Positions 1 to 64,000 of a stretch of 64,000 bases of DNA are shown here, piece after piece. Source of the DNA: Armatimonadota bacterium. Its GTDB lineage: Bacteria; Armatimonadota; HRBIN16. The translations under genes were made by a program, and so were the position numbers. The notes beneath the pieces are model-generated. The model had not been told where the DNA came from and searched no databases. It saw nothing but the letters and a program-made list of their open reading frames with translations. The first letter of the stretch is position 1. The number at the start of each line of letters is the position of its first letter. Where the stretch lies: contig OY781964.1 in assembly GCA_963677485.1 (NCBI GenBank), positions 1,056,001-1,120,000 of the forward strand, given 5' to 3'.

Positions 1-278
1 TAGGGGTGATATATGACATCTATCACATGTTGAGGATGGGTGATGACGTGCTTCGGGATATCGATGAGAACATGGATGTGATCAAGCACTTCCATCTGGC
101 GGAACCGCCTGGCCGGACGCTGCCGTGCAACCATCGCAATGTGGACTACGCGGAGATCATCAGCCTGGCCGTTGAATCTGGTTACGACGGATATTGGGGG
201 TTGGAGTTCGTGCCCGGAGAGCACCGTTTTGATGAGATCGCGGCATCTGTGCGGATGCTCAACGGCCAGGAAGCATGA
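1..278 (+). CDS. C-terminal part of sugar-phosphate isomerase/epimerase (hydroxypyruvate isomerase-like TIM barrel), truncated by window edge
   Basis: Motifs YDIYH, HFHLAE.PGR..P, GYDGYWGLEF. Confidence 0.75.
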   Translation, partial: GVIYDIYHMLRMGDDVLRDIDENMDVIKHFHLAEPPGRTLPCNHRNVDYAEIISLAVESGYDGYWGLEFVPGEHRFDEIAASVRMLNGQEA

Positions 279-314
279 GTAGCCTCACCCGGCACCGCAG
301 GTGACGGCGTAGCG

Positions 315-752
315 AGGCTTCGCGTGAGACCCTTCCCCATACGTGTCCATTTGTGTCCATTCGTGGTTAAGGAATTGTCTGAACCACGGATTACACGGAT
401 GGCACGGATAGGTTCGGATGGGAAGGGAGGCCAATCGGGAGATTGGCGTTCCCAGGAGAAATCCCCTTTGCGTCTTCGCGTCTTCGCGTGAGACCCTTCC
501 CTATTCGCGTTCATTCGTGTTCATCCGTGGTTAAGGAATTCCCTCGTGTCGATATCCGTCCGCCTTGGAGAAAGACCGGCGCGGTCTTAAGCCTTGAGCT
601 GCCGCTAGCGTACTGTCAGACCGCCCCCGGACATAGCCAATTAGGCTGCTCGCCCTTCGCGTCTTCGCGTGAGACATCTCCCTATTCGTGTCTATTTGTG
701 TCCATTCGTGGTTCAGACAATCTGCGTCATCTGTGTCATCTGTGGATGATCC
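315..752. repeat. Cluster of short intergenic repeat modules
   Basis: ATTCGTG(T)CCATTCGTGGTT, TTCGCGTCTTCGCGTGAGA, ATCTGCGTCATCTGTGTCATCTGTGGAT and AGACCGGCGCGGT..CAGACCGCCCCGGACATAGCCAAT units; these recur near 10.0, 43.3, 47.2, 50.2 and 57.4 kb. Confidence 0.85.
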
Positions 753-763
753 AACCCAAACAG

Positions 764-3520
764 CTACTCGGCCAGGCTAAACGCCATGCGGGCGATCAGC
801 TCGCACAGTCTGCGCAGCGACTCCACAGCCACACGCTCATCGGGACCGTGGTAGGGGCCATCTCCCGCGAAATGGCTGCCCACCGCCACCAGGTTGGGTG
901 CCACACGGGCGTAAGTGCCTCCGCCGATCGCCTGCGGCGGTGTCTGGTCACCGGTGACCTCGCGATAGGCCTGCAGCAGCTTCTGCACGAATTCGATTTC
1001 CTGGGGCACGTAAAGCGGCGGCTGAATGGTGTAGCTGGAGAGCGTCAACCCCAGCTTCTCCAGCAGCTCCTGCTGAGTCTGCACCGTCTGTTCACAGTCG
1101 ATGGTCACCGGGCAGCGCTGGTTGATGCTGGCGTTCATCTCGCAGCCATCGAAGGCGAACACCCCCATGTTGCTGGTCAGGTGGCCGCTGACTTCATCGC
1201 TGAGGGACACGCCGTAGGCACCTCCGTCCAGCGACTCCGCCAACTCCGTCACGGGCGACAGCCAGGGATAGTTTTCCTTGAAACCGGCGTCCGCCAGTGT
1301 CCTAAGCAATAGTGCCACGGCGTTGGTGCCCAGCTCAGGTGTAGCGCCGTGCGACGAGGCCCCCTTGATGCTGACCAGCAACCCATCGGTCTGCTTCTCG
1401 ATGCTCAGCCGGTCGGTATCCGGACAGGCCTTGGTGATCTCGTCTGTCGTGACCCCGCTGAGCAGTGCCTGCGCCAGGTCGGGAACCATGTTGGCGCGCT
1501 GACCACCCTCCGCCCATCGGATGATAGCACCTGAGGCGGGTTCCGACTGCTTCGCGTTGACGTGCAGGTTGATGATGCCCTTCTCGGCGAAAATCAGCGG
1601 CCAGTCACCATCCGGGCTAAAGCCGCAGACCGGCCGCTCGGTCTCGTGCTGCAGGTAGTGCTTCATGCATTCCCAGCCCGACTCCTCATCGCCGCCGATG
1701 ATCATGCGGATGCGGTGCTTGATGGGCAACCCCAGTTCCTTGATGACGCGCATGGCAAACAGACCGGCTATCACCGCCCCTTTGTCGTCCACAGTACCGC
1801 GTCCATACAGGTAGCCGTCGATCAACACTCCCCCAAACGGCTGCTTCGTCCAGGCATCACCGGGCGGGACCACGTCCACATGCGCCAGTATCGCCACGCT
1901 ATCAGCGGCATCACCCATGTCCATGTGCGCGGCATATCCATCAAACCTCTTGGCCGAAAACCCAAAGCTCTCCGCCAATGTGCAGGCGTATTCCATCGCT
2001 TTGCCAATCTCTGTGCCGAAAGGTGCTCCCGGTTGAGCTGCCGATTTTACTGAGGGTATGCTGACGAACTGCTGTAGATGCTGAACGAGTTCCTCGAGAT
2101 GCGTGTCGATCCATTCGGACAATTTTGGTTGCGACATGATGGGCTGATGCTCCTCTATTTGCGGTGTTGCGATGATTTCGGGTGTCGGCGCCGTCGGTGG
2201 ATGTACGGGACTGAGTGCCTGCATCCGTTCCGCGATTTTGGCCTCCCAACCCTGGTTTGTGGGCTCGTAGTAAGGTGTCTGCCAGTTTCCGTCCGGCAGG
2301 TATTGCTGAGCCACCCAGTGGCCAGGACAGTCGTGAGGGTAGACATAATCGCGGCCGTGGCCCATCTTTTTGGCGCCACTGTATCCGGTGCTCTTCAGAT
2401 GCAGAGGCACCGCGGCGGCTGGTTGAGCATCCAGGTCGGCCATGGCCTTATCGATGGCCAGATAGGCCGCGTTGCTTTTTGGCGCGGTAGCCAGGTAGGT
2501 GACGGCCTGCGCCAGGATGATCCGCCCCTCGGGCATCCCGATCATCTCCACAGCCTGCATTGCGGCGACCGCCACAGAGATGCCGCGCGGGTCAGCGTTG
2601 CCGATGTCCTCCGAGGCCAAAATGATCAAACGGCGGGCAATGAACCGCGGGTCTTCCCCCGCTTTCAACATCCGCGCGAGGTAGTGCAGCGCGGCATCGG
2701 GGTCGGAGCCCCTTACGGACTTAATGAACGCCGAGATGGTGTGGTAGTGCTCATCACCCTCGCGGTCATACCGGATATTGCGCTGCTGCAGCACGCTCTG
2801 CATCTCGTCGATACCTAGATGGCGGACGCCGTCGGCTTGGGGTTTCGTGAGCGTGACGGCCGACTCCAGCGTGTTCAGCATCGCGCGGGCATCGCCCGCT
2901 GCAAACCGGATCAGCAGCTCCTCCGCCTTGGGGTCGATGGTCGCAGGGATGTTGCCCAGACCATGCTGAGTGTCAGTCAGTGCCCGGTGCATCAGAGTGC
3001 TGAGGTGCTCCACCGTCAGCTCCTCGAACTGCACCACTCGGCTGCGGCTGAGCAGCGGCGAGATGACCGAAAAATAGGGGTTCTCGGTGGTGGCACCCAG
3101 CAGCGTGATAGTGCCCTCCTCCACATGCGGCAGGAAGGCGTCTTGCTGAGCTTTATTAAACCGGTGGATTTCATCGATGAATAGGATGGTCCGCTTACCG
3201 TAGAACTGCTGGTCCTGCCTGGCCTCCTCCATCGCCTTCCGTACTTCCACGATGCCGCTGGTGACGGCACTGAACTCCACGAAGCGGCTTTGGGTTCGTG
3301 CGGCAATGATGCGGGCGAGGGTGCTCTTACCGCAGCCGGGCGGTCCCCAGAAGATGACCGAACCCAGCCGGTCGGCTTCCAGCTCTTTACGCAGCACAGA
3401 CTTCGGACCCAGAATCTGCTCCTGCCCCACAAACTCGTCCAAGTTCGTAGGCCGCATCCGGGCTGCCAGCGGCGCGTTGGCTGATATCTCCTGCGAGGAG
3501 GCGGAGTCAAATAGTCCCAT
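764..3520 (-). CDS. rarA: Fusion ORF: RarA/MgsA AAA+ ATPase (N-terminal ~435 aa) plus M20 family Sapep/PepV-like dipeptidase
   Basis: PLAARMRP, Walker A GPPGCGKS, FIDEIHRF, GATTENP, SEDIGNAD; then AHVDVVP, GRGTVDDKG, GDEESG, GGGTYAR, HGPDE. Confidence 0.9.
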   Translation of the reverse strand: MGLFDSASSQEISANAPLAARMRPTNLDEFVGQEQILGPKSVLRKELEADRLGSVIFWGPPGCGKSTLARIIAARTQSRFVEFSAVTSGIVEVRKAMEEARQDQQFYGKRTILFIDEIHRFNKAQQDAFLPHVEEGTITLLGATTENPYFSVISPLLSRSRVVQFEELTVEHLSTLMHRALTDTQHGLGNIPATIDPKAEELLIRFAAGDARAMLNTLESAVTLTKPQADGVRHLGIDEMQSVLQQRNIRYDREGDEHYHTISAFIKSVRGSDPDAALHYLARMLKAGEDPRFIARRLIILASEDIGNADPRGISVAVAAMQAVEMIGMPEGRIILAQAVTYLATAPKSNAAYLAIDKAMADLDAQPAAAVPLHLKSTGYSGAKKMGHGRDYVYPHDCPGHWVAQQYLPDGNWQTPYYEPTNQGWEAKIAERMQALSPVHPPTAPTPEIIATPQIEEHQPIMSQPKLSEWIDTHLEELVQHLQQFVSIPSVKSAAQPGAPFGTEIGKAMEYACTLAESFGFSAKRFDGYAAHMDMGDAADSVAILAHVDVVPPGDAWTKQPFGGVLIDGYLYGRGTVDDKGAVIAGLFAMRVIKELGLPIKHRIRMIIGGDEESGWECMKHYLQHETERPVCGFSPDGDWPLIFAEKGIINLHVNAKQSEPASGAIIRWAEGGQRANMVPDLAQALLSGVTTDEITKACPDTDRLSIEKQTDGLLVSIKGASSHGATPELGTNAVALLLRTLADAGFKENYPWLSPVTELAESLDGGAYGVSLSDEVSGHLTSNMGVFAFDGCEMNASINQRCPVTIDCEQTVQTQQELLEKLGLTLSSYTIQPPLYVPQEIEFVQKLLQAYREVTGDQTPPQAIGGGTYARVAPNLVAVGSHFAGDGPYHGPDERVAVESLRRLCELIARMAFSLAE

Positions 3521-3559
3521 CAGGCGTCGACCTTTGACAATTTGACCGGCAGAAGTAAC

Positions 3560-4444
3560 TTATTCATGAGATACAGGATAGACCTTCATAGAGGGCAGTG
3601 TGAAACATGCCTGAACGCCACCTAGTGGGCTGTCCTCAAACCACACCTGGCCATTATGAATGTTCACGATCTTCTTCACAATAGTCAAACCAACACCAGA
3701 GCTTGATGGATCCTGCTTAGTACGCACCGTCTGAAAAAGGTCAAACACCAGGTCACGGTCGTTCGACGGGATCCCCACCCCATTATCATACACGCAGAAT
3801 ACCCAACCGTCATCTCTTTCTTTCACGCAGACATGCGCCTCCGGATACTCGCTTTGGTTGTATCTCATTGAGTTATCCAGCAGGCACGACAGAATGTGAG
3901 ATAGGTGGCTAGGTTCGCCATCAATCAGCGGAAGGGGCTCATCGGCGATGATCTGCGCCTTCTCATTGTGGCTCACATCCTCTGCAACCTGCCGGATCAT
4001 CGGCTCCAGCGTGATAAGCCCGCATTGCCCCTTGCCTCTACCTGCGCGCCAGAAGCGTAATGCGCCGTCTATCAACGAGTTCATCCGCAAGACCCGGTCG
4101 TTCAGCATCGCCAGTTTATCACAGCCGGCTTTATCAAGTGAGTTGCTGTAGTCGGAGACGATCCACTGAGATAACGAGGATATCCCTCGTAACGGGGTTT
4201 TTAAGTCATGCGCGACCACATAAGCGAAAGCATCGAGCTCCGTGCGTAAGGATGCTTGCTTTTCAAGTGACTGCTCCAGTTGTGACTGGGTGGCGCCCAA
4301 CCGACTGACAAGTGTGTTGATGCGTTGAATGACCGCAGTCCATTCGTCATCCATTCCATCGGTGCTGAGCTCAACGGATGTTTCAGGCTTGTCGATGGAT
4401 GCTATGATCTGGTCCAGTTGCAGTAATAGCTCTTGTGGCAGCAT
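3560..4444 (-). CDS. Soluble sensor histidine kinase (HisKA + HATPase), no obvious sensor domain
   Basis: H-box FAYVVAHDLKTPL, LLDNSMRY, DNGVGI, GVGLTIVKKIV. Confidence 0.9.
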   Translation of the reverse strand: MLPQELLLQLDQIIASIDKPETSVELSTDGMDDEWTAVIQRINTLVSRLGATQSQLEQSLEKQASLRTELDAFAYVVAHDLKTPLRGISSLSQWIVSDYSNSLDKAGCDKLAMLNDRVLRMNSLIDGALRFWRAGRGKGQCGLITLEPMIRQVAEDVSHNEKAQIIADEPLPLIDGEPSHLSHILSCLLDNSMRYNQSEYPEAHVCVKERDDGWVFCVYDNGVGIPSNDRDLVFDLFQTVRTKQDPSSSGVGLTIVKKIVNIHNGQVWFEDSPLGGVQACFTLPSMKVYPVSHE

Positions 4445-4464
4445 GGGTTGCCCTTTCAGGCGGG

Positions 4465-5325
4465 TTAATGAGATGAGTATATCACGATATTATCTATGAG
4501 CCGAGTCTTTCCCACTCGGCAAGCCACACAGATCACCGCCCCTTGTGAGAAGCTGTCTATCGGTGTCAGCATCTCAGGATGGCAGATGGTGACATAATCG
4601 ATGCTGACGACCCCAGGTTCGCTTTTAATCACATTCTGCACGTCTGCACGAAGCTGTTCAGGATCGGTCTCTGGATTAGCTTCTGCTCGATCTTTCGCTT
4701 GAGCCAATGCCCAGGAGATCACTAATGCGGTCTCTTTCTGCTCATCGCTCAGATAGGTGTTCCGGGAGCTCATCGCCAGCCCCTGCTGTTCCCTGACGGT
4801 TGGGCAAGCTACCACATCCACCTGCATGTTGAGGTCGGCGACCATCCGCTGAATCACTTTCAACTGCTGGTAGTCTTTCATGCCAAAGAAGGCTTTATCG
4901 GGCTGCACGATGTTGAACAACTTGCACACGACTGACGCCACTCCTGAAAAATGCGAGGGTCGGAATATCCCTTCCATCGGCATGCTGACCGTGTCGACTG
5001 TGACGGTGGTTTGGTAGCCCGCAGGGTATATCTCAGCCGCAGCGGGGGCAAACATCAAGTCCACGCCCACGCCTTCCGCCATCTGGCAGTCGTGGTCGAA
5101 GTCACGCGGATAGGCCGTGAGATCCTCTGAGGGAGCAAACTGTGTGGGGTTGACAAACAGCGAGACCACCACCAGATCGCACTGCTCACCTGCCTGACGC
5201 ATCAGCGAGAGGTGCCCCTCGTGGAAGTAGCCCATGGTGGGCACAAACCCGACGGTGAGTGACTTACTGCGGGCATCGCGCACAAACGCGCGTACCTCCT
5301 CTATGGTTCTGGCGATCTGCATCAT
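4465..5325 (-). CDS. panC: Pantoate--beta-alanine ligase
   Basis: VPTMGYFHEGH, FVNPTQF, FGMKDYQQ, GLAMSSRN, RLIDN. Confidence 0.97.
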   Translation of the reverse strand: MMQIARTIEEVRAFVRDARSKSLTVGFVPTMGYFHEGHLSLMRQAGEQCDLVVVSLFVNPTQFAPSEDLTAYPRDFDHDCQMAEGVGVDLMFAPAAAEIYPAGYQTTVTVDTVSMPMEGIFRPSHFSGVASVVCKLFNIVQPDKAFFGMKDYQQLKVIQRMVADLNMQVDVVACPTVREQQGLAMSSRNTYLSDEQKETALVISWALAQAKDRAEANPETDPEQLRADVQNVIKSEPGVVSIDYVTICHPEMLTPIDSFSQGAVICVACRVGKTRLIDNIVIYSSH

Positions 5326-6143
5326 TAGAACTCATTCTCCTCGGTAGGAAACTCGCCGGTTGTGACTTCCTGCACATATCGACCGATAGCTTCAACCATC
5401 AAGCTGCGGCCCTCGATATAGCGTTTGGCATGTTTGCGCGTTTTGGCGGGGCCAAAGCCAAGCATATCGTGAAGCACCTGCACCTGACCATCGCAGCCGC
5501 GTCCGGCACCGATGCCGATGGTGGGGATGCTCAAGCTGGCGGTGATTTCGGCAGCGAGTGCGGCCGGGATCAGCTCCAGCACCACCGCGAAGGCACCCGC
5601 TTGCTGCACCGCCAGGGCATCCTGTCGGAGCTGCTCCGCTTGCTGATCGGGAACCCCCTGCACGCGGTTGCCGCCGAAGCTATTGACGCTTTGAGGAGTC
5701 ATGCCGATATGGGCACACACAGGGATCCCCGCCTGAGTGATCTTGTATATGGCCTCGGCGCAGCGAACCCCGCCCTCCAGCTTCACGGTTTCGCAGCCGC
5801 TTTGCTGTATCAACAAGCCGGCGTTGGTGAGTGCCTGCTCCGCACTGAGCTGATAGCTCATGAAGGGCATGTCCAAGATGGTCAGTGCCTTTGGTTTGGC
5901 GCGGGCCACGGCTGCACCGTGCCTGACCATATCTTCCAGCGTCACCGGAATGGTGGTGCGATGTCCTAAAACCACCATGCCCAGAGAATCACCGATCAGA
6001 ATCGAGTCAACACCCGCCTCATCGGCCCAGCGAGCCGCTTCGAAGTCGTAGGCTGTGAGCATGGCGATGGGACGTTGGCCCTTTAGTGCCATGAACTCCG
6101 GCACGCGGATCAGTTTACGTGGTGGAAGCTGGTTGCCCATCAT
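5325..6143 (-). CDS. panB: 3-methyl-2-oxobutanoate hydroxymethyltransferase
   Basis: MLTAYD, LIGDSLGM, DMPFMSY, VKLEGG, IGIGAG..CDGQV; start moved to ATG 6143/6140 after GAGGT RBS. Confidence 0.95.
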   Translation of the reverse strand: MMGNQLPPRKLIRVPEFMALKGQRPIAMLTAYDFEAARWADEAGVDSILIGDSLGMVVLGHRTTIPVTLEDMVRHGAAVARAKPKALTILDMPFMSYQLSAEQALTNAGLLIQQSGCETVKLEGGVRCAEAIYKITQAGIPVCAHIGMTPQSVNSFGGNRVQGVPDQQAEQLRQDALAVQQAGAFAVVLELIPAALAAEITASLSIPTIGIGAGRGCDGQVQVLHDMLGFGPAKTRKHAKRYIEGRSLMVEAIGRYVQEVTTGEFPTEENEF

Positions 6144-7581
6144 TAACCTCATTTCCAGGGCTGAGCCCGATGAAAGCGCCGATTCGACCGGCTTGAGTGC
6201 GCCCCTGCGTGATGCAGTCAGGGACACCGATGCCGCGATACGCCGCTCCCGCCAGGAATAACCCTTCCAGCTTGGATAACTCTTGATCTATACAGTCCAT
6301 TTTATCAAGGTGACCCACATCGTATTGCGGTGTGGCTTGAATCCAGCGATGGCATCGTCCGAAAATAGGTTCTGCATTGATGCCCATTAGCATGCGGGCC
6401 TCCTGGTGGGTCATGCCCATCAAGCTCGCTTCGTCCTCTTCGCGCACGAGGTGGTCTTGTTTGGCATACCCAATGAAGAAGCGGAACAGGGCGACGTCAT
6501 CGGGTGCGCGGTTTGGCCACTTGGAATGGCTGTAGGTGCAGCCGGTGATGAATGTGCTTTCGGAGTGCGGTACGAGATATCCGCTCGCATTTTCGGCAAA
6601 AGCGGCGGCCTCACGAGGGTAAGCGAGGGAGACCACTGCGGTGGAGGCGTAGTTGATGCCGTTCAACTGCGAGGCCAGACACTCAGAGCTCGAGTGCAGC
6701 AGGGCGGCGGCCACATAAGCCGGTGTGCAGAGCAGCACAGCATCCGCTGCAATCTCCGTCGACGGTTGTGTTTCCGATGGTTCTGTGCCGATCAGCCACT
6801 TGTGGCCTTCGTGCTTGATTGCGATCACTTTCGCGCGAGTGAATAGCTCCACACCGGTGAGCTTTTCCTGCAGCGTGCTGATCAGACTGCCCATGCCGTT
6901 GCGAAAAGTCTGGAATGGGGCCATCGGTTTATGCGCGCTCGTTGCCATCTTGACACGCCGCTGCATGATGGCGCGGGTCATGCTGCCCTGCTCGGTGACC
7001 ATCTTCCAGTAGGTGGGGTAGATAGCAGCCACGCTCATATTGTGAGGGTCGCCATTATGCACCCCGGCCATCATGGGGGCCGCGAACCGCTGGGTGAACT
7101 CATCGCCGAACCGGCTTGAGAGGAAGTCATACAGCGACTGGTCCTTCAGTGTGGCATCATGCTTGACTGTGCCCTCAACGCTGGCGCGAAATTTGCCTTT
7201 GAAGCTCAGGAAACTGGCTTTCCACAGAGCCTCCGGCTTTGTGGGCACTAGCGTAACCAGCTCATATGGCACTTCATGCAGTTTGGATTTCAACATCATA
7301 TAAAATCGGCGCACCAGAGGCGCGGTCAGATCGGGTTCCAGCCCCAGTTCGCGGGCCAGGTTGATGCAGCCAGGCTTTTGGGCCATGAAGCTGTCGGGGC
7401 CAGTTTCAATCAGGCAGCCGTTCGTGTGTTCCGTGCCCACTTTGCCGCCGAACCGTTCGGAACGTTCTAGCAGCACGATGCGCAGCGGGTTTCCTGTTTG
7501 CTCTGACAGCTTCTGCAGCTCGTAGGCCGCACTTAAGCCGGTGATGCCTCCGCCCACGATGGCGACTGTTCGTTTCTCCAT
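6115..7581 (-). CDS. hemG: Protoporphyrinogen/coproporphyrinogen oxidase (HemY/HemG)
   Basis: FAD motif IVGGGITGL, ETGPDSF, PQYDVGH, YRGIGVPDCI; lies downstream of hemE. Confidence 0.93.
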   Translation of the reverse strand: MEKRTVAIVGGGITGLSAAYELQKLSEQTGNPLRIVLLERSERFGGKVGTEHTNGCLIETGPDSFMAQKPGCINLARELGLEPDLTAPLVRRFYMMLKSKLHEVPYELVTLVPTKPEALWKASFLSFKGKFRASVEGTVKHDATLKDQSLYDFLSSRFGDEFTQRFAAPMMAGVHNGDPHNMSVAAIYPTYWKMVTEQGSMTRAIMQRRVKMATSAHKPMAPFQTFRNGMGSLISTLQEKLTGVELFTRAKVIAIKHEGHKWLIGTEPSETQPSTEIAADAVLLCTPAYVAAALLHSSSECLASQLNGINYASTAVVSLAYPREAAAFAENASGYLVPHSESTFITGCTYSHSKWPNRAPDDVALFRFFIGYAKQDHLVREEDEASLMGMTHQEARMLMGINAEPIFGRCHRWIQATPQYDVGHLDKMDCIDQELSKLEGLFLAGAAYRGIGVPDCITQGRTQAGRIGAFIGLSPGNEVNDGQPASTT

Positions 7582-8616
7582 CTAGCGGCGGCTCCGATCA
7601 TGAACGAAATCCACCAGGCTGGTCAGCACGTCTGGGTCCGTAGAAGGCATGATGCCGTGCCCGAGGTTGAAGATGTGACCGGGTAACTCAGAGGCTTCGT
7701 CCAGCACGATCTGTGCCTGCTGCAGGCAGACATCCGTTCCCGCCAACAGCGCGGTGGGGTCGAGGTTGCCTTGCAGCGCGAACTCTGGGCCCAACTGCTG
7801 ATGCGCCTGAGAGAGCGGTATCCGCCAGTCCACGCCCAGCACATCCGCGCCGATCTCGCGCAGGCAGGGATATAGGTGCGAGGCCCCCACGGCGAAATAG
7901 ATTACCGGCACACCGGTTTGCTTCAAGCACTTCACGATTCGCTGCAGCCAGGGTAGAGCGTGTTGCCGGTAAGTGGCTACGCTGAGCGCACCTGCCCAAC
8001 TGTCAAACAACTGAACCGCGGAGGCACCTGCTTTGATCTGCGCCAGCAAGCAACTGCAGATGCTCCGCTCGAGGTAGTCCATCAGCGTAGCCCATAACTC
8101 AGGATCGGCTTGTATCATCGTGCGAGTTTTCGCATAGTCGCGGCTAGACTTGCCCTCTATCATGTAACTCGCCATGGTGAACGGTGCCCCGCAGAAGCCG
8201 ATGAGCGGAACCTCCAACTGCTTAGTGAGCCGCTGGACACTCTCGGTGACAAACGGCAGTGCCTGCTCTGCTTCGAACGGGATCAACCGCTCCACGTCCG
8301 TGCGGTTGGAGATCGGCTGAGTAATGACCGGCCCCACGCCCTCTTTGAACTCAAATTCCACACCTATCGCCAGATAAGGAACCGTGAGGTCGCTGAACAG
8401 AATGGCTGCGTCCATGTCAAACCGGCGGACCGGCATCAGCGTAATCTCAGTCGCCAGCTCGGGGGTGGTGCAGCATTCTACCATCGTGTGGCCCTTGCGC
8501 AGCTCGCGATACTCCGGCAGGAAGCGGCCCGCCTGGCGCATCACCCAGATAGGGGTGCAGTCCACGGGCTGTTTTCGGCAGGCATTCAAGAAGCGTTCTC
8601 GGACAGGGGCCATCAA
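7582..8616 (-). CDS. hemE: Uroporphyrinogen decarboxylase
   Basis: PIWVMRQAGR, AAILFSD, QLFDSW, LQGNLDP, IFNLGHG. Confidence 0.97.
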   Translation of the reverse strand: MMAPVRERFLNACRKQPVDCTPIWVMRQAGRFLPEYRELRKGHTMVECCTTPELATEITLMPVRRFDMDAAILFSDLTVPYLAIGVEFEFKEGVGPVITQPISNRTDVERLIPFEAEQALPFVTESVQRLTKQLEVPLIGFCGAPFTMASYMIEGKSSRDYAKTRTMIQADPELWATLMDYLERSICSCLLAQIKAGASAVQLFDSWAGALSVATYRQHALPWLQRIVKCLKQTGVPVIYFAVGASHLYPCLREIGADVLGVDWRIPLSQAHQQLGPEFALQGNLDPTALLAGTDVCLQQAQIVLDEASELPGHIFNLGHGIMPSTDPDVLTSLVDFVHDRSRR

Positions 8617-9899
8617 GCTACCGCCTCTTGAAGTGAGATTCGGAAGGCCTCGATCGTCTTCTGTATGTCATCTGGGGTGTGCGCAGCGCTCACGAACCAG
8701 GATTCCAACGCCGATGGCGGTAGATACACTCCCCGATCAAGCATCCCGTTGAACAGTTTGGCGAATAGTTCGCGGTTGGTGCTCATCGCGCTGTCGGTGT
8801 CGGTGACCGGATTTGGGGTGAAGAAGCAACAAAGCATCGCACCGACCCGGTTGAGCTGCATCGGCACGTTGAGTTCCGCTGCGGCCGCCTTCAGCCCCAC
8901 CTCCAGCATCTGGCAGTTGGCTTCCAGTTGGATATAAAGCTCGGGGGTCAGCAGATTCAACGTGGCCAATCCCGCGGCCATGCCCAGCGGATTTCCTGAG
9001 AGTGTGCCAGCCTGGTAGACCGCGCCGAGTGGTGCTATGTTTTGCATCAAGTCGCGACGACCGCCGTAAGCAGCCACGGGCAGTCCCCCACCCACGATCT
9101 TACCAAGGCAGACGATGTCCGGGGTCACGCCGGTGAGCTCCGTAGCACCGCCTCGCGCCACGCGGAAGCAGTTCATCACTTCGTCAAAAATCAACAGGGC
9201 GCCATATTGTGTACACAGACGGCGCAAGCCCTCAAGGAAGCCAGATGCCGGTGGCACCACGCCCATGTTACCTGCGATGGGCTCCACGATGACTCCCGCA
9301 CTCTGTGCGCCGTGCTTCATGAAGAGCTGCTCCACCTCATACAGGTGGTTGTATCCGGCAAGCAGCGTATTCGCGGTCATCTCAGGCGGTATGCCCGCGC
9401 ATTCCGGCAGGCTGAAGGTGGCGACCCCGCTGCCGGCTTTCGCCAGAAGACTATCCACATGGCCGTGATAACAGCCCTCGAATTTTATGATGTAGGGACG
9501 GTTGGTGGCTCCACGGGCCAGACGCACCGCACTCATCGTGGCCTCCGTGCCGGAGCAGACAAAGCGCATCATTTCAATGTGGGGCATCATCTCTGTGATC
9601 TTCTGCGCCAGCAACAACTCGCCTTCATGAGGTGCGCCGAAGCTCATCGCCTTCTTCGCCATCTCCGTGACAGCCTCAACAACCGCGGGGTGACTATGGC
9701 CCAAAATCATCGGCCCCCAGCTCCCCACATAATCGATATAGCGGTTGCCGTCCACATCGGTGAGGGTGGCACCCGATGCGCTTTCGAACACCACTGGGTC
9801 ACCGCCCACGGCTCGGAACGCGCGCACGGGGCTGTTGACCCCTGCGGGCATGAGCTGCTGAGCGAGTTGGTTGATTACAGTTGATCGGCTGTGATCCAT
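8613..9899 (-). CDS. hemL: Glutamate-1-semialdehyde 2,1-aminomutase
   Basis: GVNSPVRAF, SGTEATMSA, FEGCYHGH, LGKIVGGG, QAGTLSGNP. Confidence 0.97.
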   Translation of the reverse strand: MDHSRSTVINQLAQQLMPAGVNSPVRAFRAVGGDPVVFESASGATLTDVDGNRYIDYVGSWGPMILGHSHPAVVEAVTEMAKKAMSFGAPHEGELLLAQKITEMMPHIEMMRFVCSGTEATMSAVRLARGATNRPYIIKFEGCYHGHVDSLLAKAGSGVATFSLPECAGIPPEMTANTLLAGYNHLYEVEQLFMKHGAQSAGVIVEPIAGNMGVVPPASGFLEGLRRLCTQYGALLIFDEVMNCFRVARGGATELTGVTPDIVCLGKIVGGGLPVAAYGGRRDLMQNIAPLGAVYQAGTLSGNPLGMAAGLATLNLLTPELYIQLEANCQMLEVGLKAAAAELNVPMQLNRVGAMLCCFFTPNPVTDTDSAMSTNRELFAKLFNGMLDRGVYLPPSALESWFVSAAHTPDDIQKTIEAFRISLQEAVA

Positions 9900-9994
9900 G
9901 TGGCCTCCAGCGGTTTGACGCTTGTGGTGATGTTTATACCTATCTGTATTCTACCGCTTTTGGCTGTGACGGCGTTTTAACGCTGGTCTGTACT

Positions 9995-10300
9995 CACGCG
10001 AAGACGCGAATGGGAAGACTTCATCCACAGATGACGCAGATGGCACAGATTAGGCGGTTGGATGCGCGAGGATTCGGTATGGTAGCGATCCTAATTGGCT
10101 ATGTCCGGGGCGGTCTTTCAGTACGCTGGCGATGACAGAAGGCTATAGACCGCGCCGGTCTGGTTCGAAGGCGGGTGGCTATCGGCACGAAGGATTAAGG
10201 GATTCATTTCTGAACCACGAATGAACACGAAGGAACACGAATGGAGAGGATGCATCCACAGATTACGCAGATGGCACAGATTAGGCGGTTAACGACACGG
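9995..10300. repeat. Intergenic repeat-module cluster, reverse orientation relative to 315-752
   Basis: CACGCGAAGACGCGAA, two copies of ATCCACAGATnACGCAGATGGCACAGATTAGGCGGTT, ATTGGCTATGTCCGGGGCGGTCT, AACCACGAATGAACACGAA. Confidence 0.85.
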
Positions 10301-10338
10301 GTTTGTCTGCAGATATCCAGCGTAGATACTGTGGCTTT

Positions 10339-10344
10339 TGTCAA
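10339..10344 (-). promoter_or_regulatory. -35 box (TTGACA) of the IS110 circle-junction promoter
   Basis: After joining the ends: TTGACA-17 bp-TACGCT, with the -10 at 12133-12128, pointing into the bridge-RNA region. Confidence 0.8.
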
Positions 10345-10596
10345 GTCCCCAGGGGCAAATCTGGGGATTTGGACCTGAATATCAGACACTGGCTCTAGAC
10401 CACGTAGAATAACGTTAATGTGATGTTTGTGGCATATAGACCAAACCTGGATCCGCGTCAGAAACAGGCTCAGATGGCATCAGTTGGTCCGTAGCACCTC
10501 ACATGACGCTCGGAGTCGCGAACGGACGTGCGACATCTTCGTGGCTTCGAAAGATATCGTTATGCTTCGATGCGTGCTATCGGCAGACTGCCGCAG

Positions 10597-11889
10597 CTAG
10601 GATACTGGTGTCAGAACCCTCGGTTTGTTGCCCACCCGACTGCGCGATGGCCGGTTTCGGGATGCGGGCCGACCACCGCCGGCAGGAGTGGGCTCATTGG
10701 TGGGATTTCCATCCACGCATCCCCGTCTTGGAACGCTCACGTCCAGCCCAGGATCATTGCCTACACCGGCTATATCATGGGCCGCTCCGGCACGATCCTG
10801 GACATGTCCGTTCGCGTCGGTCAGCGGTTGCTGGTTGGCCGCATTTGAAGCTTGTTCGATGCCGAAGTTTGGATCATATGGCTGACGGCTGATTAATACC
10901 GACCACATGAGCACCAGCTGCTTGCGCATGATTGCGCACCGGACAACTCGCTTGGACTTCGGTTTCTTATTGGGATTCTTTACCAAATTCGGATGCTGCA
11001 GTTCCTTCACGAAGTCGTGCATGCTCTGGCCAAGCTTTTTCGACTTACCGTTGACCATCTTCACCACAGTGCTCGATCCACAGTAGAGTAATGTCCGCAT
11101 ATATCGGTCACCCATCTTGGATATGGAGCCGTCGTATGTCTTGCAGCTTCCTGACCGTTGCGGGCAGGGGTTCATTCCGAAATAGCGCGCGACCGCTTTC
11201 GATGTTTCAAATCGTTTAGCATCACCGATTTTCGCAAGGAAATAGCTTGCTGTGACGTCGCCGATACCCGGAATGCTCTTCAGCAGAGCCATATCTTCGG
11301 TCATCTGCGGTGAACTCATCACAAGCTCTTTGATCTGAACATCAAGCTTTTTGATGCCCATGTCATGAAAAGCGATCATCTCGTCCAGCACTGTGCTCCG
11401 CGTAAGCCGACAGCTTTGGCGCTGGGCGATCGCCTGTCTGTGTTGCACCAGCATACGGCGGTCATTGGTGTAACCAATAAGCGCATCATAGCATGCTAGA
11501 CGAGGGACATAGAGTGAGACATTGTGACTTTTCACATAGTCAGCGATTAGCACGCTGTCAGAGCAGTCCGTCTTTTGTTCCCAGCCTTTGGCTTTGCGGT
11601 GATAGAGAACCCGTTTTGGCTCCAGTTGGACAGCATCGTGCTGGTGCTCGTAGAGGTAATCAAGCAGCGGTCGGCTGTAAGGCCCGGTGGCTTCAGCCGC
11701 ATACAAGGCGGGAGTTCGGGTAAGCTTCTTCACCCATGACAACAACTCCTTGTATCCGGCCTTGTTGTTCTTGAACTCCTTATGGTCTATCGGCTTGTGC
11801 GATGAACCTAATACAGACGCGTCAAACGTCAATTTCGAGATGTCGATCCCGACATAATGGATGTAGATTTTGTCTTCAACTTCGTGCAT
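10597..11889 (-). CDS. IS110 DEDD recombinase/transposase with a long low-complexity C-terminal tail
   Basis: VGIDISK, AAEATG, KTDCSD (DEDD), SIPGIG, catalytic Ser in QRSGS, GSISKMG; ATG 11889 preceded by GGAG. Confidence 0.95.
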   Translation of the reverse strand: MHEVEDKIYIHYVGIDISKLTFDASVLGSSHKPIDHKEFKNNKAGYKELLSWVKKLTRTPALYAAEATGPYSRPLLDYLYEHQHDAVQLEPKRVLYHRKAKGWEQKTDCSDSVLIADYVKSHNVSLYVPRLACYDALIGYTNDRRMLVQHRQAIAQRQSCRLTRSTVLDEMIAFHDMGIKKLDVQIKELVMSSPQMTEDMALLKSIPGIGDVTASYFLAKIGDAKRFETSKAVARYFGMNPCPQRSGSCKTYDGSISKMGDRYMRTLLYCGSSTVVKMVNGKSKKLGQSMHDFVKELQHPNLVKNPNKKPKSKRVVRCAIMRKQLVLMWSVLISRQPYDPNFGIEQASNAANQQPLTDANGHVQDRAGAAHDIAGVGNDPGLDVSVPRRGCVDGNPTNEPTPAGGGRPASRNRPSRSRVGNKPRVLTPVS

Positions 11890-11924
11890 GTGGTAATCTC
11901 CAGTTGGTAGTGATTGATGGTGCA

Positions 11925-12120
11925 ATCAACCAAATCAGCCTAGCGAACACGGGGTTTTCTCCCAAGATACTGTTCGATATGGGTTGATTGGGAGAAGGAT
12001 GCCTATCTACGTCACGGTGTTTTCCACCAGGGGCGGTTCCGGCATCCAATCCTTCTCCTTCACCCCCAGCTAAGGGGTGAGATTAGCTCCCCGACTGCTT
12101 TTGGTGTCCGGGGAGCTCAC
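11925..12120 (-). ncRNA. Putative IS110 bridge RNA with target-binding and donor-binding loops; boundaries approximate
   Basis: GGATGCC..GGCATCC stem encloses ACCGCCCCT (12037-12029) and GACGTAG (12013-12007). A second loop contains ACAGTATCT (11973-11965) and CTAG (11943-11940). These match the element's own target and donor junctions. Confidence 0.8.
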
Positions 12121-12276
12121 CATATATAGCGTACTAGGGGCGATTCGCGAATCGCCCTTCTAGCGTCGGTGGTGTGCTGTGTATCTACGAATAGACACGA
12201 ACGTCGGAACGTAAAAGGCATCTGCTGCCTCCGGTATTCGGACCTCAACACGTTCACGTGAATTGTAAATGCCATC

Positions 12277-14070
12277 CTACCTGCCCGCATCCTTCAACAA
12301 CCCGTATTTCGCGGCAGGAACCATGATCGAACGGTCATACAGTTTCATGGCTTCCCTATCGGCCGGTGATACCACCTCGGTGGGTGAGAACAACAGCGTG
12401 TCCCGTGACCACGCCGCGGCGTCTTTTGCGGTGAACAGAGGGTAGGCCACGAAGCTCAGCGTCAGCCAGAGCACTGCCATCGACACAGCCAGTCCGCGAG
12501 TCCATTCGAACAACCACTCCTTGCGGGCCAACGGTTTGGTTGCAAGAAGCAACACCACTGCGATTGCCAGAGCAAACAGAGCGGAGTAGCACGCCAGACC
12601 ACCCAATGCCAGCAACACCACCAACAGACCCACGAACACCATGAAGTGAGGTCGTTTGGTCAGCGCGCCCATCCTGCGAGACAGCCACCAGACAGGCAGT
12701 ATCAGGCAAAGAACGGTCGTAACCGCCAGTTGCACCACAAACGACATTTGCGCCACACCTGGGCCGTACTGCCGCGACATCAAGCTGGGCACGAGCAGCA
12801 GCAGACCATATACCGCCCATGGCATCAAAGCCAAAGCCGCCGCAATACTCAAATCCTTACGCGAATACTGCCATTCAGAGCCTGCCAGAAACGCACAGCA
12901 CAGCAGCAATACCACCAGTATACCGCCTACGAAGACACTGAGTGTGTTGGCCACTACCCGTTCGAATACCGCTTGCTCCGCTGTGCGTAAGGGTTCGATG
13001 TTTTTAAGGGTAATGTTCGCATTTCGGTCCAGGCAGATGGCACTCAACACGCTGCCGTGCTGTGAGATGATGTTGTCACTCTCAGAATTGTCATGTGGCT
13101 TGTTCATCTTCTTGACTTCTTGAACATAACCACTGTAACGCTGAGCTCTAGTTGCGTCACCAGCGATTTTAGCTACCTCTGCGGTGGCATTAGCCAGCAT
13201 TGATATACAGGCTTTGTATAACATCACATCGATCACAGCATATAGCTTACCCTGTTTGAACTTGAATATCGGCTGTTGCCAACGTCGTGACATCTGGTCG
13301 GCCTGCTTCACCTGACCATTCCGCGCCAGGTAGACCATCATGGCACCATAGTTTCTTGCGAACGTCCTTTGATAGGACAGCATTGGATGCAGACTTTCGG
13401 AACTCACCTCAATTCGGGCCAACTGGTGTTCCGTGAGATATGGCGGTTTGATGTTGCGCATACGGTGGCGTTCATATTCGGTGGTGTAGTCCGACAATAT
13501 CGGCGATGAGAGCGCCTTCTGCGCGTAAGCTAGTGCTTGGGGCAGTGCCGTCGGACGGGTAATGGTAATGCCCGACCAGGTTTTCGTCTTGATTTTATCG
13601 GTGTCCAAGCCTGCTTCACGGAACGCCTCGTTGGCCAGCATCATAGGGTAGAGCGCGTTGGCGGGATCATCTGCCATATATGTGGTCAGCAGCGCAATCC
13701 GCGGTTGGGGTTCCTTCGGCAGCCTATATAGAAATCGCGCGTGCGTCCAGTTCCGCAGCTCAATCGGTTTGTTTCGGGAATCGCGCAGCAGCTTATCAGG
13801 TGAGCGGTCAGCCTCCAGGGAGAAGGCTACATCACGCCAGTTCTGATCTGTCACTAACAGTCCGGAGAGAACTGGTGGGATTTTGACTCCGAAGCCAAAA
13901 CTCGAATCGTCGTCGTGAACGTAAAACTGTCTGTACCACTCCATCACGCCCATCAGCGGGACCCCACGATGGCCAAGCCATGCATTCGTGGCCAGCACCA
14001 GCACGGCGGCCAACAACGGCCACCAGCGGATTCGGCGGGATGGTTTTGATGCTACGATGGTGTCTGACAT
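12277..14070 (-). CDS. Hypothetical membrane protein (N-terminal anchor, helical soluble domain, C-terminal multi-TM); paralog of 14079-15782
   Basis: 597-aa ORF sharing DPxNAxYPxxLANxAF, YLARxGQxxQA and EPxRxAEQxxxER with its neighbour. Confidence 0.8.
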   Translation of the reverse strand: MSDTIVASKPSRRIRWWPLLAAVLVLATNAWLGHRGVPLMGVMEWYRQFYVHDDDSSFGFGVKIPPVLSGLLVTDQNWRDVAFSLEADRSPDKLLRDSRNKPIELRNWTHARFLYRLPKEPQPRIALLTTYMADDPANALYPMMLANEAFREAGLDTDKIKTKTWSGITITRPTALPQALAYAQKALSSPILSDYTTEYERHRMRNIKPPYLTEHQLARIEVSSESLHPMLSYQRTFARNYGAMMVYLARNGQVKQADQMSRRWQQPIFKFKQGKLYAVIDVMLYKACISMLANATAEVAKIAGDATRAQRYSGYVQEVKKMNKPHDNSESDNIISQHGSVLSAICLDRNANITLKNIEPLRTAEQAVFERVVANTLSVFVGGILVVLLLCCAFLAGSEWQYSRKDLSIAAALALMPWAVYGLLLLVPSLMSRQYGPGVAQMSFVVQLAVTTVLCLILPVWWLSRRMGALTKRPHFMVFVGLLVVLLALGGLACYSALFALAIAVVLLLATKPLARKEWLFEWTRGLAVSMAVLWLTLSFVAYPLFTAKDAAAWSRDTLLFSPTEVVSPADREAMKLYDRSIMVPAAKYGLLKDAGR

Positions 14071-14078
14071 AGTTTCTC

Positions 14079-15782
14079 CTATTTTGCCGGCTTTGTAGCG
14101 ATCTCTCGAAGTAGTTCTACGATGGGACGATTGTTTATCCTCACACTGAGCTGTTCGGCTGGTGAAGGGGTGCCATCTCTGGAGATCACGAAGTTCTCAC
14201 GTGCCCAGGCGGATTGCTCTTTATGCACAAACATCGGGTAGATCAATCCTATCTGAATTATCCAGAGCAAGAACCAGGCGACGGGCACATCGGGCAGTGC
14301 GAACAACGCCTTCAGCGATACCTGCCGACGCTGTTTCAGCACGAACACCGGCAGCACGAAGCTAAAAAGTGCCGAAAGGCCTACGCCCCACACGATCTGA
14401 CCGCCCATTACCGCTACGCTCTGTGCTCGCGGCCAGAATGCGGCATATAATCCGTACAACACCCATGGAATCATCGCATAGCATAGCGACCACAAGGTTT
14501 CTTTCCAACTAAAGGCATATAATTCGGTCTTGCCGCCACCATTCGATAGCTTTGTGGCTATCAGCATGACGATCAACGCCAGGCCTAATACCACGCCAAG
14601 CAGCAGGCTGGTTTTGACAACCATGTAGCGTTCCAGAAAGCTCTGCTCTGCGCTGCGGATGGGCTCATATCGGGCGGCGGGTAACGGGTTGTAGGCATAC
14701 AGCATCGTCACCACATGGGCGGTATAACCGCCATATCTTAACGTGTGATCCACATTAAAGCCGTCCCTGTCCTTGAATACCTTGCGTATCTTCTTGGCGA
14801 GGTTGTTGTATTTCGCTGCGCCTTCGCGATCACCTAAAAGCGCGGCCGTCTCCGCATTCGCTCGCATCAGCACCGAAGTGCTGGATGTTAGGCCCGTGTT
14901 GCCGAGATATGATTGGGTGGTCTCCAGACGATGCAGCAAGGTTTCTGGCCAGGCAGCCATCATCCGTTTGGCTTGTTCTCGTTGGCCTGTGCGTGCCAGA
15001 TATCGCATCGCATGAGCATATTGCCGGCAAAACCACTTATCGGTGGTGACGGGACCATATGTAAATGTCTGTAACTCCGATTGTGCCACCACTTCTTCAG
15101 ACAGAGTCACCGGCTCAATACCCTTTTGATAAGGCCACAGCACCTTGGAGCTGTAGGTGTTGATCTCCTTCAACCGCATCGCTTCAGCCGCATACCCCAA
15201 CGCTGTTTGGAACTGCACTGCACTTTTCAACGATGTGAGCTGCACTTTAGACGAATCAGGCACCCCGGCAGCGGTGAACGCCAGGTTGGCCAGGCAGATC
15301 GGGTAGATTGCATTCTGCGGATCCTGCTTCATGGCTCCCAACAGAAACTGCTGGCGTTTCTCCGGTTGGCGGCTATAGATGCGGTCAGTGACGGCTGCTG
15401 CGAAGTATTTACGCATCGGCTCGGGGTTCGAGTCGATCATCTTCTGGGTGACATGATACACATCTGGAACCCGATTTTGCGATATCTTCCGCCACCGCGG
15501 GTCGGTCTTTGCGAGTGCCTCCAGGGGAAACGAAGGCGTGCTACTCGGGGTGAGTCTATCTACGACATCCTGCACCTGACGCGATAGTCCATACTTGGAC
15601 CACTGAGGATATTGGCTCCTAATCCTGTGAATTTCTACAATGTCGTTGACCGTAGAATCCAGAGGCTGAGTCTTGCGGATCAACGCCGCTTCACCCGCCA
15701 TCAACAGCACCAGCAGCATGAGCAGCAGTGCCCATCTGCGGTCTGGGCGGGTGGTTTTCGGTGTTTTCTCGCTGTCCGTCAT
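14079..15782 (-). CDS. Hypothetical membrane protein; paralog of 12277-14070
   Basis: Start set to MTDSEK after a GGAG RBS, because the longer ORF runs through repeat DNA; shared motifs with neighbour. Confidence 0.8.
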   Translation of the reverse strand: MTDSEKTPKTTRPDRRWALLLMLLVLLMAGEAALIRKTQPLDSTVNDIVEIHRIRSQYPQWSKYGLSRQVQDVVDRLTPSSTPSFPLEALAKTDPRWRKISQNRVPDVYHVTQKMIDSNPEPMRKYFAAAVTDRIYSRQPEKRQQFLLGAMKQDPQNAIYPICLANLAFTAAGVPDSSKVQLTSLKSAVQFQTALGYAAEAMRLKEINTYSSKVLWPYQKGIEPVTLSEEVVAQSELQTFTYGPVTTDKWFCRQYAHAMRYLARTGQREQAKRMMAAWPETLLHRLETTQSYLGNTGLTSSTSVLMRANAETAALLGDREGAAKYNNLAKKIRKVFKDRDGFNVDHTLRYGGYTAHVVTMLYAYNPLPAARYEPIRSAEQSFLERYMVVKTSLLLGVVLGLALIVMLIATKLSNGGGKTELYAFSWKETLWSLCYAMIPWVLYGLYAAFWPRAQSVAVMGGQIVWGVGLSALFSFVLPVFVLKQRRQVSLKALFALPDVPVAWFLLWIIQIGLIYPMFVHKEQSAWARENFVISRDGTPSPAEQLSVRINNRPIVELLREIATKPAK

Positions 15783-15908
15783 TTTCGCTCCTTCGTGGCT
15801 TGTGGCATGTTGTACCAAACCCTTGGCACGGCACAAGGTTGATTCGTGAATCGCACCGTACCTTACCGGAATACCCTTCGCGTCTTCGCGTGAGACCGTT
15901 CCGAACAA

Positions 15909-15937
15909 TAGAAGGGCGATTCGCGAATCGCCCCTAC
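15909..15937. repeat. GTAG-family REP-like palindrome TAGAAGGGCGATTCGCGAATCGCCCCTAC (intact copy of the IS110 target)
   Basis: GGGCGATTCGCGAATCGCCC palindrome plus CTAC; exact reverse complement of the reconstructed site at 10322/12136-12162. Confidence 0.9.
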
Positions 15938-16099
15938 CCACCAGATCGCGCTGTGTGTCTCGTTTTTCGATATATGCATTAGTATACAACCGTTGAGACG
16001 GCTTGAATTAGGCTGACATGGGTGGAACGCGGTATCATGTGAAAAACAACAACAGATTCAAAGCACATTACACTGGTGACCCAATGCAGGAGGCACCCG

Positions 16100-18634
16100 A
16101 TGACGATACTACCAGTTCCACAGCAGTTGCAGCATGTAAACGACGAGATGCCGATCACTCTTCTTCGCGAAATGACGCTGATGGTACCCAACGACAGTCA
16201 GGAGAGCCTCCGCCGCCATATCAAGGAGTTGTGCGATGAAGCCCGCATCAAGTACAAGCTGAGCATCAGCGCACTAAATGGTTTTATGCTGAGTGCGGGC
16301 GCGGCGAAGACAGGCGGCAAGGGATCTGCCTTTAGCGAGCAGGCGAAGCAGCAGGGGTATCGGCTGGATATCCGCCCAGAAGGACTTACGCTGACCGCCG
16401 AAACCGAGCAGGGGCTGTTCTACGGCTTGATGACGCTGCGCCAGATTCTGCTGGAAGCGAAGAGCGAACGCCGACGCGGCATCGCCGCTGTCAGCATTGT
16501 GGACTGGCCAGCCATCGAGATGCGGGGTTATCAAGAGGACTACGGCCGTGACCAGCTCTCCACCATGGAAGACCTGAAACGCACCGTCCTGCGTCTGGCT
16601 CAGTATAAAATGAACACCTTCTTGATGTATATCGAACCCGATCATTTTGTTTACAAGTTTGATCCCAATATCAGCACCGACTATGACCGGTTCACGATGG
16701 CTGAAATCCGCGATCTCGTCGCCTATGCCAAGCGATACTATGTGCAGATTATCCCCGTGGTGGAGCTGCTGGGCCATACGGAGATGCTGCTGCGTCACGA
16801 ACGGTATAAACGCATTGCCGAGATGCCCACCGGAGGTGGTGACCTCTGCCCCACCAGCGAAGAGACCTGGGAGGTGGTGGCTAAAATCGTCAACGAGTTG
16901 GCACCCGCTTTCAACGGCAAGTATTTCCACACGGGCCTCGATGAAAGCATGGCCATCGGTCAAGGCCGCAGCAAAGAGGCAGTGGATAAGTACGGCATCG
17001 CGAAGGTCTACGCGGATTATTACAACAGGCTGAACCGGCTGATCCGCAAGCACGGTCAGACGATGATGATGTACGGCGATATCGTGATGAACCACCCCGA
17101 CATCTTAACCATGCTGGACAAAGACATCGTGCTGATGAGCTGGGACTATATCCCGCAAGAACGATACGGTTCGCTGGACAGGTTCTCACAGTTGGGCTTC
17201 AAGACCACATCCTTAAGCGGCCTGTGGGACTGGAGGCAGGCCTACCCGTTGGGCGGGGCGACCTTCAAGAACATCGACACCTACACCAAACAGATCGTTG
17301 AGGTAGGCGCTTTAGGGCACTTCGTGAGTGACTGGGGCGATGGGTACCACGGGGCCAACGGCAAAAACTTGAGCGAAAACAACGACATGAGCGCTGTCTA
17401 CTGCGGCTGTTCGGGTTGGAGTGCGCGCCCTATACCCATCCGCGAGTTTGTTCCGATGTATTGCCAGACCTACTATGGCAGCTCGGACCCGCAGCTTTCC
17501 GGAGCACTGACGAACCTGGCCCTGGCTCAAGGTGAGGGGGTTGAGCGCAGCTATCAGGCGCTCATCATGCAGTGGGGGGATTTCCGTCCGAAGATATTCA
17601 GCATGTTCGAGGTGTCAGATGAGGAGATGCGCTTCTGGAGGCATATGGGGGAGACGGCTGAACAGGCGATTCAGGTTCTACACCGCCAGCGCCTGCCTCG
17701 CAACGGTGACCGACTGGATGCCGTGATTGTGGCGGCCCGCCATCTGGTCATGGCTTCGCAGATGGCCATGGGTGCCTCGCAGATCGTAAAATTGGTAGAC
17801 CAGCCCACGCCTGACAAATTATCTACCGAGGCCATACTAAGGCTACTCATCAAAAATCAAACCAGCCTGGGCAAGGATTACCGCACGGTCTACCTGCGGC
17901 GAAACCGGCCACTCAATATGAACCACATTCAGAAGGTATGGGAATACACCATCGGTTGCCTAAAATCTGTTCTAGCTGACCTGAAGGCAGGACGGCTGAC
18001 TTTCAGCACCCCCAAGGCGATGGTGGCCATGTGGCGGTTTGATCATAAAGCTCCCTGGGAGAGCCTGCCCAAGGGCCTCACGCTCACACCAAAAACGTCA
18101 GATGCCACCATCGGCGCACTCTCTAGTGGAGAAGGGTATGTGATGCTGCGCAACGGCGTCTACTTGAGTGCGATTGACAGTAAACGGCTATTGGACTTCG
18201 GTCAGCGCTCCTTTACGGTGGAGCTTTGGACGCGGCATCATGGCCAGAAGCCGCAGCAGTTCGGCAGCACCTTCTTTAGCGATGGCGTGGGCTGGCGGGT
18301 GGGTGTGAACAACAGCCATCAGATCACGTTCACGCTGTATGGTGTGTCCGACATACTCTGTCCCAGCGCGGTGCTGCCGCCAGATGGTCAGTGGCATCAT
18401 GTGGCCATCAGCTTCAGCTATTACCACAAGGTTCATTTCTACGTGGACGGCGTGCTGAAGCAGCAGATGGAGCTGGCGGGCAGACCGAACAGCACCGAGA
18501 ATCCTATGCTGCTTGTGGGCAACGAATCTGGGCTTGCGACGCCCTATGTGGGTGACATCACCAGACTGCGGGTTCACTCCGGCGCATTAACCGCTGATGA
18601 GCTGGACAGCAAGTTAAGCCCAGTGCAGTTGTAG
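16100..18634 (+). CDS. GH20-like beta-N-acetylhexosaminidase with C-terminal LamG/ConA domain, copy 1
   Basis: ILPVPQ, QGYRL, GLFYGLMTLRQ, DWP..EMRG, LLGH, catalytic HTGLDE; LamG motifs FTVELW, DGQWHHVA, FYVDG. Confidence 0.88.
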   Translation: MTILPVPQQLQHVNDEMPITLLREMTLMVPNDSQESLRRHIKELCDEARIKYKLSISALNGFMLSAGAAKTGGKGSAFSEQAKQQGYRLDIRPEGLTLTAETEQGLFYGLMTLRQILLEAKSERRRGIAAVSIVDWPAIEMRGYQEDYGRDQLSTMEDLKRTVLRLAQYKMNTFLMYIEPDHFVYKFDPNISTDYDRFTMAEIRDLVAYAKRYYVQIIPVVELLGHTEMLLRHERYKRIAEMPTGGGDLCPTSEETWEVVAKIVNELAPAFNGKYFHTGLDESMAIGQGRSKEAVDKYGIAKVYADYYNRLNRLIRKHGQTMMMYGDIVMNHPDILTMLDKDIVLMSWDYIPQERYGSLDRFSQLGFKTTSLSGLWDWRQAYPLGGATFKNIDTYTKQIVEVGALGHFVSDWGDGYHGANGKNLSENNDMSAVYCGCSGWSARPIPIREFVPMYCQTYYGSSDPQLSGALTNLALAQGEGVERSYQALIMQWGDFRPKIFSMFEVSDEEMRFWRHMGETAEQAIQVLHRQRLPRNGDRLDAVIVAARHLVMASQMAMGASQIVKLVDQPTPDKLSTEAILRLLIKNQTSLGKDYRTVYLRRNRPLNMNHIQKVWEYTIGCLKSVLADLKAGRLTFSTPKAMVAMWRFDHKAPWESLPKGLTLTPKTSDATIGALSSGEGYVMLRNGVYLSAIDSKRLLDFGQRSFTVELWTRHHGQKPQQFGSTFFSDGVGWRVGVNNSHQITFTLYGVSDILCPSAVLPPDGQWHHVAISFSYYHKVHFYVDGVLKQQMELAGRPNSTENPMLLVGNESGLATPYVGDITRLRVHSGALTADELDSKLSPVQL

Positions 18635-18734
18635 GCAAAAGGATGGGCGGATGGCCGCCGTCCCTGTACAATACAAATACAAAGATACCTATACCATTGC
18701 CCATTACACCGTGACCTAATGCAGGAGGCACCCG

Positions 18735-21290
18735 ATGACGATACTACCAGTTCCACAGCAGATGCAGCAGTTAAGTGGCGAGATGCCGCTCACTCTTCTT
18801 CGCGAAATGACGCTTTTGGTGCCCGGCAACAGCCAGGAGAGCCTACGCGGGCACATCAAGGAGTTGTGCGATGAGGCAGGGCTTAGATGCAAACTGGATG
18901 TCAGAGCCGCTAATGGCAATGGCTACCTGCTGAGTGCGGGTGCCATAAAGGGCCGAAGCACCCCTTTATACGATTTAATCAATCCGGCTGGCTCCACCAG
19001 TTCCCAACAGGGGTATCGGCTTGAAATCCGCCCAGAGGGGCTGGCGCTGGCCTCCGAAACTGAGCAAGGGCTGTTCTACGGTCTGATGACACTGCGCCTA
19101 ATTCTACTGGAAGCGCAAAGCGAACGTCGCCGAGGCATCGCCGCAACCAGCATCGTGGACTGGCCAGCCATCGAGATGCGCGGTTACGAAGAGGACTACG
19201 GCCGCGACCAGGTCTCCACTATGGAGGACCTGAGGCGCACCATCCTCCGCCTGGCACAGTATAAAATGAACAGCTTCTTGATGTATATTGAGCCCGATCA
19301 TTTTGTATACAAGTTTGACCCCAACATCAGCACCGACTATGACCGCTTCACCATGGCGGAAATCCGCGAACTCGTCGCGTATGCCAAGCGATACTATGTG
19401 CAGATCATCCCCGTGATCGAGCTGCTGGGCCATACGGAGATGCTGCTGCGTCACGAACGGTATAAACGGATCGCCGAGATGCCCACTGGCGGCGGTGACC
19501 TCTGCCCCACCAGCGAAGAAACCTGGGAGGTGGTCGCCAACATCATCAATGAGCTGGCACCCGCTTTCAACGGCAAGTATTTCCACACGGGCCTCGATGA
19601 AAGCATGGCCATCGGCCAAGGCCGCAGCAAAGAGGCCGTGGAGAAATACGGCATCGCTAAAGTCTACGCTGACTATTACAACAGGCTGAACCGGCTGATC
19701 CGAAAGAACGGTCAGACCATGATGATGTATGGCGATATCGTGATGAATCACCCCGATATCCTCACGATGCTGGACAAGGACATCGTGCTGGTAAGCTGGG
19801 ATTATATCCCGCGAGACCGGTATGAATCGCTCTACCGGTTTGCGGAGCTGGGTTTCAAGACGGTCACCTTAAGCGGAATGTGGGACTGGAGCCAGGCTTA
19901 CCCGCTGAGCGGAGCCGCCTTCAAAAACATCGATGCCTTCACCAAACAAGGCCTTGAAAAGGGCACCATGGGACACTTTGTAAGTGACTGGGGCGATGGA
20001 TACCGCGGGGCAAACGGCATGAACCTCAGCGAGAACACCGACATGAGCGTGGTCTATTGCGGTTGTTCGGGCTGGAGTGCGCGCCCGATACCCATCCGTG
20101 AGTTCATACCGATGTTCTGCCAGACCAACTTCGGCAGTCCAGACCCGCAGCTTGCGGAAGCATTTACCAGCCTGGCACTGGCGCAAGGTGAGGGGCTGGA
20201 GCGCAGCACTCAAGCGCTTAACATGCAGCGCGGCGATATCCTGGCGAAGATATTCACCATGCTGGACGCGTCAGATGAGGAGCTTCGCTTCTGGCAGAAT
20301 CTGGGAGAGACGGCAGACAAGGCGATACAGGTTCTCAGCCGTGAACGCCTCCCGCGCAACGGTGACCGGCTGGACGCGGTGATTATTGCGGCCCGCCATC
20401 TGCTGATGGCTTCCCAAATGGCCACCGGTGCCGCTCAAATTGTAAAGATGATGAACCAGCCTAAGCCCGACGCGTCCGCAGCCGAGGCGATACTGGTAAG
20501 GCTTATCAAACAGCAGACCAGCCTTGGTAAGGACTACCGAACGGTCTACCTGCGGCGTAACCGGCCGATCAACATGAACTACATTCAGAAGGTGTGGGAA
20601 TACACCATCGGATGCTTGAATGCGGCTTTGACTGACCTGCGGGCGGGCCGGCTGAGCTTCAGCACCCCCAAAGCGATGGTCGCCGTGTGGCGGTTTGATC
20701 CCAAAGCTCCCTGGGAGAGCCTGCCCAAGGGTCTCACGCTCACGCCAAAAACGCCAGATGCGACCATCGGCACCCTCTCCAATGGCGAGGGGTATGTGAT
20801 GCTGCGCAACGGGGTCTACCTGAGTGCGGTAGACAGCAAAAAGTTGATGGACTTCGGCCAGCACTCCTTCACAGTAGAGCTCTGGACGCGGCACCATGGC
20901 CAGAAGCAGCAGCAGTTTGGCAGCACCTTCTTCAGCGATGGAGTGGGCTGGCGGGTCGGGGTGAACAGCGACCACCAGATCATGTTCACGCTGTATGGTG
21001 TCTCCGACATGCTCTGTCCCAGCGCGGTGCTGCCGCCAGATGGCGAATGGCATCATGTGGCGATCAGCTTCAGCTTATGCCACAAGGTGCATTTCTACGT
21101 GGATGGCGTGCTTAAGCAGCAGATGGAGCTGGCGGGCAGACCGAACAGCATCCAAAACCCAATGCTGCTGGTGGGCAATGAGATCGGATTGGTGACCCCG
21201 TATGTGGGTGATATCACCCGGCTGCGGGTTCACTCTGGCGCATTGACAGCCGATGAACTGGATAGCAAGATTAGCCCGGTGCAGTCGTAG
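18735..21290 (+). CDS. GH20-like hexosaminidase with LamG domain, copy 2 (tandem duplicate)
   Basis: Same motifs, with long stretches identical to copy 1. Confidence 0.88.
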   Translation: MTILPVPQQMQQLSGEMPLTLLREMTLLVPGNSQESLRGHIKELCDEAGLRCKLDVRAANGNGYLLSAGAIKGRSTPLYDLINPAGSTSSQQGYRLEIRPEGLALASETEQGLFYGLMTLRLILLEAQSERRRGIAATSIVDWPAIEMRGYEEDYGRDQVSTMEDLRRTILRLAQYKMNSFLMYIEPDHFVYKFDPNISTDYDRFTMAEIRELVAYAKRYYVQIIPVIELLGHTEMLLRHERYKRIAEMPTGGGDLCPTSEETWEVVANIINELAPAFNGKYFHTGLDESMAIGQGRSKEAVEKYGIAKVYADYYNRLNRLIRKNGQTMMMYGDIVMNHPDILTMLDKDIVLVSWDYIPRDRYESLYRFAELGFKTVTLSGMWDWSQAYPLSGAAFKNIDAFTKQGLEKGTMGHFVSDWGDGYRGANGMNLSENTDMSVVYCGCSGWSARPIPIREFIPMFCQTNFGSPDPQLAEAFTSLALAQGEGLERSTQALNMQRGDILAKIFTMLDASDEELRFWQNLGETADKAIQVLSRERLPRNGDRLDAVIIAARHLLMASQMATGAAQIVKMMNQPKPDASAAEAILVRLIKQQTSLGKDYRTVYLRRNRPINMNYIQKVWEYTIGCLNAALTDLRAGRLSFSTPKAMVAVWRFDPKAPWESLPKGLTLTPKTPDATIGTLSNGEGYVMLRNGVYLSAVDSKKLMDFGQHSFTVELWTRHHGQKQQQFGSTFFSDGVGWRVGVNSDHQIMFTLYGVSDMLCPSAVLPPDGEWHHVAISFSLCHKVHFYVDGVLKQQMELAGRPNSIQNPMLLVGNEIGLVTPYVGDITRLRVHSGALTADELDSKISPVQS

Positions 21291-21356
21291 GGAACGGGGA
21301 CATGGCGGTGGAACCACACCGCCCCGGTTAAGCGAAAACCGACGCAGAGGTTCCGT

Positions 21357-21381
21357 GTAGGGCAACCCCCAGTGGTTGCCC
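21357..21381. repeat. GTAG-type REP-like palindrome
   Basis: GTAGGGCAACCCCCAGTGGTTGCCC, similar to the copy at 27748. Confidence 0.7.
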
Positions 21382-21506
21382 TCATGACGAACCGCCATTC
21401 TGATCGGTCCAATCCGTCCCTCCGATGCCCGAAACGTGTTCGGATGGCCACAAAGGCCATCCGAACAAACAGGCAATAACACGAATTGTCAGTGAGGTAT
21501 ACCAGC

Positions 21507-22346
21507 ATGGATATGATGCAGGAACTACTGAAAATGCCGTTTCGGTTTGTATCGGGGCACCGCCACGAGGCACCTATGATCTGTGCCACGCACAGCCACA
21601 GCTCGTTCGAGATCGTGTATCACCCATCTGGCCGTGGCTCCACCCAGCTACAGTCATCACGCACAGTGGAGTTCTGTCAAGGCAGTGTGGTAATCTACGC
21701 TCCCAATACCGCCCACGACCAAACGATGGTCGAAACCGGCATGGATGTCATCTTGCAGATTGATGTGGAAGCCCCCCTCCCACCGGACATGCCCGACTGC
21801 TGGTACATCACGGAGGCACTTGATTCCCATCTGCTGCAGGAACTGTATCTGCTCTCGGATGTCCACCCCTCACGCTCACCCCTGCAGCAAAAGATTCTGG
21901 ACCACCGGGCTGCCGCGGTGATCCTTGCCTTGTTCCAGCTAGATTCCATGCGCTGCATGAGAATCCACAACCCGCTGGATTATTATGCGGAACGCGCTGA
22001 CCAGTACCTGCGCACCAACTACAGGACCATCGATCATTTTGAGGAGATCAGCAAGCACTTGTGCATCAGCTCGTCGCACTTGCGCCATTTATTCAAGCGG
22101 CGGTTTGGCACTAATATCTCGCATACTCTGACCATGCTGCGCATTGAGCGGTCGCTTGACCTGTTGCGTAACCCCGAGATGACGCTGGCCACCATCGCCC
22201 ATGAGTGCGGCATCGCGAATGAGCGGTATTTCATCACCATATTCAAAGAGGTCATGGGATGTACTCCTGGGCAATACCGTAACAAGCTTCTCATAGCCTA
22301 TACCAGCCAGATGACTGCCATAACACCGCCCTCCAGTCCGGAGTAG
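21507..22346 (+). CDS. AraC family transcriptional regulator with cupin N-terminus
   Basis: HSHSSFEIVY, SSSHLRHLFK, IAHECGI.NERYF..IFK...GCTPGQYR. Confidence 0.93.
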   Translation: MDMMQELLKMPFRFVSGHRHEAPMICATHSHSSFEIVYHPSGRGSTQLQSSRTVEFCQGSVVIYAPNTAHDQTMVETGMDVILQIDVEAPLPPDMPDCWYITEALDSHLLQELYLLSDVHPSRSPLQQKILDHRAAAVILALFQLDSMRCMRIHNPLDYYAERADQYLRTNYRTIDHFEEISKHLCISSSHLRHLFKRRFGTNISHTLTMLRIERSLDLLRNPEMTLATIAHECGIANERYFITIFKEVMGCTPGQYRNKLLIAYTSQMTAITPPSSPE

Positions 22347-22488
22347 CCGTAACAATCTCATATCCAGTTTGAGGCGAACTCAGAAATTGCCATTTCAGAG
22401 GAAAAGTATACACGGTTGCCGAATACTAAACCATCAGGGCGGTGGTTATCACGCCCCTTCCATGTCAACCAGTGGAGGCTTTATACAT

Positions 22489-24021
22489 ATGAAAACACAG
22501 ATGCCCATAGGTGTAGATGATGCGGGAGCCCGCAAGCCTATATACGCCGATCCCGCCATGCAGCAAGCCTACCGTGAAATTGGGTTTGATTTCTTTAGCT
22601 GGCATATCTGGGGTTCTACCGAACTGTCGGAATATGTCGCTATGCGCGACTGGGCGGACCGCAATAAAACAGGCTTTATCGTCAACCAGGAGGGCGGTCC
22701 GAGGCAGCCCGGTGATCCGACCGTCTATCACCACCCCGGCTTTTTCTACCAGCCCAGTCGAGAGATAGTCAAGGCGTTATGCAAGAGCCGGAACTTCCTG
22801 GGCATTACGTATGACGAAGCGGAACACTGGCAGATGAACGGCATCAACGTGACCGGCGGAGCAAAGGAGTTTGCACCTCACTTCGTCAACGCCGATGGAC
22901 TGAGCCTGAACGAGACTTACCAGGCGATGATAGTCAACCTGCGGCAACTGATGAGCCACTGTTACCCGGGATTGGCGGACAACGCCTTCCGCACCACCAA
23001 AACACCCATCGTGATGCTGGAAAATGTGTTCCCCGTGATGATGCATCTGTTCGCCCGAGCAGGCTTTGGCATGTCGATGAAGCTACTGAAGGAGAGCATC
23101 ACGCCGGTCCAACTGGGGATGGCACTAGGAGCATGTGCGCAGTATCATGTGCCGTTATGGCCATGCATCGACATGTGGGGACTGGGCGGTTACCAGGTCA
23201 ATCACAAACCGAACAACGTGCTCTCCGCCTTACGCATGAGCTTCTACACAGGCGCGCAGCGCTGCTACATAGAGAACTTCAACTACGAAAACAGCCTGTA
23301 TAAGGTTGAGAATGAACATCCTGTGTTGAATGCCTATGCGGACACCATCAAGAAATTTCGGAATGAAGAGCTGCCTACTCTGAAGCGAAGCTGGCAGCCG
23401 CATGACTTCCGGCCCGAAATCGCAATCATCCGGTTTGAGGACAGCGACTGGGGTCAGATGCCGGCTGGCACATGGATCACGGGCAACCTGTATGGCAATC
23501 CGAAACTGATGCCTGATGATCACACCCGCTACTGGCACCGCATCTGGAGCCTGCTGATGCACCAGAAGGTGGCTCCGCTGGGTGTAAACTTCAACCAGCG
23601 CGTGGGTGGTGTCACACCGTATAACATCTTCTTCCCATGCAATAACGCCGGCGTGTTTGACCACACCGTCTCTGACCCTAAGCTGTTCGTCAACACGAAG
23701 CTCACGTTCCTGACGGGCACGCAAATCAGCCCCGACACCATGCGGGTGCTGCACACTCTAGTCAAAGAGGGTATGGTGGTCGTCACACCGTCGCATCTGG
23801 CGGTACACGGCATGGATGCCACCCCTGGAAAAGCATACACCGAGCTCAGCTCCGGTAAAGGCAGTTGGATTGTGTGTGATGATGTGCTGCATCCCGAAAT
23901 GGTGCAGCGTCTTGCACCCATGCTGGGAACAGACGATGAGTTCCGACTGGGTTTTGGAAAGCACAAAGTATGCTTCAAGCAGGATGACCAGAAGCAGCCG
24001 CTTTCAGTGTCCGTAAGCTGA
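22489..24021 (+). CDS. Hypothetical protein, possible unassigned glycoside hydrolase; homologous to the C-terminal half of 58885-61632
   Basis: GITYDEAEH, KLLKE, PEIAIIRFEDSDWGQ shared with the paralog; sits between AraC and CE7 genes. Confidence 0.7.
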   Translation: MKTQMPIGVDDAGARKPIYADPAMQQAYREIGFDFFSWHIWGSTELSEYVAMRDWADRNKTGFIVNQEGGPRQPGDPTVYHHPGFFYQPSREIVKALCKSRNFLGITYDEAEHWQMNGINVTGGAKEFAPHFVNADGLSLNETYQAMIVNLRQLMSHCYPGLADNAFRTTKTPIVMLENVFPVMMHLFARAGFGMSMKLLKESITPVQLGMALGACAQYHVPLWPCIDMWGLGGYQVNHKPNNVLSALRMSFYTGAQRCYIENFNYENSLYKVENEHPVLNAYADTIKKFRNEELPTLKRSWQPHDFRPEIAIIRFEDSDWGQMPAGTWITGNLYGNPKLMPDDHTRYWHRIWSLLMHQKVAPLGVNFNQRVGGVTPYNIFFPCNNAGVFDHTVSDPKLFVNTKLTFLTGTQISPDTMRVLHTLVKEGMVVVTPSHLAVHGMDATPGKAYTELSSGKGSWIVCDDVLHPEMVQRLAPMLGTDDEFRLGFGKHKVCFKQDDQKQPLSVSVS

Positions 24022-24099
24022 TCCCTCTCGATGAACGAACCAATCCGTCAGGCTGGGCAGTGGCCCAGCCTGACATATTCATACTAAGGAGACATCTGA

Positions 24100-25059
24100 A
24101 TGCCATTGATCGACATGCCCCTGGAGGAGTTATACCAATATCAGGGACGCAACCCACGGCCAGCCAACTTCGACAGCTACTGGGACTCCGCACTTGCCGA
24201 GATGCGTGCGATTGACCCCCAAATCGAACTAAAGCCCCTGCCCAGCCATAGTACGCAGGTAGAGGCGTTTGAGCTCACCTTCACCGGTGTGGGTGGGGCC
24301 CGTGTGTATGCGAAGTACATGCGCCCAAAGAACTTCACAGGAACCCGCCCCGTTGTGATGAACTTCCATGGTTATACTGGCAGCAGCGGTGACTGGTTTG
24401 GATACCGAGGCTGGTTAAGTGAGGGGTTCTGCATAGCGGCACTGGACTGCCGCGGTCAAGGCGGTTACAGCGAAGATGCAGGCGGTGTGAAGGGCAATAC
24501 CTTCAACGGCCATATCATCCGAGGTTTGGATGACGTGCCTGAGAAACTCATGTATCGCGGCCTATACCTCGATACCGCCCAACTCACGGACATCGTGATG
24601 GGCTTCCCTGAGGTGGATGCCGGCCGTGTGGTGGCCACCGGCGGCTCACAGGGCGGCGGACTGACCCTGGCTTGTGCGGCACTTCACTCCGGCATCAAGA
24701 AGGCCGCTCCCGCATTCCCCTTCCTGTGCGACTATAAGCGAGTGTGGGAGATGGATCAAGCGGCAGGTGCTTATGCGGAACTACGCACGCATTTCCGCAC
24801 CTACGACCCTCTGCACGAGCGTGAAGAGGAGATATGGACCAAGCTGGGCTACATCGATGTGCAGCACCTCGCCCCACGCATCAACGGGGAAGTGATGATG
24901 TTTACCGGCTTGATGGACAACATCTGCCCCCCCAGCACGCAGTTTGCGGCCTACAACAAGATCACCTCGCCAAAGCAGGTCGTGATCTACCCAGACTACG
25001 GCCATGAAGGTCTGCCCGGCGCCTCGGATATGATTTTCGAGTGGCTGATTCAGATATAA
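24100..25059 (+). CDS. Acetyl xylan esterase / cephalosporin-C deacetylase (CE7)
   Basis: FHGY, DCRGQGG, nucleophile GGSQGG, D.ICPPSTQFAAYN, YGHE. Confidence 0.93.
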   Translation: MPLIDMPLEELYQYQGRNPRPANFDSYWDSALAEMRAIDPQIELKPLPSHSTQVEAFELTFTGVGGARVYAKYMRPKNFTGTRPVVMNFHGYTGSSGDWFGYRGWLSEGFCIAALDCRGQGGYSEDAGGVKGNTFNGHIIRGLDDVPEKLMYRGLYLDTAQLTDIVMGFPEVDAGRVVATGGSQGGGLTLACAALHSGIKKAAPAFPFLCDYKRVWEMDQAAGAYAELRTHFRTYDPLHEREEEIWTKLGYIDVQHLAPRINGEVMMFTGLMDNICPPSTQFAAYNKITSPKQVVIYPDYGHEGLPGASDMIFEWLIQI

Positions 25060-25187
25060 ACGGGCGCTGCCTGAGGCGTGAAGTCACGGGATGCATGTAG
25101 CAGCGGGGACATGCATCCCGTTTGTTCTCGTGTATTGGGTGGTAAAATGAGCCTGTTGCACGTTTATATGTTCTGAGGTTGTGAGTG

Positions 25188-27719
25188 ATGCCCGAAAAAG
25201 AAGCGAAGGCGCGGATTAAGATCAACCAGTTGCTGGAAGAGGCCGGCTGGCGGCTTGTTGACTCGAAACTGGGCAGGGCGAACGTGCTGCTAGAAGCCAC
25301 CACCCACATCACAAAGCACAAACTGGATGAACTGGGCGATGACTTTGAGCACACCGCCAACGGTTACGTCGATTTCCTGCTGCACGATGATAACGGCTAC
25401 CCGGCAGTGGTGCTGGAGGCCAAGGCGGAAAACCGCAACCCGCTAGTGGGCAAGGAGCAGGCACGGCGGTACGCGCTGGCGAACAAATGCCGTTTCGTGA
25501 TTCTCTCCAACGGCAACTGCCACTATTTCTGGGATACCGAGGGCTGCAACCCTACCATGGTGACGCAGTTCCCCTCCCCGGCGGCGATCACCTCGCGGCG
25601 GCAGCACCACCCCGATGTCACAGCGCTGGCGCATGAGCCGGTGGAGCCAGACTACATCGCCATCACCAAGATGCCTGGATACCAGCGCAACCCAGATTGG
25701 CTGAACCCTCAGACGCGTGACGAGTTCCTGTTCAAAAACAAGCTGCGGCTGCTGCGCCCATACCAGTTGGATGCGGTGAAGGCGCTGCAAAAGGCCGCAG
25801 ATGCAGGGCAACAGCGGTTCTTGTTTGAGATGGCCACCGGAACGGGCAAAACACTGGTCGCAGCCGCGGTGATCAAGCTGTTCCTGCGAACGCGAAATGC
25901 CCGGCGCGTGCTGTTCCTGGTGGACCGGCTTGAGCTGGAGGACCAGGCGTTCAAGTCATTCAAGATGCTGCTGTCCGCTGATTTTGACACGATGATTTAC
26001 AAACAAAATGTGGACAACTGGCGTGGTGCCGAGATTGTGGTCTCGACCGTGCAGACGCTGATGGTCAACAACAAATATCGCAGGGTGTTTTCGCCCGATG
26101 ATTTCGACCTGGTGATTTCGGATGAGGCGCACCGCAGCATCTCCGGAAACAGCCGAGCGGTGTTTGACTTCTTTCTGGGCTACAAACTTGGGCTGACCGC
26201 CACCCCGCGCGACTACCTGAAGCACATCGACCAGGCGAAGCTGAGCGAGAACGACCCGCGGGAGCTGGAACGCCGGATGCTGATGGACAGCTACAAGACC
26301 TTCGGCTGTGAAGACGGCGAACCCACCTTCCGATACTCGCTGCTAGACGGAGTGAAAGAGGGACATCTGGTGAACCCCGAGGTGCTGGATGCCCGCACCG
26401 AGATCACCACGCAACTGCTTTCCGATGAGGGCTACGCAGCGATACTGCCTGCCGACGAGGGCGAAGAGAGCCAGGAGCAGATCTACAAATATCAAGACTT
26501 TGAACGCCGCTTCTTCAACGAACAGACCAACCGCGTGTTCTGCACGGCGTTTATGCAGAACGCGCTGCGAGACCCCATCACTGGAGAAATCGGCAAGAGC
26601 ATCGTCTTCTGCGTGTCGCAGAACCATGCGGCCAAAATCACGCAGATGCTGAACGAAATCGCCCACGCGATGTTCCCAGGCCGATACCAGTCGGATTTCG
26701 CGGTACAGGTAACCTCGCAGATCACCGATGCCCAGCAGATGAGCATCAACTTCGCGAACGATAAACTGGGTGGGCGGTCCAAGTTCGACGAAAACTACAA
26801 GACCAGTAAGACGCGTGTGTGCGTGACGGTGGGAATGATGACCACCGGCTACGACTGCCCCGACCTGTTGAACCTGGGGCTGATGCGGCCGATCTTCAGC
26901 CCGACCGCCTTCATACAGATCAAAGGGCGCGGCACACGCATCCATGAGTTCAGTAAGATGATCCTTGACGAGACGCTGCGTAAGCAGGTTGGCTCGAAGC
27001 CCAAGAGCTGTTTCCGGCTGTTCGACTTCTTCGCGAACTGCGAGTATTTTGAGGAGAAGTTTGACTACGACCAGGTGCTGGTTCTGCCGCGTGTGGGTAA
27101 TGGGGAACCAATAGACCCTCGTGCCTCGGTTGGGGAACCAAAGGGTATCTATCAAGCGGACAAAGCCGATGGAATCTCCACACTCTCCACCACGATGGTG
27201 GGCGAGGACGGTATGCGCATCGACCGCATGTATTTCCAGAAGTTTGAGGAACAGATTACCGCCGACCCCACCTGTGTTGAGAAGGCGGACAACGCGCAGT
27301 GGGATGAGCTGCTGGACTATGTTGAGAAGAACCTAATGGACCGCCCAGAGCAGTTCTTCACATTGCAAAAGCTGCGAGCCGCGCTGCAGGTGGACCGGCG
27401 GATTGACCTGATGGAGATCATCAAGAAGATATTTGGTCTGATTCCCGAATTCAAAACGCGCAGACAGATGATTGATGAGGCGTTTGACCGCTTCGACAGC
27501 CGATACCGGCCGGATGAGGGCTATTTTGAGGCCGCGAAGCAGGTGTTTTGCGCCTACATACAGGACGCGAAGTTCCGGCAAATCGTGGAATCCAGGCAAT
27601 ACGCTACTATGAATATGACGCCCTACGCGCAGGCCTGGCGGTCGCTATCACCCGATCTGCGCAAGCATATCCCGGAATTTGTGAAAGACAACCTGTCCCT
27701 TAACCAGTTTATGGATTGA
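25188..27719 (+). CDS. hsdR: Type I restriction enzyme R subunit (EcoAI/EcoEI-like)
   Basis: VDFLL..VLEAK nuclease motif, LRPYQ, MATGTGKT, DEAHRS, GLTATP, TTGYDCP, QIKGRGTR. Confidence 0.93.
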   Translation: MPEKEAKARIKINQLLEEAGWRLVDSKLGRANVLLEATTHITKHKLDELGDDFEHTANGYVDFLLHDDNGYPAVVLEAKAENRNPLVGKEQARRYALANKCRFVILSNGNCHYFWDTEGCNPTMVTQFPSPAAITSRRQHHPDVTALAHEPVEPDYIAITKMPGYQRNPDWLNPQTRDEFLFKNKLRLLRPYQLDAVKALQKAADAGQQRFLFEMATGTGKTLVAAAVIKLFLRTRNARRVLFLVDRLELEDQAFKSFKMLLSADFDTMIYKQNVDNWRGAEIVVSTVQTLMVNNKYRRVFSPDDFDLVISDEAHRSISGNSRAVFDFFLGYKLGLTATPRDYLKHIDQAKLSENDPRELERRMLMDSYKTFGCEDGEPTFRYSLLDGVKEGHLVNPEVLDARTEITTQLLSDEGYAAILPADEGEESQEQIYKYQDFERRFFNEQTNRVFCTAFMQNALRDPITGEIGKSIVFCVSQNHAAKITQMLNEIAHAMFPGRYQSDFAVQVTSQITDAQQMSINFANDKLGGRSKFDENYKTSKTRVCVTVGMMTTGYDCPDLLNLGLMRPIFSPTAFIQIKGRGTRIHEFSKMILDETLRKQVGSKPKSCFRLFDFFANCEYFEEKFDYDQVLVLPRVGNGEPIDPRASVGEPKGIYQADKADGISTLSTTMVGEDGMRIDRMYFQKFEEQITADPTCVEKADNAQWDELLDYVEKNLMDRPEQFFTLQKLRAALQVDRRIDLMEIIKKIFGLIPEFKTRRQMIDEAFDRFDSRYRPDEGYFEAAKQVFCAYIQDAKFRQIVESRQYATMNMTPYAQAWRSLSPDLRKHIPEFVKDNLSLNQFMD

Positions 27720-27736
27720 TACCCGCGGGCATACAA

Positions 27737-27960
27737 GGGGCACGGCGTAGGGGCAATCCCCCCGTGGTTGCCCCCGGTGGTGGACGTTGGTAGGGGCATG
27801 GCGTGCCGTGCCCAAACCCTGTCAGGCACAAACGCGATTTCGGGCATGGCGTGCCGTGCCCAACGGGTTGTCACACACACAGGGCACGGCACGCCATGCC
27901 CCTACGGTATTACGGACGCCATTGGTCCCAGATAGGGCAGCCACGGGGGGCTTCCCCTAC
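27737..27960. repeat. Cluster of GTAG-type REP-like palindromes between hsdR and hsdMS
   Basis: GTAGGGGCAATCCCCCGTGGTTGCCC, two copies of GGGCATGGCGTGCCGTGCCC and one inverted copy ending CCCCTAC. Confidence 0.85.
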
Positions 27961-28000
27961 GATAACCATGCGACAATATGAACAAACACAGAGGAACGAA

Positions 28001-30511
28001 TTGGACTACGCCGAGAGCAAACGACTGATCGATACCGCACGCGACGTTCTGGTGGGCAAAGTGCCCGACCCCAAGAGCCAGATTGAGCAGATCACCATCG
28101 CGCTGATCTACAAATTCATGGACGACATGGACAACCAGAGCGTGGAGATGGGCGGTACGCGCAGCTTCTTTGATGGCGAGTTCCGAAGATTTGCCTGGCA
28201 GGAGCTGCTCTCTCCGCAAAACGGCGGTCAGGAGATGCTGAACATCTATTCTGAGGCGATTTCTAAGATGCCCGAAAACCCCGGCATCCCCACGCTGTTC
28301 CGCGATATCTTTAAGAACGCCTACCTACCCTACCGTGACCCGGAGACGCTGCGGCTGTTTTTGAAGACCATCGACCAGTTTGAGTATGACCACAGCGAGA
28401 ACCTGGGCGACGCGTTTGAATACCTGCTGAGCGTGATGAGCAGCCAGGGCGATGCCGGGCAGTTCCGCACCCCGCGGCATATCATCGACTTCATGGTGGC
28501 GGTGATGAACCCGCAGAAGCACGAGCAGGTAATGGACCCCGCGTGCGGCACCGCGGGCTTTTTGATATCCGCCTACAAGCACATCAGCCAGCAGAACAGC
28601 CGCAGCTTCCCGCTGGACATGCTCAGCCCAGAGGAGCACCACCGGCTGATGCAGGGCTTTACCGGCTATGACATCTCGCCCGATATGGTGCGGCTGTCGC
28701 TGGTGAATATGTATCTGCACGGTTTTACCGACCCGCATATCTACGAGTATGACACGCTGACCAGCGAAGAGCGCTGGGATAGGTATGCGGATGTAATACT
28801 GGCCAACCCGCCTTTTATGTCACCCAAAGGCGGCATCCGGCCGCACAACCGGTTCTCGGTAAAGAGCAACCGCAGCGAGGTGCTGTTTGTGGACTACATC
28901 GCGGAGCACCTGACCGCCAACGGCCGGGCCGCGGTGATTGTGCCGGAGGGCATCATCTTCCAAAGCCAAAACGCCTACAAGCAGTTGCGGCAGATGCTGG
29001 TGGAGAACAGCCTGTATGCGGTGGTGTCGCTGCCCTCCGGTGTGTTTGCTCCCTATTCGGGCGTAAAAACCTCCGTTTTATTGATGGACAAGCAACTGGC
29101 GAAGCGGTGTGACTCGGTGCTGTTTTTGAAGATCAGCAGTGACGGCTTCAGCATCGGGGCACAGCGCCGCGAAACCGAAAAGAACGACCTGCCTGATTCG
29201 GTGAAGCTGATACACGAATATCAGGGGGCGGTGGACGCGGGCAATACCGAGCGGTTCCAGGCTTTGGACCTGCCCTGCGAGGCGTTGCTGGTCAGCAAGG
29301 CGCGTCTTGCCGAGAATGGGGATTACGGGCTGAGCATGGAGCGCTACCGCGCGGTGCTTGGGAAGGTGCAGCACAAGTGGCCCATGGTCAAGTTGGGGGA
29401 TGTGTGTGAGATTAACCCTGAGACGATAGGCGATGCCAGCTTCAATCCAGATGATGAAATACGGTATGTTGATATATCATGTGTTAGTGCCGAATCTGGT
29501 AAGATTGACTTCTCTAATAAGGTGAAATGGAGCGATGCACCAAGTCGTGCCAGACGGCTTGTTAAGCCAGATGATGTACTATTGTCGACGGTTCGACCTA
29601 ATCTTCGAGCTTTTGCCCGTATATGTTCGTTACCCGATCACGTTGTAGTCTCAACAGGATTCGCTGTCCTTCGGCCACACAGTTCATTACTACCAAGTTA
29701 CTTATATACCGTCATTTGCCAGGACGTTGTTGTGAGACAAATGGTAAATATGATGGGCAAAGGAGCATATCCTAGTATCAATACGTCTGATGTCAATCGA
29801 ATTCAAATCCCCCTGCCACCTCTTGAGGTCCAGCGGGAGATTGTGGAGGAGATCGAGGGTTACCAGCGGATCATCGACGGCGCGCGTCAGGTGGTGGATA
29901 ACTGGAAGCCGCGGATCGACATCGACCCTGCCTGGCCGCTGGTCAAGCTGGGGGAGGTTTGTGAACGCATAATGGATGGTACCCACTATTCCCCTGAAAA
30001 TGGTGAAGCAGGTGCCAAGCTCTATGTCACCGCCAAGAACATTAAAGAGAATGGCATTGACTTATCCAGTGTTACATACATTACAGAAGATGCTCATCGC
30101 TCCATATATGGCAAGTGCCCAGTTCAATATGGTGATGTTCTATACATTAAAGATGGTGCAACAGCCGGTGTCGCGACGATCAATACCCTTGACGAAGAGT
30201 TTTCCTTATTATCAAGCGTCGCTGTAATGCGGGGACGAAAAACACAACTGAGCAACAACTACCTGTATTACTATCTGAACAGTGATTCAGGAAAGCGGAA
30301 TATGTTGCAGTATGTCGGTGGTGTTGCCATTACAAGACTGACACTGACGAAACTTAATAATGTCGTCATTCCGCTGCCGCCAATTGATTTACAACAACAG
30401 ATAGCAGGGCAGCTTGATGCAGAACGAATGCAAGTTCAGGGTTGCCGGGAGCTGATTACCGCCTTTGAGGCCCGAATCAAGCAAGTGATTGACCGGGTGT
30501 GGGAGAGGTAG
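28001..30511 (+). CDS. hsdM: Fused type I methyltransferase-specificity subunit (HsdM-HsdS, two TRDs)
   Basis: TTG start after GAGG; GQFRTP, DPACGTAGF, NPPF; then two WPxVKLGxVC...IPLPPxxxQ modules. Confidence 0.92.
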   Translation: MDYAESKRLIDTARDVLVGKVPDPKSQIEQITIALIYKFMDDMDNQSVEMGGTRSFFDGEFRRFAWQELLSPQNGGQEMLNIYSEAISKMPENPGIPTLFRDIFKNAYLPYRDPETLRLFLKTIDQFEYDHSENLGDAFEYLLSVMSSQGDAGQFRTPRHIIDFMVAVMNPQKHEQVMDPACGTAGFLISAYKHISQQNSRSFPLDMLSPEEHHRLMQGFTGYDISPDMVRLSLVNMYLHGFTDPHIYEYDTLTSEERWDRYADVILANPPFMSPKGGIRPHNRFSVKSNRSEVLFVDYIAEHLTANGRAAVIVPEGIIFQSQNAYKQLRQMLVENSLYAVVSLPSGVFAPYSGVKTSVLLMDKQLAKRCDSVLFLKISSDGFSIGAQRRETEKNDLPDSVKLIHEYQGAVDAGNTERFQALDLPCEALLVSKARLAENGDYGLSMERYRAVLGKVQHKWPMVKLGDVCEINPETIGDASFNPDDEIRYVDISCVSAESGKIDFSNKVKWSDAPSRARRLVKPDDVLLSTVRPNLRAFARICSLPDHVVVSTGFAVLRPHSSLLPSYLYTVICQDVVVRQMVNMMGKGAYPSINTSDVNRIQIPLPPLEVQREIVEEIEGYQRIIDGARQVVDNWKPRIDIDPAWPLVKLGEVCERIMDGTHYSPENGEAGAKLYVTAKNIKENGIDLSSVTYITEDAHRSIYGKCPVQYGDVLYIKDGATAGVATINTLDEEFSLLSSVAVMRGRKTQLSNNYLYYYLNSDSGKRNMLQYVGGVAITRLTLTKLNNVVIPLPPIDLQQQIAGQLDAERMQVQGCRELITAFEARIKQVIDRVWER

Positions 30512-30601
30512 ACGGAAGTGAGATACTGCAAAGTCAAGTTAGATTACTACTCAGTGAACTAAAATGAAACTAGTGTAACGACTGCCAATAGGGGGCTAAA
30601 A

Positions 30602-31843
30602 ATGTCATCCGAAATACTCGATAAAATGGTAGTTCGACTGAAACCTGAAGACACAGTGAAGATGAAAAGACCTGTAAATGGCCAAGGAGGGCATCAAACA
30701 CTCTTTAGACGGCTGAAGAAAGGCATCAGGCAGAATGATATCGTTATCACGTATGATGATGCTGTGACGATATTGAAATATGCATTCCAATATGGGCAGG
30801 GCGGATTTCAATCGCGGTTCCCAGACGATCTTTTGGACGCGTGTTCCACGATGATCACCCGCAAGCGGATGCTTGACAAAAGTATTGAATCGTATATCTT
30901 AGCACTTGAGACAATTAATAGATTATCGATCCAGTACCGGTTTGAAGCATTTAGCATATTCATATGCAACGCATGGGAGTTACTTCTCAAAGTAAAATTA
31001 CTAGTAGATAATCCTCACATAGCCATAATCCAGGATGGAGCTGCAAGTGACCACACGATAGGTATCAAGTTATGCATTAATAAACTATTTTCCAAATCCG
31101 ATGATCCCATTCGATTGAATCTAGAAGATGTAGAAGACTACCGGAACAACGCCATACACTACATCGTGCCATTTCTACCGAAGGAGGTGCTTGGATTATT
31201 CCAGTCATGTGTCATGAATTATCATTCGTTTCTTCAAACGTGGATGGGTATTCACCTAAGGGATAGGGTCACGGCAGGTATGATGACCATCGTATATGAC
31301 TTCGATCCTGAAAATTTCGACATTAATTCTGCCAGAATGAAGACGCAGTTGTCTCCACGATCTGTAATTTACCTAACAGCTCTCAAGAAAAAAATCCTTG
31401 AACGACATGGCTCTATGCCAGACTCCAACCAATATATGATTGATATCAACTACAAACTTGGGTTAATAAAAAACAAAAACAAAGGCGATATCATCTTAAC
31501 TACTGGCAATAGTAGCCAAACAGTCGGACTTATTCCAGTACCTACAGATCCTGGTAAAACACATCCATACCTGCATCGAAGTTTATGCAGTGAGATCAGT
31601 AATGCGCTAAAACGAAATATAAGGCTTAGCACATATGATATGATCTGTATAATCGCCTTCTTTAAGTGGCAAAGTGGCGACATCTATTACTACCGAGGAT
31701 CAATCGATGGAAGTAGTAAACAATACTCGCAAGAGTGTGCTCAATTGTTAGCCCAAAGTATCTTAGAAGACCCTGAGTTCGTGTTGAAGTGCAAAGACGC
31801 ATACAGGAAAAGTCGTTCGGAGGTAAAAATAGATGAAGCGTGA
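30602..31843 (+). CDS. DUF3644-like (HEPN-type) protein with an extra ~85-aa N-terminal domain
   Basis: KSIESYILALETINR...F..FICNAWELLLK and Rx4H motif RNNAIH; low GC. Confidence 0.75.
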   Translation: MSSEILDKMVVRLKPEDTVKMKRPVNGQGGHQTLFRRLKKGIRQNDIVITYDDAVTILKYAFQYGQGGFQSRFPDDLLDACSTMITRKRMLDKSIESYILALETINRLSIQYRFEAFSIFICNAWELLLKVKLLVDNPHIAIIQDGAASDHTIGIKLCINKLFSKSDDPIRLNLEDVEDYRNNAIHYIVPFLPKEVLGLFQSCVMNYHSFLQTWMGIHLRDRVTAGMMTIVYDFDPENFDINSARMKTQLSPRSVIYLTALKKKILERHGSMPDSNQYMIDINYKLGLIKNKNKGDIILTTGNSSQTVGLIPVPTDPGKTHPYLHRSLCSEISNALKRNIRLSTYDMICIIAFFKWQSGDIYYYRGSIDGSSKQYSQECAQLLAQSILEDPEFVLKCKDAYRKSRSEVKIDEA

Positions 31844-32207
31844 TATGGAGTTGATACGGAAGCTGCTGTTGTATGTTGAGGAGCATGGGAAGTATACGGG
31901 ACTGCGTGATAATGACATCGTGATTGATGGATATACGCCAGAACAGATTGGGTATAACCTATGGCTTCTACATGATGGTAGATACATAGGGATCATAGAC
32001 TTGAGATGTGACCATGACACCTACTACCGGTGTATAGTGACGAATATCACCTGGGATGGCCACGAATTGCTGGACACCATCCGCGATGACGGTGTTTGGA
32101 AGAAGACGAAGGAGCGGCTGGCACCGGTGGGGTCGGTGGGCATTGAGGTGCTGAAGGCTGTGGCGGTGAGTGTGGCAAAGGGGATGCTAGGGCTGGGGGG
32201 AGGTTAG
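31833..32207 (+). CDS. DUF2513 domain protein
   Basis: MKRDMELIRKLLL, ITWDGHELLDTIRDDGVWKKTK. Confidence 0.85.
   Translation: MKRDMELIRKLLLYVEEHGKYTGLRDNDIVIDGYTPEQIGYNLWLLHDGRYIGIIDLRCDHDTYYRCIVTNITWDGHELLDTIRDDGVWKKTKERLAPVGSVGIEVLKAVAVSVAKGMLGLGGG
32140..32198 (+). repeat. 59-bp direct repeat, copy 1 (3' end of DUF2513 gene)
   Basis: 56/59 identical to 34362-34420. Confidence 0.9.
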
Positions 32208-32315
32208 GGAGGAGTCAGGAGAGCAGGAGATAGGAGTTAGGAGGGGTGAGGAGCGGCTCTGAACAGTTATCCGGCCGTTTTGATATCTCTGTAAGAACAC
32301 GAGCAAGTTTAGCAG

Positions 32316-32344
32316 TTGACTTTAGGAAACAATATGTGCATAAT
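32316..32344 (+). promoter_or_regulatory. Putative sigma70 promoter of the HD cassette
   Basis: TTGACT-17 bp-CATAAT. Confidence 0.6.
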
Positions 32345-32470
32345 TTAAACATACTACCGGTAGCGCATGTCTATCGTTCATAGTCATGTGCCGGCATTAT
32401 CTTGCATCGTGCAAGATATTTTGATTTACGGCTGCAAATAGATTGTTGCAGCGAAAAGAAGGACACAACA

Positions 32471-32773
32471 ATGTGCACCATTCTTGAAGCCGACCACATC
32501 TTAGCCATTATTTTCAAAGCAGGATCCGATACTGTATCTATTGATCAGTTAAAGACCTTGCGTCGAAAAATAGAAGGCAGTTGTACTGGCCTGTTTCTGG
32601 ATATCGATACTGATTCACTAATGTATGCAGTCGAAAAGTGGTCTGACTATTTCGAATGGCATGACGATGGCAGTGATTGCTTCATTAAACGCCGCAAAAT
32701 GATTACATCTGACGACATGAAAACAAATTGGTATAAGGAAATTCCGAAACCATTTGCTGAAGTTTTGCAGTGA
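32471..32773 (+). CDS. Small hypothetical protein (~100 aa)
   Basis: ATG after AAGGA RBS; low GC; directly upstream of the HD gene. Confidence 0.7.
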   Translation: MCTILEADHILAIIFKAGSDTVSIDQLKTLRRKIEGSCTGLFLDIDTDSLMYAVEKWSDYFEWHDDGSDCFIKRRKMITSDDMKTNWYKEIPKPFAEVLQ

Positions 32774-32791
32774 TTACAAGCTGCTTCCGAA

Positions 32792-34220
32792 ATGTCGACC
32801 CAAGATAAAATCCTGCGCGACTCGGTACATGGATACATCCATGTACCGAGTCGATTTTTGTCGTGAGTTTATTGATACCCCAATATTCCAGCGACTGCGG
32901 TATATCGAGCAGACTTCAATGCGATGCCTTTTCCCATCTGCCCGGCACGATCGATTTATCCATTCGCTAGGCGTTTACCATCTGGGTAAACAGGCCGTGC
33001 ATAATCTTCTGAATAATTCATCTGATTCCCTCAACCAGATAGGCATAAGTCAAGATGCAATCGATAATACTACTCGATCATTTGAAATGGCGTGCCTGCT
33101 CCATGACTGCGCTCATGCGCCATTCTCCCATACGTTCGAGCGATATTACAAAGCCTCAATACTGGAATATGAACTTGCTCAGTTGATGGCACCAGGCTAC
33201 GATGATGATTATAAAAATGTGACACCTGCTACACATGAACTCGCAAGTGCGATCATTGCTATTAGGGAATATGGAGAGGCGATCATCCGGCTCGGTGGAG
33301 AGCCAGAGCTGGTCGCCCGTATGATCATCGGATGCAGTTTCAAAGGGGAAAGAGGAAAAACACCTGAAAACCAGTTTAACAATGCTCTTATCGCATTACT
33401 AAACGGCAAGGCTATTGATGTAGATAAGCTGGATTACATAATACGCGACACATGGGCATCGGGAGTGAAAAACTTCGCAATTGATGTCGACCGTTTATTA
33501 TCATCGGTTGTATTGTGCCGGGAAATATCGAAAAGCCGATATATCATAGGATTCACTGAGACAGCTATCAGCGTCATACAAAGTGTTGTAGATGCCAGGA
33601 ACTATCTGTTCAAGTGGATATATGCCCACCATAAAGTAAAGTACACAAACTTCCTTATGGAGCAATCTGTCTCCAATATGGCCAAAAGACTAGATAAAGA
33701 CACCAATCCCGATGAATGCCTAGCCAAGGTGTTCAACATACAGAATCTTTATAATCCGATGGAAGTTGCTGGTCATAAGCTTTACCTGGTTTCTGATCCT
33801 GATATCGTTCATTATGTAAAGAATACAATGGAGTATACAAGCGATGATCCCGGTTACGAATGGTTGACACGGCAATATCAACGGATCGCAATCTGGAAAT
33901 CTAAAGAGGCATTTTATGATATCTTTAGCCACCCATCTTCGCTGGAGTGTAATCAGATGGCGTCGCAGTTTGTCACTGTTCAACAACAATTCGAATTAAC
34001 CGACAGTGACCTGTTGAAGATCGATGTCAAGGCTAAGGAAATACTAATCGAACGAAATGCCATCTATGTTCATATCAACGACAAGGATGTTCCATATAAT
34101 GAACTATTTTCTGGCAGTTCGACTGGTATTCTCGACGAATTCTTCTACGTGTACAAACACCGAAATTGCAGGATTGATGACGACAGCATAGTCGATGCGT
34201 TATCTGATTTCAAAAACTGA
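32792..34220 (+). pseudogene. SAMHD1-like HD-domain dNTP triphosphohydrolase with a +1 frameshift near 32845-32860
   Basis: ATG 32792 reads MSTQDKILRDSVHGYIHVP then TGA at 32864. The next frame has IDTPIFQRLRYIEQ, RFIHSLGV, LLHDCAHAPFSH and IDVDKLDYIIRD. Confidence 0.82.
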
Positions 34221-34361
34221 CATCATCGATTGTTTGACCAATATTTATTACAAAGACAGATTCAATGGGTTTGCGAGTCGCAGCAATAGCGCAACCACCA
34301 TATGTCATCTATCAAGTGATCCTCTACCAACTACGTCCAATGGCCATACCACCTTCGGAGA

Positions 34362-34420
34362 GCATTGAGGTGTTGAAGGTCGTGGCGGTGAGTGTGGCAA
34401 AGGGGATGCTAGGGCTGGGG
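34362..34420 (+). repeat. 59-bp direct repeat, copy 2 (orphan DUF2513 3' end)
   Basis: Matches 32140-32198. Confidence 0.9.
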
Positions 34421-34429
34421 TGAAGGGCT

Positions 34430-34720
34430 ATCTCACGCGACACCACAGGTGACGACGCGGAGGGCGCAGAGGTAGGGACATGGCGTGCCGTGTCCATGGT
34501 GTCGCGCAGGGGCACCCCCCTGTGGGTGCCCTTGTTCGGGGCAAGTATGGGGGCACTGTCCCTACACGTCAGACCGCCCCGAACATAGCCAAATGGTGCA
34601 TCTGTAACAGGCTGACCGCCAGACCGCGCCGGAAATGGGCTGCATGGCGACTGCTAGCTTACTGAGAAACCGGCGCGGTCATTACCCCTCTGCGCACTCC
34701 GCGTCTCCGCGTGAGAAAGT
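34430..34720. repeat. REP-like/modular repeat cluster at the right edge of the defence island
   Basis: GTAGGGACATGGCGTGCCGTGTCC, CAGACCGCCCCGAACATAGCCAA, ACCGGCGCGGT, CTCCGCGTCTCCGCGTGAGA. Confidence 0.7.
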
Positions 34721-34757
34721 TCCCTCCATGCCACCCGATCTGCTTCCGTCTCAGAAG

Positions 34758-35291
34758 CTAGTGGTATTTCACGACTTCAGCTAGCGGTTTCCTGACCCGC
34801 GCATCGCGGGCTGGTTTTGTGTATGCCTCGAAGTCGACCACTTCACCTAGCGCAATGCAGCACATTGGGACGTATTTATCTTCAATTTCCAGCCACTTTT
34901 TCAGGGCTGCTTCATCCCATCCCCCCATGGGGCAACTGGCTAACTGCTGCGCGGTGGCTGCAATCATCAGGTTCTGGGCCGCTAGCCCGGCATCGAAGTA
35001 CATCGTGCGTTCATTTTCAGGCTGACCCTCGACTTCGTGTTTCACAGCGCAAACTACCACCACCGCTCCGCATTCGGCCGTCCATGCGTTACCGGGGGCA
35101 GCGATGTTTTGCCCGAAATACTGCAGGTTCTCGCGACCGGTAATGACCCAGAATTTCCATGGTTGATGGTTCCACGATGATGGCGCCAAGTGAGCGGCCT
35201 GTATCAGCGGACGTAAATGGTCACGGCTAAGCGGCTCCGAGACGATCTGCCTTACTGCGGCACGCTTGGAAATCACATTCACTATATCCAT
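34758..35291 (-). CDS. Nitroreductase family protein
   Basis: AAHLAPSSWNHQPWKF, DAGLAAQNLMIAA; start MDIVN after GGAGG. Confidence 0.92.
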   Translation of the reverse strand: MDIVNVISKRAAVRQIVSEPLSRDHLRPLIQAAHLAPSSWNHQPWKFWVITGRENLQYFGQNIAAPGNAWTAECGAVVVVCAVKHEVEGQPENERTMYFDAGLAAQNLMIAATAQQLASCPMGGWDEAALKKWLEIEDKYVPMCCIALGEVVDFEAYTKPARDARVRKPLAEVVKYH

Positions 35292-35455
35292 TGCCTTGCC
35301 TCCTGTGTGGGTTCGGTATCTGGCTTGATTATGGCATATATTGTATGGCATTCGGTTGCCATAGGCGCACAAATAATACCTAATACGAGTGAAAAGATGC
35401 ATTACCGCTAAGTGTTGTGGTGCAGCTGGTGACGATGTAGAGTGATCTATTCAGG

Positions 35456-35938
35456 CTAGCGATTTTTGAGGCAGGGGCGAGAGATCAGGCCGTTCTTCTT
35501 ATCATAGATCCAGCCTCCGCACATGCCGGTTCCCTCGCAGGCTCGGCAAGGTATTATATAGCCACGCCCATCTGGCAACTTACCTTTACCACCGCACATG
35601 GAACAGGTACCTGTGCCATGACAGCATGGGGGGTCTTTACGTGAAAATCTTAGCTTGCCAGTGCCTTTGCACAGCTTACATTGGATACTGGTTATTGAAT
35701 TACCACCGGCGTCTTGTGTATACCCTTTACCATCGCATTTTGGACATGTGATCTCAATGTTAGCAGCCGTTCTTTCCTTAGCCCGTTCTGAAGTGAAGGA
35801 CGTAAAGCTATGTCCGGGCGAACCAATGATATCTTCACCCCGATTCACACCCATCACCATCAAAGAAAGAAGCAGGGTGACCAGTACGCAGAACAATACC
35901 ATTATTTTAGGAGATACGCGTCTAGGCCGTTGATCCAT
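35456..35938 (-). CDS. Membrane-anchored protein with DnaJ-type CxxCxGxG zinc-finger repeats
   Basis: N-terminal TM; CPKCDGKG, CKLCKGTG, CCHGTG, CSMCGGKG, CRACEGTG. Confidence 0.75.
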   Translation of the reverse strand: MDQRPRRVSPKIMVLFCVLVTLLLSLMVMGVNRGEDIIGSPGHSFTSFTSERAKERTAANIEITCPKCDGKGYTQDAGGNSITSIQCKLCKGTGKLRFSRKDPPCCHGTGTCSMCGGKGKLPDGRGYIIPCRACEGTGMCGGWIYDKKNGLISRPCLKNR

Positions 35939-36153
35939 ATGATTTGTCCACGAAAAAAGTATAGATAAAGTCAACGGGCAGACGACATCCTGGTGATGCA
36001 TCCATCCCGTGTGATTATTTTACCCCAATTTTTCGCACAATCGTGTTAAAAGTTACCAATAGACGGGTATTTTCTATTATTTCGTTCATATCCATAGAAA
36101 TTTAACGTTTCCCGATTATGAATATTAAACCATACCCCTCGATGGGCATACTC

Positions 36154-36996
36154 CTACACACCCGAATAGCTGCTGAATCCACCATCGATGGCGACCATGC
36201 TGCCGGTCACGAACCGCGAGGCATCAGTCAACAGCCAGTGAATCGCACCCCAAAGATCGGCACTCTCCCCAAAACGTGCCATCGGGGTATGAGCGATCAC
36301 CTTCTGACCACGCGGGCTGTATTCACCCGTCACCGCATCGGTCAGCAGGAACCTGTTCTGTTCGGTGATGAAAAAACCAGGCGAAATGGCGTTGACCCTG
36401 ACGCCCACAGGAGCTAGATGAACAGCCATCCATTGGGTGAGGTTCAGCACCGCCGATTTCGCGGCGGAGTAAGCAGGTATCTTGGTGAGCGGGCGAATAG
36501 CGTTCATACTGGCAATATTCACAATGCTGCCGGCATGCTGCTTCACCATCACCTGGCTGAACACTTGCGATGGTAGCAGTGTGCCCACCAGGTTAAGATC
36601 AAAAACCTGACCAAACGCCTCTTGCGGCAGTTGAAAGAAGCTGTTATCCGCCATCAAATCATCAACACTGGCCGTCTCGCTGGGCGTGGTGGCTTTGGGG
36701 TTGTTCCCGCCAGCGGCGTTGATCAGCCCATCAAGCTTTCCATACCGTTGCATAATGGTCTCGCGGCAACTCTCAAGCACGGATCGGTCCAGCACGTTGC
36801 AGCTCAGGGCAACCGCCTTCCCGCCTTCATCGCAGATGCTGCTGGCGAGTGCCTGGGCATTATCTACCATCCTGTCCAGAATGATCACTGTGGCCCCGTT
36901 CTGAGCCAAGTATCGGCATGTGGGGCCAAACAGCCCCCCGCTGCCACCGGTCACAGCCACCACACTATTATCTAAACTAAATATCTTCTGACTCAT
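36154..36996 (-). CDS. uxuB: SDR family D-mannonate oxidoreductase (fructuronate reductase)
   Basis: INAAGGNNPKAT, PLTKIPAYSAAK, RVNAISPGFF; coupled to uxaE. Confidence 0.85.
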   Translation of the reverse strand: MSQKIFSLDNSVVAVTGGSGGLFGPTCRYLAQNGATVIILDRMVDNAQALASSICDEGGKAVALSCNVLDRSVLESCRETIMQRYGKLDGLINAAGGNNPKATTPSETASVDDLMADNSFFQLPQEAFGQVFDLNLVGTLLPSQVFSQVMVKQHAGSIVNIASMNAIRPLTKIPAYSAAKSAVLNLTQWMAVHLAPVGVRVNAISPGFFITEQNRFLLTDAVTGEYSPRGQKVIAHTPMARFGESADLWGAIHWLLTDASRFVTGSMVAIDGGFSSYSGV

Positions 36997-38456
36997 TTCT
37001 GATCTCCTCCAAATACCGATAGAAGGTGCTTGGTGATGTGGTCTCTCACCAACACATAATGCAGCTCCTCGTTCGCATTCAATGCCGCCATGATCTGTTC
37101 GCCATACGTATCCAAAAGCACACCGTATGAGATATGCAGTAGTTGCCTTACATCCAGGCGTGTGAAGAAGCTGACGGGGTCACCTGCGGGCACCGTATCG
37201 GGGAACTGCTCCGGTACGATGGCCACCACATAGGACTTCTTGCTTTCCGGCAGACTAGACAGGCTCTTTTCATACAGCTTGTTGAACAATTCAGGCTGAG
37301 AGACCGCAATCATCTTCACGGCTTGCAGCCAGCTTGTGCCGCTGGTTTTAAGGTGGAAATGCCCATCGGCAATCTCTCGGAACTTACCGTAGATGCTGAA
37401 TTTATCGCTACCGGAGTGCAGGCTTAACCGGTATCCGCCAATCAGCCGCGCGACCTCTGCATGAAGGCTTAGGTTCTCACTAAATTCGTCCATATCGCCA
37501 ACATAATCGACACCTTTTTGGAAGGCACCGGGGAATTTCGGGGCCAGTGAGGTGAACCCCACGCCCTGCCTGTGCAGATATTCCGCCACATACACGTGGT
37601 CTTCAATGGTCGTCTGACGGGCACCCTCGTCGATGCTGATTTCAAGGTCGTATTTCGGAATGCTGGAGCCAATGATCTGGGCAAAGTGATTAACTTGTTG
37701 TATCGCCTTTTCATAGATGAGAGCCGACTTCGTGAGCTCGTCTGCTGTGAGCTGATATTCATAACCCTGCGGGCTCTTAACGATCTGGCCGGTAAAGTAG
37801 CTGACAATACTCTGGCTTATCGGCGTTAATAGCTCAAAACAGGCCGCCAGGCCTTCTTCGCAAAGGCTGGTGATGTCTTGAAGCCAGTCACCGCAGTCGA
37901 TGGTGTACATGCTGTAACCCGCATCGATGGCGGCGCGCAGATTGTCTTCATCTTTAATATGATCTGCATCTGCCCCAAAAGGCCCTTCATAGCCTGTCTC
38001 AAGAAGCCCCATGACCGCGTCAAGTAATACGGACTCAAAAGTGCGATGGCACTTCTCCAGCTCACGAGGCGACTGCTGCGCCACCACTGGAAATGCCGGA
38101 TAGTCGACCAGAGCTGATATATGGGCCGCAGTGACCATTCCCAGCCGGTCACCACATCCGAAGCTCATGGGCAGATGACACGGTTTGGGGGTAACATCGG
38201 CCATAGCCTGTAGACGCTCGTAGTTCGCCCAATGCCACGGGTATAAGTTGGCGGTCAAGCTCACGGTGACTTGCACATCATCTTCGAACAACGGATCGAG
38301 TAGCTTGAAACGGCCATTACCTGACACGATACCAACATACTTCTGACAATTTCGTTTAGCAATGAACAGGCCAGAGCCATCACATAATGGTATGCATGAT
38401 TTTGGATAGACGCTAAATCCTAATCCCTCCATCACTGGAATGATATACTGTGTCAA
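36993..38456 (-). CDS. uxaE: Tagaturonate/fructuronate epimerase
   Basis: SFGCGDRLG, AQQSPREL, GADADH, EISIDE, HSGSDKF, HLKTSGTSW; TTG start after GAGGAGG is uncertain. Confidence 0.9.
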   Translation of the reverse strand: MTQYIIPVMEGLGFSVYPKSCIPLCDGSGLFIAKRNCQKYVGIVSGNGRFKLLDPLFEDDVQVTVSLTANLYPWHWANYERLQAMADVTPKPCHLPMSFGCGDRLGMVTAAHISALVDYPAFPVVAQQSPRELEKCHRTFESVLLDAVMGLLETGYEGPFGADADHIKDEDNLRAAIDAGYSMYTIDCGDWLQDITSLCEEGLAACFELLTPISQSIVSYFTGQIVKSPQGYEYQLTADELTKSALIYEKAIQQVNHFAQIIGSSIPKYDLEISIDEGARQTTIEDHVYVAEYLHRQGVGFTSLAPKFPGAFQKGVDYVGDMDEFSENLSLHAEVARLIGGYRLSLHSGSDKFSIYGKFREIADGHFHLKTSGTSWLQAVKMIAVSQPELFNKLYEKSLSSLPESKKSYVVAIVPEQFPDTVPAGDPVSFFTRLDVRQLLHISYGVLLDTYGEQIMAALNANEELHYVLVRDHITKHLLSVFGGDQK

Positions 38457-38683
38457 GTTAATCCCATCCTCCTCAGGCAATGAATCGTATATACCGGTTG
38501 CTTGGCGGCCATAGTGCGACCAGAACACCGTATCTCACGCGACTGCCTCTGTTGATAAGTATAACGCCGATCTGCTATAAACCACCACAGCCAAAGCACT
38601 GCATCACAGGCACATAACAACGGAAAGAGGGCAGACCGTCTCCAGTCTGCCCTCCTCATAGAAGCTCTCCTGCTGTGCAGAAG

Positions 38684-39673
38684 TTACTTCATCACGGTCA
38701 AGCCAACGAACAGGCTGTGCCCACGACCAAGCAGGTCTTGAGCGGTTGGGATCGCACCATCCGAGTAGTCCAACTGCACGATGCCGTTGCGGGTGATCCA
38801 GTTCATATGGAAGTTAGGGCGCCCATCATGGCTGTTCACAGTTGCATTGATATTGGGTGTAAGCAAATACTTCACACCTGCGATAGTGACGTTGGACTCA
38901 CGCTTCTGGAATACCGAACCGGTGTCCAGAATATCCCACTCCGTCAGGTAGAGCGTTGTTTTAGGGTTACACTGCCAGCTTGCACCGTAGCTGATGCATC
39001 GCTGTAGGAACTTCTCTGTCTGAGTGATGTCCACAGGACCGTGGGTATAGGCTTTGTACATGGTCGCTTCGGTGTCGAACTCCTGGTAGCTGTAATCCAC
39101 ACCCAGTTTGACACCATGCGGCAATCGCTGAGTGACCCCTAGACGTGCGCCTGTATTACTGCGTGTCCAGCCTTTGATAAGGGTGGTAGCCCCACTCGTT
39201 GCGTGCAGTGCGGTGTTATCTTTAGGTATGATACTCAGACCCACGGCGGTATTTCCAAAGCGTTGTGCATAGGAGAGTTCATACGCCTCGCCGTCAAGCT
39301 TTACCGGCAAACCAGGCAGTCCAGCTAATGGATGCATATTGCTCTCGAAACTCTTTCGGGCAATCCGAGCTACACCTGGGCCAACATCCACCAATACAGA
39401 CTGTGTATTCGTGTCTACATTAAACCCGCCAAATTCAAATGTGCCGTTGTAGAATTCAATGGCGGTCTGCTTTCCACGGTCCTTCAAAACCACAGTTTGC
39501 GCTGCGTATTTTGAGAGAGTGTCGGCGGTGGTCTCACTACCGCTTGTTGATATCCATCCGAATGCCATATTTCCAAGTTTTGTTAATGCCGTAGGAGATG
39601 GGGCAGCGTAAATAGCAGCCGGAGCTAATATAACTATGCCAAGGAGAAGAGATAAGAAGGGGCGTCGTGTCAT
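38684..39673 (-). CDS. Secreted, probable outer-membrane beta-barrel protein
   Basis: Signal peptide MTRRPFLSLLLGIVILAPAAIYA; alternating beta-strand patterns in the C-terminal two-thirds. Confidence 0.6.
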   Translation of the reverse strand: MTRRPFLSLLLGIVILAPAAIYAAPSPTALTKLGNMAFGWISTSGSETTADTLSKYAAQTVVLKDRGKQTAIEFYNGTFEFGGFNVDTNTQSVLVDVGPGVARIARKSFESNMHPLAGLPGLPVKLDGEAYELSYAQRFGNTAVGLSIIPKDNTALHATSGATTLIKGWTRSNTGARLGVTQRLPHGVKLGVDYSYQEFDTEATMYKAYTHGPVDITQTEKFLQRCISYGASWQCNPKTTLYLTEWDILDTGSVFQKRESNVTIAGVKYLLTPNINATVNSHDGRPNFHMNWITRNGIVQLDYSDGAIPTAQDLLGRGHSLFVGLTVMK

Positions 39674-39807
39674 GGGGTGTCCTTTCAAAATCGACAGATA
39701 ATTCGTCACCATTTTGACACTCTACCAGCAACACATAGCTCATAGATAGTGATTTTTAACTAATACATCAATTTATGCAATTAGAACATTCGACTGCATA
39801 TGTACAA

Positions 39808-39848
39808 ATACCAGTAAAATGACACATATACTGTCATTTTACTGGTAT
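39808..39848. promoter_or_regulatory. Perfect 17-bp inverted repeat (operator or terminator)
   Basis: ATACCAGTAAAATGACA-N7-TGTCATTTTACTGGTAT. Confidence 0.6.
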
Positions 39849-39888
39849 GATACACGGTGCTGTTCAACTGATGGTTCAATTATTGCAA

Positions 39889-40788
39889 CTACACCGATAT
39901 TTTGGCGGATACCAAGCCCATCAAGGCATTAAGGAAATCGGGCGATGCATTTAGTGAAGCTGTACGAAGGTATTTAAGACCCAACTCCTCAGCACATGAG
40001 CGTGCCTCTATATCAAGGTCGTATAAAACCTCAAGATGGTCACAAACAAACCCGATGGGGCAAACCACCACGCAGTTGACACCTTGCTCATCGGCCATCT
40101 CGGTGATCACTTCCGTCACCGACGGCCCAATCCACGGTTCATTGGTTCTGGCGGCACTTTGCCACGCCACTGTGTAGTCGGTAATGCCGCAGAGTTGTGC
40201 CACCGCGTCTGCAGATGCTTGAACCTGCTCTTCATAACTGTCGTGCCAGCTTCGGATCCGCGCAGGAAGACTGTGAGCACTGAATATCACCATGGTTTCA
40301 TCGGCCACCAGACCGAACATCGCATCCTTCACGCGACTGGCGACGGCGTCCAGAAACACAGGGTCATCCCCCCACTGCGGAATCGAGGTCAGTTCAATGC
40401 CCTGTTTCGCTGCAGCCTCCGAGGCACGAACGAAGTAACGGTCAGCACCCAGCCGACAGCTATGGGGCGCGAGGGCGAGGGCGACAGCATGAGTGACGCC
40501 TTCCCTACCCATCTGCTCCACCGTCTCTTCGATGAAGGGGTGCCAATGCAGATAACCCACATGCACCCTGGATGGTCCCACCTTCTGGGAAAGCAACCGC
40601 TGCAGCCCCTCAGCCTGTGACCTGGTGATGGAGGCCAGCGGTGAAGGTCCACCAAGTACCTCATACAGACCAAGCAGCCTGGCGAGGGCCTCCTCCGGTA
40701 GAGGCTGCCCACCGCGGATGTGCTGGTAATACTCCGGTAGATCACTTAACTCTTCAGGCGCACCATGTGCCATCAGTAGGATATCCAT
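39889..40788 (-). CDS. hemH: Ferrochelatase
   Basis: LLMAHGAP, GGPSPL, FSAHSLP, WQSA..T.EPWIGP, GFVCDHLEVLYDLD. Confidence 0.95.
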   Translation of the reverse strand: MDILLMAHGAPEELSDLPEYYQHIRGGQPLPEEALARLLGLYEVLGGPSPLASITRSQAEGLQRLLSQKVGPSRVHVGYLHWHPFIEETVEQMGREGVTHAVALALAPHSCRLGADRYFVRASEAAAKQGIELTSIPQWGDDPVFLDAVASRVKDAMFGLVADETMVIFSAHSLPARIRSWHDSYEEQVQASADAVAQLCGITDYTVAWQSAARTNEPWIGPSVTEVITEMADEQGVNCVVVCPIGFVCDHLEVLYDLDIEARSCAEELGLKYLRTASLNASPDFLNALMGLVSAKISV

Positions 40789-40800
40789 GAGCTTCCTCCT

Positions 40801-40837
40801 AAAAACAGGTATCGGGGTGCCAAAAAGGCACCCCGAT
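40801..40837 (-). terminator. Hairpin between cydB and hemH
   Basis: ATCGGGGTGCC-N5-GGCACCCCGAT followed on the minus strand by ACCTGTTTTT. Confidence 0.6.
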
Positions 40838-40850
40838 CATTAGTGATGCT

Positions 40851-41873
40851 CTAGTAATGCAGCTCATCGGATACGCTACCCCGAAAAGTCCGGTGTATCC
40901 ATATCGTATAAGCCAGCACGATCGGAAGCATGATAGCAGTGATGATGGTCATCACCTTCAGGGTCAGCTCGGAGCTTGAGGCGTTGGCCGCACTCAAACT
41001 GAACTCAGGATTGTTGACTGCGTAGACCATATTGGGGAAGAGCATCAACCCCATACAGACAAACAGCAGCAAGATACTGAGGCTTGAGCAGGTAAAGGCA
41101 CTGCGCAGATGCTGGTATTTGATAGCGACGCCCACAGCCAGTGTCAGGCCGAACGCCAACACAGGGAATATATACAGCATCGGCGTATCGTGATAGCTAG
41201 CCATCAGAGGGTTGCGAGCTGCGGTGATGCCCACATAGGCGGCCAATAACACCGCAAACAACCCCCATGCTCCCTGAGCACCCGTCAGTATCCGTTTCTT
41301 CAACTCGCCAGTAGTGCGCAGCGAACCGAATAGCCCGGCATGCATCACCATGAAGGCCACACTCACCACACCCGAAAACAGGCCAATCGGGTTGAGCAGT
41401 GTTAGTAGCGTGCCCGTGAAGTCTCCCCCAGCGTTCATGGGGATACCCCACAGCAGATTGCCCGCGGCCACACCAAACAGTAGCGAAGCCAGCAGGCTGC
41501 TGATGCCAAACACCTGTCCCCAGTTGTTCTGCCATTTGGCACTTGGCAACTGGTGGCGGAACTCGATGGAGATCGCACGCATGATCAGCGCGAACAACAC
41601 CAGCATCATAGCCAGATAAAACCCGCTAAACACCGTGGCGTAAACAGGCGGAAATGCGGCGAAAAGAGCTCCACCGGCGGTGATCAACCAGACTTCATTG
41701 CCATCCCAGTAAGGCATGATGGCATTCATCAGGCTGTTGCGCTCTTTTTCGTCCTTCGTGGTGAGCATCCACCAGCCCATACCCAGGTCGAAGCCGTCCA
41801 GCAAGGTGTATCCAGCAATAAGGATGCCGATCAGCCAGAACCAGGTGGATTGCAGAATCGTGGGCTCCATCAT
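40851..41873 (-). CDS. cydB: Cytochrome bd oxidase subunit II
   Basis: LDGFDLG, PYWDGNEVWL..AGGALFAAFP. Confidence 0.97.
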   Translation of the reverse strand: MMEPTILQSTWFWLIGILIAGYTLLDGFDLGMGWWMLTTKDEKERNSLMNAIMPYWDGNEVWLITAGGALFAAFPPVYATVFSGFYLAMMLVLFALIMRAISIEFRHQLPSAKWQNNWGQVFGISSLLASLLFGVAAGNLLWGIPMNAGGDFTGTLLTLLNPIGLFSGVVSVAFMVMHAGLFGSLRTTGELKKRILTGAQGAWGLFAVLLAAYVGITAARNPLMASYHDTPMLYIFPVLAFGLTLAVGVAIKYQHLRSAFTCSSLSILLLFVCMGLMLFPNMVYAVNNPEFSLSAANASSSELTLKVMTIITAIMLPIVLAYTIWIHRTFRGSVSDELHY

Positions 41874-43237
41874 GCTGGCTCACCTCCCTCTGGGCCCTTC
41901 GCAATTTGCTTGCGTATGGTCATTAACCACAGGCCGAATATCGCTGCATACACCACCAAGAAGAGTATGATGGTGAACAGCACCTGCCAGGCCGGCACAT
42001 TCACACTGACGGAATCCACCGTCAGCAGCATGTTTTGAACCGTCCACGGCTGGCGTCCCATTTCGGTCACTGCCCAGCCCAGGTTGTTAGCGATCCAGGG
42101 CAGAGGCATCATCCACATTGCGATCTTCAGGTAGAGCCTGTTCGTGGCGATGCTGCCCTTCCACGAAAGCCAGGCACCGATCAGCACCAGCAGTGCCATC
42201 AGCATGCCGAGACCAACCATCGCCCGGAACCCGAAAAACAGGACCAGGATAGAGGGCCAGACATCTTGAACTTTGGTGACCTTTGGGTTGTCGATGCCCT
42301 TCAATATCGCAGGGTCATTCAAACCCATCACTTTGCATTTAGGCGTGCCAGATATCATCCAGCTTAGCATGGCGGGCATGCGTATGGCATAATCTGTCCT
42401 GCCCAGATCAGGCCGAGGCCATCCGATCAGGGTCATCGCAGCCGGGCACTCTGTGTCAAACAGAGCCTCATACGCCGCCAGCTTGACTGGCTGGTTGTGC
42501 GCGGTGTTGACCGCATGCCAGTGACCAATCAAAGGCTGGGCACAGGTGCTGATCACCGCCCAGATGATGGCGGTTTTGAGTGAGACTGTGGCGAACACCA
42601 CGTTCTTGCCCTTCAGCAAATACCAGGCACTCACACCGATCACGAAGAAAGAGCCGGTCATGATGGCCCCATCGATGGTGTGAAAGAACCGGGGCAGCAT
42701 GCTAGGGTTGAAGACGGCGCCCCAGAAGTTATCAAGAACAGGCCGGCCAGCACTCATCTTGAATCCTGCGGGGGTCTGCTGCCAGCTATTGGCGATCAGT
42801 ATCCAAAAGCCGGATATGGTCGATCCAAACGCCACCAAAAAGGCGGAGAGCTTCAGCATATCCGCTGAGACCTTATTCCAGCCCAGTAAAAGCACAGCCA
42901 TGAAAGTCGATTCAAGGAAAAACGCGGTCAGCGCCTCGGCGGCCAGAAGTGAGCCGAACACATCGCCGACGAAGCGGCTGTAGCTGGCCCAGTTGGTTCC
43001 AAACTGGAACTCCATGGCGATGCCGGTGGAGACACCCACGGCGAAACTGATACCGAATAGCTTGATCCAGAACCTGGCCATCGCGCGATCTGCTGCAGAT
43101 TTCGTCTTGGCATATCGGCTGACCATGCCGAAAATAATCCAGGACAGGCCGATAGTTAAAGGAGGAAAAAGAAAATGGAAAGCGATGGTGAGCCCGAACT
43201 GGATTCTGGCGAGAAGAACAGCATCCAAACTTGGCAC
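41870..43237 (-). CDS. cydA: Cytochrome bd oxidase subunit I
   Basis: LARIQF..T..FH, EFQFGTNW, FFLESTF, QPVKLAAYE, EMGRQPW. Confidence 0.97.
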   Translation of the reverse strand: MPSLDAVLLARIQFGLTIAFHFLFPPLTIGLSWIIFGMVSRYAKTKSAADRAMARFWIKLFGISFAVGVSTGIAMEFQFGTNWASYSRFVGDVFGSLLAAEALTAFFLESTFMAVLLLGWNKVSADMLKLSAFLVAFGSTISGFWILIANSWQQTPAGFKMSAGRPVLDNFWGAVFNPSMLPRFFHTIDGAIMTGSFFVIGVSAWYLLKGKNVVFATVSLKTAIIWAVISTCAQPLIGHWHAVNTAHNQPVKLAAYEALFDTECPAAMTLIGWPRPDLGRTDYAIRMPAMLSWMISGTPKCKVMGLNDPAILKGIDNPKVTKVQDVWPSILVLFFGFRAMVGLGMLMALLVLIGAWLSWKGSIATNRLYLKIAMWMMPLPWIANNLGWAVTEMGRQPWTVQNMLLTVDSVSVNVPAWQVLFTIILFLVVYAAIFGLWLMTIRKQIAKGPEGGEPA

Positions 43238-44654
43238 CTCCGTGTCAGTCGTAGTACTAGTTCAGTTATACCCGAAATGTGCCAGCAGGCGTTAAGATGC
43301 CCATAAATGGCTGGGGATATCCACAGATGAGGCAGTTTGTCGTAACCACGAATGGACACGAACGGACACGAATGGGAAGGATCCATCCACAGATTACACA
43401 GGTTACGCAGATTAGGTGAGGAGTTGCTGCCAATGTCCGGGGCGGTTTTCCCCAACCGCGCCGGTCTTTCTCCAAGGCAGACAGCAATCGGCACGAAGGG
43501 AAAGATCTCACGCCGAGATCACGGAGGGGGTCATGACCACACAGGTTTGATGGAGTGCCGACACCAGTGGTACTCCCACCGCGACATCAATGTCTCGGCT
43601 ATTGGCAAGAAAGACTGCTGAAGCAGCCTGAAGTCGTCGTACGGCCTCCGGGCACCCACGGAGTGGGTAAGATTCTTATAGCCAGGGGTGAGCGAAGCGA
43701 TACCCCTGGAAATGGCCGCGGTACCCCTACCCCGAAGTGGGTCGTCCAATGACGATGTGGCTGATCACCTCCGATACAAGCCACCAGCCACGCTACGACG
43801 GGTTCCATCGCCCCGTAAACGGGGCTCCATCACCCATCGCTGATCAGTTTGCAGCCCGCAAGCGGGCGCAGCGGAAGGTCATCGCAACCCAATTGCCTTA
43901 GTCCGGGGCGGTTTTCCCTAACCGCGCCGGTCTTTCTCCAAGGTAGACAGCAATCGGCATGAAGGGAACGATCTCACGCGGAGATCACGGAGGGGTCATG
44001 ACCACGTCGGTTTGGTGGAGCGCCTACTACACCAGCGGTCCTTCCGCCGCGACATCAATGTTTCGGCTATTGACAAATAAGACTGCTGAAGCAGCCTGAA
44101 GTCGTGGCGCGGCCTCCGGGCACCCACGGAGTGGGTATGATTCCTTATAGCCAGGGGTGAGCGAAGCGATACCCCTGGAAAAGGCCGCGGAAAACGTAAC
44201 CCCGAAGTGGGTCGTCCGCTGACGCATCGGCAGATCACCTCCGATACAAGCCACTAGCCCTGCTACGACGGGTTCCATCGCCCCGTGAACGGGCTCCGTC
44301 ACCCATCGCTGATCAGTTTGCAGCCCGCAAGCGGGCGCAGCGGAAGGCCATCGCAACCCAATTGCCTTAGTCCGGGGCGGTTTTCCCTAACCGCGCCGGT
44401 CTTTCTCCAGGGCAGACAGCGATCGGCACGAAGGGAACGATCTCACGCCGAGATCACGGAGGGGTCATGACCGCGCAGGATTGATGGAGTGCCTACACCA
44501 GCAGCCCTCCCACCGCGACATCAATGTCTCGGCTATTGAAAAACAAGCATCCGCCCGTGCCTACCCGGCAGCCCATACTGTAACTGATGCGTTTCAGGTA
44601 CATTTATAGCACACATCTCTTGACAGCATCCCCGGACAGTCTTTGGTGCATAAT

Positions 44655-44770
44655 AGCCCGTTAACAAGCATGGGGCGGAAAGGTGGCTGATCAGCCAGAT
44701 GGTGTAGTGCTCGGTGGCGAACCCGAGTGAACCCGATTACAAGATTTCACGCATATGCCTTTCCGGCTCG
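44655..44770 (+). ncRNA. Candidate bridge/guide RNA of the second IS110
   Basis: Nested stems; loops carry ACAAGCAT (44664-44671) and TTACAAGA (44737-44744), matching the element's junctions. Confidence 0.5.
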
Positions 44771-44806
44771 AGATGTGTTCATATTTCTAAGTGTGAGGAT
44801 CAAACA

Positions 44807-46246
44807 ATGGCACAGCACTCTCGAAAAGACAACTCGCCTGTAGAGGCCAAGCCTCCTTCCCACTCCCTGTTGTCGCGCCGTGTACCGGCCCCTCGGTTCG
44901 TAGCTCATTATCCAAAAGAGGATCTCCAGGTGATCCACCGCAATGCAGCGGGCATTGACCTAGCAGGGCGCGGCGCTCACTTCATCGCTCTGGAGATCAG
45001 TGAAACAGAGCTTGAGGTCATAGAGGTGGGGGGAATGACCCCGGATCTGACGGTGTGGGTTGAGTATCTGAAATCGCATGCCGTGACTACGGTGGCGATG
45101 GAGGCGACCGGTGTCTACTGGATTCCGGTGTACGATGCTCTGGAGAAGGCCGGCATCGAAGTATTTCTGGTGAACCCAAGCCATGCTAAGAATGTTCCTG
45201 GACGCCCGAAAGATGACAAGCTAGACGCACGTTGGTTACAGAAGCTGCATAAATTCGGCTTGCTTTCAGCCTCGTTTCGCCCGAGCGAAGACATTCGCCC
45301 GTTGCTAGAATTCTGGCACCAACGAAGTAAACAAGTGGAATTCTGCGGTGATGCGGTCCGTCGCCAGCAGAGGGCTCTGGATATGATGAATCTGCGCCCG
45401 CACCAGGTAATAAGCGACCTGGATGGAGTGACTGGTCAGCGTATCGTGGACGCGATCGTGAATGGAGAGCGTGATCCAGTCAAACTGGCGTCATATCGCG
45501 ATCATCGATGTCACTGCACCGATGAAGAGCTTTATGCGGCTTTGACAGGGTATTACCAACCCCACCTGGTGTTTGCTCTCAAGATAGCCCGAAACGACCA
45601 TCTTTTCCATCAGGCTCAAATCGCTCAGATCGATGCTCAGATATTACAGCATCTTACTGCGATCATGCCTGAGAATGATGATCAGATCACGGAAGCTGTT
45701 AGCTTGGAAACCCACCCAGTCAACCAGGGAAAACATCCACCGCCATTTAATGCTGGTGCGATGGTGACACTGTTTCTGGGTGTAGACCCAACCCAGCTAC
45801 CAGGAATCGGCGGTCTCACAGCTCTGGGCCTTCTGTCTATGTTAGGCTACGACATGGATAAGTGGAAAACGGATCGACATTTCGGGTCATACCTTGGTCT
45901 TGCGCCGGTTCAGAAGATCAGCGGAGGTAAACGGCTATCGAGCCGTACCCGGCCTGGCATACATCCTGCGGCCGTTCTGTTTCTGCAGTCGGCCGTTGCG
46001 ACTATACGTTCTGATAATGCTTACGGTGCTTTCTAAAGACGCTTAGCGGCTCGCATCAGTAAGCCTAAAGCTCTCTATGCCACCGCATACAAAATCGCCA
46101 GGATGTACTACCATCTGCTAAAAGACGGCCAGCAATACGTTGATCTTGGGGTTCAGGATTACGAAGCGAGGTATCAGTCTCATCAAGTTGCAGCCATGAG
46201 AAAGAGGGCCAAGAAGTTAGGTTTCGATCTGATCGAAGCCGTCTGA
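44807..46246 (+). pseudogene. IS110 recombinase with in-frame TAA at 46034-46036
   Basis: NAAGID, AMEATGVYW, KDDKLDA, LPGIG, KISGGK; after the stop the frame continues RRLAARISKPKALYATAYKIARMYY...LGFDLIEAV. Confidence 0.9.
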
Positions 46247-47399
46247 CCATTTGATTTTCGATGCTTTCAAGCACAATTTTATCGGAGAAGTGCATAGGCA
46301 GCTCCGACAGGCATTCTATACCCAATAGGTGGTATGATCGCCGTATAAAGGTTACTTACAAGACTGCTGAAGCAGCCTGAAGTCGTCGCGCGGCCTCCGG
46401 GCACCCACGGAGTGGGTAAGATTCCTTATAGCCAGGGGTGAGCGTAGCGATACCCCTGGTAAAGGCCGCGGTACCCTACCCCCGGACGGGGGTCGTCCGA
46501 TGACGATGTGGCTGATCACCTCCGATACAAGCCACCAGCCCCGCTACGACGGGTTCCATCGCCCCGTGAACGGGGCTCCATCACCCATCGCTGATCAGTT
46601 TGCAGCCCGCAAGCGGGCGCAGCGGAAGGCCACCGCAGCCCAAATGCCGAAGTCCGGGGCGGTTTTCCCTAACCGCGCCGGTCTTTCTCCAGGGCAGACG
46701 GCGATCGGCACGAAGGGAAAGATCTCACGCGGAGACGCGGAGATCACGGAGGGGTCATGACCGCGCAGGTTTGATGGAGTGCCTACACCAGCGGTCCTCC
46801 CGCCGCGACATAAATGTCTCGGCTATTGACAAAAAAGACTGCTGAAGCAGCCTGAAGTCGTCGTACGGCCTCCGGGCACCCACGGAGTGGGTAAGATTCC
46901 TTATAGCCAGGGGTGAGCGAAGCGATACCCCTGGAAAAGGCCGCGGTACCCTACCCCCGGACGGGGGTCGTCCGCTGACGATGTGGTTGATCACCTCCGA
47001 TACAAGCCACCAGCCCCGCTACGACGGGTTCCATCGCCCCGTGAACGGGGCTCCATCACCCATCGCTGATCAGTTTGCAGCCCGCAAGCGGGCGCAGCGG
47101 AAGGCCACCGTAGCTCAAATGCCACAGTCCGGGGCGGTTTTCCCTAACCGCGCCGGTCTTTCTCCAAGGCAGACGGCAATCGGCACGAAAGGAAGACAGT
47201 CCACAGATCGCACATATTGTCTGAACCACGAATATACACGAATGGACACGAATGGCTATAAACACAACGCAAAGTCGCAAAGAAGCAAGGACGCAAAGGT
47301 TGGCGGAGGCGATTCACCATCCGTGTCATCCGTGGTTCAGACGATAACGCAGCATGGACACGAACACCGTATCACAACATAATGCCCCATCCGCCGCAC

Positions 47400-47431
47400 A
47401 AAAAAAGGCGCGGACATTCCTGTCCGCGCCT
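47400..47431 (-). terminator. Rho-independent terminator after nfnB
   Basis: AGGCGCGGACA-N4-TGTCCGCGCCT plus T-tract on the minus strand. Confidence 0.85.
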
Positions 47432-47445
47432 GAGATGCAGATGGC

Positions 47446-48846
47446 CTACGCTCCCTGGCTCTCCAGGAAGCTCTTGATGTTATGCGCGATGTCTTTCCCG
47501 TCGCCCATGGCCAGGATGACCGTGGCGGCGCCGCGCACGATGTCGCCTCCGGCGAACACGCCAGGAATGCTGGTCATGCCCTTCTCATCGGTGATGATGT
47601 TGCCGCGGCGGTCGAGTGCCAGATCGGGGCAGGTGCTGGTGAGCAGCGGGTTCGCTTTGCTGCCGATGGCCACTACCACGCTGTCGCACGGGATCTCGAA
47701 CTCGCTGCCCTCGATGGGAACGGGGCGGGATCGGCCCGATGCGTCTGGTTCACCTGCTGCCATGCGGATGCACTTCAGGCCGGTGACCCATCGTTTCTCG
47801 TTGCCCAGCACTTCCACAGGCGCGGTGAATATTTCAAGCTGCACACCCTCTTGTTCAGCGTGGTGTACCTCTTCCACACGGGCGGGCATGTCCTCTTTGC
47901 TGCGGCGGTAGACGATAATCGCCTCCTCAGCACCCAGGCGGCGAGCGGTGCGCACGGCATCCATGGCCACATTGCCGCCGCCAATCACACACACGCGCTT
48001 CCCCTTCAATATGGGGGTGTTGCTGATCGGGAAGTCGTAGGCTTTCATCAGGTTCACGCGGGTCAGGTACTCGTTCGCTCCATACACGCCCTTGAAGTTC
48101 TCGCCCGGCACGTTCATGAAGATGGGCAGACCGGCCCCCACAGCGATGAACACCGCGCCGAACTGCTGCAGCAGCTCTGGGATGGTGATGGTGTTGCCCA
48201 CAATGACGTTGGGCTCAAGAACCACCCCCATCTTCTCCAGCCTCTGCACTTCGCTGCGCACGATGGCCTTGGGAAGCCGGAACTCCGGGATACCGTAACT
48301 GAGAACACCGCCGGCCTTGTGGAAGGCCTCAAAAACCGTGACCTTGAAGCCCAGTCGCGCCAGCTCACCCGCCGCGGTCAGACCACCGGGTCCAGCCCCA
48401 ACTACCGCCACGCTTTTGGCCTCTGGTGTGATCTCGGGCTTGGCCACGGGCAGGTTCTCGCGTGCCCAGTCGGCCACAAAACGCTCAAGGTATCCGATCG
48501 CCACGGGCAGGCTCTTCACGCCGCGAACACACCGCACTTCGCACTGAGTCTCCTGCGGACAGACACGGCCTGTGATAGAGGGCAGCGCGTTATCGGTTAG
48601 CAGCGAGGTGGCGGCTCCTGCCAGATCGCGTTCCGCCAGCAAGGTGATGAATTTCGGGATATTCACCCCAACAGGGCAGCCTTCGATGCACTTTGCGTTC
48701 TTGCAGTTCAAGCAGCGATGGGCTTCCAGGATGGCGGTCTCCAGTTCGTAGCCCTGGTTCACCTCCTGGAAGTTGCCAGACCTCTGCTGTGCGTCCTGCT
48801 CCCGCATCGGCTGGCGGGTGATGCTCATTTTCTGTTTTGCGTCCAT
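47446..48846 (-). CDS. nfnB: NfnB/SudA-type (GltD-like) NADPH-dependent oxidoreductase large subunit
   Basis: RCLNC...CIEGCP, GRVCPQETQCE, VGAGPGG, YGIPEFRLPK, IGGGNVAMD, GGDIVRGAATV. Confidence 0.9.
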   Translation of the reverse strand: MDAKQKMSITRQPMREQDAQQRSGNFQEVNQGYELETAILEAHRCLNCKNAKCIEGCPVGVNIPKFITLLAERDLAGAATSLLTDNALPSITGRVCPQETQCEVRCVRGVKSLPVAIGYLERFVADWARENLPVAKPEITPEAKSVAVVGAGPGGLTAAGELARLGFKVTVFEAFHKAGGVLSYGIPEFRLPKAIVRSEVQRLEKMGVVLEPNVIVGNTITIPELLQQFGAVFIAVGAGLPIFMNVPGENFKGVYGANEYLTRVNLMKAYDFPISNTPILKGKRVCVIGGGNVAMDAVRTARRLGAEEAIIVYRRSKEDMPARVEEVHHAEQEGVQLEIFTAPVEVLGNEKRWVTGLKCIRMAAGEPDASGRSRPVPIEGSEFEIPCDSVVVAIGSKANPLLTSTCPDLALDRRGNIITDEKGMTSIPGVFAGGDIVRGAATVILAMGDGKDIAHNIKSFLESQGA

Positions 48847-48848
48847 TA

Positions 48849-49682
48849 CTATTTATCCAATCCGATTTTACATGCGTGGTGCGCTTCGGCCTCTTGTTCC
48901 ATCTCTTTATATGTGCCCAGCCGGTCTTGAATCTCATCAAAGTCGACCAAATGCCCATCGAATTCGGGGCCATCCACACAAGCAAACTTAACTTGGCCAT
49001 CCACCATTACCCTGCAACCGCCGCACATACCGGTGCCGTCCACCATCACGGGGTTCAGCGAGACCATGGTCTTCACGCCAAACGGACGCGTCAACTCGGC
49101 GATCGCCCGCATCATGGGCATGGGGCCAGCCGTATAGACGATGTCGATGCCGCCCTCTTCAAGCACGCCCTGCAGCGCTTGCGTGACGAAGCCTTTCACG
49201 CCCAGACTGCCGTCATCGGTGCAGATGATCACACGGCCGCATTCGCCCAGCTCTTTTTCCAGAATGACCCACTCCGAAGTGCGCCCCCCTGTGATGCTGA
49301 TGACCTCTACGCCATTCGCCTGCAGTGCCGTGGCGATGGGCCAGACGACTGCTGTGCCCACTCCGCCGCCCACCAGAACGGCGCGGCCGCTGGTGATCAC
49401 CTCAGTGGGGTGACCCAGCGGACCGGCGATGTCGGTGATCGACTCGCCCACCTCCAGCGCGCAGAGCTCTTTGGTACTGAGGCCGATTGCCTTGATGACC
49501 AGCGTGATGCTGCCCTTCTCGATGTTGACATCCGCGATGGTCAGGGGGATTCGCTCTGATCCCTCACCCTTGCGCACGATCACAAATTGGCCAGGCCGCC
49601 TCTTAGCGGCGATTCGGGGAGCTTCGAAACTGATTTGAAACACATCCGGTGCCAGTTGGTTTTTGGCAATTATACGATGCAT
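48849..49682 (-). CDS. nfnA: NfnA/SudB-type FAD/2Fe-2S subunit
   Basis: PGQFV, ERIPLTI, GPLG, DGTGMCGGCRV...FACVDGPEF. Confidence 0.9.
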   Translation of the reverse strand: MHRIIAKNQLAPDVFQISFEAPRIAAKRRPGQFVIVRKGEGSERIPLTIADVNIEKGSITLVIKAIGLSTKELCALEVGESITDIAGPLGHPTEVITSGRAVLVGGGVGTAVVWPIATALQANGVEVISITGGRTSEWVILEKELGECGRVIICTDDGSLGVKGFVTQALQGVLEEGGIDIVYTAGPMPMMRAIAELTRPFGVKTMVSLNPVMVDGTGMCGGCRVMVDGQVKFACVDGPEFDGHLVDFDEIQDRLGTYKEMEQEAEAHHACKIGLDK

Positions 49683-49711
49683 GTAGGATTTACTTCACTT
49701 TCCTGGGCCTG

Positions 49712-50143
49712 TTAAAAAAAAGCCCGTGAGTTCTGTTGGTATTCTGCATAGTCTGGAAACTTTTGTAATAAGAACCGTTCCTCATACCGCGCCTTAAGGG
49801 CGAGCCAGATGCAGAGGGCGAAGCTGATCGCCATAGCTGTGAGGCTCCCTGTGTACGCGGCAGCACTGATGGCGAGTAGCATAAATCCGCCGTAAATGGG
49901 GTGCCTCACTTTCGCGAAGGCCCCATGCCGGATGAGAGGACTATTGGGCTGCACCGCCGGTAATGGATAGAGGTAACGTCCGAGTGTTACCAATCCAAAT
50001 AGTATTTTCATAATACCGAAAAAACTGAGTAATAGAGGAATCCAAAGCCACTGGTCAGGCATTTTGAGCAACTGGTCTGGTTTCAACCAGCAAGCGAGTG
50101 TCACAAAGAACAGCAGCAGCATTTGGACGACAAAGTAGATCAC
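49712..50143 (-). CDS. Isoprenylcysteine carboxyl methyltransferase/PEMT-like membrane protein
   Basis: GAFAKVRHPIYGG, EERFL..KFPDY..Y; GTG start after GGAGG. Confidence 0.85.
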   Translation of the reverse strand: MIYFVVQMLLLFFVTLACWLKPDQLLKMPDQWLWIPLLLSFFGIMKILFGLVTLGRYLYPLPAVQPNSPLIRHGAFAKVRHPIYGGFMLLAISAAAYTGSLTAMAISFALCIWLALKARYEERFLLQKFPDYAEYQQNSRAFF

Positions 50144-50239
50144 GATGTGTACCTCCCAAGCCAGGCGTGTATCTACATTATGGCAGAGTGCTGGCGGATG
50201 GTTGTTTGGCGGTGGGTGGGACCGACCGGACCGGTCTCG

Positions 50240-50500
50240 TTTCACGCGAAGACGCGAAGACGCGAAGGTGATTTGAACCGCGGATTGGACGGATCGGACA
50301 GATCGGACTTATTGTGTATATTCTCGTGCATTCGTGTGTTTTCGTGGTTACAATGCCTTTACCACGGCGGGCATTGTCTGAACCACGGATTACGCGGATG
50401 GAAAGGATGGGAAGGTGCCTTCCCGCCGCGCCCGCTTGCGGGCAGCTATCTGATCAGCGATGGGTGATGGAGCCCCGTTCACGGGGCGATGGAACCCGTC
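50240..50500. repeat. Repeat-module cluster, including an inverted piece of the 470-bp unit
   Basis: CACGCGAAGACGCGAAGACGCGAAG; CCCGCTTGCGGG..AGCGATGGGTGATGGAGCCCCGTTCACGGGGCGATGGAACCCGTCG. Confidence 0.8.
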
Positions 50501-50555
50501 GCATCGCGGCCGACAAGCTTGCGAATCCACGACCTGCCACCTGGTGCCGCAAACG

Positions 50556-50993
50556 CTAACTGCCGGAGGGCTTCTCTTCCTTAGCAGCCATCACCTGGCG
50601 CGGCGAAAACCGGCACAGCCAATAAAACATGGCCGCAGGCACCATCACGCACACGAACACGAAGGCGAATGCCTTCCAGTCCTTGGTGATGTGCTGCAGG
50701 GTAGACTCACCCGCAGTATATGGAATCCAGACCAGCAATAGATACAGAAAAAAGCTCCAGATGGCCAACAGGGCCAGCATAACAATCGGCCAGTAATGCC
50801 GTGTGAAGGAGGCGATACCCAGCACTGAGGTGTAGATCACCAGCGCATAGACAGAATAATCGGTGATATTGCGAATGGTGACTTGACCGCTCGCCGTGTC
50901 TAACTGCGCCAATCCCATCCAGATCCCAAACGCCACCGACGTAACCAGCCAGAGCGGATACATAAAGGTATCAAATGGAGTGTGCCGTTTCAT
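50556..50993 (-). CDS. Hypothetical 4-TM membrane protein; paralog of 52605-53066
   Basis: Shared R.YW, W.P..AG.S.LQH, PAA.F. Confidence 0.75.
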   Translation of the reverse strand: MKRHTPFDTFMYPLWLVTSVAFGIWMGLAQLDTASGQVTIRNITDYSVYALVIYTSVLGIASFTRHYWPIVMLALLAIWSFFLYLLLVWIPYTAGESTLQHITKDWKAFAFVFVCVMVPAAMFYWLCRFSPRQVMAAKEEKPSGS

Positions 50994-51075
50994 TTTCGAT
51001 GCCCCCTGTCAGTTTATTCCACATGAACCATCAGCCGTCATCACCACTGATGCTTCTCGATAGGCTGATACATGA

Positions 51076-51104
51076 ATTATGGTATGAATATCTAAGCATG
51101 TCAA
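51076..51104 (-). promoter_or_regulatory. sigma70-type promoter, duplicated copy A
   Basis: TTGACA-17 bp-CATAAT within a ~70-bp block also present at 53117-53190. Confidence 0.75.
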
Positions 51105-51205
51105 GTGGTTTACATCGGCAAAATGATAAACTGGCATATTTGACAGGTGAGATGGCTGAAGGAACCAGCCCACACCGGACGAACCGGTTCACCACTAGGC
51201 TATGG

Positions 51206-51871
51206 TTACTCATGACCGGGGTTTTCCAGCGTCGTATCAGGTACCATCATGACCGTGTTCCACGATAGAATGGTCCCTCTTTTCCCATCTGCCGATGGAG
51301 CACCATGGTTAGTGACAGCAGCGTGCCCATCCGCAAATGCAATTAGTGTTCTGTCAGGGATACTCCATCTCCACCTGGGTACCTCAGGCTTCATCACGTT
51401 AAAATAGTAATCCCTCGGGTCTTCGGAATGTAGCGGTGCAGGTATTCCCTGACTACCGTGGAAGATGTCTGCCAGATATCTATGACATTCACATTCATAG
51501 AAACTCTCAAGGGACTGTTGAGACGCAGGCATCCAGGTGGGCACCGACCGTGTATACACATAGGAACCAATCATCGGCAGGCCGTATTCCTCGGTGCATC
51601 CTTTTGTCCACTCCTTATCGTTCTTGCAGCAGGTAGGAGTCTTCTTCAACAGAAGCTTGGCCATCGAATCACTTGGGGGTACATGCGTCCCATAATCGTC
51701 CATATACATACGCAGTGCTATGACACACTGACGAAGATTGGAGAGGCATGTTGTCTGATGGGCGCGCTTTTGCCCCTGAGCTAACGTGGGATACATTATG
51801 CTGGCAAGTATCGCGATAATACCCAGCGCCAGCAGCAGTTCAAGTAGTGTGAAACCTCGTCTAATACCCAT
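51206..51871 (-). CDS. Prepilin-type N-terminal cleavage/methylation protein (H-X9-DG/DUF1559-like)
   Basis: RRGFTLLELL, CLSNLRQ, AFADGHA. Confidence 0.88.
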   Translation of the reverse strand: MGIRRGFTLLELLLALGIIAILASIMYPTLAQGQKRAHQTTCLSNLRQCVIALRMYMDDYGTHVPPSDSMAKLLLKKTPTCCKNDKEWTKGCTEEYGLPMIGSYVYTRSVPTWMPASQQSLESFYECECHRYLADIFHGSQGIPAPLHSEDPRDYYFNVMKPEVPRWRWSIPDRTLIAFADGHAAVTNHGAPSADGKRGTILSWNTVMMVPDTTLENPGHE

Positions 51872-51958
51872 TTCTACCTCCACTTTTCTCATCTACATCC
51901 GCGCGATCCGAGGTTCAGACAACTCCTGGGGCGGTCTGGCCTGAGCTGCCGGCGGTAA

Positions 51959-52603
51959 TCACTTGGCCTCCGGCACACCCAGAACCGAACCCCAGCAAAA
52001 TATTGTTCTTCGTTTGCCATCTGCCGATGGTGCATCGTGGTTAGTGACAGCAGCGTGCCCATCCGCAAATGCAAATAGCGTTTTGTCAGGGATACTGCAT
52101 CTCCACGAAGGAACCCCTAGCTTCATTTGGTTCTTGTAGTAGTCCATCGGATCCTCGGTATGTAGCGGAGCCGGCACCCCTTCACTGCCATGAAAAATGT
52201 CGGCCAGGAAAGCTTGGCATTCACACTCGTAGAATGATTGAACCTGATCATATGGTGCATCTATCCAAACTGGAACCGACCGTGTATAGGCATATGAGCC
52301 GATAAGTGGTATACCAAATGGTTGAGTACAACCATTAGTCCATTCCTTGTCGTTTGGGCAACAGGTCGGCATTTTCTTAAGTAACTCGCGTGCTACTGCA
52401 TCATCGGGTGGTACATGGGTCTCGTAGTCATCCATATATATACGGAGTGCCACGACACACTGATGCAAGTTGGATAGGCATGAGGCTTGATTGGCTCTTT
52501 TGCGTCCTGATGCCAGAACGGGATACATAACTCCGGCCAATATCGCGATTATACACATTACGACCAATAGCTCTATTACCGTGAAACCTCGTTTACTACC
52601 CAT
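51959..52603 (-). CDS. Prepilin-type protein, tandem paralog
   Basis: KRGFTVIELL, CLSNLHQ, AFADGHA. Confidence 0.88.
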   Translation of the reverse strand: MGSKRGFTVIELLVVMCIIAILAGVMYPVLASGRKRANQASCLSNLHQCVVALRIYMDDYETHVPPDDAVARELLKKMPTCCPNDKEWTNGCTQPFGIPLIGSYAYTRSVPVWIDAPYDQVQSFYECECQAFLADIFHGSEGVPAPLHTEDPMDYYKNQMKLGVPSWRCSIPDKTLFAFADGHAAVTNHDAPSADGKRRTIFCWGSVLGVPEAK

Positions 52604-52604
52604 T

Positions 52605-53066
52605 TCAGCCTCCACTTGTCTGATCCTCAGACTGAGCACGGCATACCCATTCGCAGTATTGCTGGAAAAATGCCGCAGGTATGACATAGACTACGACTGT
52701 TCCAAGAAACGAACTCATGGAATTCCAAACGTGCTGTAGGACTGAAATACCTGCAGGTTTTGGCATCCATGCCAACACGACAAATAGTGAATATGCCATG
52801 ACAATACAAATCATGATCGATAATGGCATCCAGTACCGACGTACAAGAGAACACCAGACCAGAATGGGGACTACGCAAACAAATGCTACACCGAACATAG
52901 AGCTTATACGTTTGGGTGTGATCAGACTACCATCAAAAAAAGTGCCCAGTAATGACAATGCCACTGAAAGCAACCATGCCAGAAGCAATCCTGCGATGTA
53001 TTTTACTAGGTCATACGGAAATCGATGTTTTATCACAGTCTCCTTATCTGCATAATCATTGCCCAT
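52605..53066 (-). CDS. Hypothetical 4-TM membrane protein
   Basis: Paralog of 50556-50993; abuts the pilin start. Confidence 0.7.
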   Translation of the reverse strand: MGNDYADKETVIKHRFPYDLVKYIAGLLLAWLLSVALSLLGTFFDGSLITPKRISSMFGVAFVCVVPILVWCSLVRRYWMPLSIMICIVMAYSLFVVLAWMPKPAGISVLQHVWNSMSSFLGTVVVYVIPAAFFQQYCEWVCRAQSEDQTSGG

Positions 53067-53118
53067 TTTACTGGTACGTCCAGGTAAACCTAGGTATCCT
53101 GAGTTATGCATTGAATTA

Positions 53119-53147
53119 ATTATGATATGAATATCAATGCATGTCAA
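53119..53147 (-). promoter_or_regulatory. sigma70-type promoter, duplicated copy B
   Basis: TTGACA-17 bp-CATAAT. Confidence 0.75.
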
Positions 53148-53258
53148 GTGGTTTACACGCAGATACCTTAAAACTAGCATATTTAACAGGGATTACAGAC
53201 GGCGGGAGGGCATTTGGCAGTATAATATGGAAAACGCACCAACAGTAGGGAGCAAGCC

Positions 53259-53603
53259 ATGAGCGATGAATGCGATCCTCAGCCAGAAGATGAACTGGAT
53301 GAGGAATCACAAGCGGAGTTGGGTCCAGACACCGAGCCGTCCGGACCTCTAACATGTCTGATCTGCATGGCAGACAACGACGAAGTGATGCGCCGCGCGG
53401 TGCAGCATAACCGATGCTGGAAGTGCGGTTATGCCATCATCCAGGATGTCCGTGTCCCAAACGGCAACGCTCACGTCGATGACCTGTTCAGCGATCACAG
53501 CCCACTCGCCCGATCGTATAAACACGGTCTGGTGATGCTGCTGTTAGCCCTCATCGCATACATCTGGTATCTCATACACCTTTATCAGTCACCACAGAGA
53601 TAA
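53259..53603 (+). CDS. Small hypothetical protein: acidic N-terminus, CxxC..CxxC, C-terminal TM
   Basis: GGAG RBS, TATAAT at 53221; CLIC...CWKCG. Confidence 0.65.
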   Translation: MSDECDPQPEDELDEESQAELGPDTEPSGPLTCLICMADNDEVMRRAVQHNRCWKCGYAIIQDVRVPNGNAHVDDLFSDHSPLARSYKHGLVMLLLALIAYIWYLIHLYQSPQR

Positions 53604-53615
53604 GGTGGTGATACC

Positions 53616-54686
53616 CTACCCGATCTGTATGGCCCGCTTCAGCGTCTTAAGGTAGTCTTGGTAAACGGCGTAGCTCATGCCAGGGTGCACACTGTGGTCA
53701 CAGCTTGGTATATACCCGCCGGTCTGCTTCAGGAAGTTCACCTTGCCCTCCACCTCTTGCCGCATGATATCGCCGCCTTTTTCCACCACCAACTTATCGA
53801 TGCCGCCTATCATCTGCAGGCGCGGGTACTGCTTGCGCAGCTCCACCGGGTTGACCCCAGCCATGCCCTCCATGGGCAATATGCCTGCGATCCCACCCTC
53901 AAGGAAGCAGGGGATGATGCTGCGCATGTCGCCGTCGGAATCGACGATGATGTTCTGGCATCCATGCGACTTGATGAAGTCGGTGAGTATCTTGTAGCGC
54001 GGTGTTATGAAACGGCGCACCATCGATGGTGAGATCATGGGGCCGTTCTTGTAGGCCATGTCCTCGCCCAGAAGCACAAAGTCCACCTCGCACTCGCTCA
54101 ACACGCGACCCCACAGCTTCATGAGGAAGTCCAGATGGAAGTCCATCATCTCCTCTATCCACTCAGGCTCTTCAGCGAAGGCCACCGCCATGTCCTGGAA
54201 GTCCATGAAGTCGCGTTCAAACGCCAGGAAACCGCGGCACACCAGACCCATCGGGAACTCGCGGTCGGCGACGGAGGCCTTATACCCCTCCCAGTCGGCG
54301 GGGTATCGCGCCGGATCGGTGGCGTCCAGCCGTTTGGCGATGTCCAGAAAGTCCTGGCGGTTCTTGATGGGGAACTCGATGTAGTGAGGCATCGCACTGC
54401 CGTATTTGAACTCACGCTTGACCACTCCGCTTTCGTCACGCACGATGCGGCTGTCGGCATCCTCCTCCAGCACTTCGCGCACGAAAGCCGGACGGAAGCC
54501 AAAGTCGACGGGGAACCAGCCGAAGGGGTCATATCCAAAATGGGAGTAGACATCAACGTCACGAGATAGCCCCTCTGTATAGAAGCGGTCCAGTGTTTCC
54601 GGCCAGAACTGCATGAACTCCATAAACGGCAGTCTGTCTACGGGCTGGAAATTCATCACGGCATTGAAGCGCTCGCGTGGGTTCAT
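53616..54686 (-). CDS. Uroporphyrinogen decarboxylase-family (URO-D/CIMS-like) protein, not HemE
   Basis: MNPRERF, EDMAYKNGPMISP, VDSDGD, GGIDK, GGYIPSCDH. Confidence 0.85.
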   Translation of the reverse strand: MNPRERFNAVMNFQPVDRLPFMEFMQFWPETLDRFYTEGLSRDVDVYSHFGYDPFGWFPVDFGFRPAFVREVLEEDADSRIVRDESGVVKREFKYGSAMPHYIEFPIKNRQDFLDIAKRLDATDPARYPADWEGYKASVADREFPMGLVCRGFLAFERDFMDFQDMAVAFAEEPEWIEEMMDFHLDFLMKLWGRVLSECEVDFVLLGEDMAYKNGPMISPSMVRRFITPRYKILTDFIKSHGCQNIIVDSDGDMRSIIPCFLEGGIAGILPMEGMAGVNPVELRKQYPRLQMIGGIDKLVVEKGGDIMRQEVEGKVNFLKQTGGYIPSCDHSVHPGMSYAVYQDYLKTLKRAIQIG

Positions 54687-54884
54687 TAAGGTGACCTCCT
54701 GGTGGTATCTACATAACATATGTATCACCAAGCGGGAACTCCGTCGAAAAGTGTGTTGGGGTAATGCGGTATTGGCACAGTTAGGGGGTTGCTGGTGTGT
54801 CCGCCGCTGTTGCCGCGAGATAAATGTCGCGGCAACGGTGATCAACAGGCCCGCAGGCAAAGACCGGTATCCAAAGGCTCGCGC

Positions 54885-55331
54885 CTATTCCCCCACAACC
54901 GTGACCTTAACCGCATTGGCGAGGGCACGGTCAATGGCGATCTGAGTATAGCCGATCTGCAGCACATAGGCGGGATATTTTTGCACCAGCTTCACATGCA
55001 CCGCGGGCAGCAGTCCCAGTGACATCAGTTTACGCAGAAGCGTCTGGTCGTTGATCATCAAGCTGTGGATGAACCCCGCTTCGCCGATGGCCAGTGCGCT
55101 GAGCGGCAGAACTCCGTCGGCATTGACTGGCTGGTTGAGGTCTGCTTGAGCACGCATATGTCGGTGGTGCATCTGCTTACGAAACCACTTGACCACACCC
55201 GGCTCCCGTGGCTGCTCATAGCCGCAGTGAGGGCACTTCAACAGATGGCAGCCGCCAAACATCCCGCAGCTCTGGCAGCCTTTGGCGGATTCCTCCTCAG
55301 AAAACTCTTTTCGGCAATGCACGCAAATCAT
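54885..55331 (-). CDS. feoA: FeoA domain protein with N-terminal Cys-rich domain
   Basis: CVHC..GCQSC..GC..KCPHCGYE followed by LRKLMSLGLLP...IAIDRALA. Confidence 0.85.
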   Translation of the reverse strand: MICVHCRKEFSEEESAKGCQSCGMFGGCHLLKCPHCGYEQPREPGVVKWFRKQMHHRHMRAQADLNQPVNADGVLPLSALAIGEAGFIHSLMINDQTLLRKLMSLGLLPAVHVKLVQKYPAYVLQIGYTQIAIDRALANAVKVTVVGE

Positions 55332-56770
55332 AAACTCACCCCTAAGCTCCGCAGCACCCAGTTCAACAGCGTGCCGACCCCGATGGATAACGGCAAGATG
55401 ATGGCTGCGATGCCCAGAGCCGTCTTCGTGCCACGCTCCTTGCGCATCATCATGAACTGCGCAAAGCAGGGCAGGAACAGCGTCAGCGTCACGGCGATCA
55501 CCAGCACCTGCACACCATCCAGCAGGTTCTTTTGGTGCATATGGTACAGACCGGCAGCACCGAAGTCGCGTCGGAAGAAGCCAAAGATCATGATGTCAGC
55601 CGCCGCAGCCGGCAGACCCAGCAGATGCATCACGGGCTGCAGCATGTGCGCCACCTTCTGGAAAATGTGAGCCAGCTCTGCCAGCCATATCACCACACTG
55701 GCGATGAAGAACAACGGCAGCACCTCAAGGAAGTACCAGTACATACGAGAGTATGTCTTCGCAAGGATATTGCCGATGGAGGGCCACCGCATGGAGGGCA
55801 GCTCCATGTGGAAGCTGCTGGCTTCGCCCGGCACCACTTTGCTGGCGAGCCAGCCGGTGAACAGGAACACGCAGACCAGTATCAAGCTCCACAGCAGCAG
55901 CGCGCCCGGATGGGTGCTCAAAACCGCCACAAAAACCCCCATCTGCGCTGAACACGGGATGGCAAGCGCTAACAGGAAGGTGGCAATCAGCCGCTCACGG
56001 GGGGTTTCCAGAACGCGGGTGACCATGGTGGCCATCGTGTCACATCCAAACCCGAGGATGATGGGGATCACCGATCGGCCGTTCAAGCCCACCCGCTTAA
56101 ACAGGCGGTCAATGAGCATGGCCAAACGCGGCAGATACCCGCTGTCCTCCAGGATGGAAAACATGAAGAAGAAGGTACCCACGATCGGCATGATCAACGC
56201 GATGGAATAGGTCAGCGCCAAGGGTATGAGGCCATACTCGCTGGTGAACAGGCTTTGCAGCCATGGCCAGGGGATCACGTGGTTGATCCAGCCGTTCAAG
56301 ACCGGGTTGATGTGCTGGCCGAACAGCTTGTTCTCCAGCAAATCCACTAGATACCCACCACCGAACACACCCACAAACTTATACAGTCCAAAATACAGCA
56401 CGATCAACATGATGGGTATACCGGTCAGCGGTTGGTTACACAGTCGCCCGATTCGCCCACTCCATCCAGAGCGAGTGTCCTGCGGAAGAGTCATCACGTC
56501 GGCACATATCTTGCTGGCCATCTGCTGCCTGGTGCGCATCACGCTCATCATCAATGGCTCTGGCAGTTTATGGCTGGCCTGGTGGATGATCTCCCGTATC
56601 TGCTCCGCTCTCTCGCTGCCCTGGATGTGCCGCACCCTCTCCAGCATCTGCTCATCACCCTGCACCAGTAGAAGCGCAATGGAACGGGGGGTGATGCAAT
56701 AAATGTCTTCCAGCAGCGAACAGATGTCGGTCAGTGTCTGCTCCACCGCGGGGCTATAGTCTATCTTCAT
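55328..56770 (-). CDS. feoB: FeoB membrane part (split FeoB C-terminal half)
   Basis: LEDSGYLPRLA, GFGC, IPCSAQ, F.MELP, FLPCFA. Confidence 0.92.
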   Translation of the reverse strand: MKIDYSPAVEQTLTDICSLLEDIYCITPRSIALLLVQGDEQMLERVRHIQGSERAEQIREIIHQASHKLPEPLMMSVMRTRQQMASKICADVMTLPQDTRSGWSGRIGRLCNQPLTGIPIMLIVLYFGLYKFVGVFGGGYLVDLLENKLFGQHINPVLNGWINHVIPWPWLQSLFTSEYGLIPLALTYSIALIMPIVGTFFFMFSILEDSGYLPRLAMLIDRLFKRVGLNGRSVIPIILGFGCDTMATMVTRVLETPRERLIATFLLALAIPCSAQMGVFVAVLSTHPGALLLWSLILVCVFLFTGWLASKVVPGEASSFHMELPSMRWPSIGNILAKTYSRMYWYFLEVLPLFFIASVVIWLAELAHIFQKVAHMLQPVMHLLGLPAAAADIMIFGFFRRDFGAAGLYHMHQKNLLDGVQVLVIAVTLTLFLPCFAQFMMMRKERGTKTALGIAAIILPLSIGVGTLLNWVLRSLGVSL

Positions 56771-57297
56771 TTCTGCACCGCCGCTGTCACCACGCGCTTC
56801 AGGCTGTCCACGCCCCTGTTCTTCAGGAACGCCGCTTCGATGACAGGTATCCCCAGCCGCTCCGAGAGCAGCGCTGAGCGAAGCTCCAAGCCCAGCTTCG
56901 CGGCTTCATCCATCATGTTCAGCACGAGGATCATGTTCAGACCCGCCTCGATGAGCTGCAGCGTGAGCGGTAACTGGCGTTCGAGGTTTTTTGCGTCCGC
57001 CACATGCACCACCAGATCGGCTTGTTCGTCGATCAGCAGGTCACGCGCCACCCGCTCCTCTTCAGTGATGCTGGCAAAGGAATACATTCCGGGGGTGTCG
57101 ACGACCTCCCATTGGCGGCCATCGATCAGGCACGAACCGCGGCTCACTTCCACCGTGGTGCCCGGGTAGTTGGATACCGTGACGTAACGCCCAGTCAACC
57201 GGTTGAACAGTAAACTCTTGCCCACGTTGGGGTTGCCAACCAGGGCCAGTTTGAAGTGCGGTGCTGGTGCGTTGTCGGAATGTTTGCGGTCACTCAT
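56767..57297 (-). CDS. feoB: FeoB small GTPase domain (split FeoB N-terminal half)
   Basis: GNPNVGKS, VSNYPGTTV, DTPGMYS, LNMMD. Confidence 0.92.
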   Translation of the reverse strand: MSDRKHSDNAPAPHFKLALVGNPNVGKSLLFNRLTGRYVTVSNYPGTTVEVSRGSCLIDGRQWEVVDTPGMYSFASITEEERVARDLLIDEQADLVVHVADAKNLERQLPLTLQLIEAGLNMILVLNMMDEAAKLGLELRSALLSERLGIPVIEAAFLKNRGVDSLKRVVTAAVQK

Positions 57298-57354
57298 GTT
57301 TTTAGTCTACACTAACTTTTCAAGAAAGGGAAGGGGGTATTTCTGGTGGTTTCG

Positions 57355-58860
57355 TAACCACAAATGGACACGAATGGGAGGTAATATCCACAGATTGCGC
57401 AGACGGCGCAGATTAGGTGGTGATAAGCTGGGAGGCGTCCGGGGCGGTCTTCGAGATCCAACCACAAATGAACACGAATGGACACGAATGCGGCATTGTC
57501 TCACGCGAAGACGCGAAGACGCGAAGGATAATGCAGACACCCTTCATCCGAGAATCTGTGTCGTCTTGGAGTCCGGCAAGGGCACCGTGGCTGGTCACCC
57601 CCGAATCAAACCACCAGCCCCGCCGCGACGGGTTCCATCGCCCCGTGAACGGGGCTCCATCACCCATCGCTAACGATCTAGCAGCCCGCAAGCGGGCGCA
57701 TGGGGAGGCCCACCGCATCCCGAATGCCTGAGTCCGGGGCGGTTTTCCCTAACCGCGCCGGTCTTGCGGATAGCCTACTCAAGCGGTCCTCCCGCCGTGA
57801 CATAAATGTCTCGGTTGTTGACCACCACGACTGCTGAAGCAATCTGAGGCGCCGCAAGGCCGTCCGGACACCCACGAAGTGGGTATGATTCCTTATAGCC
57901 AGGGGTGAGCGAAGCGATACCCCTGGAAAAGGCCGCATAACCCTACCCCCAGACGGGGGTCGAACGTGACCGCAGCCCTGCCCATCCGGGTCCTCTGTGG
58001 TCCTGACAACACCCGTGCCAAACGCCAGCCGGCGAGGCTCAAGACCGGCGCGGTCTTGAGCCAGCTGCAGCCGCTATGTATCCGCCAGACCGCCCCGGAC
58101 ATAGCCAATGTGGTTTCGTGGGAAGGCCCATCCGTAAAATCCGCGGTTCAGACGCGTGTCCGTCGCATCGCGGCACCCCCGCGCCCGCTTGCGGGCAGCT
58201 AGCCAATTAGACGCGCGGTGAGGGAACCCCATTCATGGGGTGACTAAACCCGCGGCACCGCGGCCGGTCACCCCCGAATCAAACCACCAGCCACGCTGCG
58301 ACGGGTTCCATCGCCCCGTGAACGGGGCTCCATCACCCGTCGCTAACGATGTAGCAGCCCGCAAGCGGGCGAGCTGGGCGGCCACCGGAGCGGCCCATAG
58401 GCCTATGTCCGCAGCCGTCCGGACACCCACGAAGTGGGTAAGATTCCTATAGCCAGGGGGGAGCGAAGCGATACCCCTGGAAAAGGCCGCATAACCCTAC
58501 CCCCGGACGGGGGTCGACGTTATCGTAAGCCGGCACACCCGTGTCATTTGTGGTCCTGACATCACCCGTGCCAAACGCCAGCTGGCGACGCAAAAGACCA
58601 GCGCGGTCTTGAGCCATCTGCAGCCGCTATGTATCCGCCAGACCGCCCCGGACTTAGCCAATATGGTCGCCGCGAGAAGGCCCATCCGTGTCATCCGTGG
58701 TTCAGATGAATGTCGTCCGCATCGCTGAACCGCCGCGCCCGCTTGCGGGCAGCCAGCCATCTAGACGCGCGGTGAGAGAACCCCATTTATGGGGTGACTA
58801 AACCCGCGGCACCGTGGCTGGTCGTTGATTTACCGTCTGACCAGCCCCACAGCGACGGCG
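57355..58860. repeat. Second large mosaic repeat cluster with a ~550-bp internal duplication
   Basis: Same modules as 43.4-47.2 kb; GCCGTCCGGACACCCACGAAGTGGGTA at ~57860 and ~58414; AGACGCGCGGTGAG..CCCGCGGCACCG at ~58211 and ~58763. Confidence 0.9.
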
Positions 58861-58884
58861 GAGGGCCCTTCCGCGCAATCCGCA

Positions 58885-61632
58885 TCACCCTACCCTCACC
58901 CGCCGGTTCTTGAACCGCAGCCACATTGAGCCATCGTTCTTCGGCAGAAGCTGCCTGTATGGTGCCATCGCTTCAGGCGTAAACTCGCTCATGACCACCC
59001 AGCACCCCTTGCCTTCGGGTATACGCTCGGAGAGGTCGTGGCCCAACTGCTGTATCCGTAATGGTGCCAGGTGCTGGCTGATGAAGCACACGGCGCCTGC
59101 TTTGACACAACTCTGCAAGGCACCCATGGTTTGTTCTGACAGCTCGACACCACAGGCAAAAATCACGCCCACACCCTTCAGATGCTTCATCCCCACATTG
59201 TGGTCGAAAACCGCCACTGCCGGACTGGGTATGGTGAACCGCCAGATCTGATAGGCATGCGGCGGTGATACGGGCTCGCCGTTGAAGTTCACAGCACGGC
59301 CGTTAAGCACCCCATCGGTCAAAAGCGACCATACCTGCATATGCTCCCGGGTTTTCGGGCTGGAGTGCAAATTCATCGCACCATACAGGCAGTCCCAATA
59401 TTGGCAGCTTGCCTGTCCCCAGTCACTGTCAGGGAAGCGCACGATGGCCACCTCCGGCTGATAGTCGCGGTAGCTATACCCGCGCGGATGCGCCGGGATC
59501 CACTGCGCGATGTGCTCTTTCAACACGCGTCCGTGGCGAGTGAGGGTGTAGCTGCTGCCGTTCTGCGAATACATCTTGGTCGCCGATTCCACGTAGCAAG
59601 TGTCCACACCAGCCAGATGACAGCACCGCATCGCCATCTGCATGTAGCGGGCACTGTGTCCAGGGAGATCAGCATAATACCAAAGATCGGGACTGAACCA
59701 TAACTGTACGTTGTGCTGTATGGCCGCGCCCAGGGCTTCTGCCAGCACCACAGGATGCACATCCTCCTTCAGCAGCTTCGGCGCGAGGGTCATGCCGGAC
59801 TCCGCCATCGGAGGCCACAGCGCAGGAAACACGCTCTCGACCAGCATCTTGGCCCCATACTGCAGGTTACGCTTCACAAGACGGCCCACCGCCTGCTTGA
59901 ATGTAGAGTAAGCATCGTGCAAAGATAACCCCGTCGTCTCCACATAGAACGGCTTGCGGTTGGGCTCCGGAAGCTGGCTATAGCCGTTCCGACTAAGCTG
60001 CATGTGCTCCGATTCGTCGTAAGTGACGCCTTCGAAAACCCTTGTGGCGGCGGCTTTGCGGAGGGTATCCGGGTCCACATCCCAGCGGAAGCAGCCGTCG
60101 GCGGCCTCAAAGCTGTTCTTGCCATTGGTGCTGTTGCTGACCGGGGTGTAGTTCGGCATCTCCACGTTGAATGTGAAGTGGGTGCCGGTCGCCTTGCAGT
60201 AAGCACAGAGGTCATCGGTGATACCCGTCTGTGTCTCCAAGGGCGTGATATGCGCCACCCACAGGTTCAAATCCATCTCGCGATAGCTCCAGAGTATAGC
60301 GGGGTGACGCACCGTCCAGGCGTAGTCGGTCGCGCCAAGCAACTGCTTCCTGCGAGTGTATGGCTTGAGTTTCGGCAGAAGCGAGGAGATGGAGCTTTGG
60401 CCTTTGGGCACGACCGCAAACGCGGCGGTCGCCACGAGGCTTCCCTGATGAGCGGTCGCACGGTATAGCCCCTCCGCGAGCTGCGGCAAGGTAGCTTCCG
60501 CTTGCATCTGGCCCTCTCCGCTGGGCTGACACCGCACGGAGGGCACGGTCACCCGAGCACCGTTCCACTCCTCGATTTCAATCCGAACCCGGTTGTCATC
60601 TAGTGCCTCGAACCCGTGAATTGCGACCGTCAGACCAATCTGCTGACCCTGTTCATACAGCTCACTTCGCCCAGAGGTTTGCAGGCTCAGCAGCTTGCGG
60701 GAAGGCGCAACACCTTCGTCCAGCATATCGTTGACCCGCGCAGGCAGATAGGCCATCCATTCCGGGAATAGAGTAGATTTCGCCAGACGAGGCGTTCCAT
60801 GATCGGTGATGGTCTTCTCGTCACTGGCGGTCTGAGCGAGTTTGACACCCTGTTTGTCTGCGACCGCCAGCTCGCACAACATGCTGCACTCTGGCAGTGA
60901 GTTGAAGTGATAGCTCAACTGCAGTTCTTCTGAGCTCGAATGTAGCTTCGAGGCCACCGATCCCTGCCCGGGAATCACCGACCAGCCCGTCAGCTCCATC
61001 GGCGCGCCGTTGACGCGCACATCCGAAAGGATAAGCCCGCCTTTCGAGCTGACCATGACATCCTTCTGGTCAATGCGCAGTCGGATTTTGCTGACCCTTT
61101 GCCAGTCGAAAGCCTTATTGGGAGCGAACTGCTTTTCGGTGCGGGGGTGAATGCGAAATGACCTCGGCGCACCTGAGGTATCAAACCCAAGATCACTGTG
61201 TCCAGACTCCGGGCAGATATAGCCGCTCAGCCGACCCTCGGCATCGATGAACTGCACATAGACCCACTCAGAGAACCGGATATCGCGCACCGAGAAATCC
61301 AACTGCGTCAGCGATGTGGATGCGGGCAGCGCTTTATCGAGGTAGAGCCAGCAGTTGGCCGTATTGGTCTTCCGGGCATGAACCTCCACCTCAACCGTGT
61401 TCAGGCCAGGCTTCGCGAACTCCATCACCCGCCAGTTGACTCCTTGCCAGTCCTCACTGATGCCCACCGGCTGCCCGTTCAACCACACTCGGTACAGATC
61501 GCTGGCCACCACGCGGAGCATGGCGATATCAAAAGCTGACGGCAGTGGGCCGCTCAGACGGTAGCGAACGCGGGTGATTTCAGGGCGTTCAGCCTGGGTA
61601 GTGACCCACTGCGCCAGCTTTTCATACTGCAT
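58885..61632 (-). CDS. Large hypothetical protein: N-terminal beta-sandwich-like domains plus a C-terminal domain homologous to 22489-24021
   Basis: YRVWLNG..VG, GVTYDESEH, KLLKE, PEVAIVRFPDSDWGQ. Confidence 0.75.
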   Translation of the reverse strand: MQYEKLAQWVTTQAERPEITRVRYRLSGPLPSAFDIAMLRVVASDLYRVWLNGQPVGISEDWQGVNWRVMEFAKPGLNTVEVEVHARKTNTANCWLYLDKALPASTSLTQLDFSVRDIRFSEWVYVQFIDAEGRLSGYICPESGHSDLGFDTSGAPRSFRIHPRTEKQFAPNKAFDWQRVSKIRLRIDQKDVMVSSKGGLILSDVRVNGAPMELTGWSVIPGQGSVASKLHSSSEELQLSYHFNSLPECSMLCELAVADKQGVKLAQTASDEKTITDHGTPRLAKSTLFPEWMAYLPARVNDMLDEGVAPSRKLLSLQTSGRSELYEQGQQIGLTVAIHGFEALDDNRVRIEIEEWNGARVTVPSVRCQPSGEGQMQAEATLPQLAEGLYRATAHQGSLVATAAFAVVPKGQSSISSLLPKLKPYTRRKQLLGATDYAWTVRHPAILWSYREMDLNLWVAHITPLETQTGITDDLCAYCKATGTHFTFNVEMPNYTPVSNSTNGKNSFEAADGCFRWDVDPDTLRKAAATRVFEGVTYDESEHMQLSRNGYSQLPEPNRKPFYVETTGLSLHDAYSTFKQAVGRLVKRNLQYGAKMLVESVFPALWPPMAESGMTLAPKLLKEDVHPVVLAEALGAAIQHNVQLWFSPDLWYYADLPGHSARYMQMAMRCCHLAGVDTCYVESATKMYSQNGSSYTLTRHGRVLKEHIAQWIPAHPRGYSYRDYQPEVAIVRFPDSDWGQASCQYWDCLYGAMNLHSSPKTREHMQVWSLLTDGVLNGRAVNFNGEPVSPPHAYQIWRFTIPSPAVAVFDHNVGMKHLKGVGVIFACGVELSEQTMGALQSCVKAGAVCFISQHLAPLRIQQLGHDLSERIPEGKGCWVVMSEFTPEAMAPYRQLLPKNDGSMWLRFKNRRVRVG

Positions 61633-61646
61633 CGGTTATCAGCCGC

Positions 61647-62435
61647 TCACAACGAGATCAGCCGCTGGGCATTGCGTTGGAAGATATTACGCCGGTCCTC
61701 ATCCGTGATATCGGCGTTCAGCACCGCGCCGATGTAATACCACTCGCTGAACCAGGGGAAGTCGGTGCCATACACAACCTTCTTTGATCCCGCCCCATGC
61801 ACTAAATGATCGAGCACAGAGGATTCGTCCAGCACCGCGGTCAGCTCCATATACACGTTCGGGAACTCATTGGCCAGGCTGATCGCGGTATCCCAGGCAC
61901 CATGCAGCGAGTGGCCCATCAGAATGTTCAGGTTGGGGTATTTCGCCGCCGTCTGGGCAATCAACTCCGCCGTGCTGTAGATATCGGGCGTCCATGTATG
62001 CATGAGCACCGGCAGCCCGCGCGCATTCGCAAATTCGAGCACCGGACGGTAGCGCTCATCATCCAGCCGCACCGCATGATAGGCAGACAGGAACTTGAAG
62101 CCCACGAACACATCCGAATACTGATCGTAGCGCTCAAGATCACGGGCGACCGCTTCCGGGTAGTTGGGGTTGATGCCGCAATAGCAGCGTATCCGCTCGG
62201 GATACTTCCGTGCGATCTCGATATTGGGTGCATTGCCGGTATCTGGACTGAACAGGCTGGTATGGTGACACATCACCAGCAGCTTCACACCAGATCGGTT
62301 CAGGTAGTCCACAGCGGGCTGCTCCTCGGCCATGGGCATGTGCAGCCCGTATTCGGGCCCCCAATGGCCATGCAGGTCGTAGATCGGGCAGTCCTCCACC
62401 GCGGCGTTATCTCGGAATTGCTGCAACAGGCTCAT
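61647..62435 (-). CDS. Amidohydrolase_2 family protein
   Basis: DLHGH, GFK, PVLMHT, MGH, YGTDFP. Confidence 0.9.
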   Translation of the reverse strand: MSLLQQFRDNAAVEDCPIYDLHGHWGPEYGLHMPMAEEQPAVDYLNRSGVKLLVMCHHTSLFSPDTGNAPNIEIARKYPERIRCYCGINPNYPEAVARDLERYDQYSDVFVGFKFLSAYHAVRLDDERYRPVLEFANARGLPVLMHTWTPDIYSTAELIAQTAAKYPNLNILMGHSLHGAWDTAISLANEFPNVYMELTAVLDESSVLDHLVHGAGSKKVVYGTDFPWFSEWYYIGAVLNADITDEDRRNIFQRNAQRLISL

Positions 62436-63181
62436 AACTGCTCCTCCTCTATCACGCGCTGCATGTTTCCGTAAGCGATGAGTTGCCGGTCAGTCTCAGT
62501 GATAGCGGAGTGCCGCAGGTCCAGCGAAGCCGCCTCGGGATATCGGGCCGGATAACCGCTGCCGAACACAAACCGCTGAGCCCCATACCGCTTCACTCCG
62601 TCTTCAATGGCGGAGGCGGTGATGGAATACATACTGGTGTCCACCATCACGCGAGGATATTTTTCTAGCAGCGGGTAGATGAAGCGGCTTTGGCTCCACA
62701 CCCCTGTGTCACACACGATGCAGGTGAGCTCGGGGTAATCGGCCATCAACGTGTAGACGGTGTTCCAACTTGAGCCGTAGGCCAACGAGATCATCAGAGG
62801 AATCCCACGCTGAGAGAGCTCGTCGAGGAACCCGCCAAATACCACGCGGTTCAATAGATAGAAGTGCTGTTCCGGCATGGCGCGTAGGGCCACTATACGC
62901 TCCGCGGCCATCTTCTCAAAAAAGCGGTCGCAGATCACCTCGTCGGTCTGTGGCGGCAGGATGCTCCAACAGCCCAGCAGACGGTCACAACCGGCGAGCG
63001 CCTCGCTGATCAGCGCGTTCCCCGCCTGCGTGGAGCTGTCGTGCTGGGCGATATGCCATGCCAGCCCCTTCTCGATACCGGCATCATCCATCATATGCAG
63101 AATGTCTTCGCGGCTGATGCCTGGCTCAGGCAGCCCCCGGACCGGTTTGCCAAGACAGATATTCACATCGAACAGTTTCAA
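62432..63181 (-). CDS. Amidohydrolase-fold protein with degenerate metal ligands
   Basis: DVNICLG in place of DxHxH; FGSGYP; IAYGN.QR. Confidence 0.8.
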   Translation of the reverse strand: MKLFDVNICLGKPVRGLPEPGISREDILHMMDDAGIEKGLAWHIAQHDSSTQAGNALISEALAGCDRLLGCWSILPPQTDEVICDRFFEKMAAERIVALRAMPEQHFYLLNRVVFGGFLDELSQRGIPLMISLAYGSSWNTVYTLMADYPELTCIVCDTGVWSQSRFIYPLLEKYPRVMVDTSMYSITASAIEDGVKRYGAQRFVFGSGYPARYPEAASLDLRHSAITETDRQLIAYGNMQRVIEEEQL

Positions 63182-63219
63182 TGGTTCGCCTCCATGGCTA
63201 GATAATCTATGAGTTTCGG

Positions 63220-63999
63220 TTATTCAATTAGTGCGGCCTGGTCTGTGAGCATCCTCACAAGCAGATCCTCGTTCAGCCTGTAGGCCGGATGGAAGTCGCT
63301 GCCCGCCACATATGCCAGCAGGCTATGACGAAGCTGCCTGGCGGCAGGGCGGCGCTCCGCATCTGTCTCCAGATCCATGGCACACACCAGTAGCTGTCCC
63401 GCACCCACACGGGTTTCGAAGATCACACCAAGCTTTGAGTTTCGGTCGTAGTTGTCAATCACCTGCGCAATCGGGCGGTAGTCTGGCGGTGTTTCGTCCA
63501 GTATGACAGCTTTGGACCGGTTGGCCACATCACCTGCGCCACGTTCCCAGGTCTCGTATACCGATGGCGGCGCACCCGCGACACGGAAGGAGTCGGCAGC
63601 CGAGAACCGCCCCAGCAAGTCGGCCCACTGCCAGTCGCTGTGGGATTCGGTGGGGAACTGCGCCAGGGCCGGGTGTTTTGGGTTACAGAGTATGCCCAGG
63701 GTGCCGGTCTGGTTGAACAGGCGCAGGTTCCAGAAAGTCGGCATGAAGCTGCCCGGAACCGCGTTCCTACCGGGTGCCACTGGCTGAAATCGACGCATCG
63801 AATCGGGACCAAGCATCGCCTGAACCGGCTTGATCACACCTTCTCGCGGGGAGGAGAACAGCAGCACCCGTTCACCTGCTGCCAAAGCCTGACGGGTCGC
63901 GGCGTCATAGGCATACGCGACCCGAACCCCGGTTGGCGGTGCGGGTAAGAGCTTGGGATAGACCCAGATGTTCCACGAATTCGATGTTCCTGCCAGCCT
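63220..63999 (-). CDS. C-terminal part of a large GH2-like glycoside hydrolase, truncated by window edge
   Basis: FWN..GTLGIL..PKHPAL..FPT..HSDWQW, PI.QVIDN..RN.KLG..FE, ARQLR.SLL.Y; family assignment from recalled similarity only. Confidence 0.65.
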   Translation of the reverse strand, partial: RLAGTSNSWNIWVYPKLLPAPPTGVRVAYAYDAATRQALAAGERVLLFSSPREGVIKPVQAMLGPDSMRRFQPVAPGRNAVPGSFMPTFWNLRLFNQTGTLGILCNPKHPALAQFPTESHSDWQWADLLGRFSAADSFRVAGAPPSVYETWERGAGDVANRSKAVILDETPPDYRPIAQVIDNYDRNSKLGVIFETRVGAGQLLVCAMDLETDAERRPAARQLRHSLLAYVAGSDFHPAYRLNEDLLVRMLTDQAALIE

Positions 64000-64000
64000 A

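Follow-up and report, generated by a model that had tools for sequence, protein, structure and literature searches.

The window, a 64,000-nt stretch of contig OY781964.1 from an Armatimonadota bacterium, carries on its minus strand a member of the IS110 family that we call IS-A, in which a recombinase gene lies between a left and a right non-coding end (LE and RE; Table 1). Counting one CT, that on the RE side, the element is 1812 bp long. The original prediction had drawn it from 10319 to 12162, and while the element itself stands, 27 nt of left REP flank and 5 nt of right flank had been wrongly included; the element proper is 10324-12135 because its ends are identical in 12 genomic copies. 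Ten of these copies are 1812 bp long with an intact 430-aa ORF. The other two are 1796 bp long, a frameshifting 16-bp deletion leaving an ORF of 165 aa. In run X1, the element forms a collapsed 1820-nt contig at a depth of 117, against about 9-14 for the flank contigs.

IS-A is without terminal inverted repeats, and the same core dinucleotide, CT, stands at both junctions in 12/12 copies, the flanks being without duplication. In the window copy, the left junction reads ...GAATCGCCC-CT and then AGTACGC, with LE beginning at 12135, and the right junction reads ...CCACAGTAT-CT and then ACGCTGG, with RE terminating at 10324. Every string quoted in the original prediction is found on the minus strand. 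Its proposal of guide-directed insertion also bears up when copies are collected genome-wide, as all 12 have the same ends and flanks that fit the guides. Among 301 genomes sampled from the phylum, two had the IS-A protein at E <= 1e-50: the host genome and a sister genome (G003). The DNA of LE had no match in 17 other genomes of the host's family, and a blastn search of IS-A against all complete E. coli genomes (5,426) gave no match.

The recombinase has a RuvC-like DEDD domain (PF01548, E 1.8e-21) and a Tnp domain (PF02371, E 4.4e-22), both scoring above the curated cut-offs, and reaches 180.6 bits against a cut-off of 140 for NCBIfam NF033542, ‘IS110 family RNA-guided transposase’. The closest solved structures are the transposases of IS621 (chain 8wt6, E 2.5e-28) and ISCro4. 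Residues D16, E66, D108, D111 and S246 align to D, E, D, D and S of IS621 and are invariant across 8 relatives; equating them with the published D11/E60/D102/D105/S241 takes a presumed +2 offset of the deposited chain (328 vs 326 residues). With both Pfam domains, an NF033542 score above the cut-off and the DEDD and Ser residues all kept, the protein appears from its sequence to be an intact bridge-recombinase orthologue, as had been proposed.

Table 1. Features of IS-A and its flanks, in window coordinates.
Feature	Position	Strand	Basis
Right flank ACGCTGGATA; right target AC(G)	10314..10323	-	junction reading
IS-A element	10324..12135	-	12 genomic copies
Right non-coding end (RE)	10324..10596	-	TTGACA at 10339-10344
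Recombinase ORF, 430 aa	10597..11889	-	Pfam and NCBIfam profiles, IS621 chain 8wt6
ORF tail, residues 337-430, without coding-type constraint	10597..10881	-	codon-position differences
Conserved 134-nt sense-strand hairpin within ORF tail	10705..10838	-	IS-A/IS-B identity, fold z
Left non-coding end (LE), 246 nt, encoding predicted bridge RNA	11890..12135	-	100% identical in 12/12 copies
Predicted bridge RNA region	11923..12123	-	single fold and consensus fold
Donor-binding loop module	11923..11989	-	predicted fold
RDG GUUCGCUAG (DNA GTTCGCTAG, containing CTAG)	11940..11948	-	donor pairing, IS-B covariation
LDG ACAGUAUC; following U also matches core T	11966..11973	-	RE-end identity
Target-binding loop module (stem, LTG, cap stem-loop, RTG)	11990..12058	-	predicted fold
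AU at handshake-guide position of target loop	12005..12006	-	inferred by analogy with IS621 (excerpts of PMC11208158)
RTG GUAG (12007-12010), possible extension GAC (DNA GACGTAG, reverse complement CTACGTC)	12007..12013	-	right flanks
LTG ACCGCCCCU (DNA ACCGCCCCT), left target guide incl. core	12029..12037	-	flank match and shuffles
CT core, left junction	12136..12137	-	precedes LE in 12/12 copies
Left flank: REP palindrome GGGCGATTCGCGAATCGCCC with GAA lead; 3' arm = left target (LT)	12138..12162	-	REP pattern search

Predicted bridge RNA and comparison with known systems

The minimum-free-energy fold of LE (-88 kcal/mol, z -3.45) was equalled by 0/200 shuffles. It has two stem-flanked modules, and the guide 9-mers are predicted to occupy their internal loops. 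A consensus fold with the sister element described below (five sequences from two clades) retains both modules, 9 of its 62 pairs being compensatory; modeling agrees with the two stem-flanked loops that had been predicted. Rfam covariance models gave no match for IS-A, and Rfam is probably without such a family because five other IS110 loci were also unmatched.

For target and donor alike, loop segments complement both strands, core included. At the target loop, the match to the window copy's own flank, ATCGCCCCT, is the 8/9 originally described, and the donor-loop 9-mer matches left donor plus core at the expected 9/9, ACAGTATCT at 11965-11973 being identical to the RE end at 10324-10332. Among 200,000 shuffles of the 246-nt LE, ACCGCCCCT occurred in 0.12% and ACAGTATCT in 0.08%, and the two together in none. 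The RDG is read in two parts around a skipped UC: GU faces donor positions 14-13, and GCUAG base-pairs with positions 12-8 of CT-AGTAC, its G lying opposite T12. Donor positions 6-7 (A, T) could pair with the AU of the target loop.

For comparison, the features of IS621 were taken from published text. According to the available excerpts, the LTG measures 9 nt, the 4-nt RTG begins 27 nt from the first base of the LTG, GU linkers precede both the RTG region and the RDG region, the LDG is 8 nt long, and the RDG is split into 2 nt, 2 skipped nt and 5 nt, a G facing donor T12 (PMC11208158). To the extent of these excerpts, the LTG/RTG/LDG/RDG layout read in IS-A at the outset fits position by position, as IS-A shares the RTG GUAG, the 27-nt spacing, the 9-nt LTG, the 8-nt LDG and the split RDG. 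Also common to both are a two-domain DEDD/Ser recombinase, an LE-encoded predicted bridge RNA with target and donor loops, the CT core, a target made of a REP 3' arm and GTAG head, and a -35 box in RE, which in IS-A is a putative one.

The two elements differ in other respects. Their recombinases share ~30% amino-acid identity over 265 residues, and the ORF is 430 aa long in IS-A vs 326 in IS621, the IS-A tail being unconstrained over a conserved hairpin. The predicted RNA is longer in IS-A (~200 vs 177 nt) because of an extra 5' stem-loop, whereas the donor-loop cap is shorter, and the non-coding ends total 519 bp vs 298 bp. Set against the wild-type IS621 target given in excerpts of PMC11208160, ATCAGGCCTAC, the IS-A target ACCGCCCCTAC differs at 4/7 left-target positions and has CTAC in common, which bears out the idea that the target guide has been retargeted to the host's repeats. 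The suggested resemblance of the donors is narrower than first supposed: over positions 6-14, the only ones for which it holds and the ones compared with the IS621 excerpts, 7/9 are identical (6-9 and 11-13), while 10 and 14 differ.

Other IS110-family elements offer further parallels. According to the accessible parts of the reports, ISPpu10 of Pseudomonas putida needs both guide complementarity and a target hairpin (bioRxiv 10.64898/2026.03.19.712850), and ISPpu10 and ISPpu9, like IS-A, are multi-copy and use one REP position (bioRxiv 10.64898/2026.03.19.712850; PMC12288879). A perfect hairpin likewise precedes 11/12 IS-A insertions. ISPpu10 is said, in the same partial text, to lack a 5' stem-loop, whereas IS-A has two (bioRxiv 10.64898/2026.03.19.712850). 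The IS1111 group, or seekRNA elements, is described in excerpts of PMC11208160 as having its guide RNA in RE and subterminal inverted repeats; IS-A shares the recombinase family and the RNA-guided principle with this group but has its guide RNA in LE.

REP targets, occupancy and sister elements

The targeted REPs are a short palindrome, with a GTAG head, that recurs many times in the genome. A pattern search of the genome allowing <=3 substitutions found 34 sites of the targeted family, of which 10 are followed by IS-A and 24 are empty and followed by CTAC; more broadly, 202/535 sites with a hairpin and CCCT continue with AC (GTAG on the opposite strand). CGCCCCT directly precedes the element in 12/12 copies, and in 11 a REP hairpin with a perfect stem does so. 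Left target plus core is exactly ACCGCCCCT in 6/12 copies, has one mismatch in 5/12, the window copy among them, and has three in 1/12; this last copy (G000:2863786), which can also be read as having a one-base bulge, is the one without a perfect stem. The match between LTG and REP reaches 11 nt (GAACCGCCCCT) in 6/12 copies, and the right flank begins with AC in 11/12 and with ACG in 5/12.

Occupancy follows the guide closely. Perfect ACCGCCC-CT-AC sites are occupied in 6 cases and empty in 3, against 4 occupied and 144 empty sites with one mismatch (odds ratio 72, p 9e-7). When empty sites are restricted to those with a stem of >=6 bp, 1 perfect and 65 one-mismatch sites remain (odds ratio 97.5, p 6e-6). 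Such in-genome occupancy (6/9 perfect vs 4/148 one-mismatch sites filled) offers a natural measure of how well mismatches are tolerated.

A related element of the host genome and its genus, IS-B, resembles IS-A in its RNA architecture, its RE end ACAGTATCT, the position of its TTGACA and its conserved hairpin, with a recombinase 42% identical. It differs in having an ORF that ends earlier (387-400 aa vs 430 aa), an RD of TGTAT instead of AGTAC, and LTGs that track other REP families. Its LTG is CGCGCCCCU; the intact copy follows CGCGCCCCT, a 9/9 match, and an interrupted copy follows CCTGCCCCT, a 7/9 match. A variant in sister genome G003, B', has the LTG GUCAUCCCU and is flanked by GTCATCCCT in 6/9 copies and by a sequence with one mismatch in the other 3. 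In L122 and L123, LTG and flank match at 8/9 each. Across this small sample, then, five LTG variants match their own flanks at 7-9 of 9 positions. The RDG covaries with the RD at two positions (AUUUACAAG in IS-B, opposite CT-TGTAT), and in a distant Pectobacterium element, the loop segment ACGGTTAC matches that element's own RE end. This natural series within one genus, with a common scaffold and LTGs tuned to different REP families, is where the practical value of these elements lies.

Proposed mechanism and alternative readings

We are highly confident that IS-A is an autonomous insertion sequence, of the IS110 group and the IS621 type. It is a documented addition to the known IS110/IS621 kind and not a new kind of system, and it adds a natural bridge-RNA element from a phylum for which we found none in print. 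A literature search on Armatimonadota and IS110 returned no papers, although the supplementary orthologue tables of PMC11208160 may list the element. By homology, the DEDD/Ser recombinase would be guided by a ~200-nt bridge RNA encoded in LE. The target loop (LTG ACCGCCCCU, RTG GUAG) would pair with the two strands of ACCGCCC-CT-AC(G), a sequence that one REP family of the genome supplies as its 3' arm and GTAG head, and the donor loop (LDG ACAGUAUC, RDG GU..GCUAG) would pair with the joined ends of the excised element, ACAGTAT-CT-AGTAC. Recombination at the CT core would then give insertion without target duplication.

We infer that the RNA is produced, that a promoter forms at the RE-LE junction, and that IS-A is presently active, the last because its 12 copies differ by 0-3 substitutions, the two deletion copies aside. 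Across the IS-A junction, TTGACA is followed after 17 nt by TACGCT, a -35 box of 6/6 and a -10 box of only 3/6; in IS-B, the -10 box is TATGCT (4/6). In IS-A, as in IS-B, B' and L122, 15 nt separate the end of TTGACA from the element end. Our promoter scan used a 4-of-6 rule, of which TACGCT, read by eye across the junction, falls short, and in the integrated state the scan found no sigma-70-like site upstream of LE. With its perfect TTGACA and weak -10 box, the putative junction promoter is, as sequence goes, half convincing. In RNA libraries, contigs from one study (X15 and X16) and another (X17) cover LE of relatives 90-97% identical, over 11770-12159, 11825-12158 and 11961-12160, reaching ~24 nt into the REP flank; they run across the left junction of an integrated copy and may derive from DNA. 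The same contigs give no cover over 10428-11039, which is uninformative.

LE could conceivably be a structured 5' UTR that controls transposase translation, its REP-like and end-like 9-mers being captured fragments and not guides. Such a role has a precedent in ISPpu9, whose long 5' UTR folds and inhibits translation according to the available part of PMC12288879, and a separate small RNA from LE is not apparent in contigs from public runs. Captured fragments, however, would not be expected to occupy internal loops with the spacing described in the IS621 excerpts, to vary in step with the flanks of IS-B, B', L122 and L123 between stems that are retained, or to predict which sites are filled, and we consider this reading very improbable as a replacement for guides. 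A 5' UTR role and a guide role of LE do not exclude each other. We give just as little credence to IS-A being a dead relic whose copies spread by duplication or REP-mediated rearrangement instead of RNA-guided insertion. The copies occupy 12 separate loci whose right flanks are unrelated, they are nearly identical with every junction exact at CT, and 10 of them retain an uninterrupted ORF with every catalytic residue; against this stand the frameshift in 2/12 copies and the fact that the RE-LE circle junction was not seen in the assembled contigs, the only data searched for it.

The ORF tail, its hairpin and solo sites

The core family profile stops at recombinase residue 336, and the tail beyond it matches no family that we could find. 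Counted at the first, second and third codon positions, differences number 18/19/18 in the tail vs 135/118/199 in the core, and pLDDT is <50 at residues 342-430. With no family, low pLDDT and no third-position bias, we reject the tail as a new protein domain, a reading also disfavored by the varying stops among relatives (387, 400 and 430 aa). The hairpin within the tail, on the other hand, has the highest identity between IS-A and IS-B of any part of the element (72-80%), and folds better on the sense strand (z -5.46) than on the antisense strand (z -2.49).

We also observe solo sites, in which a REP of a targeted family and CT lead into just 6-8 nt from the start of the corresponding left end, with no element present. 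There are 7 for IS-A and 3-4 for IS-B in the host genome, and 6 in the sister genome. They are not decayed elements, as local alignments downstream did not rise above shuffles at 11/11 sites. Nor are they the left ends of hitch-hikers: at 10/10 sites, the nearest 6 kb lacks any ACAGTATCT (<=1 mismatch) that precedes AC, the single one-mismatch 9-mer nearby (1/10 sites) being followed by GT, and a search next to the solo sites for an Ssr9-like hitch-hiker sharing the ends found none. A tail intrinsic to the REPs is unlikely, as recurring tails of that shape come only from the two resident elements, and a deletion between TACG(C) microhomologies could account for the IS-A sites but does not suit those of IS-B. 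IS621 has its bottom-strand cut left of the core, according to the available text, and such a cut does not account for a break 6-8 nt to the right. A literature search on IS110 and bridge-RNA footprints, scars, remnants or solo sites turned up a relevant preprint, in whose available passages none are described.

We suggest, speculatively and with a good deal of doubt, that solo sites record incomplete or aberrant bridge recombination, and that the 134-nt hairpin may act in cis during the transposition cycle. It could, for example, start complementary-strand synthesis on a single-stranded circle, a step needed by recent copy-out models. The tail with its hairpin and the solo sites offer inexpensive leads on IS110 steps under dispute in current preprints, namely single- or double-strand circles and copy-out or cut-out. 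Among the G003 and G004 sites orthologous to solo sites, one is alignable, with an intact ...CCGCCCCTAC, and its right side differs beyond simple insertion.

A probable bridge-RNA element and its insertion sites

The IS110-family element in the window, IS-A, is present in 12 copies in its host genome (G000), a single 5.22-Mb contig with a G+C content of 54.4%. Ten copies have 1812 bp and an intact ORF, and two share the same 16-bp deletion (element positions 685-700; G000:1369195 and 1872954), which shortens their ORF to 165 aa. An identical deletion at two separate loci means that the defective copy itself moved or was duplicated, and it was presumably mobilised in trans. Deletion aside, the copies differ from the window copy by 0-3 substitutions, and their left ends (LE) are 100% identical. 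At window 10458 (element position 1678, in the right end, RE), the window copy has A on the minus strand and the other 11 have T. In one public run, IS-A forms one 1820-nt contig at depth 117, with flank contigs at about 9-14, a ratio that agrees with about ten copies. All copies start with AGTACGCTATAT immediately 3' of ...CGCCCCT and end in ...CCACAGTATCT, and none of the 12 has a target duplication or inverted ends. These ends place the element inside the 10319-12162 span of the original prediction, which had wrongly taken in 27 nt of left flank and 5 nt of right flank. Just to the right of IS-A lies a further short dispersed repeat (window 10238-10291), found on many contigs; two metatranscriptome runs give it a depth of 180-240, and the genomic run gives 179.

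The IS-A protein contains the Pfam domains DEDD_Tnp_IS110 and Transposase_20 and scores 180.6 bits (cut-off 140) on the NCBIfam "IS110 family RNA-guided transposase" model, a profile that stops at residue 336. Its nearest solved structures are the transposases of IS621 (E 2.5e-28, residues 10-274) and ISCro4. Residues D16, E66, D108, D111 and S246 align with the D, E, D, D and S of IS621, and are invariant in an alignment of IS-A and seven relatives. Relatives at 95, 84, 83, 68 and 61% identity come from short metagenomic contigs only; proteins of 400 aa form the next group, at 41-42%, and all others are at or below 30%.

The LE is predicted to fold into two 5' stem-loops and then two modules (-88 kcal/mol, z -3.45), each a long stem around an internal loop with a small stem-loop as its cap. 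We assigned the left and right target guides (LTG, RTG) and donor guides (LDG, RDG) by mapping IS621 residue numbers onto the LE; statements on IS621 here and in the table follow the available portions of PMC11208158 and PMC11208160. A GU linker and a possible 3-nt extension precede the RTG, and an AU at the handshake position is complementary to donor positions 6-7. In the IS621 reading, the RDG makes two pairs, skips two bases and makes five more pairs, and a G faces donor T12. The guides specify the target ACCGCCC-CT-AC(GTC) and the donor ACAGTAT-CT-AGTAC, the latter formed by joining the RE and LE ends. Either guide 9-mer occurs by chance in about 0.1% of shuffled LEs, and both occur in 0 of 200,000.

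The genome-wide tally of copies and flanks proposed with the original prediction agrees with these guides: the 12 copies share their ends, and the left target (LT) plus CT core is exactly ACCGCCCCT in six, has one mismatch in five, including the window copy, and has three mismatches or a one-base bulge in the last. Eleven of the 12 right flanks begin AC, and the remaining one begins AT. A perfect stem of at least 6 bp directly precedes 11 of the 12 insertions, and a single family of repetitive extragenic palindromes (REPs), a perfect 20-nt palindrome with CTAC after it, hosts ten copies and has 24 empty sites. Genome-wide, six perfect ACCGCCC-CT-AC sites are occupied and three empty, versus four occupied and 144 empty one-mismatch sites (odds ratio 72, p 9e-7); when empty sites are restricted to those behind a stem, one perfect and 65 one-mismatch sites remain (p 6e-6). 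The perfect sites are nearly exhausted.

The IS621 wild-type target is ATCAGGCCTAC (PMC11208160). It differs from that of IS-A, ACCGCCCCTAC, at four of seven left positions and shares CTAC, the GTAG head of the REP on the other strand; IS621, like IS-A, inserts into REPs. Donor positions 6-14 are A, T, C, T, T, G, T, A, T in IS621 (PMC11208158) and A, T, C, T, A, G, T, A, C in IS-A. The predicted IS110 element, with a readable putative bridge RNA against a host repeat, is confirmed, and its reading as an IS621-type element whose predicted bridge RNA is aimed at REPs is supported. Durrant et al. give 85.7% as the share of IS110s with a predicted bridge RNA (PMC11208160). IS-A belongs to a kind already described, and is ordinary for a specialist save for its ORF-tail hairpin and solo sites.

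G000 is rich in several REP families, all terminating ...CGCCCCTAC(G), for example at window 12138-12162 and near 15913 (G000:1071913). It has 228 NCGCCCCTAC sites, and AC follows 202 of 535 hairpin+CCCT sites. The sequence between genes is rich in repeats and shows little conservation against the sister species.

Features of IS-A, its sister elements and solo sites (plain positions are window coordinates)
Feature	Position	Strand	Detail
IS-A element, 1812 bp	10324-12135	-	LE + ORF + RE
IS-A LE, non-coding, 246 nt	5' of ORF	-	
IS-A ORF, 430 codons	11889-10597	-	
IS-A RE, 273 nt	3' of ORF	-	
LTG ACCGCCCCU, 9 nt		-	Length equals IS621
RTG GUAG		-	Starts 27 nt past LTG start, exactly the IS621 spacing
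LDG ACAGUAUC, 8 nt		-	
RDG GUUCGCUAG		-	GU linker 5' of RDG
Imperfect hairpin, 134 nt	10838-10705	- (sense strand)	Fold prediction
IS-B, intact copy	G000:C1:1296596-1298385		LTG CGCGCCCCU; own flank CGCGCCCCT; 9/9
IS-B, copy interrupted by another mobile element	G000:C1:2667677-2672037		LTG CGCGCCCCU; own flank CCTGCCCCT; 7/9
B'	G003		LTG GUCAUCCCU (read in three copies, assumed for all nine); own flank GTCATCCCT in 6/9, one mismatch in 3/9
Variant	L122		LTG GUGGCCCCU; own flank GTTGCCCCT; 8/9
Variant	L123		LTG CGUGCCCCU; own flank CAUGCCCCT, as DNA CATGCCCCT; 8/9
Solo sites, IS-A type	G000:C1 near 264919, 3436711, 1990837, 2010706, 2851068, 2382963, 2869711		
Solo sites, IS-B type	G000:C1 near 3495660, 2307948, 1083738, 4144509		
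Solo sites, G003	L159, L162, L163, L166, L167, L174		

Sister elements as a natural control

A sister element, IS-B, whose recombinase is 42% identical to that of IS-A, occurs twice in G000. A variant of IS-B, B', has nine copies in G003, a sister genome of the same genus, and further variants lie on three metagenome contigs. The RNA stems are conserved between variants, with 9 of 62 consensus pairs changed on both sides. The LTG varies by element, each fitting its own flanks, and the RTG region (ACGUAG) and right flank (ACG) are constant. At two positions the RDG changes in step with the start of the LE, being AUUUACAAG for CT-TGTAT versus GUUCGCUAG for CT-AGTAC, and the IS-B donor equals that of IS621, as given in the available part of PMC11208158, at all nine positions 6-14. 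A distant Pectobacterium element carries a loop segment, ACGGTTAC, that agrees with the element's own RE end; its exact junction is uncertain owing to contig ends. The repeat interrupting the second IS-B copy is 2563 bp long and occurs nine times in the genome; its two ORFs encode 539 and 262 aa, a putatively IS21-like architecture.

Solo left junctions and the RE-LE junction

Seven REP-type sites in G000, two of them within one duplicated repeat, read LT-CT-AGTACG(C)(T) without an element, and three or four read LT-CT-TGTATG(C)(T), the left end of IS-B; G003 has six solo sites alongside its nine full B' copies. The stub is the first 6-8 nt of the resident element's left end. No element sequence occurs in the following 260 nt, and no RE-like end followed by AC within 6 kb, the sole near-match preceding GT. 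When the 535 hairpin+CCCT sites are compared, no tails of stub shape recur other than those of the two resident elements, and at the single alignable orthologous site in G003 the REP...CTAC is intact. Three solo-type matches in 23S rRNA were set aside as chance. The solo sites look like scars or abortive products. Candidate origins are a switch of template from one REP copy to another during replication, abortive transfer of the top strand (a proposal made in the available parts of two preprints) and microhomology deletion; no tested explanation covers all sites.

Every variant has a TTGACA 15 nt from the end of its RE, and across the RE-LE junction of IS-A it is followed by 17 nt and TACGCT, which matches the -10 consensus at only three of six positions. 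A promoter scan upstream of the LE in the integrated state found no sigma-70-like site; as an argument from silence, this would fit weak expression of integrated copies, which the available part of a 2026 IS621 paper describes.

Conserved DNA in the ORF tail

The IS-A ORF extends about 94 codons past the family profile, and this tail appears conserved in the protein alignment of IS-A and its relatives. Differences between IS-A and IS-B per codon position are nonetheless even in the tail (18/19/18) versus skewed to the third position in the core (135/118/199); between B and B' they are 4/10/5 and 28/23/75. The stop shifts among variants (387, 400 or 430 codons), AlphaFold predicts a disordered protein at residues 342-430 (pLDDT below 50), and a family search with the tail gave no match, all of which opposes a protein domain. 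No DNA in the element is better conserved than the tail: at element positions 1303-1392, IS-A and IS-B are 72-80% identical, versus 62-68% in the guide-loop DNA. Here lies the predicted 134-nt hairpin, with z -5.46 on the sense strand (0 of 200 shuffles) versus -2.49 antisense. It has three invariant G-U pairs and changes on both sides in 6 of 51 pairs; its overall covariation term, +0.44, is not supportive. From these sequence patterns, we read the hairpin as a putative nucleic-acid element merely read through by the ORF, and the 430-aa product of the annotation probably consists of a core of some 340 aa followed by read-through. A stretch homologous to the hairpin is present in L017, L043, L122 and L123.

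Follow-up and report, generated by a model that had tools for sequence, protein, structure and literature searches.

The window analyzed here (the whole stretch of 64,000 nt, from contig OY781964.1 of an Armatimonadota bacterium) contains an IS110-family element whose junction sequence, ACAAG, recurs twice in the non-coding leader of the transposase gene. This raises the question of whether the leader encodes a bridge RNA and, if so, how such an RNA would read the target and donor sites. All positions refer to the window, and the features discussed are collected in Table 1.

Insertion into a REP-like repeat

The element body comprises 1,810 nt (44548-46357, plus strand) and interrupts a single unit in an array of ~470-nt repeats. 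A clean insertion with ACAAG at both borders had been proposed from the sequence alone, and direct reading of 44543-44547 and 46358-46362 bore this out; the left junction reads ...GGCTATTGAAAA-ACAAG-CATCCGCC and the right junction ...GGTTACTT-ACAAG-ACTGCTGAAG. The sister units are indeed empty and carry ATAAG (44077-44081, in TTGACAAATAAGACTGC) and AAAAG (46833-46837, in TTGACAAAAAAGACTGC) at this site instead. The spacing of the array repeats (470, 2281 and 475) gives an insertion of ~1,811-1,815 nt. The RNA is carried by the left end of ~260 nt (259 nt), and the right end is 111 nt long.

In total, three copies of the element were found in the genome (100, 100 and 97% identity), all at the identical position of one REP-like repeat; of this repeat, 13 copies in the genome are occupied and 76 are unoccupied. 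Among the elements, the window copy has an identical twin, and the 97% identical copy 3 is intact. Site-specific insertion at a short common core, with no terminal inverted repeats, agrees with the IS110 family (3/3 copies at one repeat site). Subterminal inverted repeats are present, with 5 bp (GTAAC) in the window element, 6 bp in copy 3, and 8-10 bp in most relatives (22/32).

The sequence-only reading took all five nucleotides as the core. This did not hold, as copy 3 has GCAAG at its left and ACAAG at its right junction, and among 31 distinct relatives there are 19 in which both junctions have AG alone in common. Conserved as core is a dinucleotide, which reads AG along the gene strand and CT along its complement, and the 5-nt identity, seen in two of the three copies and also in the sister species, is particular to this subfamily. 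IS492 is an IS110-family element that probably carries a 5-bp repeat at both junctions; a text search returned nothing useful on it.

The gene shows both domains of an IS110-family recombinase. PF01548, the N-terminal DEDD RuvC-like domain, was matched at residues 48-193 (E 2.2e-17), and D51, E99, D137, and D140 vary little or not at all in the protein alignment. The C-terminal Transposase_20 domain (PF02371, E 2.3e-12) includes the G--P----SG motif as GLAPVQKISGG, and the model NF033542, "IS110 family RNA-guided transposase", scored 198 bits against a cut-off of 140. IS621 in PDB was a distant protein match (E 4.8e-11). The nearest named ISfinder element was not found, the database names being "IS110 family (RNA-guided) transposase" and nothing finer. 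Codon 410, a stop in the window, is open in copy 3 and in relatives, and RNA-library contigs of relatives have T at 46036. The window copy and its twin share the premature stop, and both probably depend on the intact third copy.

Table 1. Position of the element, its target repeat and the predicted parts of the leader RNA in the window.
Feature	Position	Strand	Description
Left half of REP-like target repeat	44513..44542	+	Hairpin CCGCGACAT..ATGTCTCGG, then GCTATTGAAAA; same sequence beside all 3 copies
Left ACAAG	44543..44547	+	Last 3 nt of left target flank, then AG core (44546-44547)
Left-end module, 44 nt	44548..44591	+	Includes left subterminal inverted repeat GTAAC (44580-44584)
P1 5' strand (outer stem, target loop)	44630..44634	+	CCCCG; RNAalifold columns 32-36 pair with 77-81, compensatory changes
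Putative guide A, ACAGTCTT	44636..44643	+	Target loop, 5' side; antisense to A-AG-ACTG (core and right target flank)
Distal hairpin 1	44644..44660	+	UGGUGC...GCCCG; invariant UGGUG and CCCG
Putative guide B, TTAACAAG	44661..44668	+	Target loop, 3' side; same sense as left target flank and AG
Handshake-like dinucleotide	44669..44670	+	CA, after guide B; equals first 2 nt of element
P1 3' strand	44671..44675	+	UGGGG; RNAalifold pairing
P2 5' strand (outer stem, donor loop)	44677..44683	+	GGAAAGG; pairs with 44758-44764; duplexes of relatives differ in sequence
Distal hairpin 2	44701..44734	+	GGUG...ACCC; columns 107-114 pair with 143-150, many compensatory changes
Putative guide D, ATTACAAG	44736..44743	+	Donor loop, 3' side; same sense as right element end (TTACA) and AG
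P2 3' strand	44758..44764	+	CCUUUCC; duplex kept in relatives
Transposase/recombinase gene	44807..46246	+	479 codons; in-frame TAA at 46034-46036 (codon 410)
Right subterminal inverted repeat	46351..46355	+	GTTAC
Right ACAAG	46358..46362	+	AG core at 46361-46362
Right half of target repeat	46363..46379	+	ACTGCTGAAGCAGCCTG hairpin

A conserved leader RNA

Upstream of the gene, a covariance model of the leader RNA (R1) gave matches at 88 of 95 relative loci, which are spread over many phyla; 51 of the 88 were training rows of the model. Within the genome itself R1 matched the three copies only and gave no match to the other IS110 clade present there. The earlier view that the two clades are separate is supported. 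In an alignment of the RNA from 54 relatives the UGGUG and CCCG motifs are invariant, and both internal loops of the RNA carry a UGGUG...CCCG hairpin distally. A fold unlike that of IS621 had been expected; the architecture is instead the same as that described in Durrant 2024, namely two internal loops with distal hairpins. The conserved structure, with loops that covary with the junctions, supports the earlier proposal of a bridge-type RNA in the leader. The putative bridge RNA would be ~140 nt long, roughly 44625-44765, and we infer its production and its binding by the recombinase.

A scan of 38000-50000 with the Rfam 15 covariance models at E up to 1 gave no matches, and a scan of 44400-46500 showed no sigma-70-like promoter in the linear element. 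TTGACA...CATAAT was considered as promoter of the RNA and rejected, as the two boxes are 23 nt apart and enclose guide A. For a ~94% relative, contigs assembled in RNA libraries span 44560-44868, contigs of a kind that gives no strand, ends or proof of transcription; they cover parts of the element, and the uncovered regions carry no meaning.

Guide segments and the sites they follow

Junction sequences at cognate loci were compared with those of non-cognate pairs. The 7-mer of guide B recurred in the cognate left flank, 91-162 nt (mostly 103-127 nt) upstream of the RNA anchor, at 30/54 loci against 45/2830 non-cognate pairs (1.6%), and that of guide D directly 3' of the cognate coding sequence at 41/54 loci against 31/2664 (1.2%), counts that overstate independence, the relatives being phylogenetically related, and that are partly by construction because the junctions in relatives were located via guides B and D. 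This bias is offset by the non-cognate controls, by constant distances, by element lengths of 1.6-2.2 kb, and by the independent signals of guide A and the handshake-like dinucleotide. Guide A has a 7-nt match in the window, and among relatives runs of at least 5 nt were seen at 11/36 cognate loci (61/1258 non-cognate pairs) and runs of at least 6 nt at 6/36 (8/1258); it is weak in many loci, with runs of at most 3 nt in 19/36 and a register shifted by 1-3 nt in some. An unbiased 5-mer map placed the signals for the left target flank, the right element end, and the right target flank exactly at B, D, and A, respectively. In 36 of 41 distinct loci, the dinucleotide following guide B is the one with which the element begins (shuffles: mean 11, maximum 19).

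Natural reprogramming was observed as well. Copy 3 has TTAGCAAG as guide B together with a left flank ending in ..CAGCAAG, and in the sister species guide A is CGGTCTT together with the right flank ACCG. The covariation of loops and flanks that the sequence-only reading proposed to look for in homologues is thus found, both ACAAG-bearing segments tracking the junctions; the first corresponds to the left target flank followed by the element's opening 2 nt, and the second to the right donor end. All three copies, in addition, occupy one and the same place in the repeat, and the arrangement noted is more than chance.

A guide for the left element end was looked for in the donor loop's 5' side and gave no cognate signal (mean run 3.16 in cognate pairs and 3.13 in controls), and the 5-mer map showed nothing clear there. 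A discontinuous 5'-side likeness to the donor in a Dehalococcoidia subgroup was indistinguishable from shared ancestry and was set aside. We also discarded 44636-44656 as a colinear antisense match to the whole target (CAGTCTT ... AATAGCC), since the relatives back the first 7-mer only and the second lies inside hairpin 1.

We consider it likely (a probability of about 0.8) that this is a site-specific IS110-family insertion sequence moving by RNA-guided (bridge) recombination, with guides mirrored relative to IS621. The first loop would bind the target, the REP-like repeat, with guide A pairing to the gene-sense strand of the core and right flank (AAG-ACTG) and guide B to the opposite strand of the left flank and core (AACA-AG), the latter with a 2-nt extension that resembles IS621's handshake guide. 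The donor, a circle junction of the form right end-AG-left end, would be bound by the second loop, mainly via guide D (TTACA-AG). The role of the "top strand with a CT core" would be played by the strand antisense to the transposase gene, an assignment already published for IS1111-type seekRNAs; the strand cut first and the circular intermediate are both presumed in this scheme.

The same segments might instead be guides for the attL and attR junctions, the loops splinting the inserted form so that the RNA acts chiefly in excision and less in insertion. Guide B with the following 2 nt does equal the left junction (the left flank, AG and the element's first 2 nt) at those 36 of 41 loci, and guide D equals the right junction as far as the core. 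The 2 nt after guide D, however, match the right target flank at chance level (10/37 at each position), and guide A pairs with the right target flank from within the loop of guide B, as expected for a loop reading the intact target. Moreover, the 2-nt extension lies exactly at the place of the IS621 handshake guide (Hiraizumi 2024), and in IS621 one bridge RNA serves both reactions, insertion and excision, according to PMC13626964. We regard a mainly excising RNA as improbable.

The sequence-only reading itself favored a new RNA fold in which two separate hairpins, a donor-like and a target-like one, display the 5-nt core ACAAG in their loops. The strings on which it was built are all present: GCCC (44656-59), GTTAACAAGCATG (44660-72), and GGGC (44673-76); GTGAA (44727-31), CCCGATTACAAGAT (44732-45), and TTCAC (44746-50); and CGGAAAGG (44676-83) with CCTTTCCG (44758-65). 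Complementary GCCC/GGGC and GTGAA/TTCAC, together with the ACAAG shared by the junctions in this subfamily, speak for such hairpins. In the 54 relatives, however, the UGGUG motifs upstream are the partners of GCCC and (A)CCC(G), the equivalent of GGGG pairs with a far-upstream strand (CCCC at 44630-33), and GTGAA/TTCAC has no counterpart in other sequences; these two stems are thus not part of the conserved fold, and of the proposed stems only CGGAAAGG/CCTTTCCG is conserved in relatives. The AG-only core of most relatives and the GCAAG of copy 3 likewise argue against a 5-nt core. What survives is that one loop is target-related and the other donor-related, the ACAAG segments being single-stranded 3' sides of internal loops and not hairpin loops, and we regard the two-hairpin fold as very improbable. 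That the structure is solely a cis-regulatory 5' UTR of the transposase, with an incidental junction likeness, would suit its place directly upstream of the start codon and the fact that no promoter or transcript ends are established, but is scarcely credible given cognate matches 40-60 times above non-cognate controls, the independent handshake signal, and guide changes that track flank changes between near-identical elements.

Relation to IS621, IS1111, and a second clade

For comparison we used Durrant 2024 (guide senses of IS621), Hiraizumi 2024 (handshake guides of IS621), and Siddiquee 2024 (guide order of IS1111 and IS110). With IS621/ISEc21 (Durrant 2024, Hiraizumi 2024, Siddiquee 2024) the element shares a DEDD RuvC-like domain and a Tnp domain that contains the SG motif, an RNA that lies upstream of the gene within a long left end, the right end being short, as in the IS110 group, a target loop preceding the donor loop, each internal loop with a distal hairpin, guides overlapping a dinucleotide core with CT as its reading on one of the strands, and a REP-like repeat as target. 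The 2-nt handshake extension after the 3'-side guide of the target loop is a likeness to IS621. In contrast, guides with the sense of the left flank or the right element end, core included, occupy the 3' side of the loops here and the 5' side in IS621, and the longest guides are the 3'-side ones. The earlier claim of a guide layout unlike that of IS621 is therefore upheld, both the order and the strand sense of the guides being reversed. In each loop of an IS110-group RNA the bottom-strand guide, which is the left one of the same sense, precedes the top-strand guide, whereas guides B and D here follow the hairpins. Subterminal inverted repeats are 6-10 bp here against 2-3 bp in IS110-group elements, and the protein of 479 aa is only distantly like the 326-aa class of IS621.

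The guide order instead matches that of IS1111 elements (ISEc11, ISPa11, ISKpn4), in which the complement of the top strand comes 5' of the match to the bottom strand, as guide A precedes guide B (Siddiquee 2024). Subterminal inverted repeats and site-specific insertion are further likenesses (Siddiquee 2024); the IS1111 repeats of 7-17 bp fit most relatives, the window element having 5-6 bp. Exceptions with subterminal inverted repeats also occur in a "deep-branching" IS110 group (Siddiquee 2024, Supplementary Fig. 2), and the preprint 10.64898/2026.10.21.760802 presents 86 bridge-RNA models. IS1111 has its non-coding region downstream of tnp with few exceptions, whereas the RNA lies upstream here (88/95 loci), and IS1111 transposases, compared by published description only, have 330-350 aa against 479 aa.

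The other IS110 clade of the same genome (12 copies; in the window at ~10323-12136, minus strand) served as an internal control, and the same method returned the IS621 guide order for it. Its family domains are the same, its left end likewise encodes a two-loop RNA, and it targets a hairpin repeat. Its order is canonical, with CGCCCCT (left flank and core) and ACAGTATCT (right end and core) 5' of the hairpins, and its core is TA.

The element is thus a known system in a hybrid arrangement, with an IS110-type layout and an IS1111-type guide order. Its clade is large, with at least 619 matches among species representatives and thousands of proteins, and it appears to have IS1111-type polarity, that is, a CT core on the gene's antisense strand, dominant 3'-side guides, and subterminal inverted repeats. 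Tentatively, and with more doubt than confidence, the combination of this polarity with upstream RNA and a long transposase may represent an undescribed living intermediate of the IS110/IS1111 split. The clade would then be the form expected once the RNA-programmed donor site had moved across the bridge-RNA gene on the circle. The present result also ties guide polarity to the subterminal inverted repeats and not to where the RNA gene lies, which bears on how IS110 and IS1111 diverged. Bridge recombinases are under engineering as programmable DNA-insertion tools, for which target prediction needs the guide strands to be assigned; since a widespread clade with an upstream bridge RNA appears to read its sites opposite to IS621, rules copied from IS621 would mispredict its core (AG vs. 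CT), orientation, and guide boundaries.

The 44-nt left-end module is common to ~38 MITE-like copies elsewhere in the genome. As tblastn with the element protein (E 1e-5, own genome) matched nothing beyond the three copies, these modules are not linked to this gene. On the intermediate reading, the clade would also have spawned such RNA-less, MITE-like derivatives, inserting where the guide of a master copy fits. The element explains part of the small-repeat mosaic of this genome, the REP-like repeat being the landing site of the insertion sequence and the ~38 short elements carrying its left end.

Insertion, transposase and target repeat

Reading the window sequence directly, we found 1,810 nt bracketed by ACAAG, with the adjacent array units uninterrupted at the insertion position, where they carry ATAAG and AAAAG. 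These junctions and empty units match the description given by the sequence-only reading, and the spacings of the array units (470, 2281, and 475 nt) are compatible with a single insertion of ~1.81 kb. The element is present in three copies in the genome (5.22 Mb, one contig), one of them, here called the twin, being 100% identical to the window copy and the other, copy 3, 97% identical. All three occupy the identical position of a REP-like repeat with one hairpin per side, CCGCGACAT.AATGTCTCGGCTATTGA....CAAG / element / ACAAGACTGCTGAAGCAG. This target repeat is unoccupied at 76 places in the genome, while 13 further occurrences consist of its left half followed by the element's left end. The host array is built of ~5 tandem units of ~470 nt (66–97% identity), each terminating in the target repeat, and gave no Rfam match. 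Parts of the array unit, for example GTCCGGGGCGG..., also adjoin MITE-like modules elsewhere in the genome. In one contig of the RNA-library run X16 (window positions 44539/46359) both halves of the target repeat are fused with CCAG between them. This single low-depth metagenome contig represents an unoccupied repeat with a left flank like that of copy 3.

Coordinates of the element and associated features
Feature	Record	Position	Strand
Host array	window	43435-47270	
Uninterrupted unit, ATAAG	window	44077-44081	
Left ACAAG	window	44543-44547	
IS110-family element	window	44548-46357	+
Span of RNA-library contigs	window	44560-44868	
Transposase gene	window	44807-46246	
Codon 410	window	46034-46036	
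Right ACAAG	window	46358-46362	
Uninterrupted unit, AAAAG	window	46833-46837	
Copy of the other IS110 clade	window	~10323-12136	-
Twin	G000:C1 (contig of the same genome)	137578-139387	
Copy 3	G000:C1	3874341-3876150	
Mini-element (outside window)	G000:C1	1126180-1126330	
Mini-element (outside window)	G000:C1	3586070-3586146	
MITE-like copy joined to IS copy	L045 (sister-species genome G141)	1050-1500	

The only gene of the element encodes both IS110 domains (PF01548, E 2.2e-17; PF02371, E 2.3e-12) and passed the NCBIfam model NF033542, "IS110 family RNA-guided transposase", with 198 bits against a cut-off of 140. The solved IS621 recombinase gave only a distant, partial match to the element protein (E 4.8e-11). 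The window feature is a real IS110-family element of the known RNA-guided kind. The window copy and its twin carry TAA at codon 410, which is open in copy 3 and in relatives; in contigs of relatives from three RNA libraries, T at 46036 makes it a tyrosine codon. As the premature stop is shared by two 100% identical copies, a broken copy has been duplicated, which suggests either mobilization by the intact copy 3 or a truncated enzyme that is still functional. Members of the clade are also found in plasmid records from Citrobacter, Escherichia, and Enterobacter of clinical and wastewater origin (H2–H8), with ~42–44% identity across residues 40–475 and "IS110 family transposase" as their sole annotation.

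Conserved leader RNA

Relatives were gathered from the phylum and from species representatives, giving at least 619 confirmed stretches, and 80 loci were retained at 37–48% identity from Cyanobacteria, Dehalococcoidia, Acidobacteriota, Planctomycetota, Proteobacteria, and others. When 54 distinct leaders were aligned, a strongly conserved non-coding RNA emerged. From 5′ to 3′ it consists of the 5′ strand of an outer stem (P1), a variable guide of 8 nt (guide A), an invariant UGGUG...CCCG hairpin, a second variable guide with AG at its end (guide B), and the 3′ strand of P1, followed by the 5′ strand of a second outer stem (P2), a second UGGUG...CCCG hairpin, guide D, again with AG at its end, and the 3′ strand of P2. 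P1 and both hairpins were recovered by RNAalifold, 8 of 17 pairs showing compensatory changes, and P2 forms from very different sequences among the relatives (GGGAGCC/GGCUCCC, UGGGUGA/UCACCCA, CCGAUUAU/AUAAUCGG).

A covariance model built from this alignment matched 88 of 95 relative loci, 51 of the 88 being its own training rows, and every match lies directly upstream of the gene and on the gene strand. At least three of the seven loci without a match (L034, L046, and L133) have no upstream sequence. Within the own genome the model matched only the three IS copies, and the element RNA had no match in Rfam 15. In loci L081, L101, and L113, two model matches were observed on one strand, ~2.2–2.3 kb apart, suggesting that the element occurs there in tandem. 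RNA-library contigs of a ~94% identical relative span the leader and the start of the gene, which is compatible with transcription; a promoter search on the element recognized none.

Guides and core dinucleotide

The sequence-only reading had proposed covariation between RNA segments and junctions as a check, and this was borne out. Exact matches to the 7 nt of guide B occur upstream of the RNA in 30 of 54 loci (non-cognate pairs, 45 of 2,830), 91–162 nt and mostly 103–127 nt ahead of the RNA anchor, so that guide B is in the same sense as the left target flank (5 nt) followed by AG. Likewise, 41 of 54 loci repeat the 7 nt of guide D directly behind the gene (non-cognate pairs, 31 of 2,664), and guide D is thus in the same sense as the right element end (5 nt) followed by AG. 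Bounded by these two matches, the relatives' elements measure 1.59–2.19 kb. The 2 nt following guide B, which were not part of the junction placement, equal the element's first 2 nt in 36 of 41 distinct loci (shuffles: mean 11, maximum 19). Guide A is complementary to the core G and the right target flank, with cognate runs of at least 5 in 11/36 loci against 61/1,258 controls and of at least 6 in 6/36 against 8/1,258. A register-free 5-mer map gave cognate-specific signals only at B (left target flank), D (right element end), and A (right target flank). Neither cognate runs nor this map revealed, among the relatives, a guide on the 5′ side of the donor loop that would read the left element end.

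The proposed 5-nt core ACAAG did not hold. Among 31 distinct relatives the junctions share only AG in 19, 3 nt in seven, 4 nt in two, and 5 nt in three (the window element, a sister-species relative, and one further relative), and in copy 3 the left sequence is GCAAG and the right one ACAAG. The core of the clade is therefore the dinucleotide AG, and the 5-nt identity in the window is due to a chance resemblance between the left flank selected by guide B and the right element end. In close relatives the guides are naturally reprogrammed. Guide B is TTAGCAAG in copy 3, with left flank ..CAGCAAG, and TTAACAAG in the window, with ..AAACAAG; guide A is CAGTCTT in the window, with right flank ACTG, and CGGTCTT in the sister species, where one of three copies has the right flank ACCG (an exact 7-nt pairing) and the remaining two CCCG.

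By this scheme, the element would excise as a circle in which right end, AG, and left end are joined; guide D would let the donor loop hold the circle junction, and guides A and B would let the target loop hold the repeat. The CT-carrying strand would then be exchanged, after which the CA dinucleotide beside guide B would pair with the incoming element end.

Relation to other IS110 elements and MITE-like copies

In IS621, the 5′-side guides have gene-strand sense (Durrant et al. 2024, PMC11208160), and the handshake guides, the 2 nt immediately 3′ of the 3′-side guides, pair with the other DNA beside the core after strand exchange (Hiraizumi et al. 2024, PMC11208158). The sequence-only reading had taken the RNA to be unlike the IS621 fold; instead, fold and position of the handshake dinucleotide are the same and only the strand senses are exchanged, with the same-sense guides of the present clade on the 3′ side. 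Read on the gene-antisense strand, everything conforms to the IS621 scheme, down to the CT core. The second IS110 clade in this genome (12 copies, at least 98.9% identity), which inserts after the hairpin GGGCGATTCGCGAATCGCCCC with core TA, served as a control for the same guide search. As in IS621, the same-sense guides for its left flank and right end precede the hairpins, and the difference in guide order is thus real and not an artefact of the method. The reading frame is split in two of the 12 copies.

Guide order in the IS110-type ISEc21 is reversed relative to IS1111. Members of IS1111 combine subterminal inverted repeats with a non-coding region downstream and transposases of 330–350 aa, with few exceptions; "IS110" may conceal more families (Siddiquee et al. 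2024, PMC11187229). Taking the "top strand" of that study as the transposase-gene strand, guide order in the present clade is that of IS1111. The clade carries subterminal inverted repeats as well, located ~35 nt in from the left end and 6 nt in from the right; their length is 8–10 bp in 22 of 32 relatives and 5–6 bp (GTAAC(T)) in this genome. It differs from IS1111 in having its RNA upstream of the gene and a protein of 479 aa. Together, reversed guide order, upstream RNA, and subterminal repeats make a noteworthy variant. A 2026 preprint (10.64898/2026.10.21.760802) reports 86 covariance models for 32,190 bridge RNAs, many deviating from the IS621 structure yet covarying with target and donor, and these models may well cover this large clade. 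The literature passages covered by the searches do not describe a bridge RNA that lies upstream of the gene and has its strand sense reversed.

Searched with a strict pattern, the genome contains 41 occurrences of the element's first 44 nt, three of them in the IS copies. xAG directly precedes 33 of the 41, and the flank is AACAAG in 16, which fits guide B. Two complete mini-elements of ~75 and 146 nt, carrying neither RNA nor gene, lie in the target repeat, and their right ends resemble that of the IS (..TACTT / ..CTAACTG, then ACGAG / ACAAG). They look like MITE-type passengers of this IS. In the sister species, only ACAAG lies between a MITE-like copy (left-end module ... GCTAGTTACTT) and the full IS copy after it, the two forming a head-to-tail pair within one target repeat.
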